Shown here: piece by piece, positions 1 to 64,000 of the stretch
How positions within the stretch are numbered: position 1 is the first letter of the stretch
How the letters are laid out: every line of letters starts with the position of its first letter
Assembly: GCA_000092065.1 (NCBI GenBank)
Contig: CP000592.1
Length of the DNA stretch: 64,000 bases
DNA from: Ostreococcus lucimarinus
Lineage: Eukaryota
Reading direction: 5' to 3' (one strand)
The notes under the pieces: model-generated
Told to the model about the DNA's origin: nothing
Databases searched by the model: none
The model's input: the letters and a program-made list of their open reading frames with translations, nothing else
Translations under genes and position numbers: made by a program

Positions 1-2689
1 TTTACGGTTGGCTGGGTTGAGTGAAAATTTTGCACAGCACACAACTCGTACGTCGATACTGGCGCGCAAAGCAGGGCACATCACCGAAGGCGTTCAAGCC
101 ATTCGCGCATTACGAATAATGGCGAGTCGTCTATCGTCAATTTTGCCCGGAAAGCCTCTACCAAACTTGATTCTTTCCAGGACGGCGCCGTGGCGAGTCG
201 AAGAAGCTAAGCTGTTGTGGGCCGAGGGAAAGGCTGAATCCTCCATCGCCATCGTCAATTCCATCGTGCAACTCATGCTTCCCGGGCAAGCGTCCTACGT
301 CACGAACTCGAAGACTGGAACTCCGACAGAAGAAGTAGGCGTGACAGAGCCGGAAGCAAATCCAGACGCTCGATTCTTTGAACTTCTTTGTTTATTGTCG
401 AAGTGGCAGGCGAGCGCACGCACTGAGTCTAGCAAGGTGATTTTACGCAGACTCTTGGATGGCGTCAACGGTTTGACAATGGCGTATAGAAAAGGCCTGC
501 TCGACAAGACGGGTAAGAAAATCACTAGGGGTAGTCGCGGTCAAAACGTCGTGGTGTACACCAAAGACGGGATCAATCCCGTTACGCAGCTCAGATTGCT
601 GAGTCGCGCTCATTTCCGTTTGGCCCAATTCACCGATTCGCAGTATCGACAACTCGAAGAACGCATGAATTCTCCAGAATGGATTCGTTCCGAAGCCTTG
701 CGACAACGCAATGAAAACGAATTGACGCATCTCAAAAGCGAGCGAGAGGTGAATAGAAACGCCCTTCGCTCTAAAAAGAAGGGAAGTGCAGCGTACAACG
801 AGCTCGCAAAAGCGATTCATAGTATGAACGCTCGATGTGGTCCACTGGAGATGCAAGTTTTGAACGATCAAAACGAAACCGTGAGCATGTACAACGAACA
901 CACGAGTTCGCTTATTTCCGCATTGCAAGCTTACAGACGGTCTCTTGAAGCTGGTGGGTGGAATTCTCAGAAAAGCATTTTTAGAATGATCGCGCTTTGG
1001 TTTACGCATTGCGGCGGCGGAAGTAATCGTTCGAGAAGCAAAATGGAAACACTCAAGGTGATCAAAGCAGTGAATGCTGAGCTTGAAAAGCTCATCAACC
1101 GCCCCACAATTCCAAGCTACGTTTTTGTCGAGTTGTCTCATCAAATAGTCAGTCGCCTCGGCTCGCCGTGTGCTCCGGAGAACGATTTCATCAAGGTGCT
1201 TGAACAACTGGTGTTGCGCATCATGAGAGATCACCCGTATCACGTGCTGTATCAAATACAAGCGTTGACGCGGGGTGATCGCGTTGCGCGCGCGGGCGTC
1301 TGCGCGACAAATGAAAAGATCGTCGCGGCAAAACGATTACTTGAAACTTACAGTTCGGAATCGAATGATCGAAAATTGATGTTGTCGCAAATGGAACGCT
1401 TGATCGAAGCATACATTCACATCGCTCAGTTGAAGTTACCTCAAGACGAAAGCCTCGTTTTTCATCCTCTTCCAAACGATGTGAAAAAGCGAGCCTTGTG
1501 CAACTTGAAGATGATCCCAGTACCCACGGCACCGATGGCAGTAGATCCGGCGTGCAAGTACCCAGACGGAAGTTTCCCGTACTTTCTTCACTTCGCCGAC
1601 AGCACGCGCTTGGTGGGCGGCATCAATGAGCCGAAGCTTTTGGGCTGTCACGGATCCGATGGTCAGGTGTATCGACAGCTGGCGAAAAGTGGAAACGATG
1701 ACTTACGTCAGGACGCTGTGATTCAGCAGTTTTTCGGGCTCGTGAACACTTTGCTGAAGCAAAATACGAGTACAAATTCGCGCAGCATGCGAATTCGCAC
1801 TTACAAAGTCATTCCGTTTTCTCCCGAGGCTGGTCTTCTCGAATGGGTGGACGAAACCGTTTTACTTTCGAACTATCTTATTCGCGACAAGAAGGGCGCG
1901 CACGAGCGTTATCGACCTCACGATATGAAATCCAGGGATATCTCGCAGATGATGCGAGATGCAGTGACAGCTGAAGCGCAACACAAGATGTACGAAGAAG
2001 TGTGCGAAAACTTTAAACCGGTCATGCACAACTTTTTCCTGGAACATTACCCAGACCCGAGCAATTGGTTCGAACGTCGCGTTGCATACTCGAGATCATG
2101 CGCGGTGAACTCCATCGTCGGCTACGTCATCGGCCTTGGCGATCGACACAGCAGCAATATCATGATTGACAAATGGACCGCCGAATTCATCCACATCGAT
2201 TTTGGCGTCACGTTTGAGCAAGGCTTGACGCTAAAGACTCCCGAACGCGTTCCATTCCGTCTGACGCGCGATATCGTCGATGGTATGGGCGCGTGTGGCG
2301 TCGAAGGCATCATGCGCCGGTGCTGCGAAGAAACTATGAAGGTGCTTCGCTCAAACAGAGACGCCCTCACCACCATCATCGCCGTCCTCGTGCACGACCC
2401 CATCTTAAAGTGGGCCGTCGGAGGTCGTCGTCAAAACGCGAACATCTTCAGGACCACTACGATGTTCGGTACGATCGCCTACGCCCTCAATCCCGACCGC
2501 GAGGTCGTCCCCAGCGACGAAGGCAACCTCGACGCCGAACGCGCTCTCATGCGCGTCAAACAAAAACTCGACGGTTACGAAGACGGCGAGCTCCGCTCCA
2601 TCGAAGGTCAGGTCCAACAACTCCTCCACGACGCCCGCGATCCACACAAATTGGCAGTCATGTACGCCGGCTGGGCACCGTGGGTGTAA
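1..2689 (+). CDS. ATM: ATM/Tel1-family PIKK serine/threonine kinase, C-terminal portion (FAT C-terminal region, PI3K/PI4K catalytic domain, FATC). The 5' part lies outside the window.
   Basis: The reading frame of ORF 8..2689 is open to the window start. It has the catalytic loop GDRHSSNIMID and the IDFG activation motif. The FATC tail (...DPHKLAVMYAGWAPWV) parallels the human ATM C-terminus (...DPKNLSRLFPGWKAWV). Confidence 0.9.
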   Translation, partial: LRLAGLSENFAQHTTRTSILARKAGHITEGVQAIRALRIMASRLSSILPGKPLPNLILSRTAPWRVEEAKLLWAEGKAESSIAIVNSIVQLMLPGQASYVTNSKTGTPTEEVGVTEPEANPDARFFELLCLLSKWQASARTESSKVILRRLLDGVNGLTMAYRKGLLDKTGKKITRGSRGQNVVVYTKDGINPVTQLRLLSRAHFRLAQFTDSQYRQLEERMNSPEWIRSEALRQRNENELTHLKSEREVNRNALRSKKKGSAAYNELAKAIHSMNARCGPLEMQVLNDQNETVSMYNEHTSSLISALQAYRRSLEAGGWNSQKSIFRMIALWFTHCGGGSNRSRSKMETLKVIKAVNAELEKLINRPTIPSYVFVELSHQIVSRLGSPCAPENDFIKVLEQLVLRIMRDHPYHVLYQIQALTRGDRVARAGVCATNEKIVAAKRLLETYSSESNDRKLMLSQMERLIEAYIHIAQLKLPQDESLVFHPLPNDVKKRALCNLKMIPVPTAPMAVDPACKYPDGSFPYFLHFADSTRLVGGINEPKLLGCHGSDGQVYRQLAKSGNDDLRQDAVIQQFFGLVNTLLKQNTSTNSRSMRIRTYKVIPFSPEAGLLEWVDETVLLSNYLIRDKKGAHERYRPHDMKSRDISQMMRDAVTAEAQHKMYEEVCENFKPVMHNFFLEHYPDPSNWFERRVAYSRSCAVNSIVGYVIGLGDRHSSNIMIDKWTAEFIHIDFGVTFEQGLTLKTPERVPFRLTRDIVDGMGACGVEGIMRRCCEETMKVLRSNRDALTTIIAVLVHDPILKWAVGGRRQNANIFRTTTMFGTIAYALNPDREVVPSDEGNLDAERALMRVKQKLDGYEDGELRSIEGQVQQLLHDARDPHKLAVMYAGWAPWV

Positions 2690-2806
2690 TTGATCCGATA
2701 GTACACGAATCCATCGTTGTCTTCGTTAAAGTGTCATGAAAAGATTAGAAATGACGTCAGCGCGTCGTCATCGCGTCGCCACACTCGCACTCGCAAACCA
2801 CGTACC

Positions 2807-3535
2807 ATGCTCGCACTCGCTTCCACCACCGCCGTCGTCGCGCGCCGGAAAACGATCGTCGCGAGCGCGGCTTCGTCCGCGTCCGCGCCCGCGCGCGTCG
2901 TCCTCGCGGCGTCGTCGACGTCGACGTCGTCGGCGCTCACGGGGACATCCGATGCCGCGCGGGACATCGCCGCCACGGCGTCCACGAGCGCGCACGGAGG
3001 CCGACGCGGAGCGCTCATGGCGATCGGCGCGCTCGCACTCGCGATGACGACGGATGCGCCGCGCGCGGAGGCGTCCTCGGATCGACCGTTCAAGGAAGTC
3101 TGCGACCCGACGGCGGACGGCGCCGACTGCCGAGCTAGAATTTTGGCGCAAGACGCCGTGAGCGCGGACACGTACGACAGCAAGAAGAACACGTTCAAAG
3201 CGGCGAATGCGTCCACAAATCCGAATCTCACGACGTATCAAAGCGATACGCTGACGTTCTTGGAGGAGGTCGAGGCGCTGTTGGCCAAGGACGTCTACGA
3301 CCCGACGCGCGAAAAAGCCATCGCGGTGTTTCAAAAGAAATCCAACGATTGGTCCGGGAAGTACGCCCCGGGCGGAAGCTCGAAGATGGCGTCGGGGCGC
3401 GCGTTTTATAACGCGCTGAACCAACTCGCGGGGCATTTTTCCTTCAACGGCTTGGCGCCGTTGCCGAAGAGTCGACTCGAAGTCGTGGAGACGAACATCG
3501 CGAAGACGCGCGAGCTCATCGCCGAGGGTCGTTAA
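2807..3535 (+). CDS. PSB27: Photosystem II repair/assembly lumenal protein Psb27, with a Ser/Thr/Ala-rich transit peptide and a twin-arginine (RRGALMAIGALALA...AEA) thylakoid signal.
   Basis: The C-terminal block FYNALNQLAGHFSFNGLAPLPKSRL matches the conserved Psb27 motif (AxNSLAGHYxSxGxxPxP). An RR motif followed by a hydrophobic stretch and AxA is typical of TAT lumen targeting. The start at Met 2807 is preferred because ATG 2717 lies only 28 nt after the ATM stop; 2717 is the alternative. Confidence 0.7.
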   Translation: MLALASTTAVVARRKTIVASAASSASAPARVVLAASSTSTSSALTGTSDAARDIAATASTSAHGGRRGALMAIGALALAMTTDAPRAEASSDRPFKEVCDPTADGADCRARILAQDAVSADTYDSKKNTFKAANASTNPNLTTYQSDTLTFLEEVEALLAKDVYDPTREKAIAVFQKKSNDWSGKYAPGGSSKMASGRAFYNALNQLAGHFSFNGLAPLPKSRLEVVETNIAKTRELIAEGR

Positions 3536-3604
3536 CTCGCGTTATTGAATATATTTGTATTGTCATCGCTCGGTTAACACGCTAGTTCCATCCTTCGTTC
3601 GCTT

Positions 3605-3648
3605 TCGCCCGTCTCGCGCCTCTCGCGCCTCTCGCGCCTCTCTCCTTG
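3605..3648. repeat. Short tandem repeat (CGCCTCTCG)n, about 4 units, in the intergenic/5' region upstream of guanylate kinase.
   Basis: Direct reading: gtctcgcgcctctcgcgcctctcgcgcctctctcc. Confidence 0.5.
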
Positions 3649-4023
3649 GCTCTGAGTGCACTCAAAAAAGCCACGCCGCACTTCTGCGCGCGCATGTTGC
3701 GGCGTCCACCGACGCGCATCGAGCTTAAAACGGAGGATAAAGAAGAGGTACGCGCGACGTCGACTCGGTGCGAACGAACGCGAGCGAGCGCCGCCCGAGC
3801 GCGACGACTGACGATGAAGAACCAAAGTTTGAACAACTCCGACGAGATTACTTAAAGTCGCGTGAACGCGGCGCCGAGGGAGCGACGCGCGCGGACGCGG
3901 ACGCGATTCGACGACTGGAGCGCGAGCGCGAGCGCGCGCGAAGACTTGGGCTCGATCGCGCGGTGCACGACGTGGAAGAGGACGGGAACTAATCGCTTAG
4001 TTGGTCGGTTGCGCGGGGCAAAC

Positions 4024-4707
4024 ATGGCGCGACCGCTCGTCGTCGTCGGACCGTCCGGCGTGGGGAAAGGGACGCTGATCGCGATGCTTCAGCGAGAGTT
4101 TCCCGATAAATTCGGGTTCTCGGTGAGTCACACGACGCGGTCGCCTCGACCGGGAGAGGTGCACGGAACGCATTATAATTTCGTCGACAAGTCGACGATG
4201 GAGCGAGACATCGAGAATGGAAAGTTTTTAGAGTACGCGCACGTGCATCAGAATATCTACGGCACCTCGTTCGCGGCGGTGAAAACCGTGACGAAAAGTG
4301 GAAGGATCTGCCTGCTCGACATCGACGTCCAAGGGGCAGAGTTAGTGAAGAAATCCGATTTGAACGCCGCATACGTCTTCATAGCGCCGCCGTCGATGGA
4401 GGAACTCGAACGCCGTCTTCGCGGTCGAGGCACAGAGAGCGAAGACGCCGTGTTGAAGCGTCTCGAAAACGCTCGTAACGAAATGGCGAAAAAAGACGTT
4501 GAGGGCTTCTTCGACGCCGTCATCGTGAACGACGACGTGGACAAGGCGTACGAGGCTTTAAAATCTGTCATCGCCGCCCACGTGGAAACCGGCGCGTCCT
4601 CTGCGTCCTCTCGCGACGCCGTCTTAAAGTACGGTCCCTCCGCGTTCGCCATCGCGTGCGCCATCGCCATCGCCGCGAGAGTTTTCATCAACAAGGGCGG
4701 TCCTTAG
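4024..4707 (+). CDS. GK: Guanylate kinase (GMP kinase) with a C-terminal hydrophobic extension.
   Basis: GPSGVGKGT P-loop, the HTTRSPRPGEVHGTHYNF guanylate-kinase signature and DIDVQGA. The internal Met at aa 55 of ORF 3862..4707 aligns with the GK N-terminus (MARPLVVVGPSG). Confidence 0.9.
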   Translation: MARPLVVVGPSGVGKGTLIAMLQREFPDKFGFSVSHTTRSPRPGEVHGTHYNFVDKSTMERDIENGKFLEYAHVHQNIYGTSFAAVKTVTKSGRICLLDIDVQGAELVKKSDLNAAYVFIAPPSMEELERRLRGRGTESEDAVLKRLENARNEMAKKDVEGFFDAVIVNDDVDKAYEALKSVIAAHVETGASSASSRDAVLKYGPSAFAIACAIAIAARVFINKGGP

Positions 4708-4853
4708 TCGTGCAACCAACCAAACTGTCGTTTCGCAAACGTTTCGCGCGCGCGTCCCGAAATTCCACCTGTCCACTTGATTCCTCACCCCTCTCGCGCC
4801 GCACACGCCGCCGCTCGCCGCTCGCGCCACCGACGCCGCGTCGAGCGCGCAAG

Positions 4854-5691
4854 ATGTGGCTCTTCAAGAAACAAAAGACTCCGCAGGAGCTGTTGCGCGA
4901 GAACAAGCGCATGCTCGACAGATCCATTCGAGAAATCGATCGCGAACGGTCAGCCATGATGTCGCAAGAAAAGAAGCTCATAGCGGAGATTAAGCGCGTG
5001 GCCAAGGCGAATCAGATGGGCGCGGTGAAGGTGCGCGCGTGGACGATCGTGCGCGAGGGCGAAAACGCGCGGTGTCGGCGCGATGATGCGTTGGAGGGGA
5101 TGAAGGTGGAAGCGCGACGCGGCGGTCGGAATTGACCACGGCGACTGACGGAACGAAACGAACGTGCGTCGCGCGATGTAGGTGATGGCGAAGGATTTAG
5201 TGCGCACGAGACACTCGATAACGAAGTTCTATGCGCTTAAATCCCAGTTGCAAGGGGTGTCGCTGCGAATGCAAACGTTGAAGAGCTCGCAGGCTATGGC
5301 GGACGCGATGCGAGGCGTGACGACGGCGATGAAGTCGATGAACACCAAACTGAATTTACCCTCGTTGCAAAATATATTGAAGGAGTTTGAGCGACAGAAT
5401 GAAAAGATGGAGATGACGACAGAGGTGATGGGGGACGCAATCGACGATGCGTTCGAGGGTGAGGATGAAGAGGAGGAGACGGATGAACTCGTGAACGCGG
5501 TGTTGGACGAACTGGGATGCAACGTCGGGGCGGAATTAATCTCGGCGCCCGCGGGTAAGGTTGGCGCCGCCGTCGATGCCGAACGAGTGGCGCCAACCGC
5601 GGTCCTAGAGGGTGGTTCGGCTGAGCCCGCGACCGGGGGTGGCGGGCTTGACGACGATTTACAGGCGCGCCTCGACGCTCTTCGCAAGTGA
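4854..5691 (+). CDS. CHMP2: ESCRT-III subunit CHMP2/Vps2 (Snf7 family). Two exons: 4854..5030 and 5182..5691.
   Basis: Exon 1 (MWLFKKQKTPQELLRENKRMLDRSIREIDRE...ANQMGAVK) and exon 2 (VMAKDLVRTRHSITKF...LQARLDALRK) are collinear with human CHMP2A (...QMDAVRIMAKDLVRTR...). The donor is AAG|GTGCGC and the acceptor is TGTAG|GTG. The frame is restored across the junction. Confidence 0.85.
5031..5181 (+). other. Intron of CHMP2 (151 nt, GT..AG, with a GACTGACG branch-like motif about 32 nt upstream of the AG).
   Basis: Required to join two ORFs that are homologous to contiguous parts of CHMP2A. Confidence 0.8.
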
Positions 5692-5758
5692 GCAGTAAAA
5701 TCATTGTTTGTACACCAGTTACATAGGTTCGTTTCGTGCGGCAAGCTAATATCGTCCC

Positions 5759-7129
5759 CTACTCCACTTCTGCGAGGATCTTCTTTTTGCGCGCGGGTTT
5801 GAATTCCTTCTTCTCCGCGCCAGGCGCGGCGTGCGCGACGCGACGTTTCGCCTTGCGAGTCTCGGCTTCTTGCATCGTCCGCCGCAACTTGGTTTGCTTG
5901 TGAATAGCCTTGGGTACGTGATGGTGATTCGCAATGCGCCTGATTTCGGGCATGTGCTTAAAACGGTCCTTTAAAGACGCGTTATACGCGTGCTTGCGCT
6001 TTTCACGAGCCGAGAGCGTGCCCATTTGCGCGCTCGCGTCCGCCTTCCAACACCTCACGTTCATGTCGTCCGAGGCGCTGAAGACGTACGAACCATCCAT
6101 CGAAAAGCGCGTACAGAACACGCGCTGCATGCGTTTGGTGTGGTAGCAATCTTTAGAGTGTCCAGCGTTGTAATCAAACATGCGCACGGTTCTGTCATAA
6201 CTCCCCGCCACGAATTCCCGACCCGTGGGCGAGTAATCGATATCCATCACGGCGCTCACGAAATCCTTATGAACGCACGTCGCGATATCCAGCTTTCGCA
6301 TGTCGTACGAGTATAAGTTGGTATCCTCGTTGGCAACGGTGAAATTAAACGCCTCCATCGGATTCCAGCACAGTTTGGTCGACTTTGTCTGCATGATGAT
6401 CTTCTTCAACGGCGTCTGCATTCGAACGTCGTACAACGCGATGGATCGATCCGACCCACACGACGCAAAAATATCCGTCTCCACCGGATTATATCGCACT
6501 GAAAGCACCGTATCGGAACCCCACTCGAACGTATGCAGCGCATGACTCCGTTCCATGCTCCACACCTGCACGTTCGCCCCCGCGGTGGCGAACTCCTTTT
6601 TCCCCCAGTGCGCGTCGCAGTCCCTAAAACCGTTGCTCTCGACGTACATCTCCGACGTCTCCAACACCGGAATCTTCCGCGTCGGATCGTTCATCTCCCC
6701 CATTCCCGCCTTCGGCATCGTCCACAACCGAATCGTCGCGTCGTCGCCGCACGACACCACCGCGCCGCCGTCGTTCGACGCGCTCACGCCTCGGCACGCC
6801 CCTCGATGTCCCTTCAGCACCCGCACCGTCTTCAGGCTCGGCACGTCCCACACTCGTATCTCTCCATCCGCCGCGCCGCTCACCAATTCCGTCAGCGACG
6901 CCGGCGACTTCGCCATGCACAGCACGCCGTCCGCGTGTCCGCTCATCTGTCCCGCGAACGGCTTCGCGAACACCTTGTCCAGCTTCGTCGCGTTCAGCGC
7001 GCGCTTGTACTCCGTCGCCCGTCCCATCGGCCGCAGCTCGGGCGCGAGATTTCGATGCACCCTGAGCGCGTCCGACTTTCGCTCGCGCGTGTAGTCCTCC
7101 TCGACGCGCGAGATGGTTTTTATCTTCAT
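5759..7129 (-). CDS. DCAF13: DDB1/CUL4-associated factor 13 / U3 snoRNP protein Sof1 (WD40 repeats plus Sof1 domain).
   Basis: The N-terminus MKIKTISRVEEDYTRERKSDALRVHRNLAPEL...ALNATKLDKVFAKPF and the C-terminal Sof1 motif are near-collinear with human DCAF13. The start is taken at Met 59 of ORF 5759..7303; the upstream part is Arg/Gly low-complexity. Confidence 0.9.
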   Translation of the reverse strand: MKIKTISRVEEDYTRERKSDALRVHRNLAPELRPMGRATEYKRALNATKLDKVFAKPFAGQMSGHADGVLCMAKSPASLTELVSGAADGEIRVWDVPSLKTVRVLKGHRGACRGVSASNDGGAVVSCGDDATIRLWTMPKAGMGEMNDPTRKIPVLETSEMYVESNGFRDCDAHWGKKEFATAGANVQVWSMERSHALHTFEWGSDTVLSVRYNPVETDIFASCGSDRSIALYDVRMQTPLKKIIMQTKSTKLCWNPMEAFNFTVANEDTNLYSYDMRKLDIATCVHKDFVSAVMDIDYSPTGREFVAGSYDRTVRMFDYNAGHSKDCYHTKRMQRVFCTRFSMDGSYVFSASDDMNVRCWKADASAQMGTLSAREKRKHAYNASLKDRFKHMPEIRRIANHHHVPKAIHKQTKLRRTMQEAETRKAKRRVAHAAPGAEKKEFKPARKKKILAEVE

Positions 7130-7600
7130 CGCGCCGCCGCCGCCGCCGCCGCCGCCGTCCCGGTCGCGCGCGCGTTCGAGCCGCGCGCGCGCGCTCGCGC
7201 GTTCGAGCCGCGCCGTCGCGCGCCGCCGAGGCGCGCGCGATCGTCCGTCGTCGTCTCGCGCGTCGCGTCGTCCCGCGTCGCGCTCTGCGCGCGCGCGCGT
7301 CACTCCGCGTCGCGTCGTCGATGCCGTTCGTGCACATCGCGTGGTGCGTTTCGCCGCGCCGCGCCGCGACGCGACCTCGACTGACGCCGCGCGCGCGCGT
7401 GCAGGTTACCCAAGGCGTGTCGCACGCCCGAAGCGCGCAAGGAGGTCGCGCGCGCGGTGATCAACGCGCTGGTGAGCGTCAAGAGCGCGGACATCAGCGC
7501 CGATAAGGTGGTCGTGCGATTCAGCGAAGCGGTCGACGGGTTCGCGCTGCCGCCGGGGCACACGCGCGAGAGCGTGGACGCCAAGTAAGGCGAAGGCGAG

Positions 7601-8437
7601 ATGCGGCGCGCGGCGCGGGAGGCGGCGAGGGTCGGGACGCGCGGCGCGAGGGCGAAACATCAATTGGTGACGGTGGAGCTGGTGAGCGACACGATGTGAC
7701 CGAACGGATACATCGGGAAGCGACAGCTGCAGCGCGCGATGCGCGCGGTGCAGCGAGAACCTCTCGATGCGAACAATCCGTTGCGGTTCACGGTGCTGCG
7801 GGTGCCGTTTTTTCTCGAACCGGAGTATCCGCGAGACGAGGCGTGGAGCGAGACGAATCGAACGAGGTTGGAGCGGAAGTGGGGAGGAAAGCGGGAGTTT
7901 GACGCGCAAAAGAGGAGGCATCGATTGAAGGAGCGGGGCGAGGACGTGGGAATTAAGCACTTTAATCTCGATCGGTTGGCGAGCAGTACGATGGCGTCGC
8001 ATAGGCTCGTGCAGTGGGTAACGAAGAATCACGGCTGCACGGCGAGCGAGACGTTGTACAACGACTTGAACAAGAGACACTTTGAGGATGGGCAAAAGCT
8101 CAACGACAAGAGAATGCTCGCGGAGGCCGCGGCGAGAGTTGGAGTCGACGCGAATGAGGCGATGGAGTTTTTGCAGTCGGGCGAAGGCGAGATGGAAATC
8201 GAAGGCGCGCTGCTAATTTTGCGAAAGATGGGCATCAACTCCATTCCGAATTTCATCGTCGGAGCGCAACACATCTTGTCCGGAGCGGTTCACTCGTCGG
8301 AGTTGATCAAGTTGTTCAGACAAATCGAACGAACGGGCAAAGGTGCGCCCGATAGCGCGTTCGCGGCGGTGTTGGGCATCGGTGACGACGTCATCGCGCG
8401 CCCGCTCGACGCGTCGTATAACGAAGCCTCGGCGTGA
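7601..8437 (+). CDS. DsbA/FrnE-like thioredoxin-fold oxidoreductase and candidate selenoprotein. The in-frame TGA at 7697..7699 is read as Sec.
   Basis: Frame 2 is open from ATG 7601 to the stop at 8435..8437 except for one TGA. The translation around it, HQLVTVELVSDTM[TGA]PNGYIGKRQLQRAM...RFTVLRVPFFLEP, aligns on both sides with the FrnE/DsbA active-site region KIDVWSDIVCPWCYIGKHRLEKA...VEVVHHSFELDP. This places the TGA at the first Cys of CPWC. The downstream part (ORF 7739..8437) carries the rest of the DsbA fold (HFNLDRL, NSIPNFIV). Confidence 0.6.
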
Positions 8438-8611
8438 GCGCGAAGCGTCTAGCAGAAGCGAGTCGAGATGAAACGTGACGAAGTCGAGTCGAAAGCGCAA
8501 ATGAATTCGCGCTGGCTCGAGTCTGATTATACTCTCGCTCGCTTCGAGTAGACGCGTTATTTTTGAGTACGATGATAGCACATTTTTTAACAACAGTCAA
8601 AACGTTTTTTA

Positions 8612-10972
8612 TTATTCGGCCGGCTTGACTTCGACGGCGTCTTCTTGAACGAAACTGAACTCCATCTCACAATCCATCGCCCAATGGAACTTATCTATCA
8701 ACGCCTTGGTAAATACCACGTTTGGCGGCACTTCGTGACGTTTGCACCAAGAGAGCGTGATTCTGGGATCGAGGTAGTTGATTTTCGACGTGCCGAGCGA
8801 CACCGTTTTCAATTCTTCCTTCATGTTCATTTGAATCGCCAACTTGCTTTGCCTTTCTTTCAGCGCCGCGAGCTTCTTCTTTTGATTCTTATCGTCCGTC
8901 TTCTTTTTCATCTCGGCCACCTGCTTCGCGAGATCCTTCTTCTTTTCCGCGAGTTTTTCCATTTGCGCGTCGTGCGCTTTGCTCACACCCTTCTGGTGAT
9001 TACACAAAATCGCCACCTCCTTGTTCGCCGCGTCGTAAGTTGCTTTCTTTTGAAGCGTCGTATCATTCTTTTTCGTGTCTTTCAGCAAACGATCCAAAGT
9101 AATAGAGGCGTTGTACGTACGGAACACCTTGATCGTGAGACCGGGCATGAGAGTTTGAAGATGCGCGTTTACTTTTTGCGGGTCGACGTGGTCGAAGATG
9201 TCCACATCCGGACCCTTGCCCTGAACGAACCGTTGCAAGCACTTGTATGCAACCTCATCGATCTTGTGTTGTTGAAGATATTGGATGGAGTCCTTACCCA
9301 AGAAATCAAACTCGATGACGTTATCATCCATAAACTTGATGTGACCGGCGCGCAAGGTACACACGCCGACGGTGTCGGCGAGATCTTCATCCTTCTCGCC
9401 ACCAGCACGAAGGGCGAGTTTATCCACCAAGTAAGTCGCCACCGCTAACTGAGCCATTTCCTTGGATTCACTCATCATGTTTCTCTTGTAATCCTTCCGG
9501 ATCTTTTCGATATACTTATGCAACGAGCGAGCCTTTTCGTACTTCTTTTGATCGCTCTCTGCCTTGACCGTAGATGTGGCGCCGAATTGGACGTATTTCC
9601 AGTCCTTCACGTTGATGACATCGTTCCATCCCGCCAACCACGTGGCGGTGTCGTTATGAATCACCGCTTTCCACGAGTGTCCAGCCGGAGGTTCGGGAAC
9701 CTTAGCATCTTTTCCTATATTGATGGTGATGTCTTCCGGCACGACGCGACGCTTGATTTTCCCCATCTTCGGGTGCTCGCCGCGCCCGCGGAACAAGCCA
9801 GGCGGTTCGACGCGGAAGTTACCAACCTTTTCGCGGCGACCGTCGATAGTGGCCCACGTGTAAGGTTCCTCATCGATATCTTTTTGCGCCTTGATGCGTT
9901 TCTTCTCTTCGCTCGTCATCTCCTTCTTCTTCTCTCTGATCGCCAAGAAGTGCATGTACATCTTCGTAAAGTCACACTTGGAGAAGTCCGTGATGAACGC
10001 GTGCGGGCCGTTCTTCAAAGCCGCCTTGAAACCATCCATGAAGTTTTTCACGAAGACCGGTTTGGTCGCGTAGTCAGAGTCTTTCATCACGGCAAAGAAA
10101 CCGGCGATTTCTTCCTCGTGCGGCAAGAGTTTCACCTCTTGTCCGTCGTACACCAACGGCACGCCGTGCGGTTCGTACTCGGGCGGGAAAAGTACGCCTT
10201 TGTGTTCGAGCGTCTTCCACATGATCACCGCGCCCTTCTTCGCCCCAGTCTCGCTTCGGTTCGTCTTCGGGCGCTTCGGCGCCTCGCTTCGCGCGCGCTC
10301 CTTCTCCTCGCGCATTCGCTTCTGTTTCTTCAGCATTCGACGTCGCTCATCGTCGCTCAACCTGTCGGCCCGCGCGGCTTTTTCCAAGCGTTTCTTCAAC
10401 TTTTCTTCCCGATACTTGCGCTCTCTCTCCCGCGCCCGCGCCTCCTCCTCTCGTCGTCGGCGTTCGTCCAAACCCTGATCCGGTCGGCCCGCCGCGATCG
10501 GCGCCTCGTCGCTCGAGCTGTCCAACCTCGAGCTCTGCTTCGCCGGCATCGCCACCGGTCGCTTCGACATCTTAAACCCTCCACCAATCGGCGGTTTCGG
10601 CGTCACGATCGGCGGTCTCGCCACCGTCGCGCCCTCCGTCTTCGCGAAAAAGTTCGTCGCCGGCGCCCGAGACGGCGCCGTCGGTCTCCCCGGCGCGCCG
10701 ACGCTCGCCCCCGTCGCCCCGTTCGCCCCGTTCGCCGCGCCGACCGCCCGCTGCGCCAGCGGCACGTCATCATCGTCCGAGCTCGACGCCCCGTTCGTCG
10801 CGATCGCTCGTCCCGCGCTCGTCCCGCGCGCGTCGCCGCTCGCGTCTCCGATGGTCGCATTCCCATCCGAATTCTCCCGCGCTCGCGCCGCATCCGCGCT
10901 CGCCGCGGGCGCTCTCGCCGCGAGCGGCGTCTCGTCGTCGTCGCTCGACGAATCCAGGACGTTGGGCGCCAT
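8612..10972 (-). CDS. TOP1: DNA topoisomerase I (type IB).
   Basis: TOP1 core and catalytic C-terminus (KGAVIMWKTLEHKGVLFPPEYEP..., ...GTSKINYLDPRITLSWCKRHEVP...FHWAMD), preceded by a long charged/low-complexity N-terminal region. Confidence 0.9.
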   Translation of the reverse strand: MAPNVLDSSSDDDETPLAARAPAASADAARARENSDGNATIGDASGDARGTSAGRAIATNGASSSDDDDVPLAQRAVGAANGANGATGASVGAPGRPTAPSRAPATNFFAKTEGATVARPPIVTPKPPIGGGFKMSKRPVAMPAKQSSRLDSSSDEAPIAAGRPDQGLDERRRREEEARARERERKYREEKLKKRLEKAARADRLSDDERRRMLKKQKRMREEKERARSEAPKRPKTNRSETGAKKGAVIMWKTLEHKGVLFPPEYEPHGVPLVYDGQEVKLLPHEEEIAGFFAVMKDSDYATKPVFVKNFMDGFKAALKNGPHAFITDFSKCDFTKMYMHFLAIREKKKEMTSEEKKRIKAQKDIDEEPYTWATIDGRREKVGNFRVEPPGLFRGRGEHPKMGKIKRRVVPEDITINIGKDAKVPEPPAGHSWKAVIHNDTATWLAGWNDVINVKDWKYVQFGATSTVKAESDQKKYEKARSLHKYIEKIRKDYKRNMMSESKEMAQLAVATYLVDKLALRAGGEKDEDLADTVGVCTLRAGHIKFMDDNVIEFDFLGKDSIQYLQQHKIDEVAYKCLQRFVQGKGPDVDIFDHVDPQKVNAHLQTLMPGLTIKVFRTYNASITLDRLLKDTKKNDTTLQKKATYDAANKEVAILCNHQKGVSKAHDAQMEKLAEKKKDLAKQVAEMKKKTDDKNQKKKLAALKERQSKLAIQMNMKEELKTVSLGTSKINYLDPRITLSWCKRHEVPPNVVFTKALIDKFHWAMDCEMEFSFVQEDAVEVKPAE

Positions 10973-11240
10973 CGCGGCCGCCGGGCGTCGCGCGTCGCGA
11001 CGCGAAGTGTCGAATTCAAACCGCCGCGCGCGATCGAGGCCGCCGGGTTCGAACCCGGGCTCGCGTTCGCGACGAACCTCGTACCGAGGTTTACCGTCGA
11101 CGATCGAACCTCATCGCGAGGTTCGCGCGCGCGCGCGGCGTCGACGCGCGACCGACGCGCGCGACGCGACACGCGCGCGCGGCGCGGCGACGGCGTCGAC
11201 GACGCGCGCGCGCGGCGGCGACGACCGACGACGCGCGCGG
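10973..11240. promoter_or_regulatory. Putative bidirectional promoter between TOP1 (-) and the METTL16-like gene (+).
   Basis: Head-to-head gene starts separated by about 270 bp. The exact TSS is not determinable from sequence. Confidence 0.3.
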
Positions 11241-12182
11241 ATGTCCGGGCGATCGCGGAAGCGCGCGCGCGCGCGCGACGCGCGCGATTTCGCGGCGTTG
11301 GCGAGGAAGGATGCGCGATTGGGCGCGCGCGTCGAGTGGCGCGTCGACGCGCGCGGCGAGGAGACGGCGGTGGTGGATTTTAAGGACTGGGACAGCACGC
11401 GCGCGCTGACGGGGGCGATCCTGCGCGAGGAGTACGGGGTGGAGGCGTGGACGGTGCCGCGCGGGCGGTTGGTGCCGACGGCGACGAATCGAGAGCGGTA
11501 TTTGGAGTGGTTGGCGCGGTTGCGCGCGCTGTCGGCGCCGAGCGGTGACGACGCGAGCGTGTGGGTGCTAGATATCGGGACGGGGGCGAGCGCGATATAC
11601 GCGCTGCTCGGCGCGGCGGGACGCGGGTGGCGCTTCGTCGGCACCGACGTGTGCGACGAAGCGTTGACGAGCGCGAGGGAGAACGTGCGACGGAATCCGC
11701 ACTTGGAGTCGCTGATCGAGATACGGGACGCGCGGGGTGAAGATGGGGCGCGCGATCGCGTGCTTCGAGGCGTGGTGAGGGATGGGGAGACGTTTACGTT
11801 TTGTATGTGTAATCCGCCGTTTTTCGAAACGATGGACGAGGCGGGCAGGAATCCGAACACCGCGTGCGGGGGCACGGCGACGGAGATGGTGTTTCCAGGA
11901 GGCGAAGAGGCGTTCGTAAAGAAAATTTTCGCGGATTCGTTGACAATGAAGGATTCGATTCATTGGTTCACGACGATGTGCGGGAAAAAGAGCACGATGA
12001 CGACGACGCGCTCGTTCCTTCACACGCATCGCGTGCCCGCCATTCGCACGACGGAACTTTCGCACGGGAAAACGTCGAGATGGTGCATCGCGTGGTCGTT
12101 TTCAAAAGACGCCGCGAGCAAGGCGCTAGTGCCTTTGCCCGAAGATCCCGACGGAAAAAAGGCCGCCGTGAGCGGACGGTAG
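11241..12182 (+). CDS. METTL16: METTL16/RlmF-family N6-adenosine RNA methyltransferase.
   Basis: The SAM-binding motif VLDIGTGASAIYALL and the catalytic NPPF motif (FCMCNPPFFETMDEAG) are typical of RlmF/METTL16. The start is taken at Met 131 of ORF 10851..12182, because the upstream part overlaps the TOP1 CDS on the other strand and is Arg-rich. Confidence 0.75.
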   Translation: MSGRSRKRARARDARDFAALARKDARLGARVEWRVDARGEETAVVDFKDWDSTRALTGAILREEYGVEAWTVPRGRLVPTATNRERYLEWLARLRALSAPSGDDASVWVLDIGTGASAIYALLGAAGRGWRFVGTDVCDEALTSARENVRRNPHLESLIEIRDARGEDGARDRVLRGVVRDGETFTFCMCNPPFFETMDEAGRNPNTACGGTATEMVFPGGEEAFVKKIFADSLTMKDSIHWFTTMCGKKSTMTTTRSFLHTHRVPAIRTTELSHGKTSRWCIAWSFSKDAASKALVPLPEDPDGKKAAVSGR

Positions 12183-12217
12183 AGACAAACTTAGATTACG
12201 GTACTAGTACAGTAGCA

Positions 12218-13174
12218 CTAAAATTTACAGCTAGGATTAAATTCGACGGGAATGTGCGCGTCATCGACGGCCCAGAACGGAAACCCTAAATCATCCGAGC
12301 TCGCGTGCTGAACGCGCACCACCTTGCCCATCGATCGCCGTTTCTTCACGCGCGCCTGCTTGCCCCACAACGCGTCCTTCGCGTATCTCGCCCACGGCCG
12401 GGACGACCCCTCAGCGTGCACGGACTGATCCCACGTCTCGCTACCCTCATCCACGGGTGGTGGCGGTAAAAACGCGCTCCCGACCTCGACGCTCGCGACG
12501 TCTCCGACCTCTTCGCGAATGCGCTTCGCGTCCGTGCCGAAGACGAATTCATAGTCAAACAAATGATTCTTCAAATACTTTTTAAGCTCTCCGTGACCCA
12601 TCTTGTGATCGCCGTATCGATCGTTGGACACGATTCGAGCCTCGCGCGCGCGACCGTAATCTATGATGGTCAAGTCATCCGCGCTCCGCTCGCCCGCTCG
12701 CTCCACCAACCGCACCCGTCCGCGCCGCACCTCGGCGAACAACCTCTCGTTTCGCCACGTCCCGCGCCCCAGATATCGCACGTGTCTCGGCACGACCACC
12801 CCTAAGCTCCCACCGTCCGCCAGACCGTGCAGCGGTCCCTCGACGTACGTCGACGGCACGAACGCCACGACGTCGGCGTCGATCCTCGCCCACGCCTCGT
12901 GCTCGAGCGCCGCGACGACGCCTCGCGACAGCGGCTGCTTATTCCTCGACCCGAACGCCGCGTGCAGCGCCGCGCTGTAGCACCACGCGATGTTCGCGCC
13001 GTCCAGCGCGATCGCCGGTCGCGCGCGTCGCACCGCGCCGTCGCCCCTCGTCGCGCGGGACGGCGCGCCTCGTCGCCGCCGCCGCCCGTCGCGGTCGCGC
13101 GCGCGCCCGCCGCCCGCCGCGCCTCTCGCCGCGCGTTCGCCCGCCGCGCGCGCGTCCGCCGCGCGCGCCGCCAT
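12218..13174 (-). CDS. NYN-domain ribonuclease (Zc3h12a/MCPIP-like RNase domain).
   Basis: RPAIALDGANIAW...VVAFVPSTYVEG...LTIIDYGRAREARIVSNDRYGDH parallels the Zc3h12a NYN core (VIDGSNVA...VFVP...VVSND). The start at Met 79 of ORF 12218..13408 is uncertain because the upstream part is Arg-rich low complexity. Confidence 0.65.
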   Translation of the reverse strand: MAARAADARAAGERAARGAAGGGRARDRDGRRRRRGAPSRATRGDGAVRRARPAIALDGANIAWCYSAALHAAFGSRNKQPLSRGVVAALEHEAWARIDADVVAFVPSTYVEGPLHGLADGGSLGVVVPRHVRYLGRGTWRNERLFAEVRRGRVRLVERAGERSADDLTIIDYGRAREARIVSNDRYGDHKMGHGELKKYLKNHLFDYEFVFGTDAKRIREEVGDVASVEVGSAFLPPPPVDEGSETWDQSVHAEGSSRPWARYAKDALWGKQARVKKRRSMGKVVRVQHASSDDLGFPFWAVDDAHIPVEFNPSCKF

Positions 13175-13649
13175 CCGCGCGTCGCGCCGCCGTCGCGCGT
13201 CGCGACGCCTCGCGCGCCGCCGTGCGTCGCGCGTCGCGGCGCCGCGACGGCGCGTCGCGCGGCGTCCGCGCGATCGGTCCGCGCCAACGGTTTGCGCGAA
13301 TGGCGCTTTTGCGCGCTTCAATACTATCCGAGAGTCCGAAAGCTTTATTATGACTCTCCGACGAGTCCTGACTCGACTTTGCGTGCGAAAACTAAACTCA
13401 AACGACACGCTTCACACGGACCCTCCACGGGCGACGCGATTTCAAATCTCGCGCCGCGCGCGCGCGTCGCGACACCGTCGCGCGCGCTCGGAGCGCGGCA
13501 CCGTTCGTCGCGCGGCCGCGTCGCGACGCGCGTCGCGAGTTCGCGCGGCGAAGCGCGCGGCGCGCGTGGACGCGCGCGTGGAAACGCGCGCGAGAGACGC
13601 GGCGCGCCGAGAGCGACCGGCGAGGCGACGGGCGAGGCGATCGCGCGCG

Positions 13650-16600
13650 ATGGGCGCGCCGACGATGGACGACGCGGCGTGCGCGGCGCGGATGCGGTGC
13701 CTGTACGAGACGTGGCGCGCGGAGCGAGACGGGGCGTTCGGCGGGGCGAGCGCGCTGGTGGTCGGGACGGGGGCGAACAAGGAGGACGACTTGCGGTACC
13801 TGAAGGCGGTGGCGCTGGAGGTGTGGTTGTTTTCGTACGAGCTGCCGGACACGCTGTTGATGTTCACGGAGCGCGGGATGCACGTGGTGGCGGGAGGGAA
13901 AAAGGCGGCGCTGATGGAGAACGCGCGGGAGGTGCTGAAGGAGGAGTGCGGGTTGGATCTCGCGGTGCACGTCAAGCCGAAGGGCGAGGACGGCGCGGCG
14001 CAGGCGGCGGCCGTCGTCGAGGCGATTAAGAGCGAGAATCTGGTGGTTGGGATGGTGATGAAGGAGAAGAACGAGGGTGCGATGATGCAATACGTGACGA
14101 AGGCGCTCGGGGAGGCTGGGATGGAAATTAAGGATGTCACGAGCGGCGTGTCGCTCGCCATGGCGGCCAAGGATGAAAAGGAGCTCGGTTTCGTGAATAA
14201 GGCGGTGACGCTAACGAGCAAGGCTTTGGGGTTCGCGGTGAAGGAGATGGAGGCCACGATCGAGGACGAAAAGAAGTTGACGCACGCCAAGTTGTCGGAG
14301 ATGACGGAGGATGCGATTATCGATCCGTCGAGACTCGGTTTGAAATTCCCGCCAGAGGACGTGGATATTTGCTATCCTCCGATTTTCCAATCTGGTGGCG
14401 AGTACGACTTAAAATACAGCGCAGAGAGCGCGAACACGAAGCTTCACTACGCTTCCCCGCCCGCGGTGGTGCACATGTCCGTCGGCGCTCGATACACGCA
14501 GTATTGCGCGAACGTCGGTCGCACGTACATGGTTGATCCGACGCCCGCGCAGGAGGCGACGTACGCCGCTATTCTCGCCGCGCAAGAGGCGGGTATCGCC
14601 GCTCTCGTCGATGATGCGACGTGTGCGTCCGTGTACGAAGCTGTCAAGTCCTCTCTGACGAGTGCGGAAGGCGTCGACGGCGCGACGTTAGCTTCAAAGT
14701 TGAACAAAAATGTCGGCACCGCCATGGGTCTCGAATTCCGCGACATGACTTTTGTGTTGAATGGCAAGTGCGAAACCAAAATCAAGGCTGGTATGTTGTT
14801 TAATCTCGCCGTCGGTGTGCAAGGCTTGAAGGAGCCGAGCGCCAAGGAAGGTAGTAAGAATGAAACGTACGCCGTGATGATCGCCGACTCTGTCTTGGTG
14901 GGCGCCGCGGGCGAGACGCCGTCAGTGTTGACCACGAACCCAAAGGGCGTCAAGGAGATCTCTTACATCATGAACGACGATGATGACGACGACGACGACG
15001 AAGAAGCCGAGGTCCAAATCAAACAAGGGGGCGTCATCATGGATGCGAAGACTCGCGCCGAGCAATCCGGTCCGAGCTCGGCGGAGGATCGCGAGCGTCG
15101 TCAGCGCGCGTTGGCGGACAAAAAGAATGCCGAAACGTACAAACGATTGACGCAAGCGGGCGAAGAAGAGATTCAAAACGCCACTATGGGCTCATCCGCA
15201 GAATTTGTCGCGTACAAGTCCATGCGTGAAGTCCCGACGCCGAAGAACAAAGAGCTCGTTCTCGCCGTCGACCAAGAGCGCGAAACCGTCCTCGTGCCGA
15301 TTTACGGTCAGCTCGTGCCTTTTCACGTCATGTCGGTCAAGTCTGCCTCAGTGAGCCAAGATGCCGGTGCTGCGTTTATTCGTATCAACTTTCAGCATCC
15401 CACCGGTTCAGGGGCGGTGGCGGTACAAAAGTACGCGGCGGCGGCGCGATTTCCGAACTCCATCTTTTTGAAGGAGGTGAGCTTTCGCAGCACGGACGCG
15501 CGTCACGCCAACCACGTGGTGCAAGAGATCCAAGCCTTGCGACGTAACATCGTGCAACGTGAAACTGAGCGCGCGCAACGCGCCGATTTGGTTCGCCAAG
15601 AGCGTCTCGTTCTCTCCTCTGGCCGCGTGCATCGCTTGACGGGTTTGTGGATGCTCCCGACGTTCGGCGGTCGCGGCGGTCGCAAGGCGGGCACGTTGGA
15701 GGCGCACACGAATGGTATGCGATATCTCGGCGCCAAAATGGACGAGCAGGTGGACATTATGTACGATAACATCCGATTCGCGTTCTTCCAACCGGCCAAG
15801 CAGGAGATTAAGACTTTGATTCATTTCCACTTGAAGAATCCAATCATGATCGGCAAAAAGAAGACGCAAGACGTGCAATTCTACCAAGAAGTCATGGAGG
15901 CTGTGCAAAACTTAGACGGCGGGCGTCGTAACATGTACGACCCGGATGAAATCGAAGACGAACAACGCGAGCGCGAGCGTCAAAAGAAAATCCAAAAGGA
16001 GTTTAGCCACTTTGCCAAGCGCGTGCAAGAAATTTGGGAAAAGGATTTCCCGCAGTTGAATTTGGAGTTTGACTCGCCGTATCACGAGCTCGCATTCCAA
16101 GGGGTGGCGTACAAGTCCACGGTGCGCATTCTGCCCACGACGTCGTGCTTGGTCGAACTCACGGAGTTCCCGCCGCTCGTGCTCGCTTCTAGCGATATCG
16201 AAGTCGTCAACTTGGAGCGCGTCGGTTTCCATTTGAAGAACTTTGACATGGCGATCATCTTCCGCGATTTCAACCGCGAAGTCCATCGCATCGATCAAAT
16301 CCCGAGCCAATACTTGGAGAACATCAAGCAGTGGTTGACGACGCTCGATATCAAGTACTACGAAGGTAAAGCCAACTTGAACTGGAAGCCGTTACTTCGA
16401 CAAATCAAAGAAGACCCCGACGGCTGGCTTGAAGCCGGCGGTTGGGAATTCTTAAACAACGAAGCCTCCGACGGCGAAGACGAAGAAGACGAGGAAATGA
16501 GCGAGTTCGAACCGAGCGAAGACGAAGACGAAGACGAGTCCGAAGAAGAGTCCGAATCCGAAAGCGTGTACGATTCCGAGGAAGACGACGAAGAGGAAGA

Positions 16601-16715
16601 ATTGGACGAGGACGACGAGGAAGGTTTGTCTTGGGACGAGCTCGAGGAAAAGGCCGCGAAAGAGGATGCCGACGCCAGCGATTCCGACGAACGGCCTCGA
16701 AAGAAGAAGCGATAG
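13650..16715 (+). CDS. SPT16: FACT complex subunit SPT16.
   Basis: The M24-like N-terminal domain, middle domain and acidic Asp/Glu-rich C-terminal tail are collinear with SPT16. The start is at Met 221 of ORF 12990..16715; the upstream part is an Arg-rich artefact overlapping the NYN gene region. Confidence 0.9.
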   Translation: MGAPTMDDAACAARMRCLYETWRAERDGAFGGASALVVGTGANKEDDLRYLKAVALEVWLFSYELPDTLLMFTERGMHVVAGGKKAALMENAREVLKEECGLDLAVHVKPKGEDGAAQAAAVVEAIKSENLVVGMVMKEKNEGAMMQYVTKALGEAGMEIKDVTSGVSLAMAAKDEKELGFVNKAVTLTSKALGFAVKEMEATIEDEKKLTHAKLSEMTEDAIIDPSRLGLKFPPEDVDICYPPIFQSGGEYDLKYSAESANTKLHYASPPAVVHMSVGARYTQYCANVGRTYMVDPTPAQEATYAAILAAQEAGIAALVDDATCASVYEAVKSSLTSAEGVDGATLASKLNKNVGTAMGLEFRDMTFVLNGKCETKIKAGMLFNLAVGVQGLKEPSAKEGSKNETYAVMIADSVLVGAAGETPSVLTTNPKGVKEISYIMNDDDDDDDDEEAEVQIKQGGVIMDAKTRAEQSGPSSAEDRERRQRALADKKNAETYKRLTQAGEEEIQNATMGSSAEFVAYKSMREVPTPKNKELVLAVDQERETVLVPIYGQLVPFHVMSVKSASVSQDAGAAFIRINFQHPTGSGAVAVQKYAAAARFPNSIFLKEVSFRSTDARHANHVVQEIQALRRNIVQRETERAQRADLVRQERLVLSSGRVHRLTGLWMLPTFGGRGGRKAGTLEAHTNGMRYLGAKMDEQVDIMYDNIRFAFFQPAKQEIKTLIHFHLKNPIMIGKKKTQDVQFYQEVMEAVQNLDGGRRNMYDPDEIEDEQRERERQKKIQKEFSHFAKRVQEIWEKDFPQLNLEFDSPYHELAFQGVAYKSTVRILPTTSCLVELTEFPPLVLASSDIEVVNLERVGFHLKNFDMAIIFRDFNREVHRIDQIPSQYLENIKQWLTTLDIKYYEGKANLNWKPLLRQIKEDPDGWLEAGGWEFLNNEASDGEDEEDEEMSEFEPSEDEDEDESEEESESESVYDSEEDDEEEELDEDDEEGLSWDELEEKAAKEDADASDSDERPRKKKR

Positions 16716-16847
16716 ACATTTACGCGACGATCATCACGTTATATGGATTGAAATTACACGCACCAAATCAACCATTCTTCGCGCGAACGTCCGACTCGCG
16801 CCCTTCGTCCCCGCGCCGTCGAACGCGTCGTCACACCGGGAAGCGCC

Positions 16848-17470
16848 ATGTCTTACCTTCTTCCCCATCTCCGCAACGGGTGGGCCGTCGACCAGGCGAT
16901 CTTGAGCGAAGAGGACCGCGTCGTGGTCATTCGTTTCGGTTCCGACGCCGACGACACGTGCATGCGCATGGACGAGGTGCGCGCGCGACGAAACTCGCGC
17001 GACTCGACCGATTCTCGCGTCGATTCCGACGACTGACGACGACGATTTCGCCCGTTCGCGCGACGCAGACCTTAGCGGGGGTGGCGGATAAGATTAAAAA
17101 CTTTGCCATCATATACTTGGTGGACATCTCGGAGGTAAGCGTCGACGCGCGACGACGACGACGACGACGACGACGACGGCTGGCGCCGCCGCGAAGCGAC
17201 GACTGACGAACGAACGGACGAACGAACGACGCGCAGGTGCCCGATTTTAACGCCATGTACGAGCTGTACGACCCGTGCACGGTGATGTTCTTCTTCCGGA
17301 ACAAGCACATACAGATCGATCTCGGGACGGGGAACAACAACAAGGTGAACTGGGCGATGGACGATAAGCAGGAGTTCATCGACATCGTGGAGACGGTGTA
17401 CACGGGCGCGCGCAAGGGGCGGGGTTTGGTGATCTCTCCGAGGGATTACTCGACGAAATATCGATACTAG
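16848..17470 (+). CDS. TXNL4A: U5 snRNP protein DIM1 / thioredoxin-like 4A. Three exons: 16848..16976, 17069..17134, 17237..17470.
   Basis: The spliced product MSYLLPHLRNGWAVDQAILSEEDRVVVIRFGSDADDTCMRMDE|TLAGVADKIKNFAIIYLVDISE|VPDFNAMYELYDPCTVMFFFRNKHIQIDLGTGNNNKVNWAMDDKQEF...SPRDYSTKYRY is 142 aa and about 80% identical to human DIM1 throughout. The donors are GAG|GTGCGC and GAG|GTAAGC; the acceptors are CGCAG|ACC and CGCAG|GTG. Confidence 0.85.
16977..17068 (+). other. DIM1 intron 1 (92 nt, GT..AG, with a GACTGACG motif about 30 nt upstream of the AG).
   Basis: Required for collinearity with DIM1. Confidence 0.75.
17135..17236 (+). other. DIM1 intron 2 (102 nt, GTAAGC..CAG; contains a (GACGAC)n run and a GACTGACG motif about 28 nt upstream of the AG).
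   Basis: Required for collinearity with DIM1 (…VDISE|VPDFN…). Confidence 0.8.
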
Positions 17471-17539
17471 CGCTAGAAGAATGTTACATGCATGCATACA
17501 CATAGATTGATTCGAATCGTTTCGTCGTTTCGTTTCGCG

Positions 17540-18616
17540 TCACGGAGCGGCGCGTTTGGAGCCTCGCACGTCGCGAATGCCGCCCGCGGTGACGGCGTAC
17601 CGCGCGCGCGCCTGCGGTAAACGCGGAGACTTCGTGACGAACGCCACGCGTTCATCGTTTTCCCAGCTTAAAATCACCCTCGTCGTACACGCGTGCGCGT
17701 ACGACTCCCCGAGCGCGGGCACCAGCCGCGCCGAGCCGTCGCGCTGCGGCTTCACCGTCACCTGATTCACCGTCACCACCGCCACCTGCTGCGTCGTCGC
17801 GATGGACATCAACCTATTCGTCATCTTACTCAAAATCGTCGTCCGCAGCGCCATGTCTTGAAAATCCTGCCTAAAGTGAAACGCCACGCTATCGATCACC
17901 ACCAACCGCACTTTGGGTCGCTCGGCGATGAACTCCCCGAGCGTCTCCAGCGCCGCCAACAGCTCCGTCACCTCGTGACATCGAAACAAGTGAATCCCTC
18001 GCAGCATCGCCTCCGGCGCGCACGTCTCAAGCGCCGCCTCCATCTCTCGCCTCGCGTCCTCGTCCTCGCACCTCTTCGCGCACCGCCCTAGGTGTTCCGC
18101 CAGCGCCTCCGCCATGTCCATCGCTCGCTCCGCCGTGAAGCTCCCCTCCGTGTCCACGTACACCGCCTCGCCTCCCAATCCCCCGAACGCCCGCGGCGTC
18201 TGCGCGCTCACGCTCAGCTGCATCGCCATCTGCGTTTTCCCGATTCCCGGGCATCCGCACAGCTCCGTGATCTCGCCGCTCGCCGCGCCGCCTCCCAGCG
18301 CGTCGTCCAGCGCCTCGCAAAACGTAAACACCGACCACCGCGCGCGCTCCTCTCGCAGCAATTCCGCCGCCGACCGCGCCCCTCTCAGCGCGATGCCCTC
18401 GCCGTTGAATCGCGCGGCTTTCAGCGCGTCGTTCGCCTCGTCCAGCGTCAGCGCGCACTCGCGCGCGAGCGTCGACGGAGAGTTTCCAGAGATGCGCAGG
18501 ACGTCGCGCGCGCTGTGCACGCCCGCGCGCTGGAGCTTCGAGCGCGTGGACGGCGCGAGGGCGAGCGAGGTGAGGGCGTAGGAGTCCTGGAACCAGTCGC
18601 CGGGGGCGTGGTCCAT
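17540..18616 (-). CDS. RAD51C: RAD51 paralog, best match RAD51C (RecA-fold ATPase).
   Basis: Walker A GCPGIGKTQMAMQLS plus GGLGGEAVYVDTEGSF, VRLVVIDSVAFHFRQD and LVPALGESYAHA follow the human RAD51C pattern (GAPGVGKTQLCMQLAV...GEAVFIDTEGSF...VRLVIVDGIAFPFRHD...LVPALGESWGHA). Confidence 0.85.
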   Translation of the reverse strand: MDHAPGDWFQDSYALTSLALAPSTRSKLQRAGVHSARDVLRISGNSPSTLARECALTLDEANDALKAARFNGEGIALRGARSAAELLREERARWSVFTFCEALDDALGGGAASGEITELCGCPGIGKTQMAMQLSVSAQTPRAFGGLGGEAVYVDTEGSFTAERAMDMAEALAEHLGRCAKRCEDEDARREMEAALETCAPEAMLRGIHLFRCHEVTELLAALETLGEFIAERPKVRLVVIDSVAFHFRQDFQDMALRTTILSKMTNRLMSIATTQQVAVVTVNQVTVKPQRDGSARLVPALGESYAHACTTRVILSWENDERVAFVTKSPRLPQARARYAVTAGGIRDVRGSKRAAP

Positions 18617-18788
18617 GGCGACGGCCGACCGCGCGCGCGGGGGCGTGACGGGTGATTTTTGATTTTTAAACGCCTCGCGCGGATGCGTGGAACGACGGAG
18701 CGACGGAACGACGAACGACGGAACGATGGATGGATGGTGTCACAAAGACGCCGAACGCCGCGCGCGCGACGGGCGTCGCGCGTAATTA

Positions 18789-19694
18789 TTAACGGGATTT
18801 GGAGGGTTTGATGGCGTCGACGACGGTGGCGAGGAATTCTCGCGCGCGACGACGCGCGGCGTCGAAACCGACGAAGGATTTGTCGACGACGTCTCTGAAA
18901 CCGACTCGAGCGACGGCGTAACCGTCGATCGCGCGCGCCTTGATGGCGGACGCGGCGACGGCGACGTACTTCTCGCTGAAATCGCCGACAAAGGCGGTCA
19001 TTTTGCCCGTGTACGCCGTCGTGCGCTCCACGCTCGTCTCCAACAGCGCGTGCAAATTCTCCGTGCTCGATTTCAACATCGGCGCGAGCTTCGGACCGAC
19101 GCCCCCGATCGCGTCCCTGCATCGCGAGATCGCGTCCTCCATCGCCGCCCTGACGTCGTCGGAAAACACCCGCTCGAACGCGTCCGCGACGATCGCCATC
19201 GCTCGCTTCATCGCGTCCTCGCACTTGTCGACGCACCGCCTCGCCGCGCGTTTACACCGCTCCGGCCCGAGCGCGTACGCCACCGCGCATCCCGTCACCG
19301 CGCCCGCGATGAAGTACCCTCGCAGCCCGATCTTCGGCATCATCGTCGTCGATCTCGCGCTCGTCGCCCTCGCGGCGCGCTCTGTCGTCGCTCTCGCGCC
19401 TCCCAGCGTCGTCGGCGTCGTCGTCCCGCCCAGCGCCTTGGTCGCCGTCTCCCTCGCCCGCGTCCACGCCGCCGCGACGCCGTCGCTCGCGCTCGCGCTC
19501 GGCGCGCGCGTCACCGCGTCCGCGACCGTTCGCGCCGAGTCCGACGCCCGTCCGAACATCGCGTCGACGTGCGACGCGACGCTCGGGTCCGATCTTCGCG
19601 CGTAATCGAGCGCGACGTCGACGTATCCAAACTGTCGCTGCGACGCCGCGCCGAGCGCGAACGTCGTCGCGGGCACGACGACGCGGGTCGCCAT
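18789..19694 (-). CDS. Hypothetical protein: a predicted TM segment followed by long amphipathic helices.
   Basis: A 300-aa ORF from Met 84 of ORF 18789..19943, chosen so as not to overlap the 3' end of the D27-like gene. It has no recognisable domain. The hydrophobic stretch is LRGYFIAGAVTGCAVAYALG. Confidence 0.4.
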   Translation of the reverse strand: MATRVVVPATTFALGAASQRQFGYVDVALDYARRSDPSVASHVDAMFGRASDSARTVADAVTRAPSASASDGVAAAWTRARETATKALGGTTTPTTLGGARATTERAARATSARSTTMMPKIGLRGYFIAGAVTGCAVAYALGPERCKRAARRCVDKCEDAMKRAMAIVADAFERVFSDDVRAAMEDAISRCRDAIGGVGPKLAPMLKSSTENLHALLETSVERTTAYTGKMTAFVGDFSEKYVAVAASAIKARAIDGYAVARVGFRDVVDKSFVGFDAARRRAREFLATVVDAIKPSKSR

Positions 19695-19891
19695 TTTTGC
19701 GCGATCGTCTCGCGCCGGTGCGGCGGCGCGGTGTGGCGACGGCGCGACGGGCGCGTCGAGGGAAAGATTTTTTGAATGATCTTTCCCCTCTGGCTGTCGG
19801 GACGACGACGCGGACGCGCGAACGGATTGAAAAAAATGAAAGCGCGCGGCGCGCGGGTGAATGAATGAAGATGAAACTACGGCGTCGTTCA

Positions 19892-21025
19892 CTACTGCGA
19901 TGCGTCGCTCATGGCGTCGCGACGCTCGTCGACGGACCAACACTTGCCGGAGGAGACGACGTCGTCGGCGCGCGAGGCGAAGGCGGCGGCGCTCGCGGCG
20001 GTGCCGTCGGCGTACGCGGCGTCGGCGCGCGCCTCGGCGGAGGCGCGGGCGGCGATTTGTTCTAGGGTTTCACCGGTGTACGTGTCGACGCCGTCGACGA
20101 TGCCGACGCCCGTGGCGACGCGGACGCGCTGGCGGAAGGCGTCTTTTTCGCCCTTGAACTCGGAGTCGCACTTGGAAAAGCAGGGCACCATGACGGCGGC
20201 GTCTTCGTACAGCGGGGGCGGGACGACGTTGAACTTCCATTGGCAGGAAAAGTCGTCGTAGTTGGGTTGAATGTGTAAATCCATCCCAAAGTCCTCCTTC
20301 AACCACTCCTGCGACGGCGCCTTGCACGTGTTCACGCACACGCTCGCGCACTGCGACGTCTCTAAAAACCGACACCGCTCCGCCTTGACGGCTTGCGGCA
20401 CGCGCACAAACTTTGGCACATTCTTAAACGTCTTCGTCAACCACGCCGGCGTGGGAACCTCGACGTGATCGACCCCTTCCATCGGTCCCATGAGCCACGG
20501 AAACAAGTTCGTGAACACCAACACGAACGCGTAATTCGCCGCCCAATCCGGCGTATTCGGCTGGATGGCCTTTTTCCAAATCGGCGGCACGAACCCGATC
20601 CCGATCGCCGGCAGTATCCCAGCGAACACCCGCTTTGCCCGCACTTGCACGTCCCTCGCGTTTCCCTTCATGTCGTTCACCTCCCGCACCGCGCTCATGA
20701 TCCCCTCGAACTCCGTCCACGGCCTCGGATCCCGGTCGACGCCGCCCACCTCTCGCACCAGCAACCCGCGAATCGTCCGCGTCAAGATTTTACTCACCGG
20801 CGACGCGTCCACGCGCGCGTAATCCACCGTCCCGTCCTCGCGCAGCGGTAGCGACGACTGTTTCGGCGTCGCGCCGCGCCACGCCGCGCCCGCGTCGTCG
20901 CGCGACGCGTCCGCGCGTCGTCGCGTCGCGCGTCGTCGCGTCGTCTTATCGCGTCCCGTCGTCGTCGTCGTCGTCGTCGTCGCGCGTCGCGTCGCGCGCG
21001 CGCACGGCGTCGCGACGACGCGCAT
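19892..21025 (-). CDS. D27: Beta-carotene isomerase D27-like (DUF4033), probably plastid-targeted.
   Basis: The C-terminal Cys pattern CRFLETSQCASVCVNTCKAPSQEWLKEDFGMDLHIQPNYDDFSCQWKFNVVPPP...CFSKC matches the D27 family (CRFLEEtnCvgmCtnlCKvPcQ.F....G....PNFEDmSCe..FG..PP...C). The start at Met 154 of ORF 19892..21484 avoids overlapping BMS1. Confidence 0.7.
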   Translation of the reverse strand: MRVVATPCARATRRATTTTTTTTGRDKTTRRRATRRRADASRDDAGAAWRGATPKQSSLPLREDGTVDYARVDASPVSKILTRTIRGLLVREVGGVDRDPRPWTEFEGIMSAVREVNDMKGNARDVQVRAKRVFAGILPAIGIGFVPPIWKKAIQPNTPDWAANYAFVLVFTNLFPWLMGPMEGVDHVEVPTPAWLTKTFKNVPKFVRVPQAVKAERCRFLETSQCASVCVNTCKAPSQEWLKEDFGMDLHIQPNYDDFSCQWKFNVVPPPLYEDAAVMVPCFSKCDSEFKGEKDAFRQRVRVATGVGIVDGVDTYTGETLEQIAARASAEARADAAYADGTAASAAAFASRADDVVSSGKCWSVDERRDAMSDASQ

Positions 21026-21311
21026 CGCGCGCGCGTTCCCGCGTCGGCGTCGACGTCGACGCGCGCGCGCCGTCCGACGCGTCCGACGCGTCGCGGCGTC
21101 GCGACGTCGCGTCGACGCGGGCGACGCGCGTCGTCGCGACCGTCGATCGCGCGATCGTCTCGAACCTCGACGCGTCGATCGATCGCGCGAGACGAAGCTC
21201 GACGCGTCGATCGATCGAACGCGCGCGATGGTTCGATCGCGCGCGCGCGACGCGCGAACGGCCCGCGACGTCCGCGCCGCGCGGCACGACGGCGCGCGCG
21301 CGACGCGCGGC
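21026..21311. promoter_or_regulatory. Putative bidirectional promoter between the D27-like gene (-) and BMS1 (+).
   Basis: Head-to-head arrangement with 286 bp between the inferred start codons. Confidence 0.3.
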
Positions 21312-23315
21312 ATGGACGCGGTGTTCAAGAGCGATGCGAGCGATAAGCCGCACCGCGCGCCGCGCGCGGGGGCGAAGCGCGAGAAGAAGGCGCTGACGGC
21401 GAAGACGAAGCGGGCGCGGCGGGACGGCGGCGGCGGCGGGGACGACGCGACGACGCGCGGTGGGAACAATCCGCGGGCGTTCATATTCAGCGGGGCGAGA
21501 AAGGCGAAGCGGGCGCGGACGGTGGCGATCGAGAAGGCGGAGCGGAAGCTCCGGGCGCCGGTGCGAGAGCTGGGGGGGGGGGAGGAGGCGCCGCCGTTCG
21601 TGGTGTGCGTGCAGGGACCGCCGGGGGTGGGGAAGACGACGCTCGTGCGATCGCTGGTGAAGCACTACACGAGACACGCGCTGAATGAGATCAAAGGACC
21701 GCTGACGCTGGTGACGGGGAAGAAGCGGAAGATACAGATCATGGAGGTGAAGAACGACCTGAACGATATGGTGGACGCGGCGAAGGTGGCGGATTTGGTG
21801 TTGTTGCTCGTGGACGGATCGTTCGGATTCGAGATGGAGACGTTTGAGTTTTTAAACGTGCTGCAGGTGCATGGGTTTCCTCGAGTCATGGGCGTGCTGA
21901 CGCATCTCGACGAGTTTCACGACGTGAAGAAGTTGAAGAAGACGAAGAAGTTGTTGAAGCATCGCTTTTGGACGGAGATTTACGACGGCGCCAAGTTGTT
22001 TTACATTTCTGGCTTATCGAATGGGCGATATAATCTCAGGGACACGATGAACTTGGCGCGATTCATCTCGACGGCGAAGACCAAACCGTTGATTTGGCGA
22101 ACGTCGCATCCATACGTCGTGGGTGACCGTTTCGAGGACATCACAAAGCCAGAGCTCGTGCACGACAATCCCGTGTGCGATCGCGAGGTGGCGCTGTATG
22201 GGTACTTGCACGGATGCAACCTAAAGCACGGACAGCTCGTGCACGTTGCAGGGGTTGGGGACATGGCGGTGAAAGAAATCGCGCAATTGCCCGATCCGTG
22301 TCCGCTGCCGAGCAAGGAGAGAAAGCAGCGAAAATTGGACGAAAAGCAAAAGCTCATTTACGCCCCGATGAGCGACGTCGGTGGTTTATTGTACGATAAA
22401 GACGCGGTATACATCAGTGTCGACGACAAACAAATGAACTTCTCAAAGCGCCAGCTTCGTGAAAAACTTCTCGCGGAAGGGCGTCCGTTGCCAGATGAAC
22501 ACGCGGTGGATTTCGGCGTGGAGATGGTGCACGGTTTGCAGGACACGCGCATCTCCGTCGACGAGAAGCTTCGGAACAGCGAAATATCGCTCTTCAAAGG
22601 AAGTAAAGCGTTGAAAGGGGAAGATTTTCAGAAGAAAGACGCATTCGACGTGGACTCGGACGATGGAGATTCCGAGGGTGATTCGAGCGATGAGGACGAC
22701 TCGGACGACGAGAGCGATAATGGTAGCGACGGCGAAGACGTCGACTTTCCTTCGAGAAAGCAGAAAGCAGGCGACGGTAGAACGCGTCGCGCCGCTGACT
22801 TTGACGAAGAACCCGAGAGAGGATACGAAGACGTCGACAGCGAGGATGAGGATGAGGAGGGTGAGGATGAGGAAGACGACAACGAAGGTCTCGGTCGCGG
22901 CGCGTCCAAGTGGAAAGAAATGATGCAAGGGTACAAACGCGAGAAGACTCTTATGGAGCTCATCTACGACGATACCACGGGCACGACGCGCGGCGAGCGC
23001 GTGAATGAGTCCGGATCCGATTCCGACTCCGAATCAGACTTGTTTAGAAAGCAAGAAGATTCCGATTCAAAGATGGACACACTCGATTCGTTTGATCGAA
23101 CCAAATTCTTACCCGAAGTCCGCTCTGGTTTGGATCTCGACGATCCAGCACTTAGAAATCGATTCGTCACCGGTGATTGGGACGCGGCCAAGGCGCGAAG
23201 TGAGGCGCAACCGCGAGATGAGAACGAAGACGGCGACGAGGACGAAGTCTTTGGCGACTTTGAAGACTTAGAGACGGGTGAAAAGTTTGGACCCGGTGCG
23301 CCGGGCGGTAAAGAC

Positions 23316-23350
<35 letters not shown>

Positions 23351-24839
23351 CGACGGCGATGACGACGACGAAGAAGCGAAACGACTCGAAGAGAAGCGAG
23401 CGAAACACGAGGAGTTCGTATCAGAAGGTGGTGAAAAGTCGGTGAATAAAAAGAGTCCAAATTACGTCGACCCAGACGGTCCATCGTCGTACTTCGAGTT
23501 GGTGAAGAATCAAATGAAGGAAGAGACGGCGCGGTCGCGATCTATTTTGGACACTCTACCCGATCACACGCGGCAAGCGATGGAAGGTTTCCGCCCAGGA
23601 GCGTATCTCCGAATCGTCCTCGCCAGGGCGCCGTGCGAGTGGGTGGAAAACTTTGACCCCACGCGTCCAATCGTCATTGGTGGTATTCTCCCCGGCGAGG
23701 AAATCATGGGTCTTCAACAACTTCGGCTCAAGAAGCATAGGTGGCATCGCAAGACGCTGAAAAATCGTGACCCACTCATTTTTTCTGTCGGCTGGAGACG
23801 ATTCCAAAGCATTCCGGTGTACTCGATGATGGACGCGAATTCTCGTCATCGCATGATCAAGTACACACCCGATCACATGCACTGTTATGCAACATTTTAC
23901 GGACCTTTGAATCCGCAAAATACTGGGGTGATTGCGTTCCAAAGCTTGACGTCATCGCAGGCGAGCTTCAGAATTGCGGCGACGGCGACGGTGCTCGAGT
24001 TTGATCACTCGATTAAAATCGTTAAGAAGCTCAAACTCGTCGGCACGCCGACGAAGGTGTTCAAGAACACCGCCTTCATCTCTGGTATGTTCAATTCTTC
24101 CTTAGAAGTCAGCCGATTTGAGGGTGCTGCGCTTCGAACGGTCTCAGGTATCAGAGGTACGATTAAGAAAGCCGTCAAGCCGGGTGAGGGAACGCACGGA
24201 TCAAAGGATGGTGGCATGAAGGAGGGTAGTTTCCGCGCCTCGTTTGAGGATAAGCTTCTCTTATCGGACATTATCTTCTTACGCACGTGGACCAAGGTGG
24301 ATGTGCCGAAATTCTACAACCCAGTCACGTCGGGCATGATGAAGGACACGAAGGAATGGCGAGGCATGAAAACCGTCGGTCAACTCCGGTTTGAGAAATC
24401 GATGCCGATTCCCGTCAATCCCGATTCCATTTACAAGCCAATCGAGCGACAAAAACGCGTGTTCAACAAACTGCAAGTTCCAAAAGCGCTTCAGCAAGCG
24501 TTACCTTTCAAGTCGAAGCCGAAGTTGGAGAAGGCTCGAACGCGGGAGACGCTCGAGCAGCGGCGCGCCGTCGTTCAAGACAAGGAGGAGAACAAACTCG
24601 CCACCATGGTGCAGCAACTCAACACTATTCGCAACGAAAAGCTCGCGAAGCGCGAACAACAACAAGCCGCGCGTCGCGCCGCTCGCGCGAAAGCACAAAA
24701 GATCGAGGACGAGTGGCGTGGACAGCTCAAGAAGGACAATCTCAAACGAGCGTATCGCGAAAAAGGCAAAGCCGAGGCGGCGCAGGCGCGCGCGAGAGAG
24801 GGCGGCGGCAAGTTTGCGAAGAAGCGCAAGAAATCGTAA
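21312..24839 (+). CDS. BMS1: Ribosome biogenesis GTPase BMS1.
   Basis: The GTPase region PPFVVCVQGPPGVGKTTLVRSLVKHYT...VADLVLLLVDGSFGFEMETFEFLNVLQVHGFPRVMGVLTHLD and the rest of the protein are collinear with BMS1. It has an acidic middle region and a basic C-terminus. The start is at Met 29 of ORF 21228..24839. Confidence 0.9.
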
Positions 24840-24888
24840 TCACCGTCGAAAAAATTGTAATCTATATGTTCTATCGGTTCTACGTAGC

Positions 24889-25572
24889 CTACGCACGAAC
24901 CGTGGTCCCGAAAGCGACCGCCGTTTTACGAACGCCGACGCGATTTCTCATTGGCGGCGCCCGCGTCTTCTCCTCTCGCTCACTCTCATGCGCCACCACG
25001 CGACGTCTCTCGCGCTGCGTCTCCCCCCAAATCTCCTCTGCAATCTCATCTCTAATATCCCTCATCCTTCGCTCGACATCGCGTCGCGCATCGATCGCGA
25101 ACGCCCTCGTCTCCTCGTTTGGAAACCCGCGCCACGCTTCCTCGTCTCCGTTCGTCGCGCGCGTCTCCTTCTTCTCTTTCATCTCCTCCTCCGCGCTCGC
25201 CAACGCGCGCGCGACGACTTGTCTATAATCAAAAGCTCCGCCCAGCGCGCGTTCGACGCGCACGCGCGCCGCGCTCTTCCCCGCCGCGTGGTCCGCGTCG
25301 TCGTCGCGCGCCTCGCGCGAAACAATTGACTCTTCAAGTCGCGCGCGCCTCGTCCGCGCGCTCGCGTCGCCTCGCGCCCCCGCACCGCGCGCGGCGTGCA
25401 CGCGCGCATCGTCACGCGTCGTCTCCGCCTCTTCGTCGCGCTCGAACGCGCGCGCGCGCGTCGTCGTCGTCGTCGTCGTCGCGCCGGTCAGCGTCCCGGT
25501 CGTCGCGCCACCGCCGACGACGAGCGTCGGCGGTCTGTGCCGCTCGAGCGCACCGTTCGCGCGCGCGCGCAT
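24889..25572 (-). CDS. Hypothetical low-complexity protein. It may be non-coding 3' flank.
   Basis: An ORF only, acidic/Arg-rich, with no domain recognisable. Confidence 0.2.
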   Translation of the reverse strand: MRARANGALERHRPPTLVVGGGATTGTLTGATTTTTTTRARAFERDEEAETTRDDARVHAARGAGARGDASARTRRARLEESIVSREARDDDADHAAGKSAARVRVERALGGAFDYRQVVARALASAEEEMKEKKETRATNGDEEAWRGFPNEETRAFAIDARRDVERRMRDIRDEIAEEIWGETQRERRRVVAHESEREEKTRAPPMRNRVGVRKTAVAFGTTVRA

Positions 25573-25897
25573 CGTGCGTTCGAACGCCGTCGTTCGAGCC
25601 GCGCGCGCGCGATCGCGGCGTCGCGGTGTGCCGCGCAGTCAACGAAATGTTTTCAGTTCGCCGTCGCCTCGCCGTCGCCTCGCCGCGAGACACGCCGCGA
25701 GACCGCGCGAACGTACGTAAGATGCGCGAGTTAAGTTACAAAAACCATAATCGGTGACCCATCGCTACTGACGTATTATATCGCGCGCGCGCGCGAGAGA
25801 GACGTAGCTTTTACACAAAACTCGACGTCTCGTCGCGACGGCAATCGTTTGAAATTACGTTCAATTCAGCCCTCGCGATCGCTCGTCGACGACTCGC

Positions 25898-26314
25898 TTA
25901 CTTGTACACCACTTGCGCCGGCGGCGCTTGCACGACGATCACTTGCGGTTGCGGGGCGCCAGCCTGCGGGTTCGCCGCCGCCGCCGCTTGTCGATCGTTG
26001 ATCTCTCGGCTGACCTGGCACTGCAAGCACGGGTGGCAGCAGATGCACGCGATCGTATCGAGCGGGGCCGTCACCCCGACGCGATACAGCGCGCTCTTGA
26101 ACACGCTCCCTCCGTGCACGAGCCCTAGGGGACAGCAGAACATGTACGCGATGTAGTTGATGCAGCACGTCCCGAAGCAATCGCCCGAGCCCGTGCGCTG
26201 CGCGATCGTACCGACGTGGCACGGGCCGCAGCAGCACGCGTACAGGCAGTCACCGACGTCGTCGGTGCAGCCGAAGAGCTGGTTATTCATGTAGACCGGC
26301 GTGTGGACGGACAT
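25898..26314 (-). CDS. PLAC8 / DUF614 family Cys-rich protein (plant cadmium resistance / cell number regulator-like).
   Basis: The CC..CP....CxxC Cys arrangement LFGCTDDVGDCLYACCCGPCHVGTIAQR...CCINYIAYMFCCPLGL...CICCHPCLQCQVSREI is typical of PLAC8. The start is at Met 88 of ORF 25898..26575. Confidence 0.8.
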   Translation of the reverse strand: MSVHTPVYMNNQLFGCTDDVGDCLYACCCGPCHVGTIAQRTGSGDCFGTCCINYIAYMFCCPLGLVHGGSVFKSALYRVGVTAPLDTIACICCHPCLQCQVSREINDRQAAAAANPQAGAPQPQVIVVQAPPAQVVYK

Positions 26315-26904
26315 GGCGCGCGAGGTGGTCGTCGAGCAGTGCCGCGCGCGTCCGATCGTTCGAACGAATTTAGTGTTTCGCCGCCGAACGCGGGAAAGCG
26401 ACGATATCAAGAGATGGGCGTTCGGGGTATCTTTATACGGGATGCGCGCCCATCGCGCGCCCACCGAATCTCCGGTCGAAATCGCCATCACGCGCGCGTA
26501 TTGTGGCGAGATAAGGTGGGCTGGCGATAAATTTGGGGTTCGGCGCGCCGGAGATCGCGCGGTGTCCGTGTTCACCCTAGGGCGGTGCGGCTCGGCGACG
26601 CGCGCGGGAGATCGACGCGCGCGACGCCGACGCCGACGCGCCGTCGCGTTCGCGCGCGCGCGACACCGCTCGAGAGAATTTCACTCGAACGCTCGCGCGC
26701 GCGCGACGGCGCGCTCGACGTCGCGGGCGACGCGCGCGACCGCATTCGCGCGCGCGCGCGCGTCGGATCGCGACGCGCCGCGCGGCGATCGTCGCGACGC
26801 GCGCGACGTCGAGCGAGGGTTCGCGCGATCGAACGCGCGCGGCGGTGGGGCGAAGGCGCGGTGACGGTCGATCGATCGGTCGGATCTCGCGCCGGCGGAG
26901 ATCG

Positions 26905-27010
26905 GCGCGGTCCAGAGGTGGATTGGATCGGATTGGATTGCGTTGGATTGCGTTGGATTGCGTGTGATTGATTGGTCTGATTCGATCGCGTCGATTCGAT
27001 TTGATTGATT
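26905..27010. repeat. GGATTG / GATTCGAT-rich degenerate tandem repeats in the PLAC8 / SAND-PNUTS intergenic region.
   Basis: Direct reading: ggattggatcggattggattgcgttggattgcgttggattgcgtgtgattgattggtctgattcgatcgcgtcgattcgatttgattgatttcgat. Confidence 0.5.
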
Positions 27011-27379
27011 TCGATACGTCGATCTTGGACGTAGAAAAGGCTCGGTTGAACGCGAACCGACGCCCCCCCCGACGAGAACGAGCGATCGCGAGGCGGAACG
27101 CGCCGTCGACGATCGATTGAACGATTTTCATTCTCGCGCGCGCGCTCGCTCGCGAATCGATTTTCTTTCATTGAAAAACACCAACGCGCTCGACGCGCGG
27201 GTAGACGTTCTACGCCGGACTCGATCGGAGAAATTCCGAGAGGACGATAATAGACGTCACCGCGTTTGGCCTGTTAAATAAATAATAGGAACTTCCTCGA
27301 GGCGACCGCCGCGAGAGAAGGGAAGAACAGAGGCGGTTTCGTCCGACTCGACGCTCGCTCGGCGAGTCTTTGACTGGCG

Positions 27380-29890
27380 ATGACGGACGTGATCACCATG
27401 TCGTCTTCGTCAGACGATGATCGACCGCCGATCGCACGCGGTGGAGAGGCATCGTCTTCTTCATCGGATGGCGACGCTGGGTTCAATGGAGACGTGTTGG
27501 CGACTGAGTTGGCAAAGATGCCGCTCGCGCTTCGCGCGCAGCTCACCGCCGCGGCCAAGTCTTCGACGAGCACCAACCAGCGCACGCTCGTGAGCGAGTG
27601 GTCGGAGAAGACGAAACTGTCAGTTGATTTGGTAGAAAAAATCTTCGCTTCCTTTGCGAAATCGTCGCGTGCGTCAGCGGAGGCAGCGCGCGAAACCGTC
27701 GCGCGCCTCGCCGCCGCCGACGGAGTCGACTCCGCCGATGGAGACGAGTACTCGCCGGGTGCCGCCGAAGCGGCGACTGCGGATGACGACGCTATGGACG
27801 ACTCGCCGAAAATCCCAGCGTCTAAGCAGCCGGTGCTCGAGGAAGGTGTTCCGTTTCCTGGAATTACTCGAGACGTCTCCGTGGACGTCGCGTGCGGCGA
27901 TCTCAGAGGCGTTCTCGAGCTGAAGAAGGGATACAAGAAACTTCAGGAGCGCGTGCGATGCGAGGGCGAAATGATGACGCCAAGTAAGTTTGAGAGCGAG
28001 GGCGGGCGCGGGTCGGCGAAGAAGTGGAAGATTAGCTTACGCATCGTGCGTTCGGATGGAAAACTCGGGATGACTGTCGGAGACTGGATCGACAGGTACG
28101 GATACCATCCGTCGGGCTTAGTCATAGGTGGGGAGGTGGCCGACGCGCCGGCGCCGCCGAAGGTGAAAAAATCAGCGTTTGAGTCACAGCTAGAGACCTT
28201 ACTCGACTACGATGGGGACATTGCCTTGCGTAGCATCGCTAAATTTGTACGAATGATGCGAGAGACGACCAAGCCTAAGGAACGCGGACTTTTGCTCCAA
28301 GTCATTCGAGGCACGAAAAACAAAGAGTGTTTGCGCCAGTTCGGTCAGTCGGCGGAGATTAAAGGATTAGACACGCTGCAAGATTGGATGGACGACGCTA
28401 AAAGGAAGTTTCAATCCACTCTTTTAGTGAGCATTCTTAGAACATTGAAGATGATTCCAGTTACATTGGACGCGCTCACGCGTACTTCGATCGCCCCGAA
28501 TCTGGGCAAGTTGAAGTCGTACGTGGTGCCAGAGGGTGAAGAGGAGTTTGCCAACACCGAGATGAACACTAAAGTTGTCTTGTTATCCAAGTCGGTCAAG
28601 AACGCGTGGAAAGCGCAAATCACGGCGCCCCACACGGCGCCGGCGCCGGCGCCGAAACCGGCGCCCGTGGTCAACCCGGCGCCCGCGGCGGTGCCCGCGT
28701 CCAAGGCTGTCGAACTCGGTGACGATGACTTGTTCGGTGCGAAGTCGAAAATCTCACCAGCGCCTTCGAAAGCGCCGGTGGTGAAGACCACGGTGACGAA
28801 AATCACGATGGAAAAGAAGGTGGCTCCGCCGAGCGTGACGACGAAGAAACCGAGCGTGAGCGTGAACGATTTGCTCAAGACGAGTTCGCAATCGACGAAG
28901 ATCACCGCACCGCCGGTGAAGACGAAAGAGAAGGCAAAGGACGATGATAAAATCGACGAGAAGACTGGGAAGAAGCGCAAGCGGAAGACGGTGACTTGGG
29001 CGAAGGATGAAAATTTGGAGCAAGTCAGAATCTTTGAGAAGGACGCCAAGCAACCGAAGGAAACGGCTTTCCCAGATCCGACGAGAGACGGTGGGACCGA
29101 TGGCGCAAGCCGCAAGGCGCTCGAGAGGAGAGACAGGGAAGTGGAGGCGGAAAGAAAGGCGGCGGCAAAGCAGCACCAGCGTCGACTCGACGAGATGCGC
29201 GCCACGACAACCTGGCGCCCGCCTCGGCGCATCGAAATTCCTCGTTGGGAAGAGGAAGAGTCGGACAGAGTCCCCGGTGACGAGTCGGAAGAATCCCAGA
29301 GAATTCTTCGCATCGAAGCCGAGAAACCGAGCGTCAAGTACAGGAGTCTGAAAGACATTCCAGACTCTCCGGCGGAGGCGCCGAACGAGGACGCGCAACT
29401 CGACCTCGACAACACGCCAGCCTTCTACATGAAGTTTCAAGAAGAACCGCTGTCTCAAGACAGCGGCGAACCTTCACCCGCGATGCCCCAACAGCTCCAA
29501 ATGCCACAGGCTCCGGGATCGTTACTTCCTCCGAACATCGACTTTGCCGCGCTTCAACGCACGTTGCTCGCCGCCAACGCGCCGCATCAAAACGCCGGTT
29601 ACCAGTACCCCCCGCAGGCGCCTCTTCAACACGCCTTCCCACCACCACCCCCTCAAGCCGCGTACGCACCTCAGCCCCCTTACCAACCCGGCGCGCAACA
29701 GCCCGCGCAGCGACCGACGAAACAGGCGCTCGTCGGCGGCGCCCCCGTGCCCGCGCAGCAGGCGCTCAACCTCAACGGCAAGACGTACCGCGGCGTGTGC
29801 GCCTTCTTCAACACCCCTCGAGGATGCAGCTGGGGAGATAAGTGCGGCTACCTCCACCAAGTCGGCGTCAATCCTCCGTCGACGGGTTGA
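27380..29890 (+). CDS. SAND-domain protein with a PNUTS/PPP1R10-like architecture: TFIIS-N-like domain, TVTW PP1-docking motif and C-terminal CCCH zinc finger.
   Basis: SAND core: DVACGDLRGVLELKKGYKKLQERVRCEGEMMTPSKFESEGGRGSAKKWKISLRIV (a KDWK-type motif). TFIIS-N-like helical bundle: LLLQVIRGTKNKECLRQFGQSAEIKGLDTLQDWM. Docking motif: KKRKRKTVTWAKDE (RVxF-type). C-terminus: GKTYRGVCAFFNTPRGCSWGDKCGYLH (C-x8-C-x5-C-x3-H). Confidence 0.65.
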   Translation: MTDVITMSSSSDDDRPPIARGGEASSSSSDGDAGFNGDVLATELAKMPLALRAQLTAAAKSSTSTNQRTLVSEWSEKTKLSVDLVEKIFASFAKSSRASAEAARETVARLAAADGVDSADGDEYSPGAAEAATADDDAMDDSPKIPASKQPVLEEGVPFPGITRDVSVDVACGDLRGVLELKKGYKKLQERVRCEGEMMTPSKFESEGGRGSAKKWKISLRIVRSDGKLGMTVGDWIDRYGYHPSGLVIGGEVADAPAPPKVKKSAFESQLETLLDYDGDIALRSIAKFVRMMRETTKPKERGLLLQVIRGTKNKECLRQFGQSAEIKGLDTLQDWMDDAKRKFQSTLLVSILRTLKMIPVTLDALTRTSIAPNLGKLKSYVVPEGEEEFANTEMNTKVVLLSKSVKNAWKAQITAPHTAPAPAPKPAPVVNPAPAAVPASKAVELGDDDLFGAKSKISPAPSKAPVVKTTVTKITMEKKVAPPSVTTKKPSVSVNDLLKTSSQSTKITAPPVKTKEKAKDDDKIDEKTGKKRKRKTVTWAKDENLEQVRIFEKDAKQPKETAFPDPTRDGGTDGASRKALERRDREVEAERKAAAKQHQRRLDEMRATTTWRPPRRIEIPRWEEEESDRVPGDESEESQRILRIEAEKPSVKYRSLKDIPDSPAEAPNEDAQLDLDNTPAFYMKFQEEPLSQDSGEPSPAMPQQLQMPQAPGSLLPPNIDFAALQRTLLAANAPHQNAGYQYPPQAPLQHAFPPPPPQAAYAPQPPYQPGAQQPAQRPTKQALVGGAPVPAQQALNLNGKTYRGVCAFFNTPRGCSWGDKCGYLHQVGVNPPSTG

Positions 29891-30150
29891 TCCCGCGTCC
29901 GCGACTCGCCCCGCGCCCGCGCCCGCGCCTCCGTCGTCGCGTCCGTTGTCATCGAATCCATCCGAATGTCCGAACCGACGACGAAATTCAAACGCGCGCC
30001 CCGCGACGCCGCACATCGCGCCTCGACGACGCGCGCGCGTCGCGACGCGCGACGCCGGCGCGTCGGGTCGCGCAGCCGCGACATCGCGTCGACCGCGCGC
30101 GTCGCTCGTCGCTCGTCGCGTCGCGTCGTCGTCGCGTCGTCGTCGTCTCT

Positions 30151-30200
30151 CTGATTGATTTGATTTGATTTGATTTGATTTGAGTTGGATTTGAATCGAA
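30151..30200. repeat. (GATTT)n microsatellite.
   Basis: Direct reading: tgattgatttgatttgatttgatttgatttgagttggatttgaatcg, immediately upstream of the gene at 30185. Confidence 0.7.
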
Positions 30201-31990
30201 GCGAGGAAACGAAGGGCGACGACGACGACGACGGCATGTGGTGCTTCGACGTCGACGCGCGCGTCGAACGAGGCGGCGATGTCACGTCGCAGACGCTGAA
30301 ACACTGCGCGATGGAGCGGCCGCGAAAAGAGGAAGAGACGACGCGGGACGCGAAGACGGGACGGTTTGAATTCGGAAAGATGAGCGACGCGAACGACGCG
30401 GCGACGCCGGGAAGAGCGTTCGCGCTTCGGTTTGGAAGCGGGAAAACGACGCACGAGGCGAAGATAGGGGACGTGAAGGCGATATTTGGGAAGTTTGTGC
30501 GAGAGGGGAAGATGACGGTGGAGACGAAGGACGGGACGCGGGTGCTCGTCAGAGGGTCGCCGGGGGAGTGCGCGAGGTTGATGAAGACGCTGACGACGAT
30601 GAAATCGCAGCCGACGGAGGCGAGACAGGCGTATTTGAGGGGATTGCAACGATGTGCGACGTGCGCGGGGAAGTGCGAGGCGAATGAAAGGAAAATGGCG
30701 GAGCGTCAGGATAAGGCCGCGGCCGCGGCGGCGGCCGCGGCGGAGGCGAGCGCGGAGAAGAGGCGTCGACGAGAGACGGAGGAGGTTGAGCGACGCGCGG
30801 CGAAGGAATCCAAGTTGGAGGACCAGCTTCGCGCGCTGGAGGAGAAAAAGTTAAAGGTGGAATCCACGAAGGCGGAAATCGCGTCGCTGAAGATTGATAT
30901 CGAGGGTGAACGCGACGCGTTGCGACGAGAGAAGGAATCCATCGTTCAACGTCGGCGAGAGCTCGAAGACGAGCGTCGATTACTCGAGCGCCAATCGAGC
31001 GAAGCTGCGGAGGAGAGAGCGAAAATGGAGAGCCAACGTAAACTGGCTGAGATTGAAGGGCAACGGTTGGCGGAAGAGAAGGCTCGAAACGTCGACCGCG
31101 CGCGGGAACTCGCGGAGGAGAAGGAGCGCATCGCCAAGCTCGAGCGAGAGCTCGAGGAAGATCGCGAACGTCTGGCGTTCATGCAAAAGCATCAAAAGAA
31201 CGACGAGTTGCAAGCGCAACGCGTGCGCGAAGAGGCTTCTCGACGCGCGCAAGCTCGAGCGCAGGAAGCTCAAAAGCGCAAGGGAAAACCCGAGGCGATG
31301 TCCCCCGGGAGCTTCTACGGCAAAAAGAAGGCGAAGATAGTCATCGACGACGACGACGACTCTGACGATTCTAGCGCTGAGAAGGAAAATGAAAAGGCCA
31401 CGAACGAGGCTGAGGATGCGCGCCGAAAGGAACGCATCGCGAAACTTCGAAAGGCTGAACTCGAGAGGCAGCTCAAAGAAAAGCTTGCGAGGGAAGAGCT
31501 CGGTCGCAGACAAGCCGAGGCGCAGCAAAAGAAGGAGGCGGCGCGGCGAGCGCAGATGGATTCAAAACTTGAGCGCGAGCGAAAAGCGCGACAAGAAGAA
31601 GAGGCTCGTTCGCACCAAAAATGGAAGTCGCAACAAGCAGAGCAAATTCGCAAAAATTCTCGAGCCAACTCGGTGCCAACGGCGACGAAAGCGATGTGGG
31701 AATCACATCTGACATCGCTCGAAAATCTCAAGTCGCGCGCGGTGGGATCGCTGTGCGAAACCGACATTCCTTGGCCACCGGCGCACAACATCGCTTTCTT
31801 CGCCGGTGCTGATGGCTTGCATGAGAAGAAGAAAAAAGTGACCAAGGCGACGCTGTCGTGGCACCCCGATAAGTTTGAGCAAAAGTACGGCAAGTTACTG
31901 AAAGAAAGCGAAGCGCAAAAGATTAGAACGCGCGTCGCCGCACTGTCCTCCCAGTTCATCGAGCTGAGGCAAGCATTGAACGCGATGTAG
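30185..31990 (+). CDS. Coiled-coil protein with a C-terminal J-domain-like (HPD motif) region.
   Basis: A long charged E/R/K/A heptad-rich central region. The C-terminus LSWHPDKFEQKYGKLLKESEAQKIRTRVAALSSQFIELRQAL resembles the helix II/III region of DnaJ J domains (…WHPDK…). The start is uncertain: Met1 or Met 44. Confidence 0.5.
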   Translation: MDLNRSEETKGDDDDDGMWCFDVDARVERGGDVTSQTLKHCAMERPRKEEETTRDAKTGRFEFGKMSDANDAATPGRAFALRFGSGKTTHEAKIGDVKAIFGKFVREGKMTVETKDGTRVLVRGSPGECARLMKTLTTMKSQPTEARQAYLRGLQRCATCAGKCEANERKMAERQDKAAAAAAAAAEASAEKRRRRETEEVERRAAKESKLEDQLRALEEKKLKVESTKAEIASLKIDIEGERDALRREKESIVQRRRELEDERRLLERQSSEAAEERAKMESQRKLAEIEGQRLAEEKARNVDRARELAEEKERIAKLERELEEDRERLAFMQKHQKNDELQAQRVREEASRRAQARAQEAQKRKGKPEAMSPGSFYGKKKAKIVIDDDDDSDDSSAEKENEKATNEAEDARRKERIAKLRKAELERQLKEKLAREELGRRQAEAQQKKEAARRAQMDSKLERERKARQEEEARSHQKWKSQQAEQIRKNSRANSVPTATKAMWESHLTSLENLKSRAVGSLCETDIPWPPAHNIAFFAGADGLHEKKKKVTKATLSWHPDKFEQKYGKLLKESEAQKIRTRVAALSSQFIELRQALNAM

Positions 31991-32092
31991 CACCGACGCC
32001 ATTATTCCATAGAAGCACCGCTGTTAGCACAGCGATAATGTAGTACACAGGCACACGCAAGCCGTTATATGCATATATCGTATCGTACAAAT

Positions 32093-33787
32093 CTACCAGA
32101 AAGAAGTCTGCGCGTTTCGAGCGAGGTCTCGTTCGTATTCTTCGACGTGCGCAGGTATTTCGAGTTTCTCGTTGATCCCTTCCAGTCGGACGTAGTCGCG
32201 TAAATCGCACACTGTCTCGACGTACTCAACCTTGTTACACAACCTCGACTCGAGTTGAAGCATGTCCATCGTCCAGATTGCCGCCTTGAGTATCGCCGTC
32301 GCGTGCACGACAAACACCGTCTTCAGCGTGTCGCGATGCTGCGGCCCGAGCGCGACGTGCAGCTTGCGAATGAAGTCCAAGCTAGGCGGCGCGCCGTACA
32401 CACCTCCGGTGTGATGATACACAATGACGTATCCTCGCGGATTATCCGTCACCCCACGAAGTTCCTTCGCCACGTGCGCCAGGAGCCTTTGCTCTTCGCC
32501 CGACTTGATCAAGCGCTCGAGAAACGCGGCGATGACGACGACGACTCGTCGACCGATGTAATCGCGAGACTTTTCTAGATAGATCGCCTTGGCGTCGCTC
32601 ACATCGCTCACATCCATAGATTCCGCGCGCCGTAGCAAATTCGCTCGGCGGGTTTGTTCATCCTCCACGTCTCGCGTGTCTCGCGACACCGTGAGCCCGG
32701 TTTCCTCGTTCGCGCCCACGGCGAGACGATCCAACGCCCCGGCCCAATTCGCGTCTACATCACCGTCATTCTCTTCAACGCGCTGGCGTCTGGATTCGGG
32801 ATCTATGCTCATCGACATGAAAACGCTGCTCACCGCGGGCACGACGGTGGCGTCGGAATCATCCAGGCTGACCCCCATCGTCTTGTTCATCCCGCCCGTG
32901 AAATCGCTCGCCGACGACAACCGCCCCGCGATGCGCAGACGTCTTTCGTCCAAAATCATCTCTCCGTACTCGTTGTACCCGGGCTTATCCTTCAGCGCCT
33001 CCTCCGATAGCTTTCTTTCCTCGTCGTTTCTCGGGAAAAACACCGAAAGCGCCGCTCGATAATCATCCATCTCCGCCGCGTTGGCGCACACGACGACGCA
33101 GTCCAACTTACCGCTCCACTTCTCCAGAAACCTACGAATCGTCCGCACCATCACCATCGCCGCCGAATCGCTCGGATACCCCTTCTTCTCATCGCACGCC
33201 GGCGTGCACGCCACCGTCCTCGCCTTGCACTCGTCCACCGCTTTCGTCAGCGCGCTCACGTAACAGTGCACGAGCGCGTGCTCCGCCGCCGTCGCGTACT
33301 TCTCCGCGTACCTCGGCCCGACGCAGTGCGCGATCCTCCGCGCCGGCAACCGTCCTCCCGACGTCATCGCGCACTCCCCAGTCCTCGCCCGCTCGCCGTT
33401 CGTCCCGAGTTCGCGCCACACGTCGCTCCCCGCGAGCGCCGTCAGCGTCGCGCCCGGCGCGTCGCCGCTCGCCTCGCGCGCCCTCGCCCCCTCCCGTCCC
33501 GCGCACGTCACCACCTCGCAGTCCAGCAGCCACGGCGACGTCGCGTCGCGTCCATCGAACGCGCACACGCGCACGAGGGCGTTCAGATCGCGTCGCACCG
33601 CGAACGCGCGCGTCGCATCCGTCGTCGTCGCCGCAACACCATCGCCGTCGCTCGCGTCGCCGCGCGCGCCCTCGCGCGCGCGCTCGAGCGACGCCCACGT
33701 CGCGAGCTCGCGCCAGCGCGTCGTCGGCGCGCGCTTCGGCGGCGCCGCGCCGACGTCGTAGCCCGGCGCGTCGTACGCGCGCGCCAT
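32093..33787 (-). CDS. GDAP2: GDAP2-like protein: macro (ADP-ribose-binding) domain plus a C-terminal CRAL-TRIO/Sec14-like domain.
   Basis: Macro motifs: AMTSGGRLPARRIAHCVGPRY...VHCYVSALTKAVDECKARTVACTPACDEKKGYPSDSAAMVMVRTIRRFLE. Sec14-like region: YIGRRVVVVIAAFLE...RGYVIVYHHTGG...TVFVVHATAILKAAIWTMD. The start is at Met 89 of ORF 32093..34051. Confidence 0.7.
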   Translation of the reverse strand: MARAYDAPGYDVGAAPPKRAPTTRWRELATWASLERAREGARGDASDGDGVAATTTDATRAFAVRRDLNALVRVCAFDGRDATSPWLLDCEVVTCAGREGARAREASGDAPGATLTALAGSDVWRELGTNGERARTGECAMTSGGRLPARRIAHCVGPRYAEKYATAAEHALVHCYVSALTKAVDECKARTVACTPACDEKKGYPSDSAAMVMVRTIRRFLEKWSGKLDCVVVCANAAEMDDYRAALSVFFPRNDEERKLSEEALKDKPGYNEYGEMILDERRLRIAGRLSSASDFTGGMNKTMGVSLDDSDATVVPAVSSVFMSMSIDPESRRQRVEENDGDVDANWAGALDRLAVGANEETGLTVSRDTRDVEDEQTRRANLLRRAESMDVSDVSDAKAIYLEKSRDYIGRRVVVVIAAFLERLIKSGEEQRLLAHVAKELRGVTDNPRGYVIVYHHTGGVYGAPPSLDFIRKLHVALGPQHRDTLKTVFVVHATAILKAAIWTMDMLQLESRLCNKVEYVETVCDLRDYVRLEGINEKLEIPAHVEEYERDLARNAQTSFW

Positions 33788-33896
33788 TCGCGCGCGCCGC
33801 GCTCTGCGACGAATCCGCGCCGACGCCGCGCCGCGCCGCCGGACGCCGCGCCGCGCCGACGCGACGCGCGGTCGGGCGCGCGCCGAACGGCGCGCG
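33788..33896. promoter_or_regulatory. Very short shared 5' region between the GDAP2-like gene (-) and the BMT5-like gene (+).
   Basis: 109 bp between divergent start codons. Confidence 0.3.
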
Positions 33897-34736
33897 ATGG
33901 CGAAGAAGGGGCGCGAGGCGCGCATCACGCGCGCGATCGCGAAGATTCGCGGCGAGCCGCTGTCGCTCGCGCTGCGAAAGCGCGCGGCGACGCGACCGAG
34001 CGCGAGCGACGGCGCGAGCGCGTCGAAGCGATCGGCGTGGAGAAAGCGCAAGGATAAGGCGAAGACGCGGGCGGAGGCGCGAGGGACGGCGACGGCGCCG
34101 CAGGGGTATCACGGAGGGATGAAGATTTTGTGCGTGGGCGACGGGAACATGAGCTTCGCGCTGGCGCTGGCGACGCTGTTCGGAAACGACGCGCCGGGGC
34201 TGGTGGTGACGACGGACGCGAGCGAAAGAGGGGCGAAAAAAATGTATGGAACGATGGAGGACACGGTGGAGGCGCTGGAGGCGAGCGGGGCGTCGGTGGT
34301 GTACGGGATGGAGTGCGAGACGCTGGGGACGAAGAGCGGGAGCGCGACGCTGCGAGGACGCGCGGGAGGGTCGAATTTCGATCGCGTGGTGTTTAATTTT
34401 CCCGACGCGGGGGTGGGGAAGGTTGGGATGCTGAGCGTTAGGGCGCAGCGGGAGCTGATCGCGAGTTTCTTTGAGAACGCGCCAAAGTTGTTGAAGTCGA
34501 ACGGGGAACTGCGATTGACGATGCAAACGGGGGCGCCGTACGATAAGTGGAACGTCGAGGGTCTGGCGCTCAAGGCGCGTTTAGTGTTTAAAACGAGCGT
34601 GGAATTTCTTGCGAGCGAGTTTCCCGGGTACGAATACTGCGACACCCCCGCCGAGGACGCCGAGGACGTCGAGCCGAGCGCCGACGACTTGGGCCGGTGC
34701 GTGACGTACGTCTTCGCGGCCAACGTCGAGCAGTAG
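33897..34736 (+). CDS. BMT5: 25S rRNA (uridine-N3)-methyltransferase BMT5-like (DUF2431 Rossmann-fold).
   Basis: KILCVGDGNMSFALALA...VVFNFPDAG are hallmark motifs of the Bmt5/DUF2431 family. It has a basic N-terminal extension. Confidence 0.65.
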   Translation: MAKKGREARITRAIAKIRGEPLSLALRKRAATRPSASDGASASKRSAWRKRKDKAKTRAEARGTATAPQGYHGGMKILCVGDGNMSFALALATLFGNDAPGLVVTTDASERGAKKMYGTMEDTVEALEASGASVVYGMECETLGTKSGSATLRGRAGGSNFDRVVFNFPDAGVGKVGMLSVRAQRELIASFFENAPKLLKSNGELRLTMQTGAPYDKWNVEGLALKARLVFKTSVEFLASEFPGYEYCDTPAEDAEDVEPSADDLGRCVTYVFAANVEQ

Positions 34737-34916
34737 TTTTGGAAAGGCCGCCCGCGCGCGCGCGGCGAGCGGACGCGTGGCGATGTTCGAGATAGAATTG
34801 TGCAATAGGAGAAGCTAGACAGTTTTGGAGATTTGTTGTGGTAAAATGGTTATAAAACTGTCGCGCGGCGCGAGTCGATCCGATATTTTGTACAGCCGAA
34901 GCTCTCGTCGAGACGA

Positions 34917-35792
34917 TTATTCGTCAAAGTCCGGGTCACCGACGACGTAACCGGCGTATTGCAACATCGGCACGACGAAAGAGATGACGAGCAAGCCGAT
35001 GACGACGTTCGCGAACACGTCACGCTTCTCGCTCGTCTCGCTCTTCGTCTTGAAGTTGCTTCCCTTTTGCGCCTCAAACTTTGCCGGAGGGCCGGGATCG
35101 TCCTTGCCCTCGAGCACCGCCGCGATGCGCTTCACCGACGACGTCAACGCTTCGTTATACTTTTCTTGCTCGAGATTAATACCGTAGTTGCTCGTCAAAA
35201 CGCTGTCAATCAAAGGATCGCCAACCTGTTTCAAAAATTTTGGCCCCCCCACCAACGCGCCGTCCTTCGTCGACTTCACCAGCAACAAGTTACCCTTATC
35301 GTTCCCCTCCTCCACCGTCGGGTACCACGTCTCCAAAACCTTATCCCCAAACGCGAACGGATCGGTCTCAAACACCAATTTTCTCACCGTGATCACGTTC
35401 ACGTGAAATCCCGTCGCGTCCTCCAGCTCCTTCAGCGTCTTGTTCACCGCCGTCGCCGTCGACCTCGACATCAATCCCGCGTCGTCCACGATGTACCCCG
35501 CCGTCGGCGCCGGCGTCGCGAGAATTTCAATCTCCCCCGCCTTCGCGTCGCTCGTCACCGCGCCGAGGCTCAGCGTCGTCGCGAGCGTCGTCGCGATCGC
35601 GAAATTTTTAACCTTCGCCGCGATCGTTTCGTCGTCCCCTCGCGTCGCGCGCGCCGCCGCCGCGCTTCGGCGCGTCGTCGTCGTCTTCCGCGTCACCGTC
35701 GCCGTCGCCGTCGTCGTCGTCGTCGCGCGCGCGCCCATCATCGTTCGCCGCGCGTCGTCGTCTGCCGACGCGCGGCGCCTTATCGGCCTCAT
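34917..35792 (-). CDS. TLP18.3: TPM-domain thylakoid lumen protein TLP18.3 / Psb32-like, with transit peptide and C-terminal TM anchor.
   Basis: TPM/UPF0603 core: ILATPAPTAGYIVDDAGLMSRSTATAVNKTLKELEDATGFHVNVITVRKL...GNLLLVKSTKDGALVGG. C-terminal hydrophobic segment: VVIGLLVISFVVPMLQYAGYVV. The N-terminus is Thr/Ala-rich. Confidence 0.7.
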   Translation of the reverse strand: MRPIRRRASADDDARRTMMGARATTTTTATATVTRKTTTTRRSAAAARATRGDDETIAAKVKNFAIATTLATTLSLGAVTSDAKAGEIEILATPAPTAGYIVDDAGLMSRSTATAVNKTLKELEDATGFHVNVITVRKLVFETDPFAFGDKVLETWYPTVEEGNDKGNLLLVKSTKDGALVGGPKFLKQVGDPLIDSVLTSNYGINLEQEKYNEALTSSVKRIAAVLEGKDDPGPPAKFEAQKGSNFKTKSETSEKRDVFANVVIGLLVISFVVPMLQYAGYVVGDPDFDE

Positions 35793-35930
35793 CGTCGAAG
35801 ATACGCCCTTCGACGCGTTCGCACATCGCGTTCGCGATGTCTACAAAGCGACGCGCATCGCGTTCGAACGCGATTCGACGCAGATAAATGCGCGTCGTTA
35901 GGGTTCGGCGTCCACACACTGCGACGCGCG

Positions 35931-36986
35931 ATGCGCGCGCGCGCGCGCGCGTCGCCGCGATCGCTCGCGCTGCGACGCGTCGACGCGACGCGGACGCGCG
36001 CGTGGACGCGATGCGCGCGCGAGCAGACGCGACGGGCGCGGCGGGGGACGACGACGGCGATGACGACGGATGCGTCGAAACTCGAGCGCGCGCGCTCGGA
36101 CGGCGCGAGGCGAGGCGCGGCGACGCGGGCGGCGGCGCCGAGGCGCGCGGACGTCGCGGGGACGGCGGACTCGGCGGTGGCGCGGTTGGAGGGCGCGGCG
36201 CGGGCGTGGGCGACGCGGACGCTCGGCGCGTGGACGCCGCCGAAATTTTTATGGCGGAGCGCGGCGACGGGACTGTTGTTCGGAAGCGTGCTGTATCGGT
36301 GCGCGCGACAGCCGCGACGGGTGAATTGGGAGCAGACGTTGCAGCAGATCGCGCGCGTGGGGCCGCAAACGCTCGGGGTGTCGCTGTTGACGAGCTCGTT
36401 CGTGGGGATGGTGTTTACGATTCAGTTTTGTAAGGAGTTCGCGAAGGTTGGGCTGAAGAACGCGATCGGGGGGTTGCTGGGCCTGGCGTTCGCGCGGGAG
36501 TTGACGCCGGTGATCTGCGCGATCGTGCTCACGGGAAGAATCGGGAGCTCGATCGCGGCGGAGTTGGGGACGATGCAGGTGACGGAGCAAGTGGACCAGC
36601 TCACGGTGCTCGGGACGGATCCCGTGGATTATCTCGTCATCCCGCGCGTCATCGCGTGCGCGGTGTCGCTGCCGATATTGAGCATAATATCTTTCGCGCA
36701 GGCGCTCGGAGCGAGCATTTTACTCGCGGATTTGCGTTACGGAGTGTCGCCGAACGTCATCATCGACAGCGCGGCCAAGTATTTGGAACCGAGCGACATC
36801 GGCATCATGACCGCGAAATCCATCGCCTTCGGCGCCGTCATCGCGGTGATTTCCTGCGGCTGGGGTACCACCACCACGGGCGGCGCCAAGGGCGTGGGCG
36901 AGAGCACCACCGCGAGCGTCGTCATCAGTCTCACCGCCATCTTCGTCGTCGACTTCGTCCTCTCCCTCGTCTTCTTTCAAAAATAG
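35931..36986 (+). CDS. TGD1: TGD1-type MlaE-family ABC lipid-transporter permease of the chloroplast inner envelope.
   Basis: The MlaE/TGD1 permease block GPQTLGVSLLTSSFVGMVFTIQF..ELTPVICAIVLTGRIGSSIAAELGTMQVTEQVDQL..DPVDYLVIPRVIA... is strongly conserved. The start at ATG 35931 is the first Met after the divergent TLP18.3 gene. The listed long ORF 34959..36986 is a chimeric frame. Confidence 0.8.
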   Translation: MRARARASPRSLALRRVDATRTRAWTRCAREQTRRARRGTTTAMTTDASKLERARSDGARRGAATRAAAPRRADVAGTADSAVARLEGAARAWATRTLGAWTPPKFLWRSAATGLLFGSVLYRCARQPRRVNWEQTLQQIARVGPQTLGVSLLTSSFVGMVFTIQFCKEFAKVGLKNAIGGLLGLAFARELTPVICAIVLTGRIGSSIAAELGTMQVTEQVDQLTVLGTDPVDYLVIPRVIACAVSLPILSIISFAQALGASILLADLRYGVSPNVIIDSAAKYLEPSDIGIMTAKSIAFGAVIAVISCGWGTTTTGGAKGVGESTTASVVISLTAIFVVDFVLSLVFFQK

Positions 36987-37143
36987 TCCGGCGTCTCGGC
37001 GTCATCGATCGAGCCAGTCACCGCCGCGCGCCCGGCATCGCTTGTATTTCATTTAATTTTTCATCGCCGTCTCGCCGTCGCGAACCGCGCGTCGCCGTCG
37101 TCTCGCCGTCTCGCCGTCTCGTCCCGCACACGCCGCCGCGACG

Positions 37144-38196
37144 ATGTCCTCGTCGCCGCCTTGTCGCCATTTCCTCCGCGGGGCGTGTCGCTACGGCGAC
37201 GCGTGTAAATTCGCCCACGCCGCGCGCGACGCCGACGCCGCGCGCGCGCCTCGCTCGAGGTCGCGCAAAACGCGCCGAAAAGACTCGCGGCAAAAAGTGA
37301 AACGGTTTCGCGAGTGGCTCGCGCGCGAGTTCGCCGACGCGCTCGACGGCGGCGTCGTCCTGGACGTCGCCGGCGGCAAGGGCGTCCTGGCGTTCGATCT
37401 CATGAACTCGACGAACGCGGCGGAGGTGTGGGTGATCGATCCGCGCGCGATGCGCCTGGGAAGGCTCAGGCGCAGGTTCGCGCTGGGATTTCATCTGCGC
37501 GAACGCGAACGCGACGCCGCGACGATACGCGTGCGAGAACCGAAGCACTTGCGAGTGTATTGGTCGCGGGAGGTGTACGCGCGAGAGGACGCGGCGTGGG
37601 AAGCGAGAGTGCGAGCGTCGAACGTCGCGGCGCGAGCGAGCAGGTGGTGCGTGTCGGGACTCGTCGCGGACGATAGGAGAGACGCTCGATACGAAGACGC
37701 GGGGGCGACGGTGCGCGTCGTCGACGGCGCGGTCGATATCGCGCCGTCGACGGATCGTCGAAGCGATGAGGACGACGCCGACGACGACGCCGGCGACGCC
37801 GGCGACGACGCCGACGGTGAAATCGAGTTGGACCAGGACGCCGTCGTCTCCGCGCTCGACGACGTCCTCCGTCGAGTCTCCATCGTCGTCGCCATGCATC
37901 CCGACCAAGCCACGGACGCGGCGGTCGATTTCGCCCTCGAGCGCAATCTTCCCTTCGCCGTCGTTCCGTGTTGCGTGTACGCGAAAGAGTTCGGCAAACG
38001 CCGGCTCGCCGACGGCTCCCGCGTCACCACGCACGCGCACTTGGTCGACCATCTCGTGCAGAAAGCCGGTCTGACCGACGTGCGCGTCGCCGAGCTTCCC
38101 TTTCCCGGGAAAAACGTGGTCGTCTACGGCACGGGTCGACGCGCGTCGACGTGCGTCGCCGTCCAGACGCCGCAGCGCGGAGGCGTAGGAGAATAG
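37144..38196 (+). CDS. CCCH zinc-finger protein with a class-I methyltransferase-like domain (TRM13 / Methyltransf_32-like).
   Basis: N-terminal C-x8-C-x5-C-x3-H finger (CRHFLRGACRYGDACKFAH) followed by the SAM-motif-I-like VLDVAGGKGVLAFDL and a ...VVAMHPDQATDAAVDFALE... block resembling the TRM13 (HLCGxATDLAL) region. The assignment is tentative. The TAG stop lies inside a (GGAGAATA)n repeat. Confidence 0.45.
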   Translation: MSSSPPCRHFLRGACRYGDACKFAHAARDADAARAPRSRSRKTRRKDSRQKVKRFREWLAREFADALDGGVVLDVAGGKGVLAFDLMNSTNAAEVWVIDPRAMRLGRLRRRFALGFHLRERERDAATIRVREPKHLRVYWSREVYAREDAAWEARVRASNVAARASRWCVSGLVADDRRDARYEDAGATVRVVDGAVDIAPSTDRRSDEDDADDDAGDAGDDADGEIELDQDAVVSALDDVLRRVSIVVAMHPDQATDAAVDFALERNLPFAVVPCCVYAKEFGKRRLADGSRVTTHAHLVDHLVQKAGLTDVRVAELPFPGKNVVVYGTGRRASTCVAVQTPQRGGVGE

Positions 38197-38232
38197 GAGA
38201 ATAGGAGAATAGGAGAATAGGAGAATAGGAAC
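38186..38232. repeat. (GGAGAATA)n microsatellite, about 5.5 units.
   Basis: Direct reading: aggagaataggagaataggagaataggagaataggagaatagga. The first unit supplies the stop codon of the upstream CDS. Confidence 0.8.
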
Positions 38233-38268
38233 AGACACTCGCGTCGACCGCACTCTCTCGCGCGCACC

Positions 38269-38832
38269 ATGCGCGCGCGTTCGCTCCCGAGCGCGCGCGC
38301 GACGCGCGTCGCGTCTCGCGCGACCACATCGCGCGCGCCGCCGTCTCTCTCTCTCTCGCGCGCGCCGCGCGCGCGCTCGGGACGCTTTCGACGTCATCCA
38401 CCGTCCCGACCGCCGCGCGCGCTCCCCGACGCCGACGTCGCCCCGGTCGAGGCGTGGCAGCTGTGGTTCGGATTCATCGCCGGCGTCAGCCCGTTCGCGA
38501 TCGCGGCGTACGAATTCGGGAAGCGCGTGCTCATCCAGCGCCGGTGCGCGCTCTGCGCGGGCTCGGGCCTCGTCGAAGTCGAGCGCTCGCGAGGCGCGCG
38601 GTTGGTCAAATGCACCGCGTGCGGCGGATTCCTGCCGTGGCAGTCGTGGGAGAGGTTTCTGAGCAGCGAAGCGGGGAACGGGGGCGTGGTGCGCGCGCCG
38701 AAGGGGCAGACGTCGGCGTTTTATAGCGTGGAAAAGGCGACGGCGGCGAGCCGGGAGATGGCGGCGCGACGCGCGCGAGACGGCGAGGCGTCGAGCGATC
38801 GCGACGGCGACGACGACGCGGGATTAGGGTAG
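38269..38832 (+). CDS. Small predicted organellar protein with a TM segment and a DnaJ-type CxxCxGxG...CxxCxG zinc-finger-like motif.
   Basis: An Arg/Ser/Ala-rich N-terminus, a hydrophobic segment WFGFIAGVSPFAIAAYEFG, then CALCAGSGLVEVERSRGARLVKCTACGGF. Confidence 0.4.
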   Translation: MRARSLPSARATRVASRATTSRAPPSLSLSRAPRARSGRFRRHPPSRPPRALPDADVAPVEAWQLWFGFIAGVSPFAIAAYEFGKRVLIQRRCALCAGSGLVEVERSRGARLVKCTACGGFLPWQSWERFLSSEAGNGGVVRAPKGQTSAFYSVEKATAASREMAARRARDGEASSDRDGDDDAGLG

Positions 38833-38961
38833 AAATAATGTATGCGACGCACGCGCTCGAACGTCGGACGTTTCGCGGCGTCTGCGCCGTTGAATCGTCG
38901 CCGCCGCGAACCGTCGTCGTCGTCGCCGCGCCGCGCGCTCGACGCCGCACTCGCCGACGCC

Positions 38962-40284
38962 ATGCTTCGCGCCGCGCTCTCGAGCGCTCGCGCCTGCGCG
39001 TCGTCGCGCAGAGCGCGCGTTCGCGCGCGCGTTCGTCGCGCGCGCGCGCGCGTTCTCACCGTCGCGGCGTCGCCCGAAGCGCCGCCGCCGGTTCCAGACG
39101 TCCGCGCCTTCGACGCCGCGCCGCTCGACGTCGACGCCCTGGACGCGTTCCCTCGCCTCTCGAGCGGCAAGTACGCGCTCAAGGGCATGCGACGCGCCGA
39201 ACTCGCGGATTGGCTCGCGCACGTCGGGGAGAAACGGTCGAGGGCGGACTCGGTGTTCAGAGCCATGTATCGCGAGCTCGGCGGCGACGCCGACGCGAGC
39301 GAGGCGTTCGGCGATAAATTTAAAGCGCGTCTGGAGGTTTTGGGAAGCTTCGACGGCGATTTGGAGCTGAGCGATACGAGATTAGCGACGGATGGCACGC
39401 GGAAGGTGACGTATAACCTGCGAGGGAGCGGGGGCGGGACGGTGGAGAGCGTGTTGATTCCGGCGCTGACGGAGCGAGGTCGAACGACGGTGTGCGTGAG
39501 TTCGCAGCTCGGGTGCGCGATGAATTGCCAGTTTTGTTACACGGCGAAAATGGGGTTGAGGAAAAATCTCAGCGCGGCGCAGATCGTGGAGCAGGTCGTG
39601 CAGGCGAGACGGATGGTGGGCGCGAGCGAGGTGTCGAACGTAGTCTTTATGGGCATGGGGGAGCCGCTGCACAACGTCGATGAGGTGTTAAAGGCGGTAT
39701 CAATCTTGTTGGATCCCAAAGGATTGGGGTTTTCGCGTAACAAAGTCACCGTGAGCACGTCTGGGCTGGTTCCACAGATGGAGCGATTTTTACGCGAGAG
39801 TGAGGCGTCGTTGGCCGTGTCGCTCAACGCCACGACGGATTACATTCGCAACTGGATCATGCCCATCAATCGCAAATACAACCTCGAAATGCTTCTTGGA
39901 TTGCTCCGTCGCGAGTTTCCGCGCCAATCTCTCGGTAGGCACCAAAGACAGGTATTTTTCGAGTACATCATGCTCGAAGGCGTGAACGACAGCGACGAGG
40001 ACGCGGATCGATTGGTCGAAATCGCTCGCGACATTCCGTGCAAAATCAATCTCATTTATTTCAACACGCACGACGGTTCGGAGTTCAAGTGCAGCGATCA
40101 AGAGCGAATCAACGCTTTTCGCCAGCGCGTCAGCGATGCGGGCGTGACGTGCACGATTCGACAGTCTCGAGGGGACGAAGAGATGTCGGCGTGCGGACAG
40201 CTCGGCAAGCCGGACGACGAGGCAAACTGGAAACCTCCGCCGCCTCGCATGCGAGACCCGCGCACGCGCGCGCAGCGCTTGTGA
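38962..40284 (+). CDS. rlmN: Radical-SAM rRNA/tRNA adenosine-C2 methyltransferase RlmN (organelle-targeted).
   Basis: Radical SAM cluster motif CAMNCQFCYT and GMGEPLHN, plus the C-terminal catalytic Cys region (EMSACGQLG), are collinear with bacterial RlmN. The start is taken at Met 41 (MLRAALSSARACASSRRARV..., transit-peptide-like) of ORF 38842..40284. ATG 38842 lies only 10 nt after the previous stop. Confidence 0.8.
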   Translation: MLRAALSSARACASSRRARVRARVRRARARVLTVAASPEAPPPVPDVRAFDAAPLDVDALDAFPRLSSGKYALKGMRRAELADWLAHVGEKRSRADSVFRAMYRELGGDADASEAFGDKFKARLEVLGSFDGDLELSDTRLATDGTRKVTYNLRGSGGGTVESVLIPALTERGRTTVCVSSQLGCAMNCQFCYTAKMGLRKNLSAAQIVEQVVQARRMVGASEVSNVVFMGMGEPLHNVDEVLKAVSILLDPKGLGFSRNKVTVSTSGLVPQMERFLRESEASLAVSLNATTDYIRNWIMPINRKYNLEMLLGLLRREFPRQSLGRHQRQVFFEYIMLEGVNDSDEDADRLVEIARDIPCKINLIYFNTHDGSEFKCSDQERINAFRQRVSDAGVTCTIRQSRGDEEMSACGQLGKPDDEANWKPPPPRMRDPRTRAQRL

Positions 40285-40359
40285 TCACGATGTTAACGCC
40301 GCATACATGCTTATACGATATAGTTACAAGGTTTGTACCGTACTTATTTTTATGTAATT

Positions 40360-41148
40360 TTACTCCTTCCCGAACAATCCGCCTTGCTCAAACTCTCTCT
40401 GACTCGCGTTGCGAAGCAGACGCGCTGCCTCCACCTGGTCGTTCGCTTCCGCGAGCTCCAGCGCGGTGCCGCTCGCCGAGCGAAGAATGTTACTCTCCGA
40501 CGCGCTGTGTCGAATGTTCGCACCGCTCTCGAGAAGCGCGCTCAGGGAAGAACTCGACCCGTTCGCCGCCGCCACGTGCAGCGCCGAGTACCCGCCTCGC
40601 ATCTCCCCGTTCACCGCCGCCCCGAGTCGAACCAGCAGCTTCACCATCGCCCCGTGTCCACTGTGCGACGCCACGTGCAGCGCCGTGCATCCGTGCGCGT
40701 TCTTCGCCTCCAAATTCGTCCCCTTCCACTCCCCCAAAACCTCCGCCGCGTCCAGCGCGTTCGCGCGCGCCGCCTCGTGCAGCGCCGTGTCCCCCTGTTC
40801 GTCCTTCCCGTTCGCGTCCGCCCCTCGCTCGAGCAATAATCGACACACTTCCGCGTGTCCCCACTGCGCCGCCGTCATGAGCGCCGTCGCGCCTCGCTCG
40901 TCTCGTTCGTCCACCGCCGCGCCCGCGACGAGGAGCGCCCTCGCCGTGCTCGCCTCCCCGTCCTCGCACGCCGCGTGCAGCGGCGTGTGCAGGTCGTGCT
41001 TCGGTCCGCGTCGCGAGAAATCATCCAGCTCGCGTCGCAGCGCGCTCGCCGCGCGCGCCGCGCGCTCGCGCTCGCCGCGCATCGCCGCCGCGTGCCGACG
41101 CAGCGCCGCCTCGCTCAATCTCGGACTCGGCGGCCGCTCGTCGCGCAT
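40360..41148 (-). CDS. Ankyrin-repeat protein.
   Basis: At least 5 ANK repeats (…GATALMTAAQWGHAEVCRLLLERGADANGKDEQGDTALHEAARANALDAAEVL…GCTALHVASHSGHGAMVKLLVRLGAAVN…). Confidence 0.7.
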   Translation of the reverse strand: MRDERPPSPRLSEAALRRHAAAMRGERERAARAASALRRELDDFSRRGPKHDLHTPLHAACEDGEASTARALLVAGAAVDERDERGATALMTAAQWGHAEVCRLLLERGADANGKDEQGDTALHEAARANALDAAEVLGEWKGTNLEAKNAHGCTALHVASHSGHGAMVKLLVRLGAAVNGEMRGGYSALHVAAANGSSSSLSALLESGANIRHSASESNILRSASGTALELAEANDQVEAARLLRNASQREFEQGGLFGKE

Positions 41149-41306
41149 CGCGCGCCCGCGTCGACGCCGACGGCGCGTCGTCTCCGCGCGCGTCGACGCC
41201 GCGCGCTGAAACGCGTCGCGATGGCGTCGCGGTGTCGCGATTTCGATCCGCGGTCGCCATTCGTCGCCATTCGTCGACGATGCGCGCGTCGCGATAGCGC
41301 CGCGCC
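41149..41306. promoter_or_regulatory. Putative bidirectional promoter between the ankyrin gene (-) and XPG (+).
   Basis: 158 bp between divergent start codons. Confidence 0.3.
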
Positions 41307-44300
41307 ATGGGCGTCCGCGACCTGTGGCGGCTGCTCGAACCGAGCGGTCGTCGCGCGGACGCCGACAGCGTGCGAGGCAAGCGCGTGGCCGTCGACGCGT
41401 CCATCTGGCTGGTGCAATTCATCAAGGCGACGCGCGACGAAGACGGCGACGTCGCGGCGCGCGCGCACGTCGCCGGGTTCTTTCGCAGGATCGCGCGGTT
41501 GCTGCGTCACGGCGCGCGACCGGTGTTCGTGTTCGACGGGGCGACGCCGGCGCTGAAGAGGCGGACGACGGCGACGCGACGACGCGCGCGGGAGCGGAGC
41601 GCGGCGAAGGTGCGCGTGGCGGCGGAGAAGGTTTTGTTGAACGAACTGAAGCGACGGGCGCTGGTGGCGGCGGCGAACGGAGGGGAGGTGGGAAATGGAG
41701 GGGGGGTGGCGATCGCGGCGCGCGATGGGGACGATGGAGACGACGGCGACGAGCGGGATTCGGAGGCGGAGGCGGAGGAGGAGGAGGAGGAGGAGTTGGA
41801 CGTGTTCGTGCCGGACGGCGAATCGATCGATCCCGAGGTGCTCGGCGCGCTGCCGCCGTCGGTGCGAATGGAGGTCGTGATGCGAATGCGGGATAAGCGC
41901 GTGGCGGATAATCGAGAGCATTTCGCCGCGGCTTCGGGAAAGATGCAAGATTTCAGCGCGTTGCAGTTGGAGACGTATCTTAAAGGGACGAAATTGAAGC
42001 GAGAGATCGATCGCGTGATGCAGAAATCGGATTTGAACGATCCGATGACGTCCAAACGCGTCGCGGCGCAGGATAATCGCGATTTTATATTTGCCGGACC
42101 ATCTTCGTCGAATCGAACGACTTCGAGCGGAGCGCTGGCGCTCGCGCCGCCGCAGCCGCCGCCGTCGACGTCGGGGGTGTTAGGTTTGACGACGGGTACG
42201 TTTGCGTCGGATCAACTCGCTGGGGTGCGAACGGGGCGACGTGGTCGCGCGCCGACGGCGCTCGTCGCGCCGCAAGAACGATTTTTAGTGACGAACCTTC
42301 ACCCGACGCTTCCGACGCCATCAGTCGCCAAATCCGTCGCGGAGACGCCCATCGTGTTGAGCAAAGAGCCATCGACGTTGGATTTGCAAATCTCATTCAC
42401 CACGGAAAATATCAAAGCTGCGGCGAAAGACCCGTTATTCGCGAGCGCGGACGACGCCACGGCGGCCGATGAAGACGAAGACGACATCGTCGCCGTTGCC
42501 GACGCCGACGAGGAATGGGAAGACGTGGAAGACGACGTCAAACCGTCGCCCGCGAAACTCGCGCTTGCCGCGCCGTCACCGCTAGCCCGTCATGACGATG
42601 ACGTTATGGATTTGAGTGAAGACGCTGACGACGCCGATGATGAGTCACACGGCGATGGAACCGCGTTGAAACGCAAGAGCGTGTACTCTCTCAGCCACGG
42701 TTTTCTCAAAGGGCGAAGCTTGGGTGGATGGGACGCCGACGAAGAAGAGGCTGCTGTGCGAGCCGCGGCGGAGGCTGAAACAGAAGCAGACGTCGACGCC
42801 GCAATAGCCATCGGTGTGCGAGGAGATGAAGAAGCGTTAGCGCCGTTGAATCACGACGACGAGAGTGAGCAGTTGCAAAGGGCCATCGCGATGAGCGTCG
42901 CTACGGCGCGCGAGGAAGAGTCGCCGACCAAGGCAGCCGCAGACGGTGTGGAAGTTGAAGCACAATTAGAAACGAACGAGAGTGAAGACGGAAACAACAA
43001 TGATGATGATGACAAAGATGACGACGGGTTGAAAGCAGCGATAGCGATGAGTTTGGCCAAGCACGTCGACGATTCTTTGAAACAGTCGGATGATTCTAAA
43101 GAAGTAGACGTCGTCGAGATTGAAGAAACGAAGCAAGAAGAAGAAATCGATTCGGAAGAAGAGCAGTGGATCGAGGCGGCGCGCGAAGCTGAACGCATCG
43201 CCGAGCGCGCCCGAGTGGAACGTCTAATTTGCGAAGCAGAGGAAGAGCAAGAGCGTCTGAAGCATGAGATTCGTCAAGCCAAGAAAGGTGCCGAACACGT
43301 CACGGATGAGATGTACCGAGACGTCCAAGAACTGCTCACGCTTTTCGGAATTCCTTACATCATCGCGCCGCAAGAAGCTGAAGCGCAGTGCGCGTATCTC
43401 AACCAGCACAAGCTTGTCGACGCCGTCATCACGGACGATAGCGATGTCTTTCTGTTTGGCGCATCGCACGTGTACAGAAACTTTTTCTCGGAGAAAAAAT
43501 ACTGCGAAGTCTACACCGCAGATCGTATCAAGAGAGAACTAGGACTCGATCGAGATCGTTTCATTCAACTCGCGCTCTTGCTCGGGAGCGATTACACCGA
43601 AGGCGTCGGCGGCGTCGGCATCGTGAACGCGCTCGAAATCGTCAGCGTGTTTAAAGGAAACGTTATGGATGCGAGTAAAGCGTTCAGAGAGTGGATTGAT
43701 ATGGAAGAACTCACCATGGTTCCCGAACGCTTGCTTCCTTCGCCGTCGAAAACGTCCGCGGAGAGCGCGACGGACGACGCGATCACCGCCGCCTTCAAAG
43801 AGAAACATCGCTCGCTGAAAAAGAGTTGGGAAGTTCCCGCGAATTACCCATCCCTAGAAGTCGTCAAAGCGTACCAGTATCCGTCAGTCGATCAAAGCGA
43901 AGAAACTTTCGAGTGGGGAAAGCCTGACTTGGACATGCTTCGCTTGTTTTGCATCAAGACGTTGTCGTGGACGCGAGACGCGGCGGATCAAATTTTGCTC
44001 CCGATGATGAAATCGTGGTCGAAACGCGACGACCAGCGTCGCATCGATAGCTTCTTCGAAACTTCTCACGCTGTGAGCTCGCGAGTGGCGAAATTCCGCT
44101 CGAAACGTCTCGGAGACGCGGTGAAAAATCTCACCAACGCCTCGGGATCCGAAGTCGCGGCGATGATTCTCAAGAGAACTCGCGAGGAGGCGTTGGGAGA
44201 CGTCATCGTGGATTACGACGATGATCAGCACGACAACGCGGTTTCCGACCCGGAACCTAAACTCGACGACGGCGACGACGCCGATTTCGCTGACTTGGAC

Positions 44301-44474
44301 TTGTCGCAGTATTCGAGCGACCGCGTCGCTTCGCCGTCGCCGAAGAAGCCAAAGAACCGCGCGACCGCGAAACCCAAACCCCGAGCAAAGCCCAAGCCCG
44401 AGCCCAAGCCCGAGCCCAAAACCACGTCACCCCGCGCGTCCGCGCGATCGAATCGAAACGTCGACAAAAATTAG
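41307..44474 (+). CDS. ERCC5: DNA repair endonuclease XPG/ERCC5 (Rad2 family), with split N and I nuclease domains separated by a long acidic spacer.
   Basis: N domain: MGVRDLWRLLEPSGRRADADSVRGKRVAVDASIWLVQFIKA...PVFVFDGATPALKRRT. I domain: LLTLFGIPYIIAPQEAEAQCAYLNQHKLVDAVITDDSDVFLFGASHVYRNFF, followed by H3TH (LALLLGSDYTEGVGGVG). Confidence 0.9.
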   Translation: MGVRDLWRLLEPSGRRADADSVRGKRVAVDASIWLVQFIKATRDEDGDVAARAHVAGFFRRIARLLRHGARPVFVFDGATPALKRRTTATRRRARERSAAKVRVAAEKVLLNELKRRALVAAANGGEVGNGGGVAIAARDGDDGDDGDERDSEAEAEEEEEEELDVFVPDGESIDPEVLGALPPSVRMEVVMRMRDKRVADNREHFAAASGKMQDFSALQLETYLKGTKLKREIDRVMQKSDLNDPMTSKRVAAQDNRDFIFAGPSSSNRTTSSGALALAPPQPPPSTSGVLGLTTGTFASDQLAGVRTGRRGRAPTALVAPQERFLVTNLHPTLPTPSVAKSVAETPIVLSKEPSTLDLQISFTTENIKAAAKDPLFASADDATAADEDEDDIVAVADADEEWEDVEDDVKPSPAKLALAAPSPLARHDDDVMDLSEDADDADDESHGDGTALKRKSVYSLSHGFLKGRSLGGWDADEEEAAVRAAAEAETEADVDAAIAIGVRGDEEALAPLNHDDESEQLQRAIAMSVATAREEESPTKAAADGVEVEAQLETNESEDGNNNDDDDKDDDGLKAAIAMSLAKHVDDSLKQSDDSKEVDVVEIEETKQEEEIDSEEEQWIEAAREAERIAERARVERLICEAEEEQERLKHEIRQAKKGAEHVTDEMYRDVQELLTLFGIPYIIAPQEAEAQCAYLNQHKLVDAVITDDSDVFLFGASHVYRNFFSEKKYCEVYTADRIKRELGLDRDRFIQLALLLGSDYTEGVGGVGIVNALEIVSVFKGNVMDASKAFREWIDMEELTMVPERLLPSPSKTSAESATDDAITAAFKEKHRSLKKSWEVPANYPSLEVVKAYQYPSVDQSEETFEWGKPDLDMLRLFCIKTLSWTRDAADQILLPMMKSWSKRDDQRRIDSFFETSHAVSSRVAKFRSKRLGDAVKNLTNASGSEVAAMILKRTREEALGDVIVDYDDDQHDNAVSDPEPKLDDGDDADFADLDLSQYSSDRVASPSPKKPKNRATAKPKPRAKPKPEPKPEPKTTSPRASARSNRNVDKN

Positions 44475-44552
44475 CTCTCGACGCCGCTAGCTCGGCGTCT
44501 GAAAAATCGCAAACAAAAAATTCGCGCTCTCTTTACAACCTCCCGCGCCCGC

Positions 44553-44981
44553 CTACCCGCTCGCCGCGAGCACCGCGGACATCGCTATGAATCCAAATAT
44601 CAACCCATACGTCACGTAATCCACCGCGCTCTTCGCCTTGCTCGCGCTCCCGAACATTCGCGATTCGTTCAGCGAGTTCACCACGCCGTCGCCCTTCGGC
44701 CCCTGAAACATGATGAGCGCCACCGTCGCCGCGCCGACGACCGCGCGCGCCGTCTCCAGCCCTCCCGCGAGCTGCGACGTCGCGATCTCCATCGCCTCGC
44801 CCGTCGGCACCGCGCGCGTCTCCCATCGTCGTCGCGTCGTCGTCGTCGTCGCGCGCGAAACCCCGACCGCGCGTCGTCGTCGCGTCGCGTCGCGCTCGCG
44901 CGCGCGCCCGCGCCCGCGCGCCGTCGTCGTCGTCGCCATCGTCGCGCGCGTCGTCGCCATCGTCGCGCGCGCTCGGTCCCG
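44553..44981 (-). CDS. Small predicted membrane protein (two hydrophobic helices) with a Thr/Arg-rich organellar-presequence-like N-terminus.
   Basis: The C-terminal 80 aa are EIATSQLAGGLETARAVVGAATVALIMFQGPKGDGVVNSLNESRMFGSASKAKSAVDYVTYGLIFGFIAMSAVLAASG. The rest of the listed ORF 44553..45983 is Arg-rich artefact. The start at Met 335 is uncertain. Confidence 0.35.
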   Translation of the reverse strand, partial: RDRARATMATTRATMATTTTARGRGRARERDATRRRRAVGVSRATTTTTRRRWETRAVPTGEAMEIATSQLAGGLETARAVVGAATVALIMFQGPKGDGVVNSLNESRMFGSASKAKSAVDYVTYGLIFGFIAMSAVLAASG

Positions 44982-45104
44982 CGCCGCGCGTCGCGATGCG
45001 GCGACGACGACGTCGATTCGACCCGTCCCGCCGCGATCGCGATTCGCCGCACTGCGCGTCGCCGACGCGCCCGCGCACGTCCGACTCGCGCGCAGACGCG
45101 CGCG

Positions 45105-45647
45105 ATGCTCGCCTCCGTCGCGCCCGCGCGCGCGTCGCGCGTCGCGATCGTCGCGCGCGTCGACGCGCGCCGCCGAAGATGCGCCGCACCGCGCGGACGA
45201 ATCGTCGCGGCGAAGCGCGACGACGACGCCGACGGCGCGTCGAGCGCGCCGAAGGGGTTCCCGCTGAAGGGATCGTCCTCGCCCGGCGGCTCGCGCGGAC
45301 CCGGGGCGGCGCCGCTGCGCATGGAGACGACGGAGCAGAGAAAGTTTGGGTACGGCGGCGACGGGCAACCGCCGCGCGACGACGACGACGACGAGGAGGC
45401 GTGGGACGACGGATGGAATCCCGGCGACGAGGGACAACCGAGCGCGTGGGGGTTGGTAATTCTGTTGGTCATCGGATCGTGGGCGCTGTGGGAGTATAAA
45501 CGACCGGGAGGGTCGCTGAACCCGGAGACGAAGCGAAGGAAGCAGCGCGCGAGGTACGAGCGCGCGTTCAAGGCCAAGTACGGGTACCTGCCGGGCGAAC
45601 GACCGCCGTCGACGGGCGCGACGGGGTCGATCTCGGGATTGGATTGA
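45105..45647 (+). CDS. Hypothetical small protein with one TM helix and a basic C-terminus.
   Basis: ORF with GLVILLVIGSWALWEYKRPGG followed by KRRKQRARYERAFKAKYGYLPGERPP. No domain recognised. Confidence 0.3.
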   Translation: MLASVAPARASRVAIVARVDARRRRCAAPRGRIVAAKRDDDADGASSAPKGFPLKGSSSPGGSRGPGAAPLRMETTEQRKFGYGGDGQPPRDDDDDEEAWDDGWNPGDEGQPSAWGLVILLVIGSWALWEYKRPGGSLNPETKRRKQRARYERAFKAKYGYLPGERPPSTGATGSISGLD

Positions 45648-45682
45648 TCGCGGTTTTGAATCGTCGACGACTCGGACGGCGT

Positions 45683-45735
45683 CGATTCGATTCGATTCGA
45701 TTCGATTCGGTTCGATTCGATTCCGTTCCGTTCGG
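45683..45735. repeat. (GATTC)n microsatellite.
   Basis: Direct reading: cgattcgattcgattcgattcggttcgattcgattccgttccgttcgg. Confidence 0.7.
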
Positions 45736-45810
45736 CGCTCGCGACTCGACTCGGGCAATTTTAAACCATCTCCGCGAGTCTCGATCGACGCGTCTCGCGT
45801 CGCGCGACGA

Positions 45811-47164
45811 ATGAAATCGTGTTTTCCCATCGTCATCGCTCGACCCGCGCGTTCGCTCGCGTCGTCGCGGTCGCCGTCGCCGTCGTTCGCTCCGCTCGCG
45901 TCTCGCCTCGCCTCGCGTTCGCGCCACAGCTCGGCGCGCGATCGATCGATCGATCGATACATGTTCCCGACGAGCGTGCGCAAACCATCGCCCGGACCCG
46001 CGCCTGACGCGAGCGAAAGCGACGAGCGCGCGGCGTCTCCCGCGCCGTCGGAACCGAGCGCGCGGACGTCGGACGACGAGCGCGTCGAGCGCGACTACGA
46101 CGAGGGCGCGGCGGAATCGGCGCGAGAAAAGTACCGACTTCAGGGCAAAGCCGGGTGCGATCGCGTCCTCGAAGCGCTGCGACGGGAGAAAGAGAGCGTG
46201 AAAGAGACGCGACAGTACCTGTTCGGACGGTTGTTGAACCTGCAGCTCGAAGAGGCGGTGCTGCGGGATCATCTGAACGCGACGGTGAACGCGGCGAGCG
46301 ATGCCGCGAGGGAGGGAAACGGGGGATCGGGACGTGAAGTGGAAGCGAGGGAAACGCAGAGCGGCGCTGAAACATAAGAGACCCGAACAATTGGTGGAGT
46401 CGCTGATTCGGGAGTTCGGCGTGGTGCGAGGGACGCGCGCGAGGGGGCAGGTTTGGATCGGGGCGACGCGGCGGTTGGGGTATCTGTTGGAGCAGACGTG
46501 TTTGGGGCGAAGAGCGCGCGCGGGGACGGAGATTGGCGTGCCGTTGACGCCGAATGGGGCCGGAAACGAACTCGTGATACGAGTCTGCTGCGAGGATGCG
46601 TATTACATGTGCGCGTTTTTGCGGTGTTTAGTGGTGAGCGAGGACGGGGACGAAGACGCGGCGCGGGAAATTCGGCTCGGGTTAGGGACGCGGGAGATGG
46701 ACTGCGAGACGCTTTGGCGCGTGTTTCGACGCGATTGTGGGCACGCGTTCGCATTGAAGTGCGCGGCGACGGTGCACTTCAGACTCACGGGTTGGTTACC
46801 GCGCAGCGGATTACAATACGGTGCAGATTTCGTGTTATACCAGCGTCACCCGTCGCTCGTGCACAGCGACTCCACCGTGGTGCTGGTGCCCGACGCCGCC
46901 GCGCGTAGGAGCTTTCAAATCGACGACGACGACGCGCCCCATCGCGGCGTCGCGCTCGACAACGGCTGGCCCGACTGGCCCGATTTGCAGGCTACGTCAA
47001 GATTGGCCGTGCAGGTGAGCAAGAAATTCATCGAGGCGCACATCTCGGCGCCGAAAAACGTGAATTGGAACGAGCCGTCGTGCTTACAGCACATTTACGT
47101 CAACGAGATTGAAGTCTCGCGATTCAATACGAAAAAACACTTGGAGAATTACCAAGGAGATTAG
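45811..47164 (+). CDS. SEN2: tRNA-splicing endonuclease catalytic subunit (SEN2-like). Two ORFs in different frames, probably joined by an intron. Preferred model: exons 45811..46257 and 46595..47164.
   Basis: ORF1 carries ...TRQYLFGRLLNLQLEEA (compare Arabidopsis SEN2 ...CCFGRLVV...QLSFEEAFFL). ORF2 carries DAYYMCAFLRCLVV...ETLWRVFRRDCGHAFALKCAATVHFRLTGWLPRSGLQYGADFVLYQRHPSLVHSDSTVVLV, which is collinear with SEN2 (...VDLWRSM...ILYKAYSHLRSKNWIVRSGLQYGVDFVVYRHHPSLVHSEYAVLV). Joining at the GT donor after LEEA (46258) and the AG acceptor 46593..46594 reproduces the LEEA-hydrophobic continuity. The alternative is a 94-nt intron, 46285..46378. Confidence 0.6.
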
Positions 47165-47214
47165 AGAATGTGTACATCAGTTACAAACTTGTTGAATAAA
47201 AGAAAATGATCAAT

Positions 47215-48906
47215 TCATCCATCGACGGTCACCGTTTCGTCGACTTTCGAAAAATTTTTATAAAACGCCGTGAAGTGTTTGAAACAGATATCGATGTCTT
47301 CCGTGCCGCACATCTCGCGCACGGAGTGCATGCTTAGTTGAGGGATACCCACGTCTACGGTGCGGATGCCGACGCCGGCGGCGATGATCGGACCGATTGT
47401 GGAACCACATCCCATGTCGTTGCGCACCACAAAGTCTTGCGTCGGAACGTTTTCCATCTTGGCGCACTCACGAAACAAGTAAGACGTCACCGCTGTCGTC
47501 GCGTATCGCTGGTTGGCGTTGTGCTTCACCACCATGCCCTTGTGCATCTTTGGTTGATGATTATCTTCGTGCTTATCCATATAATTCGGGTGCAACGCGT
47601 GCGCCATGTCGGCGCTGACGAGGAAAGAGTTGCGCACGGTGCGTTCAACGAGACCTTCGCCGCCTTGGTTCGGCGCCGCCTTACTAAGCGCCGACGCCGC
47701 GCGTTTGATGGATTCAAACATCATCGGTGATCCGCCGCCATAAAATGACGAGCTTCCAACCTCCTCGTTGTCGAACAGCGCCACCATTTGCACGCCGGTT
47801 TGCTCGGCGAGCGCCGCCGCGCTCGTGGCTTCGATTAAAGCCCGAACGCCGCAATAGCTCGACGCCAAGTTGTCCAATCGTCCCGAAAAAATAAACTCGC
47901 GCGCCGCGCCACCGATGACGGATGGCTGCGTGTCACAAACATTCAGTTCAAAGTCAGCGATATCGCCTGGTGCGCACCCGAGCTCTTCCGCGAGAACGGC
48001 GAGCAAAAGAGCGTGATGGGCGCCGCCGTCGTTGGCCACCTTTTCCTCGAGTTCGCCTTTTATCGCGGTGGCAAGAATCGGCGCAAAATTCGTCTCCGTG
48101 TTCGGTTTGAACCCATTCGTCGAGATTTCACGATCAAGATGAATCGCGAGCGTGGGAATGCGAATGATCGGTCGATCGATGCGCACCAACTCGTGCGCCA
48201 ACTTTCCGTCTCGTTTGACGAGCACTCGCCCCGCGACGCTCAAATCGCGGTCGAACCACGTGTGCCACAACCCCCCGCCATACGTCTGCACGCCCACTTG
48301 CATGAAACCACCTTTTTTAATTTTTGACACCGGTTTCAACTTCGGGCACGGCGAATCGGTGTGCGCGGCGACAACGTTGAACCCGTTACCCGGTTCGTAC
48401 GCCCCGCCCACGGCGAACGCCACCAACGCGCTTTGGTTTCGCGTCACGTAATACTTTCCATTTCTCTTCAGATCTCCCCACTCTACGCTTTCACTGATCT
48501 TGGAGTATCCTGCAGCTTCTAAAAGCTTCACCGACGCCTCCGTGGCGTGATGCGCCGTCCACGAATCGTTCAAAAAGTCAACCAAATCGTTCGCCACGCT
48601 CGCCGCCGCGCCGCCGTTCACCGTCCCGAACCTTCGAATGTCCCGTCGGTCGTCTCGGCGTCCGCGCGCGTCGCTCTCACGCGCGAGTCGCGCGTTTATG
48701 CGCGGTGCGGCGCCACTGAACGCGCACTCGGGCGCGCGCATCGCGCGCACGCGGCACGAAGTCGCGCTGCGCGTCGAGGTTTGTTGGGCGACTCGCGGCG
48801 ACGCCGACGCGCCGTGCGTCGCCGACGCGCGTCGCGCGCGCGCGTCGACGGCGTATCGGTGCATGACGTATCTCGTGACGCGCGTGGCGATGCGCGCAGG
48901 AGGCAT
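47215..48906 (-). CDS. DNPEP: Aspartyl aminopeptidase (M18 family).
   Basis: Collinear with M18 aspartyl aminopeptidases (…FNVVAAHTDSPCPKLKP…GGGLWHTWFDRDLSVAGRV…GRLDNLASSY…ALFDNEEVGS…TQDFVVRNDMGCGSTIGPI…). The N-terminus has a presequence-like extension. The start is uncertain, with candidates 48906, 48864 and 48741. ATG 49038 abuts the stop of the upstream gene. Confidence 0.8.
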   Translation of the reverse strand: MPPARIATRVTRYVMHRYAVDARARRASATHGASASPRVAQQTSTRSATSCRVRAMRAPECAFSGAAPRINARLARESDARGRRDDRRDIRRFGTVNGGAAASVANDLVDFLNDSWTAHHATEASVKLLEAAGYSKISESVEWGDLKRNGKYYVTRNQSALVAFAVGGAYEPGNGFNVVAAHTDSPCPKLKPVSKIKKGGFMQVGVQTYGGGLWHTWFDRDLSVAGRVLVKRDGKLAHELVRIDRPIIRIPTLAIHLDREISTNGFKPNTETNFAPILATAIKGELEEKVANDGGAHHALLLAVLAEELGCAPGDIADFELNVCDTQPSVIGGAAREFIFSGRLDNLASSYCGVRALIEATSAAALAEQTGVQMVALFDNEEVGSSSFYGGGSPMMFESIKRAASALSKAAPNQGGEGLVERTVRNSFLVSADMAHALHPNYMDKHEDNHQPKMHKGMVVKHNANQRYATTAVTSYLFRECAKMENVPTQDFVVRNDMGCGSTIGPIIAAGVGIRTVDVGIPQLSMHSVREMCGTEDIDICFKHFTAFYKNFSKVDETVTVDG

Positions 48907-49043
48907 CGCGCGCGAGCGGTTCGGTGAGGCGTCGTCCAATGGCGCGACGCGCGGGAGGGTTGGTTGGCGACAGTCGAAGAGACAGAATATCGTCTGTACA
49001 ACGGAAACAAAACTAAGTAAAATACAAGGTGAATGCAAGAAAA

Positions 49044-51932
49044 TTAAGACACGTGTTCTCGAGCCTTGGTGTCGCCGTCGGAGGATAAGAAGATCATGTC
49101 GCCGTCTTTTAACTTTGTGGACGGCGGCACCATGACCATGTTTACGTTGACGCGCGCGTCGGCGTCGGCGGAAGACGCGGCTTCTGCACGAATTTCCGCC
49201 ACGGTTGACCCGCGTCGGACGCTGCGAACTTCGGGTAAATCATCTTTCCAAGTGATGACCATGACGCCGTCGTTGTTGAGATCGACATTGGGAAGTTTGG
49301 CGGACGGGTTCTTCAGCGCAACTTCGGCTTCGAATTTCGCGGCTTCTTCGGTTTGGAAGATGCCTTTGCTCGGCTTGGGAGTGGTGCGCTTTCCAGCCAT
49401 GAGGATATTGAGCGCCGGCGCTTCTTCTTCGCCACGACGCCAGCGCTCTTCGCGGGCGAGCTGAGTTTGTTTCGCGCGGGCGATGCGCTTGCGCTTTTCA
49501 ATCTCTGCGGCGGTGGCGGACCAGTTGCTCAGCAAGGTTTCCTTGTCCTCGCCAGAGGCGTCGTCGCCGTCGATGGATTCGTTCAAAAGCTCTCCCGCGA
49601 CGGTTTGAAGCTGACGAATCCGCATATCGACGTCATCGTCGTCGAGCGACGACAAATCGTCGTCAGAATCATTTGCATCATCCGCGCCCTCGATGACAAT
49701 TTCCGCCGTCACGCGCGTCTTGTGCCCGAGGTTGTCGACGCGATGCCAGCGCTGGTCGACGCAATAGCAAAACTCAGAGATGAAAAATTCGCTCGTGCCT
49801 TGACGGGCGCTGGTCAAACCGGACGCAATGACCTCTTTCATGAGCGCTTCGTGATGTTTATCAGCCATCCAAGCCGCGACGTCACTCCACTCACTACGCA
49901 TCGGTTCGGCGACGAGCATGCGCGAGCCATTGGCGTCGATGACGACGCCACAACTTCGGCGCCCGCTTGACACGAGTTGTACGCCACCGCCGACCGAAGG
50001 AGTTTCGTCCGTGTGTGACGCATCTTGATACGACTTCGAAGCGAACTTGGGCTTCCCTTTGTACATCCATTGGGCAGCGACACCAAACTCAGCGGCGTCG
50101 TGCATCGAACGCGTGCGCACTTGCACCTCGAGAGGTGCGCCGTCGGGTCCACCGATGGCGGTGTGAAGCGACCTATACCCGGTTTTCTTGGCGTTGGTGA
50201 TGTAATCGTCATACTCTCCTTCGATTGGGCGATACATCTTGTGAATCAAGTCGAGAAGCGCGTAGCATGCGTCGATTTCTCGTTCTGTGCCTCGCTCAGA
50301 CGTGCTCGCGTCACCGACGACGATGCGCATCGCGCGCGTGTCGCACACGCGTTCGAATGGTAAATTCTTGCGCTTCATCTTCATGTACGTGCTGTACGCG
50401 CTCTTTAGCCGCGAAGACACCGAGATGTTCAAATCGCTTTGAGTCGTATAGCCATCCATGAGAAGTTCGCTCCACAATCGACCGCGAATCGCGTCCAGAG
50501 TGCTCAGCGACGCGGCGATGCTCCCAGGTAGCGCGGTCAATCCTTCGACTTGCAACGAATCACCCTCGCGAGTAGACAACCAATCGAAAGAAGGTATACT
50601 CTCGATGCGATGCTTCACATCTAACTGCCAAGGCGCATATCGGTCGTCATCGTGTGACCCGCTTCCGTCAAACGAGTCGCTCTCCGTTTCCTCCTTGGCG
50701 CCGAAAAACGACACAGCGTCCAAACCAAAAAACGAACTCGGAGACGATTCCGTTTGCCCCGTCTGCTTTGACTTCGAGCTCGATCGCGCGCGGCCACTCA
50801 TGTCTTTCGCGCGCGGTTTCCAAGCCTTCGATCGCGCCGTCATGATGCCGTCGAAATTCTCCGGGTCGAGCACGGCGAAGCACAAATCCTCGAGCTCTGA
50901 TTTGATGGCCCACATCCCGAGCTTTTCGGCGAGCGAGCACCACACGCGAAGCGTTTCGTTGGCGATGTCCATCGCCTTTTCCTCGCTTGATATCGCGTAT
51001 ATCGTTCGCATGTTGTGCAAACGGTCGGCGATTTTAATCAAAAACACCCGCGGGTCGCGAACGATGAGCAACAAAATCTTGCGCAGCTGAGTCAAATCTT
51101 CCTCGCTCAGCTTCGCCTTGACTTCGACGTCGTCGACGTCTCGTCGTCGGCGACGCATGACTTCGTTCATCTGACCCACGCGTGAGACCTGAATCACCAA
51201 ATTATACACCCGCGTCCCGAACGTCGCCTTGAGCGTCTCATCCGTGCACGCCGTGTCGTCCAACACGTCGTGCAACAAGCACGCGCACACGGCGTCTCGA
51301 CTTCTCGACCCATTCCCGGGTAAATTCGCCGCTAAAATCTTCGCTGACTCCACGCAATGCTTGGCGTACGAGTCCCCATTCTTTCTGCGCTGTCCGCGGT
51401 GCCAAGACGCGGCGAAAGCCAGCGCGCGCTTCACCTCGGGTTCTTGGAAAATCGCGTATCGCGACACGTCGACGCCGTGCAACGTCTTCCCGTCAAAGTC
51501 CCGCGACTCCCCCACCCAAGACGCATCCGCGCTCTCCGCTCGCGCCGACGCCCATCCACCCCTATTACTCGCATCATCGCTCGCATCGCTCCCGAACACT
51601 CGCCCCTTCCACGCGCGCTCCCACATAAACGCCGTCGCCCCCACGCACGCCGAAGTCACGAAACTCGCCAAAAACGCCTCGTTGAATTCCCCGAGCTCCG
51701 TCGCCCGCTGACTCATCCGCACGAAAAAATCCGGCGCCTCGGGCGGTAAAACCCGCGTCCGCGTCTTCTCCGCGCGCCGTCGCGCCCCCCTCTCCCCCCT
51801 TCCGCCCGCGCGCGTCGCGAACGCGCGTCCCGGTCGTCCATCTTTCGTTCGCGCGCGCGCCTTCCCTCGCGCGCGTCGCGCGAGACGGACGCCCGTCTCG
51901 CGTCCCGGTCGTCCCGCGGCGATCGTCGACAT
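49044..51932 (-). CDS. RSH: RelA/SpoT homolog (RSH; (p)ppGpp synthetase/hydrolase) with HD, synthetase and TGS domains. Presumably plastidial.
   Basis: HD hydrolase region (…HDVLDD…IKIADRLHNMRT…), RelA/SpoT synthetase region (…YRSLHTAIGGPDGAPLEVQVRTRSMHDAAEFGVAAQWMYKG…) and C-terminal TGS-like region. Start options are Met 54 (51932, used here), Met 126 (51716) or 52091. Confidence 0.8.
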   Translation of the reverse strand: MSTIAAGRPGRETGVRLARRARGKARARTKDGRPGRAFATRAGGRGERGARRRAEKTRTRVLPPEAPDFFVRMSQRATELGEFNEAFLASFVTSACVGATAFMWERAWKGRVFGSDASDDASNRGGWASARAESADASWVGESRDFDGKTLHGVDVSRYAIFQEPEVKRALAFAASWHRGQRRKNGDSYAKHCVESAKILAANLPGNGSRSRDAVCACLLHDVLDDTACTDETLKATFGTRVYNLVIQVSRVGQMNEVMRRRRRDVDDVEVKAKLSEEDLTQLRKILLLIVRDPRVFLIKIADRLHNMRTIYAISSEEKAMDIANETLRVWCSLAEKLGMWAIKSELEDLCFAVLDPENFDGIMTARSKAWKPRAKDMSGRARSSSKSKQTGQTESSPSSFFGLDAVSFFGAKEETESDSFDGSGSHDDDRYAPWQLDVKHRIESIPSFDWLSTREGDSLQVEGLTALPGSIAASLSTLDAIRGRLWSELLMDGYTTQSDLNISVSSRLKSAYSTYMKMKRKNLPFERVCDTRAMRIVVGDASTSERGTEREIDACYALLDLIHKMYRPIEGEYDDYITNAKKTGYRSLHTAIGGPDGAPLEVQVRTRSMHDAAEFGVAAQWMYKGKPKFASKSYQDASHTDETPSVGGGVQLVSSGRRSCGVVIDANGSRMLVAEPMRSEWSDVAAWMADKHHEALMKEVIASGLTSARQGTSEFFISEFCYCVDQRWHRVDNLGHKTRVTAEIVIEGADDANDSDDDLSSLDDDDVDMRIRQLQTVAGELLNESIDGDDASGEDKETLLSNWSATAAEIEKRKRIARAKQTQLAREERWRRGEEEAPALNILMAGKRTTPKPSKGIFQTEEAAKFEAEVALKNPSAKLPNVDLNNDGVMVITWKDDLPEVRSVRRGSTVAEIRAEAASSADADARVNVNMVMVPPSTKLKDGDMIFLSSDGDTKAREHVS

Positions 51933-52271
51933 CGACGGGTTCCCTCGCGTCGCGATCTCGACGCCGCGGCACATTCGCGCGCGAGTGTGCGCGCGAATGC
52001 GCGCGCGAATCCGACGCGGCGTCGTCGCGGTCGGTTCGCGGTCGGTTCGAACGCGCTGTGCAAATTGACGTCTCACTGTTTGCGCACACACCGACCGACC
52101 GTGAGGTCACACGCGGGTGTCCATCGCGAGGCGCGTCTTTCGCGCGGGAGACCTGAGACTCGATGCCGGTGCGTGGCCCCTAAATACGACGTCATCGCGC
52201 GATAAAAAAAGCGTCAACCCTAACGGTCGGTCGGCCGTTGCGATCGATTCGCCGTCGCGCGCCGTCGAACG

Positions 52272-53750
52272 ATGACGCGCGACGACCACGCCGACGTGCA
52301 CGCGGTCGCGAGGGCGCTCGCGAGGGCGCCGAAACGCGCGACGCGGCGCACGGCGAAGGCGCTGCGCGCGCTCGTCTCGCGGCGCGGCGCGCTGACGTTC
52401 ACGGACGTCGAGGACGACCCGGCGCGGTTCTTCGCCGCGCACCGCGCGCTGGCGACGCACGCGACGACGCTGGGACCGGGATTTTGGATACGGTTCACGG
52501 TGCAGTATAACTTGTTCGCGGGGACGTGCGCGGCGCTGGGGACGGAGGCGCAGCGCGCGCGGTTGGAGACGCTGCGACGGCGCGGGACGCTGGGGTGCTT
52601 TTGTTTGACGGAACGGCTCGCGGGGGTGAACAGTGGGTTGGTGGTGCACACGCGCGCGGATTGGGACGGGAAGACGGGAGGGTACGTGATCAACAGCGGG
52701 GAAGGGGACGGCGGGACGAAGAATTGGATTTCGCAAGGGTTGACGGCGGACGCGGCGGTCGTCGTCGCGAATTTGTTCGTGAAGGGTCGATCTTTCGGAC
52801 CGCACGGGTTTTTGGTGACGATGCGCGAGGGGGCGTTCGGGCGTCTGGCGCGAGGGATCACCGTCGGCGATATGGGTTTGAAAACGACTGGTAACGATCT
52901 CGACAACGCCTGGGTGCGATTCGACGACTTTCGCGCGCCCGCGGAGTCGTTACTGGCTAAATATGGGGACGTCGACGCGAGTACCGGTGAGTACGTGGCG
53001 AAAAAAGAAGGGATTCGCACGATGGACATGATCGGTCAGCGTTTGTTCACCGGGCGCGTGGCTGTGGCGCAGGCGGCGTTGACGTTTGTGCGCAGACTCT
53101 TCGACGACACGAAGCGGTACTCGGACCAGAAGCCCTGCACTATGCGCGGTGATTCGCCGGCGTTGACGGACGTACCTCAACTGCGCGCGCTTTACGATGA
53201 AGGCTACGCGACGATCGATCGTTTGGATGCGTACGTGAAGCAGTGCGAAAATGAATTGTGCCAGTGCTTGCGGCGACGCGAAATCCCAGACGCGGTTCTA
53301 GTCCAAGCCATCGCCGTGGCGAAGATAAAAGCCGTGGAGGGCGCGATCGATCTCGCGTTTCGCCTGAAGCAAGAAGTCGGGTCGTATGCCTTGATGTCTG
53401 GCACAGGATTCGACAACACGGACTTTCTGCAGTGCTGCAAATTTGCCGAAGGAGATAGCCGTATTTTGTCGCAAAAGCTCGCGCGCGACTGCTTCGGCGC
53501 ATTTCAACGCAACGATCAACGCAGCGCGGTCGGGGTAAAGTCGGAGATCGAGCTTGATTTATGCCAGCGAATCGATGAACACATGCGAGACGCGCGCGAA
53601 GCAAATGCAAACGTGAGTAAGATCGAAGCGTGGGATTCGGCGTGGCGCGAGGTGTATCGTCTCGCCGAAGTCATTTGCGAGCGCGTGATGCATGAAAAGA
53701 GTTTCGCCGCCGCTGCCGCGGCGGGATCGGTCACGCGTTCGAAACTGTAG
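52272..53750 (+). CDS. Acyl-CoA oxidase / acyl-CoA dehydrogenase family protein.
   Basis: ACAD/ACOX fold motifs: CFCLTERLAGVNSG, a middle beta-domain, and the C-terminal ALMSGTGFDNTDFLQCCKFAEGDSRILSQKLARD (compare ACOX ...GENTVMMLQTARFL). Confidence 0.7.
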   Translation: MTRDDHADVHAVARALARAPKRATRRTAKALRALVSRRGALTFTDVEDDPARFFAAHRALATHATTLGPGFWIRFTVQYNLFAGTCAALGTEAQRARLETLRRRGTLGCFCLTERLAGVNSGLVVHTRADWDGKTGGYVINSGEGDGGTKNWISQGLTADAAVVVANLFVKGRSFGPHGFLVTMREGAFGRLARGITVGDMGLKTTGNDLDNAWVRFDDFRAPAESLLAKYGDVDASTGEYVAKKEGIRTMDMIGQRLFTGRVAVAQAALTFVRRLFDDTKRYSDQKPCTMRGDSPALTDVPQLRALYDEGYATIDRLDAYVKQCENELCQCLRRREIPDAVLVQAIAVAKIKAVEGAIDLAFRLKQEVGSYALMSGTGFDNTDFLQCCKFAEGDSRILSQKLARDCFGAFQRNDQRSAVGVKSEIELDLCQRIDEHMRDAREANANVSKIEAWDSAWREVYRLAEVICERVMHEKSFAAAAAAGSVTRSKL

Positions 53751-53852
53751 CGTTGGTGCGGCTGATGACTGTAAATATTACTTTAGAACTACTTTGCGAC
53801 TGATTTACAACGCGTCTACGATTGAGTGAAAAGATTGGCGAAACGTCGACGT

Positions 53853-55220
53853 TTAACGTCGCGAGCGACCGTCGTCCCGTCCTCGTTCTCGGTCTCGCGA
53901 TCGGTCACGCTTGCGATCGCGGTCTCGCGATCGCGATCGATCTCGCTTGCGATCGCGGTCTCGTGATCGCGACCGGTCTCGCTTGCGGTCGCGACGCTCG
54001 TCTTTGTCTCTGTGCGAATATTTGCGGTCGCGATGCTTGTCGTCGCGCTTGCCCGCGCTCTTATTGTCTTGCACCATGGCGTAACGCGCATTGCCACCGC
54101 TGATATGACCCATGGCGTTAGATTTGATCTCAAACGTTCGCCCAGCGCCCTGAAACGTGCGCTTCATGCCTCGACTGGATTTACCATCCGCCTCGTCAAA
54201 GTCCTCCTCCGTCCCACCGTTTTTCCCGAAACGCTTGAAATTCTTCCAAAGATGATGCATCGATTGCGAAAAGTCGACGTGAATGCGTCTGTCGTCGATC
54301 AAAACATTATCCATCTTGAAGTACGCCTGCTCGGCCTCGTGTTTGTGCTCAAAGTTAACGAAGGCGTACCCAAGACTCGCTCCCGTCTTGAAGTCGCGAA
54401 TGACGTCGCACGACAATACCTTACCAAATCGACTGAAAATGATTTCTAAATCCTCATCCGTAGTCACTGGGTTCAATTTGCACACAAAGAGCGATTCTTC
54501 CGGCGGTTTTGCGTCCGCATCGGGCAAGTCTCCTATGAGTTCAAGGACGACGGCTCGATTGTGCGCCTCGCGCCCACGCTTCTCCTCTTCAATCTGTGCC
54601 TCATCCTTATTCATCTCCGCGTTGACATCGAAATCATCCTCTAACCTATCATCATCGGGGTCCTCTTTTCTAGGCGGCGACGCGTCCGGGACGAGTTCGG
54701 CGAACCCCGGGGGATCGTCGAACGGGTCGTCCAGCACGACGCAGTGCTTTATGCGAATATTCTGCCACGGTCGTCCACTTTCATCGCAATACGCCTCATT
54801 AATCGCCCTCAACACGTCCATCCCCTCTGAAACCTCCCCAAATATCGTTCGCGTCCCATCCAACGCGTCTACCGCGCCCGCGCGCGTCGTGATGATGAAC
54901 TGCGACGCGTTCGCGTTCTCCGCCGCCGGCGCCATGCTCACCGTTCCAAACTTTTCATGCTTCCGCGTCGCGTGTATCTCATCCTCGAAGAACCGCGCTT
55001 GCTCGCCGTACAGAAACTTAAACACCGAGTCTCCACCGCGCCCGGTGTTCGTGGGATCGCCCGTCTGCGCCATGAAATCCTTTTGAATGTCGAAAAACTT
55101 GCAGTGGTTGTAATACTTCATCTTGCACAGCTTGACGAAATTCAGGCACGTCTTCGGGGCGTCGTCGACGAACAGGTCGATGACGATGTCCCCTTTCGAG
55201 GTCTCGAGCAGGACCGCCAT
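53853..55220 (-). CDS. PPIL4: Peptidyl-prolyl isomerase-like 4 (cyclophilin domain plus RRM) with an RD/RS-rich C-terminal tail.
   Basis: [66 protein letters not shown]... is collinear with PPIL4. RRM: [49 protein letters not shown]-terminal [10 protein letters not shown] repeats. The start is at Met 60 of ORF 53853..55397. Confidence 0.9.
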
Positions 55221-55420
55221 GGGCGCCGCGCGCGCGTCGCTCTGTGCGATTTCAGCGTTAACCTCGATGGAGTCGTCACAGTTCGACGCGTTCGCGCGCG
55301 CCTCGAAAGCCTCGCGCGCGCGTTCGCGAGCGCGTATCGTAAGAAACCGTCGCACTTCGCGACTCGGGACGCGAGACCGTCGACGCGCGCGACGCACGCG
55401 GAGGAAACCGATCGATCGCG

Positions 55421-56041
55421 ATGGCGGAAGGATTACCGCGCGAGGAGGTCGAGCGCATGCTCTTCTTCGAGGACGCGCGAGCGCGCGCCGAGGCCGAGCA
55501 CAGACAAAACCCGCACGACGCGCAAGTGCTCACGCGATGGGGCGGCGCGCTGCTGGAGCTGGCGCACTTTCGACAGGGCCCAGAGGCCGTGGACATGATC
55601 GAGGAGGCGGTGGAAAAGTTTGAGAGCGCGTTGGAGATCAACCCGAAGAAACACGACGCGCTGTGGTGCCTGGGAAACGCGCTGACGAGTCAAGGATTCC
55701 TGTTCCCGGAAGCGCGCGAGGCGATGAAGTACTTTGAAGAAGCGAAGTCGTGCTTCCGACGGGCGCTGGAGGAGGAGCCGAATAACGAGATTTATCGCAA
55801 GGCGCTGGAGATGACGGATAAAGCGCCAGGTTTGCACGCAGAGTTGCAGCGACAGCTCGCGGAACAAGCGGCGCATCAGCAGGCGTACGGCGGTGGGATG
55901 GGCGGCGGCGGTGGGATGGGCGCCGGGGCGAATAAGGCGGACGACGAGCACGACTTTTATTGGGACGTCCTCGGGTGGTGCACGTTCGGTTTGATCGCCA
56001 CGTCTTGGCTCGTCATGGCGCAGATGCAAACCGCGCAGTGA
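55421..56041 (+). CDS. TOM20: Plant-type mitochondrial import receptor TOM20 (C-terminally anchored, TPR-like).
   Basis: …[45 protein letters not shown]…[21 protein letters not shown]… matches plant TOM20 (…LIMFEHARKNSEAQYKNDP…[14 protein letters not shown]…INPGKHQALWCIGNAYT…). It has a Gly-rich linker and a C-terminal [24 protein letters not shown]. Confidence 0.8.
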
Positions 56042-56218
56042 TGCGTTCGTGGAAAACTAATCGTTCGCTAAACGCTCGTAGCGCTTGAAATTAGACGTTT
56101 CACCTTTTCAACCTCGCGTTTTCAAACTCGCTCGGGACAGCCGAGCGGGACGACAGCCGCATTCTCGCGCATGCTCCTCGGCGTCGGCGCGCGATTTCAA
56201 ATCGTCTTACAACGCACG

Positions 56219-57166
56219 ATGTCGAACAAAATAACCGCTCTCGGCGCCGCCAAACCGAAGGCGCAGATGGGGCTCGGCGCTTTTCTCGTCAAGGGTGTCA
56301 AGATGAGCGAAAACAAAATCCTCGCCGCGAGCGCGCCCACGCGCGCGGTCGCCGTCGAAGCGAAGGCGAAAGAGAACGCGGCGAGCGCTTCGACGAACAC
56401 CGCGGAAGGCGCGGGCGCGGAGGCGACGAAGGCGGAGAAGACGACGTCGCGCGGGAGAAAGACTTCAAAACCGGCGTCGTTCGAAGCGTCGCCGGCGAAG
56501 CGCGCGAAGAAAGCGGCCGGCCCCGGCCCCGATCGCTCGCACGAAAAGAAACACTGGGAAGCAGGTCGTCATCGAGTCGTAGGCGTGGACGAAGCGGGAC
56601 GGGGACCGTTGGCAGGACCTGTGGTGGCGGCGGCGTGCTTCGTGCCGAAGGATTGCGTCGTCGACTGCGTCAACGACTCCAAGCAGCTCACTGAGGAGGG
56701 CAGAGAGGAGATCTTCGAGGAGCTCATGGCGAATAAGGATATCGAGTACGGGGTGTGCGTGATCGATCAAGATCGCATCGATGAGATTAATATTTTGGAG
56801 TGCACGATGGAGGCGATGCACCGAAGCGCCGCCGACGTGCCGAACGTGGACTGGGTGTTAATCGACGGGAATCGCGTTCCGAAGCCGCTGGAAGGCAAAG
56901 CCGAAGCGATCGTGAAAGGTGACGCGAAGAACGTCGCCATCGCCGCCGCGTCTATCATCGCCAAGGTCACGCGGGATCGAATGATGCTCGAAATCGACAA
57001 GGAATTTCCGATGTACGGCTTCAAGGACCACAAAGGATACGGCACCAAGGCGCACATGGCGGCGATCGACAAACACGGCCCGTGCGTGTACCACAGGAAA
57101 ACCTTCGCGCCGATCAAGCACATGGACTTGTCTAAGTGGCCGGAGTGCATGAAGAAGAAGACCTAG
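56219..57166 (+). CDS. rnhB: Bacterial-type ribonuclease HII (RnhB) with a Lys/Ala-rich N-terminal extension; probably organellar.
   Basis: VVGVDEAGRGPLAGPVVAAACFVP…DSKQLTEEGREEIFEEL…DHKGYGTKAHMAAIDKHGPCVYHRKTFAPIK matches the RNase HII family rather than the eukaryotic RNase H2A. The start is taken at Met 17 of ORF 56171..57166. Confidence 0.85.
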   Translation: MSNKITALGAAKPKAQMGLGAFLVKGVKMSENKILAASAPTRAVAVEAKAKENAASASTNTAEGAGAEATKAEKTTSRGRKTSKPASFEASPAKRAKKAAGPGPDRSHEKKHWEAGRHRVVGVDEAGRGPLAGPVVAAACFVPKDCVVDCVNDSKQLTEEGREEIFEELMANKDIEYGVCVIDQDRIDEINILECTMEAMHRSAADVPNVDWVLIDGNRVPKPLEGKAEAIVKGDAKNVAIAAASIIAKVTRDRMMLEIDKEFPMYGFKDHKGYGTKAHMAAIDKHGPCVYHRKTFAPIKHMDLSKWPECMKKKT

Positions 57167-57234
57167 TGCGCGCTATCGATTCAATACAACTATTTCTGCT
57201 ACGCTACGCTCGACGCGACGGTCCCGCTCTCGCC

Positions 57235-57534
57235 CTACATCACCGCCCGGTACACCCCGAGCGCGACGAACGCCGCCGCGAACGCCCCCATGGCGATCTT
57301 ATGCGACAAAACGCGTCGAGGTTCTCGGTACACCTCCCACGTCACCATCGCCGCGCCCACGGCGCAGGCGGACGTGCCTAAAACTCGACAGCTCAGGCAA
57401 TCGTCGGCGTTCGTCGCCTTCGCGCTCGTTCGCGGGGCGTAGGTGAGGTGCGAGAACGGAATCGACGTCGCGGCGCGCGCGCTCGACGCGGCGCTCGATT
57501 CGCGCGCGCGCGCGCCGTCGACGCCGTCGGGCAT
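57235..57534 (-). CDS. Hypothetical small Cys-containing membrane protein.
   Basis: A 99-aa ORF with CLSCRVLGTSACAVGAAMVTWEVY and a second hydrophobic segment IAMGAFAAAFVALGVY. No confident family. Confidence 0.3.
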   Translation of the reverse strand: MPDGVDGARARESSAASSARAATSIPFSHLTYAPRTSAKATNADDCLSCRVLGTSACAVGAAMVTWEVYREPRRVLSHKIAMGAFAAAFVALGVYRAVM

Positions 57535-57610
57535 GTCGTCGAGGTCTGAGGAGGCGTGGTCGGCGGTTAGTTGAGCTTTCGCGCGCGGCGGTTGCGTCTA
57601 ATATATGTTA

Positions 57611-60599
57611 CTACGTAGTCGCGGGCGCTTCAGGCGCCGGTGCATGCGCATCATCGACGGTTCCTTCGATGGAAGTAGTCGCGTGCACTTCGTGTGCCGG
57701 TGCATCCACGTCATCAGTGTCCATCGGCGCGGGCGCGGCCACAGGTACGCCCGGAACCGTTTTGGTTTGCAGCGGGTGTGCACCCCCCTGCTCTTGCGTG
57801 GGTTTGGCGTCGCCTTTCGAGTATTTCATGTCGACAAAATGAGTCGCTCGATAGTCATCGATCATCGCCACGTAAGCGAGCACTTCTTTCATCGAACGTA
57901 ATTTGTGGCCGCTTGGTGAGAGGAATTCTTTGTACGAAGTCCCCGCAAGACGTCCACCTTTTCGCTCAAACACGTCTACACGCCAGCCGCGACCGCGAAT
58001 GTCGATATTGGGCGCGTGCTTTTCGACATACGCGTACAATTTCTCAAGTTCGCTCGCTGTCGCGTTTCTGACGGCGAATTTCGTCTCGCGAACCTCGCTG
58101 ACTGGCTTCGCGGCGGTCGTTTTCGGCTTCTTCAACTCCAACCGATCTCTAAGTCGCACATTCTCCTCTTGCAGAGCGCGTACTTTCGCGCGCGAACTGT
58201 CGAGCTGGAACTCACGAGTTTGCACGCGTACTCGTAATCTTTCGAGCTCTCCTGCGTATGATTTCATTTCCTCTACGCTCACGGTGGAAGAGCCGTTGAT
58301 GCCCCTCTTAATATTCTGATCAATATAACGCGCATTTGCAGCGCGTTCCTCCGCGAGTTCTGTCTCGAGCTGCACGAACTTTTCCTCGAGAATCTTGAAG
58401 AAGCTCTCATCGATGACGGTTGAGAGCGCTTTGGGAACTCGAACCATCTGGTTTGGCTCTGCTTTGACATCAGGACGCTCCATATTGCTTTCTTCTTTCT
58501 CAGTGACTGTTTTCTTTGCATCTGCCGCTGCCGCGACTTTATTGACCAAAAGTGGAGGAACGGCAATAGCAGGCGAAGGCTCGACCGTTTGATCATCGAC
58601 CGCAGTGCGCACTTGAGCCTCTCGCATTAAATTCTCGCGCCGCGACACCGCAGTCGGTGCGGACGTCGGTGCGGAGTGGAACGCGTCGCCAGTGTCCGTT
58701 TCCGTTCTTGTCGGCCCGCGTGCGTCCGCTGCGGCGTGCGACGCTAGCGCAGGAACCACGAATTCCTCGTCTTCAATTCTAGTTTGCCATTGATACTCAA
58801 ACTCTCTTGACATGATGCGCGCCATCTTGAACACTGGCGTGTCGTCTTTGTTGTAAGTCATCGCATTGGACCAAACCAGTCGAACGTCGGCGGCGTACGC
58901 CTCGACATTTTTCTCGTCGTAATACCCCGCGTCGATGCGTTCTTTAATCGTACCGAGATCCATCGGATTTTTAATGACTTCGAAGTAGTCTGGAATCTCC
59001 CAGTACACCGGATCGACTGGACGCAAGAAAATGTACGCGTTCTTGTGTACCATGAGAGAGCGATGAATCGACTTGATGCGGGTAAGTGGGGTCGCGACAC
59101 GTCCGCCTTTCGGCCTACCGCGCGGCGCTGGAGCCTTATTCGCACCGTCGCTCCCTCCATCTTCATCGTCTTCGTCGAACGAGCTAGACTTGTGCAAACG
59201 TTTTCGTCGCTTCGCCGTTTGCTTCAAAGACGTCGTTCCCGCGCCGCGGCCGCCGCCGCCGGCTAAACGATACCTTTGAATACCGAAATAATAATCCTGC
59301 ATGCATTGCACTAGATGACGCTTGAACTTTTGATAGGTGATGTCGGCCTCCTTGAATGCTTGTTTGTTGTGTGTCGGTTCCAAGGAGTCCGCCTCGATGA
59401 CACCGATCATATCCTTCATCATTGTGTTCGCCTGCAGCTGCGAACCGAAGCGTTGGTGCATGCGAATCAATCGGTTCTTGTTGTAAATGTGGAACCCACA
59501 CTTCTTCGAAGTTTCATCCGCGGCGTATCCGATGTGAATCGTGATTCCCGCGTCCAAGCCTCGCGGCTTGTACTCCGGAAACACATAATATTCTCGCGCG
59601 AGATGCGCGATCGGGTCTCGCGGCACGACTGGTCGCCCGCGAAGCGTGAATTCGCACCGCGGTTTCAGGTACAAAATTTCCATGTAAGCACGTAAACTAT
59701 AGTCTTCCTGCACATCAATCGACGCCTGCTGGCCTTCGCGCGATTGTTGGAAAATCGGTCCGCGCACCGCTCGCTCGTCATCTGGGATAGCCCCCACCAG
59801 ACGAATGTCATCCTTGTAGCTCGTGAAATCCAACTCGGGCGGATCGCGCAAGTTGAAAAGTACGATGCGCGTCCCGTGTGAACCTCTTATCTTGTCCAAC
59901 TCTCGCATCAACTGTGGCTCCGAGGGTACGAATGAATATCGCAAGATCACAGACATGTGTTCATCCCATTTTTTCGTATTCGCTGGTTCGCTCGCGACGT
60001 ATGAAACCCTGCCGCCAGTCGTCGCGTCTCGCTCCATCCTCCACGAAAACATCGGAATCAGAATGTCGTCCAGCTCGGCGTCATCTAAAAACGTCTGTGA
60101 CAGGAACGCGACGTGGGCGTACCCATCTCTTTTCGTCAATATCAACGCGTCTCGCGCCAATCGCATCGATCCAGACTTAAAACCGATACCAAACCGCCCG
60201 ACGTTCCCAGCCTTGTGTTCCTTGTCGCTAAAACCAAACGACAGCATGCCGACCAGTCGCCGACGATCCATGCCCACGCCGTCGTCTTGAACGATGATGC
60301 CCACATTATTCTTGGGATCGACCATTTTAGAAAGCTCTACGACGTCGACGTGTACGGCTTTGGCTCCACACTCCGCGTCTTGCGCGCTACGTTCGAGCGA
60401 GAGCGAACGCGCGCGTCAGTCTCGCGTTCCGTCGCGTCGAAACGAAGAAAATCGAGCGAAAACGAGATTCACCGCGCCTCTCAAAATCGCATCGCTCCGC
60501 TTCGTAAACGCACTTATCGATCAGTTCCGCGAGCGCCCCTAACGGCCACACGTGACTCGTGGCGTTACCTGCGCTCAAAAACGACGCGACGCTCCGCAT
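57611..60599 (-). CDS. MORC: MORC-family GHKL ATPase fused to a bromodomain, a coiled coil and a methyl-CpG-binding domain. Two exons: 60599..60514 and 60386..57611 on the minus strand.
   Basis: Spliced N-terminus: MRSVASFLSAGNATSHVWPLGALAELID|NAQDAECGAKAVHVDVVELSKMVDPKNNVGIIVQDDGVGM..., which matches the MORC N-box/D-box (human MORC2 …[26 protein letters not shown]…FLDDGCGM). GRFGIGFKSGSMRLARDALILTK is the G-box region. Bromodomain: KNAYIFLRPVDPVYWEIPDYFEVIKNPMDLGTIKERIDAGYY...VWSNAMTYN. MBD: RGRGWRVDVFERKGGRLAGTSYKEFLSPSGHKLRSMKEVLAYV. Confidence 0.8.
60387..60513 (-). other. MORC intron (127 nt, phase 2). The donor is GAT AA|GTGCGT and the acceptor is GTAG|C, with a GACTGACG motif about 27 nt upstream of the AG.
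   Basis: Splicing joins AA + C to create the invariant Asn codon of the GHKL N-box (ELIDNAQDA). Without the intron the first exon (ORF 60387..60599) and the main ORF are in different frames. Confidence 0.75.
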
Positions 60600-61297
60600 C
60601 AGTCAGTCTTCAGTCTCCGCGACTCGCCGTCTCCGCGATCGTCCCGATTCTCCGCGATCGCGCGCCGCTTTCCCCGCGTTTCCCCCTCACATCTCTCACG
60701 CACTCTTCAGCATCCGCGGGTGCGCCTTCGAGTGTTCCATAGCTCGCGCATCTCTCTGTCGATCCACGTCGAACGTCACTCCGGGAGCCGTCGCGCGCTC
60801 TTCCTCCTCCTCGCCGTCCCGTTCGTCGCCGACGCGTTCCAGCCCCGCCAGCTCCACGCGTTGTGGTTTTTGCTTCCGTCTCTGCGTCGTTCCGTCCCGG
60901 TCCCACCGTCAGTCGTCCGCGACGCGCGAAACCGTCGCATCCGTCTCCTCCCGCGTCCGCGTCGCGCGTCGCGCGCGCGCGCCGCGACGGTCGCACCATT
61001 CCGCTCGACGTTCGCCCGCGCGCGTCCCGTCGCGAACCGATTCACGAAAACCCGCGTCGACGCGCCGATCCCGCGAATCGCCCGCCGTCGCGCGCGCTCG
61101 CGGCGCAATAATTTAACCCGCGCGTCGCGTCGCGCGCGCGACGTCGTTCGCGCGCGCGCGACGAAGTGCCGCGCGCCGTCGCGGCGTCCGAGCGCGGGCA
61201 ACAACGCGCGCGTTCGGACGCACGAGGACGCGCGACGCCGCCGTCTCTCGGCGCACACGCGCGCGCGCGCGACGCGAAGATTTTTCTCCGCCTCGGC
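60600..61297. promoter_or_regulatory. Putative bidirectional promoter / extremely GC-rich (CGCG-rich) spacer between MORC (-) and the CotH-domain gene (+).
   Basis: About 700 bp between divergent start codons. It contains only Arg-rich artefactual ORFs. Confidence 0.3.
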
Positions 61298-64000
61298 ATG
61301 GCGCGCGATCGGCGCGATCGAGCGTCGCGCGCGGATGGGACCGCTCGAGCGAACCCTCGCGGGCGCGCGCGCGCGCGAGGCGTCGTCGTCGTCGTCGCGG
61401 CGTGCGCGGCGATCGTCGAGGCGGCGGTCGTCGAGGACGCGACGAGTCGGTCGATCGGGTTCGTCGCGACGGGCGAGGACGCGGTGGTGCGCGCGCGGGT
61501 GGTGACGGATCGGTCGCGGGCGAGGACGCGGGTGTCGGCGCGGTGCGCGAAGGGGTGGGAAGGCGAGACGCGCGTCGAGGCGCGCGACGACGGACGATGG
61601 CCGGACGACGTCGCGAACGACGGCGTGTACGCGGCGAAGTGCTCGACGGATGGTTTGCGAGCGGGTGAACGCGTGCGGTGGCGATGGGAGGTGGAATCGC
61701 CGGAACGCGCGTTCGCGCCGACGGGACGGGCGAGATATTACGGGACGGTTCTCGAAAAAGATTTAAGAGCGGATACGAGTCTGAGCGTCGTGCACGTGTT
61801 CGCCCCGGACTATCGGAAGATGACCACCGACGAGGGCGAACGGGTTGGGGTGTACTTTGAGGGGCGGTATTACGACGACGTCCTCATGCGCCGACGAGGA
61901 TCGAATCGTAAGGAAGCCGTGATCGGGGTCGATTTGTCCGCCGCGAATTGGCCCAAGCACAAGTTTAAGCTCGATTTTCACGGTCGGGTGTTCAAGTTCG
62001 ACGAGAACGAGCGCAAGGTAGAGGAAATTAATTTGCAGTCGCATTATCAAGAGCCAGGGGAAGAGACGTACCTACGCGAGAATCTCGGATTCGCCATACT
62101 GCGCCGCGCCGGCGTGCCGGCGTCGCTGACCAAGCACGTACAAGTCCGCGTGAATAACGAGTTCTACGGATTATTCTCGTTGATCGAGCAAGTCGACTCG
62201 ACTTTCCTTCGCCGGAACTATCTCGATCCTGAAGGAGCGTTGTATAAGGCGGTGAATTGGAAGTACAGCAATCTTCGAGCGGGAGATCCGAACCTGCCTT
62301 GCCCGTACGCTACGCCCGATTACAAGCGAGAATGGATGAACGACGGTTGTCCGGAAATCTATCGTAAAGCTTCAAAGGCGAATCGTGACAATTGGGACGA
62401 TTTGTGGGAGCTCACGCAAGTGATCGAGCGCGTACGCAGGAATCCCGGGGGCGAGGCGTACTTGCTGTACGATCATACCAATCTTCCCGCCTTGGTGAAC
62501 GAAATGGCTGCACAAACGCTCATGCTCGGAGCCGATCGCTGTACAAAGAACTACTACATGCACAAAGACTGGACGGGCGAATGGTCGCGTATTCCGTGGG
62601 ACGTGGAAGACGTGTTTCCGGGAGATAAACGATACGGCATCGACCTCTGTAAGTCGAGTGAATGCGACAAGAAATCAACCGCGTATTGCATTCTGTCGTG
62701 CGAAAAGTTCAACTCGCCGCTGTACTGCGACCGAAATCATCCCCAGGACATCTTTTACGCTCAATCTCCCGAGCAAGACCCTCGATCAACGTACAATGTT
62801 CTCATAGACGTTATGCTCGCAGTCTGGCCAGTCAAGGAGATGTACTTCACCCGCTTGCGCACGCTTATGGATGAGATTTTGGCAACGTCGTTCATCGACG
62901 ACTACGCGAGGCGCACGTTGAACATTATACGCAAAGATGCTCTGCGGGATTCAGAGAAGTGGGGGGTCGGCGCCGTGCGAGCTATCGACCAAGGCGTGCT
63001 TCAGCTGCTCTCGCAAATCGTCCCGAAACGCCGAGACCAATTGTTCAACCAATACAGCTCCATGATACCATCGTCGACGCCTTCGAATGCGCGAGTGTAC
63101 GTCTCACACGCGCAAAAGAATGGCGTTGAAGCGTACGTCAAGATTAGTAATCCGAACGGCTATGCCGTGGACGTGTCGTTTTGGATAGTCGAAACTCGAG
63201 GCGGGTGGAAATATACGCTGAAACCGGGCACCGTTCTCGGCGCCGGTCGCACCCTGTTCGTCGTCAGGGACGCGAAAGAATTCAGACGTCGCGCGACGTG
63301 GGCTCGCCGCGAATACCCCGAAGGCGTCTTCGTGCAAGGAAATTTCCAATCTGATTTAGACACAGATGACGTGAATATGATTTCTGTGACAAGGACATCC
63401 GAGCGCGTCGCCGCGCTCAACGGACGTGGGCGCGCGTTCAGACGGTTTCGACCACGCGTAGGATTCGACAACACTTCGTGCGCGCTCCCAGATGTCGGTC
63501 CTTGGAGCGAATACGGTGATTGCTGCGCCGAAGGCAAATGCGGTTTGTGGTGCGGCGTCCAAAACGCCGCGCGAGTTCGACGTCGAGACGTGAACATCAC
63601 GCTCGGACTTGATCCGAACGATTTACCGCAGTGTTTGGTCCATAGCTATGAGATTGATAGACGCTGCGCGAGCCTTGAGTGCGGCACGCCGAGACCGCCG
63701 AACTCGACGGCGTGTCGAATTCCCTCGAATGAATCGTTTGTGCGTCTCTCGCGAAACGACCAAAGCGTCATCTTTAGTCCGATTTTCGGCTTGAACACAC
63801 GCACGTGGGAGGATTGGAGTTACAAGGTGGAAGTCGCACCGCACGACGCGCACGGCGTCGATGGCGCTTCAAAGTCGTTGAAAATCCTCGTACACTCGGG
63901 TGGTGGTTTGGCGTTTCGAGCGACGGCGCGAAACGACACTCGGCTCACTTCCGCACACTTCTGGATCGCGAGACACGCCCCGCCCCAACCCCTTCCGCGC
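61298..64000 (+). CDS. Secreted / type-II-membrane CotH kinase-like domain protein with a lamin-tail domain and TSP1-like Cys-rich repeats. 3' partial: it runs off the window and so is absent from the ORF track.
   Basis: Frame 2 is open from ATG 61298 to the window end. There is an in-frame TAA at 61109..61111 upstream. N-terminus: MARDRRDRASRADGTARANPRGRARARGVVVVVAACAAIVEAAVV, a signal anchor. CotH motifs: YFEGRYYDDVLMRRRGSNRK...WPKHKFKLDF...YLRENLGFAILRRAGVPASLTKHVQVRVNNEFYGLFSLIEQVDSTFLRRNY...GALYKA. LTD: EAYVKISNPNGYAVDVSFWIVETRGGWKYTLKPGTVLGAGRTLFVVRD. Also PWSEYGDCCAEGKCGLWCGV and further Cys-rich repeats with N-glycosylation sequons. Confidence 0.7.
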   Translation, partial: MARDRRDRASRADGTARANPRGRARARGVVVVVAACAAIVEAAVVEDATSRSIGFVATGEDAVVRARVVTDRSRARTRVSARCAKGWEGETRVEARDDGRWPDDVANDGVYAAKCSTDGLRAGERVRWRWEVESPERAFAPTGRARYYGTVLEKDLRADTSLSVVHVFAPDYRKMTTDEGERVGVYFEGRYYDDVLMRRRGSNRKEAVIGVDLSAANWPKHKFKLDFHGRVFKFDENERKVEEINLQSHYQEPGEETYLRENLGFAILRRAGVPASLTKHVQVRVNNEFYGLFSLIEQVDSTFLRRNYLDPEGALYKAVNWKYSNLRAGDPNLPCPYATPDYKREWMNDGCPEIYRKASKANRDNWDDLWELTQVIERVRRNPGGEAYLLYDHTNLPALVNEMAAQTLMLGADRCTKNYYMHKDWTGEWSRIPWDVEDVFPGDKRYGIDLCKSSECDKKSTAYCILSCEKFNSPLYCDRNHPQDIFYAQSPEQDPRSTYNVLIDVMLAVWPVKEMYFTRLRTLMDEILATSFIDDYARRTLNIIRKDALRDSEKWGVGAVRAIDQGVLQLLSQIVPKRRDQLFNQYSSMIPSSTPSNARVYVSHAQKNGVEAYVKISNPNGYAVDVSFWIVETRGGWKYTLKPGTVLGAGRTLFVVRDAKEFRRRATWARREYPEGVFVQGNFQSDLDTDDVNMISVTRTSERVAALNGRGRAFRRFRPRVGFDNTSCALPDVGPWSEYGDCCAEGKCGLWCGVQNAARVRRRDVNITLGLDPNDLPQCLVHSYEIDRRCASLECGTPRPPNSTACRIPSNESFVRLSRNDQSVIFSPIFGLNTRTWEDWSYKVEVAPHDAHGVDGASKSLKILVHSGGGLAFRATARNDTRLTSAHFWIARHAPPQPLPR

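Follow-up and report, generated by a model that had tools for sequence, protein, structure and literature searches.

The 64,000-nt stretch of Ostreococcus lucimarinus CCE9901 DNA analysed here (the window) almost certainly contains, at 8455-8545 on the plus strand, the SECIS of a DsbA/FrnE-like mRNA; its 5' core reads GUGA, and the AT-rich 66 nt that follow it form a separate feature, which probably holds the poly(A) signals of both flanking genes. The hairpin belongs to the 3' UTR of the DsbA-like gene that has the Sec codon, within the 174 nt (8438-8611) that separate two convergent stop codons: the TGA of the DsbA-like gene, which ends at 8437, and the stop codon of the minus-strand TOP1 gene at 8612-8614. 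A preliminary description of the window had marked out this interval by the same two stops, had proposed the DsbA-like gene as a candidate selenoprotein and had expected a SECIS between the two genes. All three points hold: a hairpin with a conserved core is present in the interval, the in-frame TGA of the gene is kept in 40 of 40 loci, and the encoded protein is identical to the published PDI2. The coordinates of the individual features are given in Table 1.

The canonical eukaryotic SECIS is an AUGA...AA...GA kink-turn hairpin that is bound by SBP2. By analogy with this established eukaryotic mechanism, the G-A/A-G kink-turn core of the hairpin would bind SBP2, and SBP2 would recruit eEFSec-GTP-Sec-tRNA(Sec) to a ribosome that pauses at the UGA 7697-7699. 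This codon, 778 nt upstream of the SECIS, would then be decoded as selenocysteine and not as stop, and the predicted product is a DsbA-like oxidoreductase with Sec as its active-site residue; the motif around it, U-P-N-G, has no resolving Cys. Since Sec decoding requires the SECIS to be inside the transcript, the poly(A) site of the DsbA-like mRNA is expected downstream of the hairpin.

Table 1. Features of the selenoprotein gene, its SECIS and the adjoining 3' end of TOP1
Feature	Position	Strand	Description or basis
CDS, DsbA/FrnE-like selenoprotein	7601-8437	+	translation; 278 codons including Sec
Sec codon UGA, in frame, residue 33	7697-7699	+	first Cys position of DsbA CxxC; here U-P-N-G
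Whole SECIS, type 2 (form 2)	8455-8545	+	MFE fold, covariation, model R1; only strict-quality hit
Basal stem, outer extension, 7 bp	8445-8451 with 8549-8555	+	GCGUCUA with UAGACGC; whole-UTR MFE fold
Helix 1, 13 bp	8455-8462 and 8464-8468 with 8533-8545	+	U8463 bulged; MFE fold
Decoy ATGA	8468-8471	+	A8468 closes helix 1; U8469-A8471 in 5' strand of internal loop
5' core GUGAC	8475-8479	+	G8475 unpaired, then U-G-A-C of quartet; invariant GUGA
Helix 2, 9 bp	8480-8481 with 8522-8523; 8484-8490 with 8514-8520	+	fold and covariation
Unpaired AAA ('AA' motif)	8492-8494	+	invariant alignment columns A41-A43; G8491 also unpaired
Long mini-stem	8494-8498 with 8509-8513; 8500-8501 with 8506-8507	+	loop UGAA 8502-8505; fold
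3' core UGAU	8524-8527	+	G8525 and A8526 partner A8478 and G8477; G and A invariant
AT-rich island between SECIS and TOP1 stop	8546-8611	both	GC 0.318; presumed 3'-end processing of both mRNAs
TTTAACA	8586-8592	both	UUUAA (+, 8586-8590, after U6 run) overlaps UGUUA (-, 8592-8588)
DNA topoisomerase I (TOP1), convergent	8612-10972	-	ORF; Pfam Topoisom_I_N, Topoisom_I, Topo_C_assoc

The single in-frame TGA of the DsbA-like coding sequence stands in the context VELVSDTM-U-PNGYIGK, and translation ends at the stop TGA 8435-8437. When Sec is modelled as Cys, residues 24-230 match the Pfam DSBA domain (PF01323) with E=3.8e-16, and this match begins upstream of the TGA. The RefSeq CDS covers only 7739-8437, and the ORF 7739-8434 is an exact match to XP_001420657.1/ABO98950.1. 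This record begins at Met47, which is located 3' of the Sec codon, and is 46 residues short at its N-terminus; the redox-active residue, the Sec of the active site, is thus absent from the public record. The missing N-terminus (within 7601-7738, plus strand) is rich in Arg and Ala and looks like an organellar targeting peptide; it is much longer in Micromonas-like orthologs (the labels Micromonas-like and Bathycoccus-like were inferred for the orthologs from composition and divergence, not from names).

Orthologous loci were collected by exact-protein lookup, by scanning metagenomes with an alignment of the family (80 loci) and by homolog search. Deduplication left 40 distinct 3' UTRs, with Micromonas-like and Bathycoccus-like lineages among them. 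The loci of the scan had been recruited through tblastn matches that share 58-100% identity with the window protein. In each of these 40 distinct loci the TGA codon is retained inside SDTM*PNG[YFA]IGK, and the peptide upstream of it, HQLVTVEL[VI]SDTM, is also conserved across the 40 loci. Nearly all automatic gene calls of the family, including those from metagenomes, start at a Met after the TGA. Gene calls of this kind, combined with a conserved upstream peptide, typically mark a selenoprotein that has gone unrecognised.

Gene, Sec codon and SECIS type are already known. In a SECIS-first search, Lobanov et al. 2007 (Genome Biol 8:R198, PMC2375036) described 29 selenoproteins in O. lucimarinus, and Additional file 2 of that study lists 'O. 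lucimarinus PDI2' as Sec-containing. The PDI2 entry, MRRAAREAARVGTRGARAKHQLVTVELV / SDTMUPNGYIGKRQLQRAMRAVQREP...RVPFFLEPEYPRDEA, equals the translation of 7601-8437, N-terminus and Sec position included, and by this sequence identity the protein of 7601-8437 is the published selenoprotein. The finding is ordinary, because gene and SECIS type were published in 2007, and its impact beyond annotation hygiene is small: the public record and the metagenome calls of the family are truncated at Sec. The 75Se labelling of that study was carried out in O. tauri and only on the proteome as a whole (PMC2375036).

Sec-containing DsbA/FrnE proteins are known from algae and marine invertebrates (Jiang 2012, PMC3473315; Liang 2019, PMC6627142; Jiang 2020, PMC7539508). 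In the later surveys the family is called DsbA or FrnE, and is reported to contain Sec in Mamiellophyceae and to rank among the most widespread algal Sec families. The window protein shares with this family the DSBA (PF01323) fold and the replacement of the first Cys of CxxC by Sec. In contrast to bacterial Sec-DsbA, for which UxxC is typical, the motif here is U-P-N-G and a resolving Cys is missing. The O. lucimarinus paralogue 'PDI3' has UPWC (PMC2375036).

The entire 3' UTR (8438-8611) folds into one long hairpin with an MFE of -56.6 kcal/mol (z=-2.1 vs shuffles), which recurs in sub-windows. The SECIS part of this hairpin starts 18 nt 3' of the stop codon. An internal loop of 7 x 5 nt separates helix 1 from the core, for which a non-Watson-Crick quartet is predicted in the register U8476-U8527, G8477-A8526, A8478-G8525 and C8479-U8524; helix 2 begins with the next base. 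Two pairs above the quartet, helix 2 is interrupted by a 2x1 internal loop that consists of A8482 and G8483 on the 5' strand and G8521 on the 3' strand. The AAA at 8492-8494 begins 13 nt 3' of the A in UGA and 12 nt 3' of C8479, and its last base, A8494, could pair with U8513. The SECISearch pattern has an unpaired AA(R) ~10-13 nt 3' of UGA-N. In the mini-stem, the A-C mismatch 8499/8508 corresponds to a G:C pair in a close relative (L008). The features by which a SECIS is recognised are thereby found together, downstream of a coding sequence that contains an in-frame UGA: (A/G)UGA with its GA partner, a stacked helix 2, the spacing of the AAA, and helix 1 with its internal loop.

When the core is forced to be unpaired, the same architecture is obtained at -35.1 kcal/mol, compared to -37.2 kcal/mol for the unconstrained MFE. 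The unconstrained fold deviates only in part of the core, where G8477-C8479 are paired with 8521-8523. This deviation arises because nearest-neighbour models credit no energy to sheared G-A pairs, and pairing within the core is usual for SECIS in MFE folds.

The preliminary description had assembled the element from an ATGA, an AA and a TGAT, with gcgagtcgag and ctcgctcgc as flanks that could pair. These flanks do pair: in the MFE fold they fall in the two strands of helix 1 (8455-8468 with 8533-8545), and the 3' TGAT at 8524-8527, of which G and A are invariant, had been correctly picked. The remaining two motifs had been misplaced, however. The ATGA at 8468-8471 is not conserved and has no helix stacked upon it, the real core being the GUGA that lies seven bases downstream; the AA at 8480-8481 is not unpaired but inside helix 2, and the functional AAA is found at 8492-8494.

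These positions follow from the orthologs. In A2, an unsupervised MAFFT alignment of 12 Ostreococcus-clade UTRs, the invariant columns are GTGA (8475-8478), AAA (8492-8494), GA (8525-8526) and a few helix positions. Across helix 2 and the mini-stem, 94.7% of the cells are paired and 8/16 pairs change on both sides; for helix 2 alone, 96% of the cells are paired and both-side changes are seen in five of the nine pairs. When the 3' partners were slid by 1-3 columns, only 20-41% of the cells were paired, and none of 500 column shuffles reached the observed pairing or the observed covariation score. Helix 1 is present in every ortholog and is built from unrelated sequences. The distant ortholog L078 follows the same design, GUGAC-GAUUCCAUUCG-GAAAAUUUAUAAA-CGAAUGGAAUC-CGAU, as seen by inspection of pattern and pairing, and so does L069. 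The comparison of orthologs settles the position of the SECIS core unambiguously. Over 8438-8611 no difference is seen among 14 O. lucimarinus-type contigs, and therefore population variation in the UTR is uninformative.

An AUGA-type SECIS, with the ATGA at 8468-8471 as 5' core, the AA at 8480-8481 and the same 3' TGAT, is consequently very improbable, even though its three motifs occur in the correct order, its core can be forced unpaired in a fold that is still stable (-35.4 kcal/mol), and an identical AUGAAACGUGACGA string is present in L078. In the 12-UTR alignment the columns of this ATGA read TTGC, GATA, GGTA, GTTG etc., and most orthologs lack it. The bases directly above its quartet would be A-C, C-U and G-G, so that helix 2 cannot stack there, and in the constrained fold the helix still begins at G8477, within GUGA. 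The AA would follow ATGA-N by only 8 nt, and would come to lie in helix 2. In L078, a perfect 11-bp helix adjoins GUGAC/CGAU and not the upstream AUGA. In the SECIS of O. lucimarinus, a G directly precedes the quartet in all but one case, and this sole ATGA-type element belongs to a glutathione peroxidase gene (PMC2375036). A search for the textbook AUGA can mislead the reader to a decoy that is a few bases off.

The covariance model R1 was built from A2, with the window copy as part of its seed, and its match to the window (77.5 bits, E=3.9e-19 at 8452-8548) is therefore expected by construction. Outside the seed, R1 recovers the 3' UTR elements of the Micromonas-like loci L057, L060, L061 and L063 with E values of 2e-6 to 3e-3. 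In a wider alignment of 15 sequences, which was fitted to R1 and hence leans towards structure, 95.4% of the cells are paired, 9/13 pairs are compensatory with 31 cells changed, and the slid controls reach 20-47%.

Another reading has no role for the hairpin in selenocysteine insertion and explains it as a generic terminator or 3'-end structure, or as arising from antisense overlap; the TGA at 7697 would then be a true stop or the end of a uORF, and the protein would start from Met 7739. In RefSeq and the automatic gene calls the protein does begin after the TGA, the hairpin comes close to a palindrome, R1 weakly matches the minus strand of some loci, and an Rfam call is missing. We nonetheless give this reading almost no credence. 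Upstream of the TGA, the protein sequence of 32 codons is conserved in all 40 distinct loci, and the Pfam DSBA match starts there. The invariant GUGA/AAA/GA motifs are strand-specific, because their complement would read AUCA...UUU...UCAC, and the hairpin accompanies the TGA in every ortholog despite wholly different helix sequences. Moreover, the protein has already been published as a selenoprotein (PMC2375036).

Several orthologs show variants of the core motifs. Within one Micromonas-like lineage, L057 and L058 have an AUGA core, and the close relative L061 has GUGA. In the apical bulge of L057-L063, which are Micromonas-like, the unpaired bases beyond helix 2 are G-A and the next base, C, is paired (…CGCGCC-GA-CUUCGA…), compared to AA/AAA in the Ostreococcus clade. 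Within the first 120 nt after the stop codon, L064 and L077 carry AGGA at the position of the 5' core, vs AUGA in their sisters L065 and L071 (CCTAGGACGG vs CCTATGATGG). Non-canonical SECIS of the GGGA type occur in apicomplexans, and the AGGA of L064 and L077 is reminiscent of these. The ENA scaffold of L001 (SIER19-1...47513) looks chimeric by its sequence: its 5' end encodes an N-terminal variant that belongs to a distant lineage (PNGFIGKRHLQNAMREVTRTP, also in L054), and its 3' UTR is that of O. lucimarinus base for base.

The frequency of SECIS-like patterns was determined with a home-made scan of both strands, which combined an (A/G)UGA core, an AA at 10-14 nt, a GA partner, an upper stem formed by a single hairpin, and a basal duplex. 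In its loose form, the scan returned 10 matches in the 64-kb window and 7-23 in each of twelve dinucleotide shuffles. The nine matches other than the SECIS occur at the frequency seen in shuffled sequence and were rejected, and the ATGA...AA...TGAT pattern by itself does not exceed chance. In contrast to this, a match as compact and stable as 8475-8527 was found once in the window and in none of the 12 dinucleotide shuffles (both strands). That the functional SECIS is located elsewhere, for instance downstream and antisense to the TOP1 coding region, with 8455-8545 as a stabilising UTR structure, is hardly credible: the intergenic space of just 174 nt would allow the convergent transcripts to overlap and the DsbA-like UTR to enter TOP1, but no other compact SECIS-like match exists on either strand of the 64-kb window, R1 finds nothing else above noise nearby, and the conservation of the core motifs sits at 8475-8527.

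The further R1 matches in the window, 41993-42067 (plus strand; 12.8 bits, E about 0.2), 30833-30919 and 47156-47248, are all weak and were discarded. The stretch 41993-42067 (plus strand) contains CGUGAUG...GAAA...CCGAUGAC, in which the distance from GUGA to CGAU is only about 23 nt; this is too short for a SECIS, and the match is thus probably noise.

Both structure prediction and SECIS covariance models had been named in the preliminary description as a check on the element. The former returned an MFE hairpin into which the quartet register fits, whereas the curated models gave no SECIS match on the window copy. An Rfam scan of 7400-9000, and then of 8440-8560 (121 nt) at E<=10, detected no SECIS family but only noise matches to snoRNA and miRNA models. 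Among eight orthologous loci, SECIS_1 was detected by Rfam only in L014, with 20.9 bits, which is below the gathering score of 35. This alignment of L014 with SECIS_1 runs end to end and places AUGA of the model on GUGA (8475-8478), AAA on AAA (8492-8494) and CUGAU on CUGAU (8523-8527). The extra A8482 and G8483 in helix 2, together with the long mini-stem, are a plausible reason why Rfam misses the window copy. SECIS predictors are known to miss elements in Mamiellophyceae (Liang 2019, PMC6627142), and generic models such as Rfam SECIS_1 overlook the form with GUGA and a long mini-stem that is found in this group.

Compared to Rfam RF00031 (SECIS_1), the element shares helix 1, the internal loop, the UGA/GA core, the stacked helix 2, the unpaired AA(A) 12 nt after UGA-N and the location in the 3' UTR. 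It differs from this family by the G before UGA, the 2x1 loop in helix 2 and the longer mini-stem of the window copy. The Ostreococcus SECIS described in 2007, for which long mini-stems are typical (PMC2375036), resemble it in being of type 2, in the unpaired G before the quartet (GUGA) and in the long mini-stem, and its own gene, PDI2, is one of those that the study lists as Sec-containing. Differences of substance to these elements are not apparent in a comparison that was made by description and not base for base; the nucleotide sequence of the PDI2 SECIS was not found in the supplementary text of PMC2375036.

The second component of the intergenic interval is its AT-rich tail. The preliminary description had called the interval as a whole an AT-rich island, a term that fits its distal part, 8546-8611, but neither the complete interval (GC 0.454) nor the hairpin part 8452-8548, which has a GC of 0.53, near the local coding level. 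The 66 nt of the tail have a GC of 0.318 vs a window mean of 0.608 and belong to the lowest 0.12% of all 66-nt windows. Five such AT-rich regions exist in the 64 kb and none other lies within 25 kb of 8546-8611, in agreement with the statement that this is the sole markedly AT-rich stretch in the neighbourhood.

The expectation that the region provides the poly(A) signals of both genes agrees with its motifs, UUUAA on the plus strand and UGUUA on the minus strand; an exact UGUAA does not occur in 8438-8611. Among the poly(A) signals of O. lucimarinus, UGUAA dominates with 30%, its one-base variants include UUUAA with 10.5% and UGUUA with 4.6%, and a U-rich stretch precedes the signal (PMC6413133). 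A signal of this type is expected 10-30 nt upstream of the cleavage site. Like these green-algal signals, the tail is AT-rich, lies 3' of the coding region and combines a run of U with an A-rich pentamer downstream of it, and its pentamers are among the listed variants; unlike them, it lacks the exact UGUAA, and the variants of the plus and minus strands overlap in one 7-nt spot. On the basis of these motifs, whose place is conserved in sister clades, a role of the tail in the 3'-end formation of both convergent genes is plausible, and it would put cleavage of the DsbA-like transcript 3' of the SECIS.

A more specific reading, which we regard as tentative and rather unlikely, is that 8586-8592 constitutes a single shared bidirectional 3'-end signal that is read as a UGUAA variant on both strands. 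If this were true, the 3' ends of the two convergent mRNAs would overlap by at most a few dozen bases, and the SECIS would be just inside the selenoprotein transcript; this reading concerns 3'-end formation in a very compact genome and not the SECIS. Sister Ostreococcus clades have TTGTTATAACAA-type palindromes at the same relative place, with UGUUA on both strands. In L014, L015 and L043, perfect or near-perfect TTGTTATAACAA palindromes are located about 150-180 nt after the stop codon, with a conserved ATCACA just upstream. The contigs fetched for the exact protein and for two relatives (short Logan contigs) are all genomic or metagenomic fragments that run into TOP1.

The synteny of the selenoprotein gene with TOP1 is found in orthologous loci as well. 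On its 5' side, a small tautomerase-like gene (MPFVHIAW..., one short intron) lies within 7321-7600 on the plus strand; its TAA at 7587-7589 precedes the ATG of the DsbA-like gene at 7601 by 11 nt. In every Mamiellophyceae ortholog inspected, the two genes likewise follow each other head to tail, a few codons apart. The two ORFs are in the same frame here, TAA plus 4 codons apart; a read-through fusion of them was rejected, since the orthologs do not keep the two in a fixed frame relation. Judging from their arrangement, the pair may be dicistronic, or the promoter of the DsbA-like gene may be embedded in the upstream gene.

Follow-up and report, generated by a model that had tools for sequence, protein, structure and literature searches.

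The MORC Locus and Its Gene Model

The DNA analysed, referred to here as the window, is a stretch of 64,000 nucleotides of contig CP000592.1 (assembly GCA_000092065.1) of Ostreococcus lucimarinus. The gene described below lies on its minus strand, to which all coordinates of that gene refer. A long open reading frame (ORF) at 57611..60325 encodes 904 aa, opens with MVDPKNNVGIIVQDDGVGM just before the GHKL G1 box and is without an N-box. Its translation confirmed the initial annotation, which had described a main MORC frame that starts at a Met before the D-box and is devoid of the N-box. The product was found to be identical, residue for residue, to XP_001420833.1 / ABO99126.1 (UniProt A4S5V0), an entry of O. 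lucimarinus CCE9901 labelled 'predicted protein' or 'Bromo domain-containing protein'. Upstream of it, a 70-aa ORF at 60387..60599 holds …PLGALAELIDKCVY…. This smaller ORF does carry the missing motif in another frame, as was first proposed, but the motif lies in the middle of the ORF and not at its end, the stop of the ORF is the TAG of a splice acceptor, and its first 31 nt are intronic.

The corrected gene consists of four coding exons (60999-60997, 60881-60704, 60568-60514 and 60386-57611), which together encode a protein of 1003 aa. The 5' UTR (61000..61152) was placed from the 5' ends of the transcript contigs L008–L015, which fell at 61101-61152 when compared with the window by blastn. 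It shares its exon with the first coding segment, which is reduced to the ATG (60997..60999), and the first transcript block ends at 60997. Intron 1 (60882..60996, 115 nt) has the donor GTGCGAC, the branch context CGACTGACGG, whose branch A, at 60909, precedes the 3' end by 27 nt, and the acceptor CGCAG. Coding exon 2 (60704..60881, 178 nt) encodes RRKQKPQRVELAG…DARAMEHSKAHPRMLK and the first base of the Ser61 codon, and is followed by intron 2 (60569..60703, 135 nt), which interrupts that codon in phase 1 (A|GT) and has the donor GTGCGTG, the branch context AGACTGACTG, with the branch A at 60603, 34 nt from the 3' end, and the acceptor GCGCAG. In the genomic sequence, MEHSKAHPRMLK at 60740..60705 is followed by A|GTGCGTG, and the frame is picked up after GCGCAG| at 60568 with GT AAC GCC. 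Coding exon 3 (60514..60568) is 55 nt long, encodes (S)NATSHVWPLGALAELID and the AA of the Asn79 codon, and was matched at 100% over its 55 nt in all eight transcripts. Intron 3 (60387..60513, 127 nt) lies in phase 2 within Asn79 (AA|C), with the donor GTGCGTT and the acceptor ACGTAG. Coding exon 4 (57611..60386, 2776 nt including the stop) runs from the last base of Asn79 onward and contains the rest of the GHKL domain, Morc6_S5, the bromodomain, an unannotated stretch between them and the MBD; from Met100 onward its product is identical to XP_001420833.1. The 3' UTR (57570..57610) is short, with two poly(A) addition sites at ~57577 and ~57571, marked by non-templated A-runs in L011 and L013.

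The two upstream introns were also traced through related sequences. The transcript ORF P0264 opens M|RRKQKP, with the N-terminus MRRKQKPQRVELAGLERVGDERDGEEEEERATVPGVTFDVDRQRDARAMEHSKAHPRMLKSNATSHVWPLGALAELIDNAQDAECGAKAVHVDV…, and two other Ostreococcus contigs, L016 and L017, read …cgcag|AGACGGAA(G/A)CA(G/A)AAGCCG at the matching start of exon 2. Farther along, MEHSK(S/A)HPRMLKSNATSH is unbroken in the homologs P0140, P0154, P0159 and P0295, and MEHSK(S/A)HPRMLKSNATSHVW is continuous in the transcriptome homologs and in relatives that do not have the introns. An exon start at the ATG at 60599 (MRSVASFLSAG, 60599..60569) was considered and rejected, as homologs show a continuous MEHSKSHPRMLKSNATSH and the transcripts place this segment within intron 2. 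The earlier reading is right at the third junction and incomplete upstream of it, where introns 1 and 2 and the true ATG at 60999..60997 were missed.

Transcript Evidence

The protein P0264 (1003 aa), a member of the same 90%-identity cluster, is represented in Logan, which assembles public sequencing runs, by 22 contigs; eight of these (L008–L015, from eight different runs) were aligned to the window with blastn. All eight were colinear with the minus strand, with an identity of ~99.9%, and presented exactly three gaps, at 60996..60882, 60703..60569 and 60513..60387. The 60514/60386 junction, on which the initial annotation turned, was found in each of them, and none was continuous through 60387..60513. 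This junction aligned with zero ambiguity and without any repeat, and junctions 1 and 2 showed an alignment ambiguity of 1-2 nt. Five of the eight contigs begin at 61127, most finish within 57544-57596, and non-templated poly(A) ends were present in two (L011 and L013). Because they are without introns, have transcript-like ends and in two cases carry poly(A), these contigs can be taken as mature mRNAs. The translation of the four exons differs from P0264 at two positions (A33V and P624S); the transcript contigs belong to a slightly different strain.

Splice Signals of Intron 3

Across intron 3, the minus strand reads GCG GAA CTG ATC GAT AA|GTGCGTTTAC … GAGACTGACGCGCGCGTTCGCTCTCGCTCGAACGTAG|C GCG CAA GAC GCG GAG TGT, with 60514 as the last base of exon 3 (GAT AA) and 60386 as the first base of exon 4 (C GCG CAA GAC). 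Removal of the intron joins the exons without a frameshift (…GALAELIDNAQDAECGAKAVHVDV…) and brings …GALAELID next to AQDAECG…, with an Asn codon assembled from the AA of exon 3 and the C of exon 4. Among the 24 frame-compatible, stop-free GT..AG pairs in this stretch that link both frames, a single one, 60513..60387, yields ELIDN-AQD, and the species donor GTGCGT was likewise found in that pair only; the pairing exceeds chance.

The splice signals of this alga were described by Irimia and Roy in 2008 (PMC2483917), who reported for EST-confirmed O. lucimarinus introns outside chromosome 2 an atypical donor consensus, GTGCGTG, together with the motif ACTGAC in 87% and the extended form GACTGACG in 66.5% of non-chromosome-2 introns. 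The median length of predicted introns in the table of that work is 111 nt, if an unlabelled column is read correctly. Intron 3 has GT…AG termini and a donor that agrees with the consensus at 6 of 7 positions, with T instead of G at +7. The GACTGAC branch-like motif seen earlier was recovered as GACTGACG at 60421..60414, identical to the extended branch consensus of PMC2483917; its branch A, at 60416, and the last base of the intron lie 29 nt apart. The full context is AGACTGACGC, which may be compared with CGACTGACGG (27 nt) in intron 1 and AGACTGACTG (34 nt) in intron 2. All three MORC introns fit the published non-chromosome-2 class in donor, in the position of the branch site close to the 3' end and in a length near the median, and nothing material differs beyond the GTGCGAC donor of intron 1 and the T at +7 of intron 3. 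The segment 60513..60387 is therefore almost certainly a canonical U2-type spliceosomal intron, a reading that nothing in the data contradicts. It is the last of three short introns clustered at the 5' end of the one MORC gene of this alga, an ordinary member of the O. lucimarinus non-chromosome-2 type and no new kind of feature.

The MORC Protein

The spliced N-terminus was compared with the structures of animal MORC proteins, as the initial annotation had suggested for MORC2, and was found to match both MORC3 and MORC2. Against MORC3 (5ix1/6o1e) the E-value was ~3e-62, and NATSHVWPLGALAELIDNAQDAECGAK was aligned from the first conserved residues. Motif I of the GHKL fold (the N-box, ExxxNxxD) corresponds to E75-LID-N79-AQ-D82, aligns to AELIDNAYD of MORC3 and is present only after splicing. 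Motif II (DxGxG) was found as DDGVGM at 113-118 and motif III (GxxGxG) as GRFGIGFKSG at 142-151. The Pfam family Morc6_S5 was matched over profile positions 1-139 of 139 (E 8.4e-26), and the S5 lysine loop THNKQ at 417-421 aligns to PTHNKQ of MORC3. The effect of the upstream exons is apparent from the Pfam profile HATPase_c_3, whose match begins at profile position 32 without them and at position 5 once they are added, with E-values of 4.5e-12 without the upstream exons, 1.2e-17 with the splice from the 70-aa ORF and 4.5e-18 for the N-terminal 455 residues of the final model. Of the algal, plant and animal MORC proteins aligned, only the truncated RefSeq model did not have the pattern N(A/S)TSH.W…AEL(I/L/V)DNA.D.

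The full protein comprises the MORC GHKL domain, the S5 domain, a bromodomain and an MBD. In comparison with the ATPase modules of animal MORC3 and MORC2 (PDB 5ix1, 6o1e, 5of9 and 9cdi), GHKL and S5 align over ~370 residues, and motifs I–III and the S5 THNKQ loop are conserved in O. lucimarinus; the algal protein differs in having no CW zinc finger and in a C-terminal half made up of the bromodomain and the MBD. Among the fusion partners of eukaryotic MORC modules, Iyer et al. 2008 (PMC2292703) list Bromo and TAM/MBD, and their architecture figure includes O. tauri.

Since the GHKL and S5 motifs are all intact, an ATP-binding, dimerising chromatin ATPase is predicted, and the "active ATPase" of the initial annotation is a reasonable reading of the sequence. 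Mechanistically, the spliceosome takes out 60513..60387 and leaves an mRNA in which Asn79 is encoded by AA+C. From what is known of MORC/GHKL structures and from the alignment with MORC3 and MORC2, Glu75 would be the general base and Asn79 the ligand of Mg2+-ATP, and the two would probably act together with DDGVGM, GRFGIGFKSG and the THNKQ loop of S5. By homology, the bromodomain may direct the protein to acetylated histones and the MBD to methylated DNA.

Conservation of the Intron Positions

The positions of introns 2 and 3 were compared in contigs from related algae. An O. tauri-like contig (L016) has an intron of 117 nt at the Ser position (A|GT) and one of 114 nt at the Asn position (AA|C), and a contig from another Ostreococcus lineage with 62% GC (L017) has introns of 123 and 127 nt at the same places. 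Similarly, a Micromonas-like contig (L004) has introns of 99 nt (A|GT) and 201 nt (AA|C), and the spliced product of this gene is the MMETSP transcript P0154. Of two relatives with 49% GC, L018 has the A|GT intron (165 nt) and no AA|C intron, and L019 has neither. The Cymbomonas contig L020 has an intron in the same motif, 11 nt upstream of AA|C, after the Glu codon and in phase 0. Judged by eye, the flanking exons are conserved, and the intron bodies vary in length and have little in common beyond donor, branch and acceptor. As its position is common to the Ostreococcus and Micromonas-like contigs and absent from L018 and L019, the AA|C intron is an old intron of Ostreococcus and Micromonas, neither universal nor recent. 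The 127-nt GT..AG intron of the initial annotation and its AA+C codon rebuilding ELIDN were thus borne out by four lines of evidence, namely the spliced contigs, the homology with MORC3 and MORC2, the species consensus and the positions in related algae.

The ortholog in O. tauri, XP_022840115.1 / CEF99930.1 ('Histidine kinase-like ATPase, ATP-binding domain', 1036 aa), agrees with the corrected protein in its N-terminus, MRRKQKP…MEHSKAHPRMLKSNATSHVWPLGAIAELIDNAQDAECGA, and in its set of domains (GHKL, S5, bromodomain and MBD), and the O. tauri-like introns share both positions and phases with those of the window. This O. tauri model is already correctly spliced, in contrast with the unspliced RefSeq model of O. 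lucimarinus. An older O. tauri model, P0296 (UPI0000E4BE9C, 1083 aa), translates straight through both introns. The lengths of the O. tauri introns, 117 and 114 nt, are multiples of 3, whereas the 127 nt of intron 3 in O. lucimarinus break the frame.

Short introns in a Mamiellophyceae genome also call to mind the introner elements of Micromonas, described in PMC4540971 as repeated intron families; in comparison with these, the MORC introns are unique, old and not repeated in the window. When introns 2 and 3 were compared with the 64-kb window by blastn, only chance matches of 10-15 nt, rich in GC, were obtained and no repeated copies. With no copies in the window, and with a position common across genera while the sequence differs, an introner or repeat origin of intron 3 was ruled out.

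Intron Retention and Other Readings

An alternative to constitutive splicing would be that intron 3 is real and subject to regulated retention, with translation running into the TAG stop and a start at Met100 giving an ATPase-dead bromodomain-MBD isoform, devoid of the N-box, beside the full enzyme. The 127 nt are not a multiple of 3, read-through stops at the acceptor's own TAG (60389..60387), and a long ORF with its own ATG begins 61 nt downstream, all of which would suit such an isoform. Moreover, the O. tauri-like introns, as multiples of 3, and the read-through in P0296 imply that the consequences of retention would differ between the species. This reading is nevertheless improbable, as all eight contigs are fully spliced, no transcript-shaped unspliced contig was seen among the contigs examined, and the one unspliced Logan contig, L001, also bears part of a neighbouring gene and looks genomic; the strong consensus signals predict efficient splicing. 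A shade less probable still is the further proposal that retention of intron 3 (or 2) acts as a switch, in which the ATPase-dead bromodomain-MBD protein from Met100 and full-length MORC would be rivals for methylated or acetylated chromatin. Were this true, the placement of introns within the catalytic motif would have a function and not be incidental.

That there is no intron at all, and that the single-exon ORF of 904 aa (XP_001420833.1, MVDPKNN) is the true product, with the upstream ELID/AQD match a coincidence or a decayed remnant, deserves hardly any credence. It agrees with the present public gene model, which is identical to the ORF of the window, and prokaryote-style gene callers yield the same ORF on metagenome contigs (P0142). 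However, the exons are joined precisely in the spliced contigs, two of which end in poly(A), and the protein sequence encoded by the upstream exons is conserved in plants, animals and the Mamiellophyceae, the class to which Ostreococcus and Micromonas belong. The product would also be without motif I, and a MORC without motif I would be without its Mg-ATP ligand. Equally far-fetched is an origin of the intron-less contigs in reverse-transcriptase template switching, which uses short repeats and could exploit the ambiguity of 1-2 nt at junctions 1 and 2, or in misassembly, since junction 3 has neither repeat nor ambiguity, all three gaps are GT..AG, begin with the donor typical of the species and have a branch motif 27-34 nt before their 3' end, the identical structure recurs in eight contigs from eight runs, and orthologs show the same structure.

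Consequences for Annotation

With the spliced four-exon gene as the accepted reading, XP_001420833.1 is truncated at its N-terminus by 99 residues, including the Asn that binds Mg-ATP, and should be replaced by the four-exon model of 1003 aa. Intron 3 seems "hidden" for one reason only: the 2007 model (XP_001420833.1) is built on the longest uninterrupted ORF, whose start is the internal Met100. What is new is only this truncation in the O. lucimarinus RefSeq and UniProt entries; the type of intron, the splicing of the orthologous genes and the public transcripts were already known. In a plant-wide survey (PMC6048995), O. lucimarinus was counted with a single MORC gene, and comparative work therefore draws on the annotation of this species. 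Users of the truncated entry could wrongly infer a degenerate MORC in O. lucimarinus, whereas in the corrected model an intact GHKL-S5 ATPase is joined to a bromodomain and an MBD. The correction is of practical value and carries no new biology. Short 5' exons overlooked by ORF-based annotation, even one whose coding part is the ATG only, can be recovered with the very strong splice signals of this species (GTGCGTG … GACTGACG).

Other Candidate Introns in the Window

The window contains 8 copies of the motif GACTGACG, where 3.9 would be expected. A generic scan for the combination of donor, CTGAC, AG and open frames was swamped by false positives at 61% GC and became useful only once it was limited to the published consensus. 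Among the other candidates flagged by GACTGACG, a quick look at 7344..7404, 16977..17068, 17135..17236 and ~44069..43854 gave no convincing spliced ORF. The window has zero matches in Rfam at the gathering threshold, and ARAGORN reported one tRNA-Ser. A fourth intron with the same signals was found on the plus strand at 5031..5181 (AAG|GTGCGCG … GCGACTGACGG … TGTAG|GT), and its removal gives a protein that matches the Pfam family Snf7 from end to end (positions 1-170 of 171, E 6.7e-43).

Errors in the MORC gene models

The ORF at 57611..60325 on the minus strand was found to be exactly identical to the public O. lucimarinus model (RefSeq XP_001420833.1, UniProt A4S5V0) and, since this model corresponds to that single ORF, it lacks the 99 N-terminal residues of the spliced protein, GHKL motif I among them. 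Introns 1 and 2 of the MORC gene, both on the minus strand, are likewise missing from the public model. Intron 1 (60882..60996) lies directly after the start codon, so that the first coding exon (60999..60997, minus strand) contributes only the ATG, and intron 2 (60569..60703) splits the Ser61 codon (A|GT). The older O. tauri model UPI0000E4BE9C (1083 aa) carries the opposite error, with both in-frame introns translated through.

Intron positions in relatives

The N-box of the MORC-bromodomain gene of Cymbomonas tetramitiformis (L020, LGRX02004286.1) also holds an intron, at about 555..660, in phase 0 (GCT GAG|GTAAGA…TTGCAG|CTT GTT GAC AAT). It interrupts the same N-box as O. lucimarinus intron 3, but 11 nt upstream; the two positions are near-coincident and not homologous in register. 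Of the two relatives with 49% GC, one (L018) retains the Ser-codon intron (165 nt) and lacks the Asn-codon intron, and the other (L019) lacks both. The set of MORC introns thus differs across the family through loss or gain.

Introns and RNA genes elsewhere in the window

Signals the same as those of the MORC introns were found in the 151-nt intron (5031..5181, plus strand; GTGCGCG … GACTGACG … TGTAG) that splits a Snf7/CHMP2-like ESCRT-III gene (about 4856..5690, plus strand), whose spliced protein matched positions 1–170 of the 171 in the Pfam Snf7 profile. The exact branch-site consensus GACTGACG occurs eight times in the window, compared with 3.9 expected. Further copies at 3806, 7379, 17031 and 17201 (plus strand) and 43889 (minus strand) may mark additional short introns; GTGCG donors pair with some of them (e.g., 7344..7404, 16977..17068 and 17135..17236), and quick spliced translations of these candidates gave no convincing protein. 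One tRNA-Ser(CGA) gene lies at 7147..7221 (plus strand), and nowhere in the window was there an Rfam match that scored at or above the gathering threshold of its family.

Gene packing 3′ of MORC

Genes are packed extremely tightly at 57222..57610 (minus strand). The MORC poly(A) sites (about 57577 and about 57571) are followed, after less than 45 nt, by the ATG (57534) that opens a same-strand ORF of 99 aa (57235..57534, minus strand). Three spliced MORC transcript contigs (L008–L010) extend through this ORF, and L008 and L009 reach further and enter the RNase HII gene, which lies in convergent orientation at 56171..57166 (plus strand), a pattern that suggests read-through or overlapping transcripts on the 3′ side of MORC.

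Follow-up and report, generated by a model that had tools for sequence, protein, structure and literature searches.

The window analysed here, a 64,000-nucleotide stretch of contig CP000592.1 from Ostreococcus lucimarinus, ends within a long open frame on the + strand that begins at ATG 61298 and reaches position 64000. Translation gives 901 codons that are stop-free to the window edge, in keeping with the frame of more than 900 codons described in the initial annotation, and the peptides quoted there (RYYDDVLMRRRGSNRK, WPKHKFKLDF and VNNEFYGLFSLIEQVDSTFLRRNY) were all found in the translation. The frame is absent from the list of open reading frames because frames running off the window are not listed. 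It opens at 61112, right after a TAA at 61109-61111, and ATG 61298 is its first ATG. The very GC-rich stretch at 61112..61297 (+) is Met-free and forms an in-frame 5' leader that lies outside the protein in this genome. The whole gene is present on each of four metagenome contigs, with 99.7-99.9% identity across 9 kb, which place the stop codon about 279 nt beyond the window edge; L001, which is 99.9% identical, supplies the 3' end. When the 901 residues encoded in the window are joined to the last 92 residues of the homologue P0001, the resulting 993-aa sequence exactly matches P0141 in the protein collection, which is found on 39 contigs; therefore, independent gene calls share ATG 61298. 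The 189-aa N-terminal extension of P0001 derives from a different upstream frame, joined through an indel in the metagenome variant, and is Arg/Ala-rich and unstructured (pLDDT about 30). Among the collection entries examined, none gave an NCBI or UniProt accession for the exact 993-aa ORF.

The frame is not a product of chance, given its 72 database homologues, a Pfam CotH match at E=5e-33 and the complete gene on metagenome contigs. Its GC1/2/3 pattern is of the coding type, and the flanking genes are eukaryotic, encoding a MORC/bromodomain protein, TOM20_plant, Sec24 and a trehalose-phosphate synthase. The neighbouring MORC/bromodomain protein exactly matches O. lucimarinus XP_001420833.1, which bears out the green-algal host that had been assumed. 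The open frame is thus a real, intron-free nuclear gene of O. lucimarinus CCE9901, 3'-truncated by the window as had been proposed, and the segment 61298..64000 (+) encodes the first 901 residues of a CotH-family protein that is 993 aa long. The order of its parts is an Arg-rich tail with a hydrophobic segment, a beta-sandwich, the CotH domain, a lamin-tail domain (LTD), one Cys-rich module and a carbohydrate-binding-module (CBM)-like jelly roll.

The N-terminal targeting region (aa 1-45; 61298..61432, +) was delimited by a Kyte-Doolittle scan and by comparison with homologues. It consists of a 26-aa Arg-rich tail followed by the sole hydrophobic segment of the protein, aa 27-45 (RGVVVVVAACAAIVEAAVV), which is the best 19-mer of the scan (2.3); the top eight windows are all N-terminal. 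An N-terminal hydrophobic segment, unrelated in sequence, recurs in most full-length algal homologues, and P0030 is the one bacterial homologue in which it is clear. This hydropathy-based comparison agrees with the N-terminal signal anchor of the initial annotation, and aa 27-45 can be described as a putative signal peptide or type-II signal anchor, either of which would fit the sequence.

The beta-sandwich that follows (aa ~44-151; 61427..61750, +) is all-beta in the AF2 model, with pLDDT mostly 76-94. Its motif DDGxxPDxxAxDGxY, at aa 97-111, is part of the conserved family consensus, in bacteria as well, and bacterial tblastn matches start near aa 59. The NCBIfam family choice_anch_X matches weakly at aa 94-114, with 23.1 bits against a cutoff of 25. 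The sandwich was absent from the earlier, sequence-only annotation.

The CotH kinase-like domain (aa ~156-586; 61763..63055, +) is supported by both sequence and fold, as had been claimed. PF08757 matches aa 215-571 with E=5.2e-33 (115.3 bits, where 23.8 are required) and is aligned over positions 8-311 of its 322, and a family profile matches CotH of B. cereus (5JD9) with E=3.5e-30. The CotH region of the predicted model, with pLDDT mostly above 85, matches 5JDA/5JD9 in Foldseek with E=6e-18, probability 1.00 and a TM of 0.79 normalised to the target. The active-site segment D413-R-C-T-K417-N418 ... P433-W434-D435, whose codons were verified, lies at 62534..62602 (+). Across 43 family sequences, D413, the catalytic-loop Asp, and D435, the metal-binding Asp, never vary, and they align with D224 and D247 of B. 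cereus CotH; K220, K224, E297, K417 and N418 show little or no variation. The same pair is equated with D228 and D251 of B. subtilis CotH by the identical 23-residue spacing rather than by alignment of the B. subtilis sequence itself, and in B. subtilis the substitutions D228Q and D251A each leave the enzyme inactive (PMC7821199). Both catalytic Asp are therefore kept, a point on which the initial annotation had wanted reassurance, and the protein is, judged by its residues, a member of the CotH kinase family with an intact active site.

The LTD (aa ~596-709; 63083..63424, +) was assigned by PF00932 via homologues and by the model, in which the segment forms a confident beta-sandwich. Its core motif is ISNPNGYAVDVSFW at aa 616-629, and N618, A623, D625, S627 and P643-G-T-V646 are invariant in alignment A6. 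Taken alone, the query stays below the gathering cutoff of 34.3 bits, both as the whole protein (27.6 bits, E=4.1e-6) and as the isolated segment (31.6 bits, E=2.3e-7). The lamin-tail assignment made previously is instead carried by the homologues, as 8/8 aligned homologous segments match LTD, with a best E of 2.6e-16. The link rests on Pfam, because a profile search of the PDB retrieved no metazoan lamin tails.

Where several Cys-rich, TSP1-like modules had been proposed, there is a single Cys-rich module (aa 725-813; 63470..63736, +), recognised by orthologue conservation and conserved only in Ostreococcus-, Bathycoccus- and Micromonas-like orthologues. Its motifs are W736-x-x-Y739, C742-C743, C748-G, C752-G and R759-x-R-R-R763, and it carries sequons at N725, N766, N802 and N811. 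When folded alone it is modelled as elongated strands with pLDDT 57-86, as compared to below 50 in the full-length model. The motifs W-x-x-aromatic, C-x-x-x-C-G and R-x-R-R-R occur in the order seen in thrombospondin repeats (TSRs), and the predicted arrangement of elongated strands is likewise shared, but the algal module differs in the number and spacing of its Cys, with a CC doublet and an extra Cys, and is present in one copy only. TSP_1 had no Pfam match in the whole protein at E<=1, and nine isolated orthologous modules searched at E<=10 gave no TSP_1, although a single one of them matched TSP1_spondin at E=1.3. No TSR chain was retrieved from the PDB at E<=10 by a profile of the nine orthologous modules, hhalign against eight TSRs verified from PDB entries gave 18.6% probability over 17 columns, and no TSR was among the fold matches. 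The assignment to TSP1-like modules (PF00090 / PF19028) is therefore not supported, and, on its sequence, the module resembles a TSR at the level of motifs only.

Beyond the Cys-rich module, the first half of a CBM-like beta-jelly-roll (aa ~818-988) is encoded at 63749..64000 (+), and the rest lies outside the window. Its conserved motifs are WEDWSW, AR-x-x-x-PQPLPRL and W-x-x-GCY. In Foldseek, the predicted model of the C-terminal domain matches solved carbohydrate-binding modules of the beta-jelly-roll fold. Pfam found nothing on the isolated domain at E<=10, and the profile links, to proteins carrying CBM_11, CIA30 or CBM_4_9, are distant (E 2e-9 to 5e-4); because there is no Pfam match and these links are indirect, the domain is called CBM-like by fold and is not placed in a CBM family. 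The same jelly roll also occurs in domain III of Cry toxins, ephrin receptors, reelin and NDUFAF1, and a CBM-like fold in a model does not by itself prove carbohydrate binding. This domain, which lies mostly outside the window, was missed by the initial annotation.

Two further features bear on the compartment in which the protein might act. Eight Cys of the CotH domain recur in 10/10 Mamiellales sequences but in only 0-1 of 23 bacterial ones, and the C-terminal modules hold nine further Cys. The protein has six N-x-S/T sequons, every one of them within its last 284 aa (aa 710-993), where 1.7 are expected (P~0.003), so that the N-glycosylation sequons noted earlier are enriched there, and the clustered sequons are conserved among Ostreococcus orthologues. 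Extracellular relatives are also known, namely the dockerin-bearing homologue P0066 and the secreted CotH/LTD proteins of ichthyosporeans (PMC4739763). The lineage-specific Cys and the clustered sequons would fit a secretory route.

It therefore seems probable, though well short of certain, that the gene encodes a 993-aa, multidomain CotH kinase of the secretory pathway that is docked to glycan and phosphorylates a secreted or surface substrate. The N-terminal signal peptide or type-II anchor would bring the protein into the secretory pathway, to reside either on the cell surface or in the Golgi lumen. On the lumenal or extracellular side would lie the sandwich, CotH, the Ig-like LTD, a disulfide-rich, glycosylated spacer and the CBM-like jelly roll. 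The CBM-like tail, and perhaps also the LTD, would dock onto a glycan or glycoprotein, and the CotH domain would transfer phosphate from ATP onto the secreted or surface substrate, in a mode analogous to that of CotH on Bacillus spore-coat proteins and of animal Fam20-type secretory kinases. We infer the localisation, catalytic activity, glycan binding and substrate in this scheme, and conservation of predicted catalytic residues does not prove that the substrate is a protein.

The acceptor could instead be a sugar. Fam20B and POMK are sugar kinases with a kinase fold, and the CBM-like tail might bind a polysaccharide or an N/O-glycan on which CotH phosphorylates a hydroxyl, a reading that we consider rather unlikely. 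It draws on the C-terminal CBM-type jelly roll, on distant profile matches in proteins that combine GH44 or GH9 with CBM_11, on the dockerin of P0066, and on the gene context of the bacterial homologue P0030, which adjoins GH116/F5_F8_type_C and Laminin_G_3/PIG-L genes. CotH proteins have reportedly been noted in cellulosomes as well, which is counted for this reading. However, those CotH enzymes that have been characterised biochemically all phosphorylate Ser-rich proteins (PMC7821199), the sequence says nothing about the type of acceptor, and the CBM may merely localise the enzyme.

Catalysis might also be dispensable, with the CotH fold acting as a scaffold in a surface adhesin or ligand for binding between cells or to particles or viruses. 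The Ig-like sandwiches, the Cys-rich module, the CBM-like domain and the sequons look adhesion-like, and CotH proteins of Mucorales have been described as GRP78 receptors (PMC9973265). Yet all family-invariant active-site residues are kept at an overall identity of 30-36% to bacterial relatives, which points to selection on catalysis and makes a non-catalytic protein improbable; adhesion and catalysis can, in any case, coexist.

The Arg/Ala-rich N-terminus followed by a hydrophobic stretch could be taken for a chloroplast or thylakoid targeting sequence, such that the protein works in the plastid, but the lineage-specific Cys, the clustered conserved sequons, the CBM-like tail and the extracellular relatives fit the ER/Golgi better, and a plastid location is considered very unlikely. 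There is even less reason to believe that translation begins downstream of an untranslated leader at 61298 to about 61860 and yields a cytosolic protein without a signal, as the initial annotation had allowed for. Although GC is very high in the first 50 codons (GC1 0.84), much as in the non-coding stretch upstream, aa 51-188 have a coding-type pattern (GC3 0.80 vs GC2 0.55), and the next in-frame Met, M175, lies inside the conserved region. Moreover, aa 44-151 form the confidently predicted sandwich that is conserved in orthologues and bacterial homologues, and orthologues of 981-988 aa begin at the corresponding point and share the layout of tail and hydrophobic segment.

Although the closest non-algal relatives are bacteria of the Planctomycetota-Verrucomicrobiota (PVC) group, bacterial contamination or a recent, Ostreococcus-specific transfer is effectively refuted, given that the gene sits between eukaryotic genes both on the reference chromosome and on contigs as long as 136 kb, has the GC and codon pattern of its neighbours, has orthologues in Bathycoccus-, Micromonas- and other Ostreococcus-like genomes and clade members in Chloropicon, Pedinophyceae and Dunaliella, and is only 28-36% identical to bacterial proteins, while four independent assemblies speak against a chimeric assembly. 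The query falls into a single clade with every named chlorophyte homologue (Bathycoccus, Chloropicon, Pedinophyceae and Dunaliella), at bootstrap 85, and Mamiellales are recovered with bootstrap 99, in a neighbour-joining tree for which the homologue sample was limited by the word index and most tips carry no taxonomic name; for these reasons algal monophyly and the donor lineage are provisional. The nearest outsiders are proteins of Planctomycetota and Verrucomicrobiota that have the sandwich-CotH-LTD core, and the outgroups are bacterial by gene context. PVC bacteria account for 38/39 genome matches, which cover aa ~59-705 only.

Because the chlorophyte homologues form one clade with PVC bacteria nearest outside it, any transfer would be ancient and not specific to Ostreococcus. 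The horizontal acquisition suggested previously is thus plausible as an ancient event but not as one confined to Ostreococcus, and of the sister groups envisaged for the CotH domain the bacterial one holds, in the form of PVC bacteria, and the fungal one does not, nor does a Bacillus relationship. We infer the direction of this ancient transfer. Judging from the sequences compared, the sandwich-CotH-LTD core common to PVC bacteria was probably already in an early chlorophyte, and the Cys-rich module and CBM-like tail are apparent Mamiellales additions. As separate observations, the Mamiellales orthologues are accompanied by a shorter paralogue family, and the reference gene model of the Bathycoccus orthologue looks mis-predicted.

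The LTD-CotH-LTD proteins of Planctomycetota, Verrucomicrobiota and Lentisphaerota are the closest non-algal relatives, with 28-36% identity over aa ~59-705. They share the sandwich with its DDG...DG.Y motif, CotH and the C-terminal LTD in the same order, and at least P0030 has an N-terminal signal-like segment. In contrast to the algal protein, they usually have an extra N-terminal LTD and often Laminin_G_3 domains, and neither the Cys-rich module nor the CBM-like tail nor the conserved cysteines occur in them. CotH of Bacillus (B. subtilis; B. cereus 5JD9/5JDA) shares the Pfam family, the atypical kinase fold and both catalytic Asp, and its site of action is reported to be a surface layer beyond the cytoplasm proper, as would be expected of the algal protein. 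However, identity is about 16% over the fold alignment, the algal protein has lineage-specific cysteines, and the Bacillus enzyme has one domain only, of ~360 aa, without signal, LTD, Cys-rich module or CBM-like tail. We know of no homologues of its substrates CotB and CotG in Ostreococcus.

Among eukaryotes, CotH of ichthyosporeans (Creolimax) derives from prokaryotes, is secreted and in some cases carries a fused LTD, and CotH is present in further eukaryotic lineages, according to de Mendoza et al. (2015, PMC4739763). As described there, the ichthyosporean proteins represent a separate acquisition, with an N-terminal LTD and no mention of a Cys-rich or CBM-like tail, and that study apparently contains no analysis of the green-algal CotH clade. 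The CotH invasins of Mucorales, such as CotH3 of Rhizopus, are likewise eukaryotic, signal-peptide-bearing and on the cell surface (PMC9973265), but they are GRP78 ligands in pathogenesis with another domain architecture. Fungal CotH is more distant, as no fungal protein was among the 72 homologues retrieved. For Fam20C, Fam20B and POMK, the proposed analogy is a kinase-like fold that follows a signal peptide or type-II anchor and works outside the cell or within the Golgi lumen; these belong to another family, the likeness extends to the presumed mode of action only, and no sequence, profile or fold search of this protein gave a Fam20 match.

The gene adds a member to the known CotH family rather than revealing a new kind of system, and current understanding is not overturned. 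Eukaryotic CotH genes acquired by lateral transfer, LTD fusions included, have been known since 2015 (PMC4739763). What it offers is a clean example of old sharing, from bacterium to alga, of a sandwich-CotH-LTD block to which eukaryote-specific modules were added later. Phosphorylation outside the cell or in the secretory pathway has been described in detail for animals (Fam20) and Bacillus spores (CotH) but is essentially unexplored in algae, and abundant marine picoalgae appear, from their sequences, to keep CotH kinases with intact catalytic residues and secretory features. If active, these could phosphorylate the cell surface or secreted material in organisms without a cell wall, with possible relevance to adhesion, to aggregation and sinking, and to virus attachment. 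A bolder and decidedly speculative proposal is that chlorophytes rebuilt an ancient PVC-derived CotH family for the secretory pathway, by adding disulfides, glycosylation and, in Mamiellales alone, a CBM-like targeting tail, to phosphorylate surface glycoproteins or glycans as a green counterpart of Fam20 and POMK. If true, wall-less picoalgae would possess an independent phosphorylation system of their own, either extracellular or in the Golgi. The Chloropicon and Dunaliella homologues are already labelled CotH in databases.

The open frame at the edge of the window, read in the initial annotation as a gene for a CotH kinase, was confirmed by translation as 901 stop-free codons (61298-64000, plus strand), and it is absent from the ORF listing because ORFs running off the window were excluded there. 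The Ostreococcus lucimarinus protein that it encodes belongs to the CotH family, has a lineage-specific tail, and represents no departure from known biology. The CotH domain spans residues ~156-586, numbered from ATG 61298, and is recovered by Pfam at E=5.2e-33. A family profile finds B. cereus CotH at E=3.5e-30, and Foldseek matches the fold to 5JDA/5JD9 (E=6e-18, TM 0.79). Three defining features of the family were tested for, and all three were found. Residues ~44-151 form an N-terminal beta-sandwich with a DDGxxPDxxAxDGxY motif and a confident model. The sandwich is conserved in bacterial relatives and shows weak similarity to the NCBIfam family 'choice-of-anchor X'; a Pfam scan of the isolated sandwich gave nothing significant. 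We hold the identity of the gene and of its domains with very high confidence.

The lamin-tail domain (LTD) proposed earlier lies at residues ~596-709. The query alone scores 27.6-31.6 bits, slightly below the cutoff of 34.3, but 8/8 aligned homologous segments match LTD (best E=2.6e-16), and the alignment shows no variation at the residues of the core motif. The assignment relies on a Pfam scan of each aligned member; an LTD profile did not retrieve lamin tails from PDB sequences. The several thrombospondin type-1 (TSP1, or TSR) modules that had been claimed reduce to a single Cys-rich module (residues 725-813). Its TSR-like motifs (W736-x-x-Y, C-x-x-x-C-G and R-x-R-R-R) are conserved across Ostreococcus-, Bathycoccus- and Micromonas-like orthologues. 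Multiple TSP1 modules were rejected, given that there is one module and that every formal test was negative: Pfam found no TSP_1 match in the protein and, among nine orthologous modules, one TSP1_spondin match only (E=1.3); a module profile found no TSR chain in the PDB; and hhalign against eight TSRs, with sequences verified against PDB entries, gave a probability of 18.6% across 17 columns. These sequence comparisons do not support TSP1 membership, and the module could conceivably be a distant relative of TSRs. The C-terminal beta-jelly-roll (residues ~818-988), referred to as the CBM-like tail, gave nothing significant in a Pfam scan when isolated. As a homologue query, the C-terminal 279 residues returned one fragment and missed P0001 itself, the 1182-residue database representative, and an exhaustive profile search was used instead.

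The catalytic residues, which the initial annotation had marked for checking, are conserved. All 43 sequences of a family alignment retain D413 and D435, and K220, K224, E297, K417 and N418 vary little or not at all. The two aspartates are aligned with D224 and D247 of B. cereus CotH, a pair whose 23-residue spacing equals that of D228 and D251 in B. subtilis CotH, where D228Q and D251A abolish activity (PMC7821199). Given these conserved residues, the CotH domain is predicted to be catalytically competent. The explanation that we somewhat favor is a CotH kinase of the secretory pathway or cell surface that is docked by the CBM-like tail. An N-terminal signal would anchor or release the kinase, the tail would dock it onto a glycan or glycoprotein, and the kinase would phosphorylate secreted or surface substrates. 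What makes the protein interesting is that picoalgae may carry out extracellular phosphorylation. It is unlikely, though worth weighing, that the acceptor is a glycan and not a protein. Gene context hints at a glycan-related role of the bacterial relatives: P0030, a paralogue from a Planctomycetota MAG (locus L005), immediately follows GH116/F5_F8_type_C and Laminin_G_3/PIG-L genes. An adhesin without catalytic function, on the model of Mucorales CotH3, is more doubtful again, with both aspartates retained.

Closest to the algal protein are uncharacterised LTD-CotH-LTD proteins from bacteria of the PVC group (Planctomycetota, Verrucomicrobiota and Lentisphaerota). The secreted CotH of ichthyosporeans, described in PMC4739763 as acquired by LGT, is a parallel, and the likeness to Fam20-type kinases is functional only. 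Databases already give the CotH label to Chloropicon and Dunaliella homologues; among the papers covered by a literature search, none dealt with CotH in Ostreococcus, Mamiellales or other green algae.

The targeting region begins with a 26-residue Arg-rich tail, after which comes the protein's sole hydrophobic segment, residues 27-45. A comparable segment, unrelated in sequence, occurs in most full-length algal homologues, a pattern typical of a targeting signal. Eight CotH-domain cysteines are shared by 10/10 Mamiellales sequences, versus 0-1 of 23 bacterial sequences, and C464 and C468 are conserved across the whole chlorophyte clade. The N-glycosylation sequons noted earlier are present: the six N-x-S/T sites are no overall enrichment over the 5.0 expected for the whole protein, but all six fall within the final 284 residues, against an expectation of 1.7 there (P~0.003), and several are conserved among Ostreococcus orthologues. 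A dockerin on one bacterial homologue marks an extracellular relative, and ichthyosporean CotH and LTD-CotH proteins are reported in the secretome (PMC4739763). From the cysteines, sequons and extracellular relatives we infer a route through the ER, Golgi and cell surface, beside which targeting to the plastid appears improbable.

The frame opens at 61112, immediately 3' of TAA 61109-61111, and the 62 codons from there to 61298 hold no Met, so that the earliest ATG at which this frame could start is 61298. Translation starting downstream of this ATG was rejected as highly improbable. The 3' end, which the initial annotation had proposed to recover by extending the contig, was obtained from four metagenome contigs with this locus, 99.7-99.9% identical in nucleotide sequence across 9 kb. 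The gene is complete on all four; therefore, the stop lies ~279 nt past the window edge. The 901 residues in the window and the last 92 of P0001 make a 993-residue protein identical to P0141, an entry found on 39 contigs and labeled 'hypothetical protein' in the collection; the collection entries inspected give no NCBI or UniRef accession for this sequence. P0001 starts 189 residues upstream of the equivalent of ATG 61298, and this extension is an unstructured, Arg/Ala-rich translation of the GC-rich leader, open only in that variant and shut by the TAA in the window. The intergenic or leader region (60326-61297, ~970 bp) between the CotH gene and its divergent MORC-like neighbor has an extremely high GC content and is rich in (GC)n. 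In metagenome variants, an indel polymorphism bypasses TAA 61109-61111 by joining another upstream frame, and prokaryote-style gene callers then produce models of 1037-1182 residues (P0001, P0103 and P0111) whose Arg/Ala-rich N-terminus is spurious.

Over the 2.7 kb of the comparison, the window differs from the four contigs at three positions only (one synonymous, two non-synonymous), too few for an informative analysis of selection. The non-synonymous differences are adjacent, at 61814-61822 (codons 173-175): the reference strain has R173 and M175 (DYRKMTTD), whereas 4/4 metagenome contigs, and the orthologue P0002, have W173 and I175 (DYWKITTD). The R/M allele is real, given that the exact sequence is present on 39 contigs.

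The phylogeny suggested earlier was built from the CotH domain by neighbour-joining (70 sequences, 365 columns, 100 bootstraps). The query, Bathycoccus and a further group of shorter Mamiellales paralogues fall together (bootstrap 99), and one clade of 35 sequences takes in all named green algae (Chloropicon, Pedinophyceae and Dunaliella; bootstrap 85). The short paralogues (~622 residues, about 600-675) form a group with 100% bootstrap, sister to the long form; they have a signal-like N-terminus and CotH only, without LTD or tail (L006 6001-8025, encoding P0029; P0018, P0023, P0026, P0034-P0038 and P0045). A short paralogue adjoins N-myristoyltransferase, a eukaryotic gene context. The nearest outgroups, both LTD-CotH-LTD, are bacterial by gene context, with HU/Rrf2/prepilin genes beside one and LpxD/OmpH/Wzy beside the other. 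A scan of species-representative prokaryotic genomes with a 9-sequence alignment found 39 loci, 38 of them in Planctomycetota, Verrucomicrobiota or Lentisphaerota, at 27-36% identity. Full-length bacterial matches cover residues ~59-705 and none extends past ~730; therefore, the matched region is the sandwich-CotH-LTD core, without the C-terminal tail. As the simplest reading of these comparisons, an early chlorophyte would have shared the three-domain core with PVC-type bacteria in ancient times, and the Cys-rich module and CBM-like tail would be later Mamiellales additions; transfer direction and strict algal monophyly are provisional on a neighbour-joining tree. The horizontal acquisition raised earlier is plausible as ancient sharing only, and recent transfer, like contamination, was rejected as having almost negligible probability. 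The gene has eukaryotic neighbors on the four metagenome contigs (TOM20_plant, RNase HII, RecX, trehalose-phosphate synthase and Sec24), and the divergently transcribed gene at 57611-60325 (minus strand), for a 904-residue MORC-type ATPase/bromodomain protein, exactly matches O. lucimarinus CCE9901 XP_001420833.1. Among 275 pattern matches in IMG/VR viral contigs, 0 were confirmed as CotH relatives; therefore, prasinovirus involvement is not supported.

The sole non-PVC locus (L027, JABMRB010000498.1) is binned as Candidatus Nealsonbacteria (CPR), which could reflect misbinning or an isolated transfer. One Planctomycetota MAG (Sedimentisphaerales PL23b_bin.68; L008, L009, L013 and L021) holds at least four LTD-CotH-LTD paralogues, P0030 among them. 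The MORC-type neighbor combines a GHKL ATPase (HATPase_c_3, Morc6_S5), a bromodomain and a weak methyl-CpG-binding domain, an unusual fusion of chromatin reader and ATPase. Directly 3' of the CotH gene, just past the window edge (13677-14396 on the near-identical contig L001), a 239-residue ORF with no Pfam match keeps its position in 4/4 contigs (229-239 residues). The NCBI model for Bathycoccus prasinos, P0015 (953 residues), is 97-99% identical elsewhere to the 1118-residue metagenomic P0013, but lacks the first 51 residues, including the hydrophobic signal segment, and an internal 111-residue block (568-678 of P0013) from the C-terminal part of CotH, likely because the reference annotation mispredicts the start and introduces a false intron.
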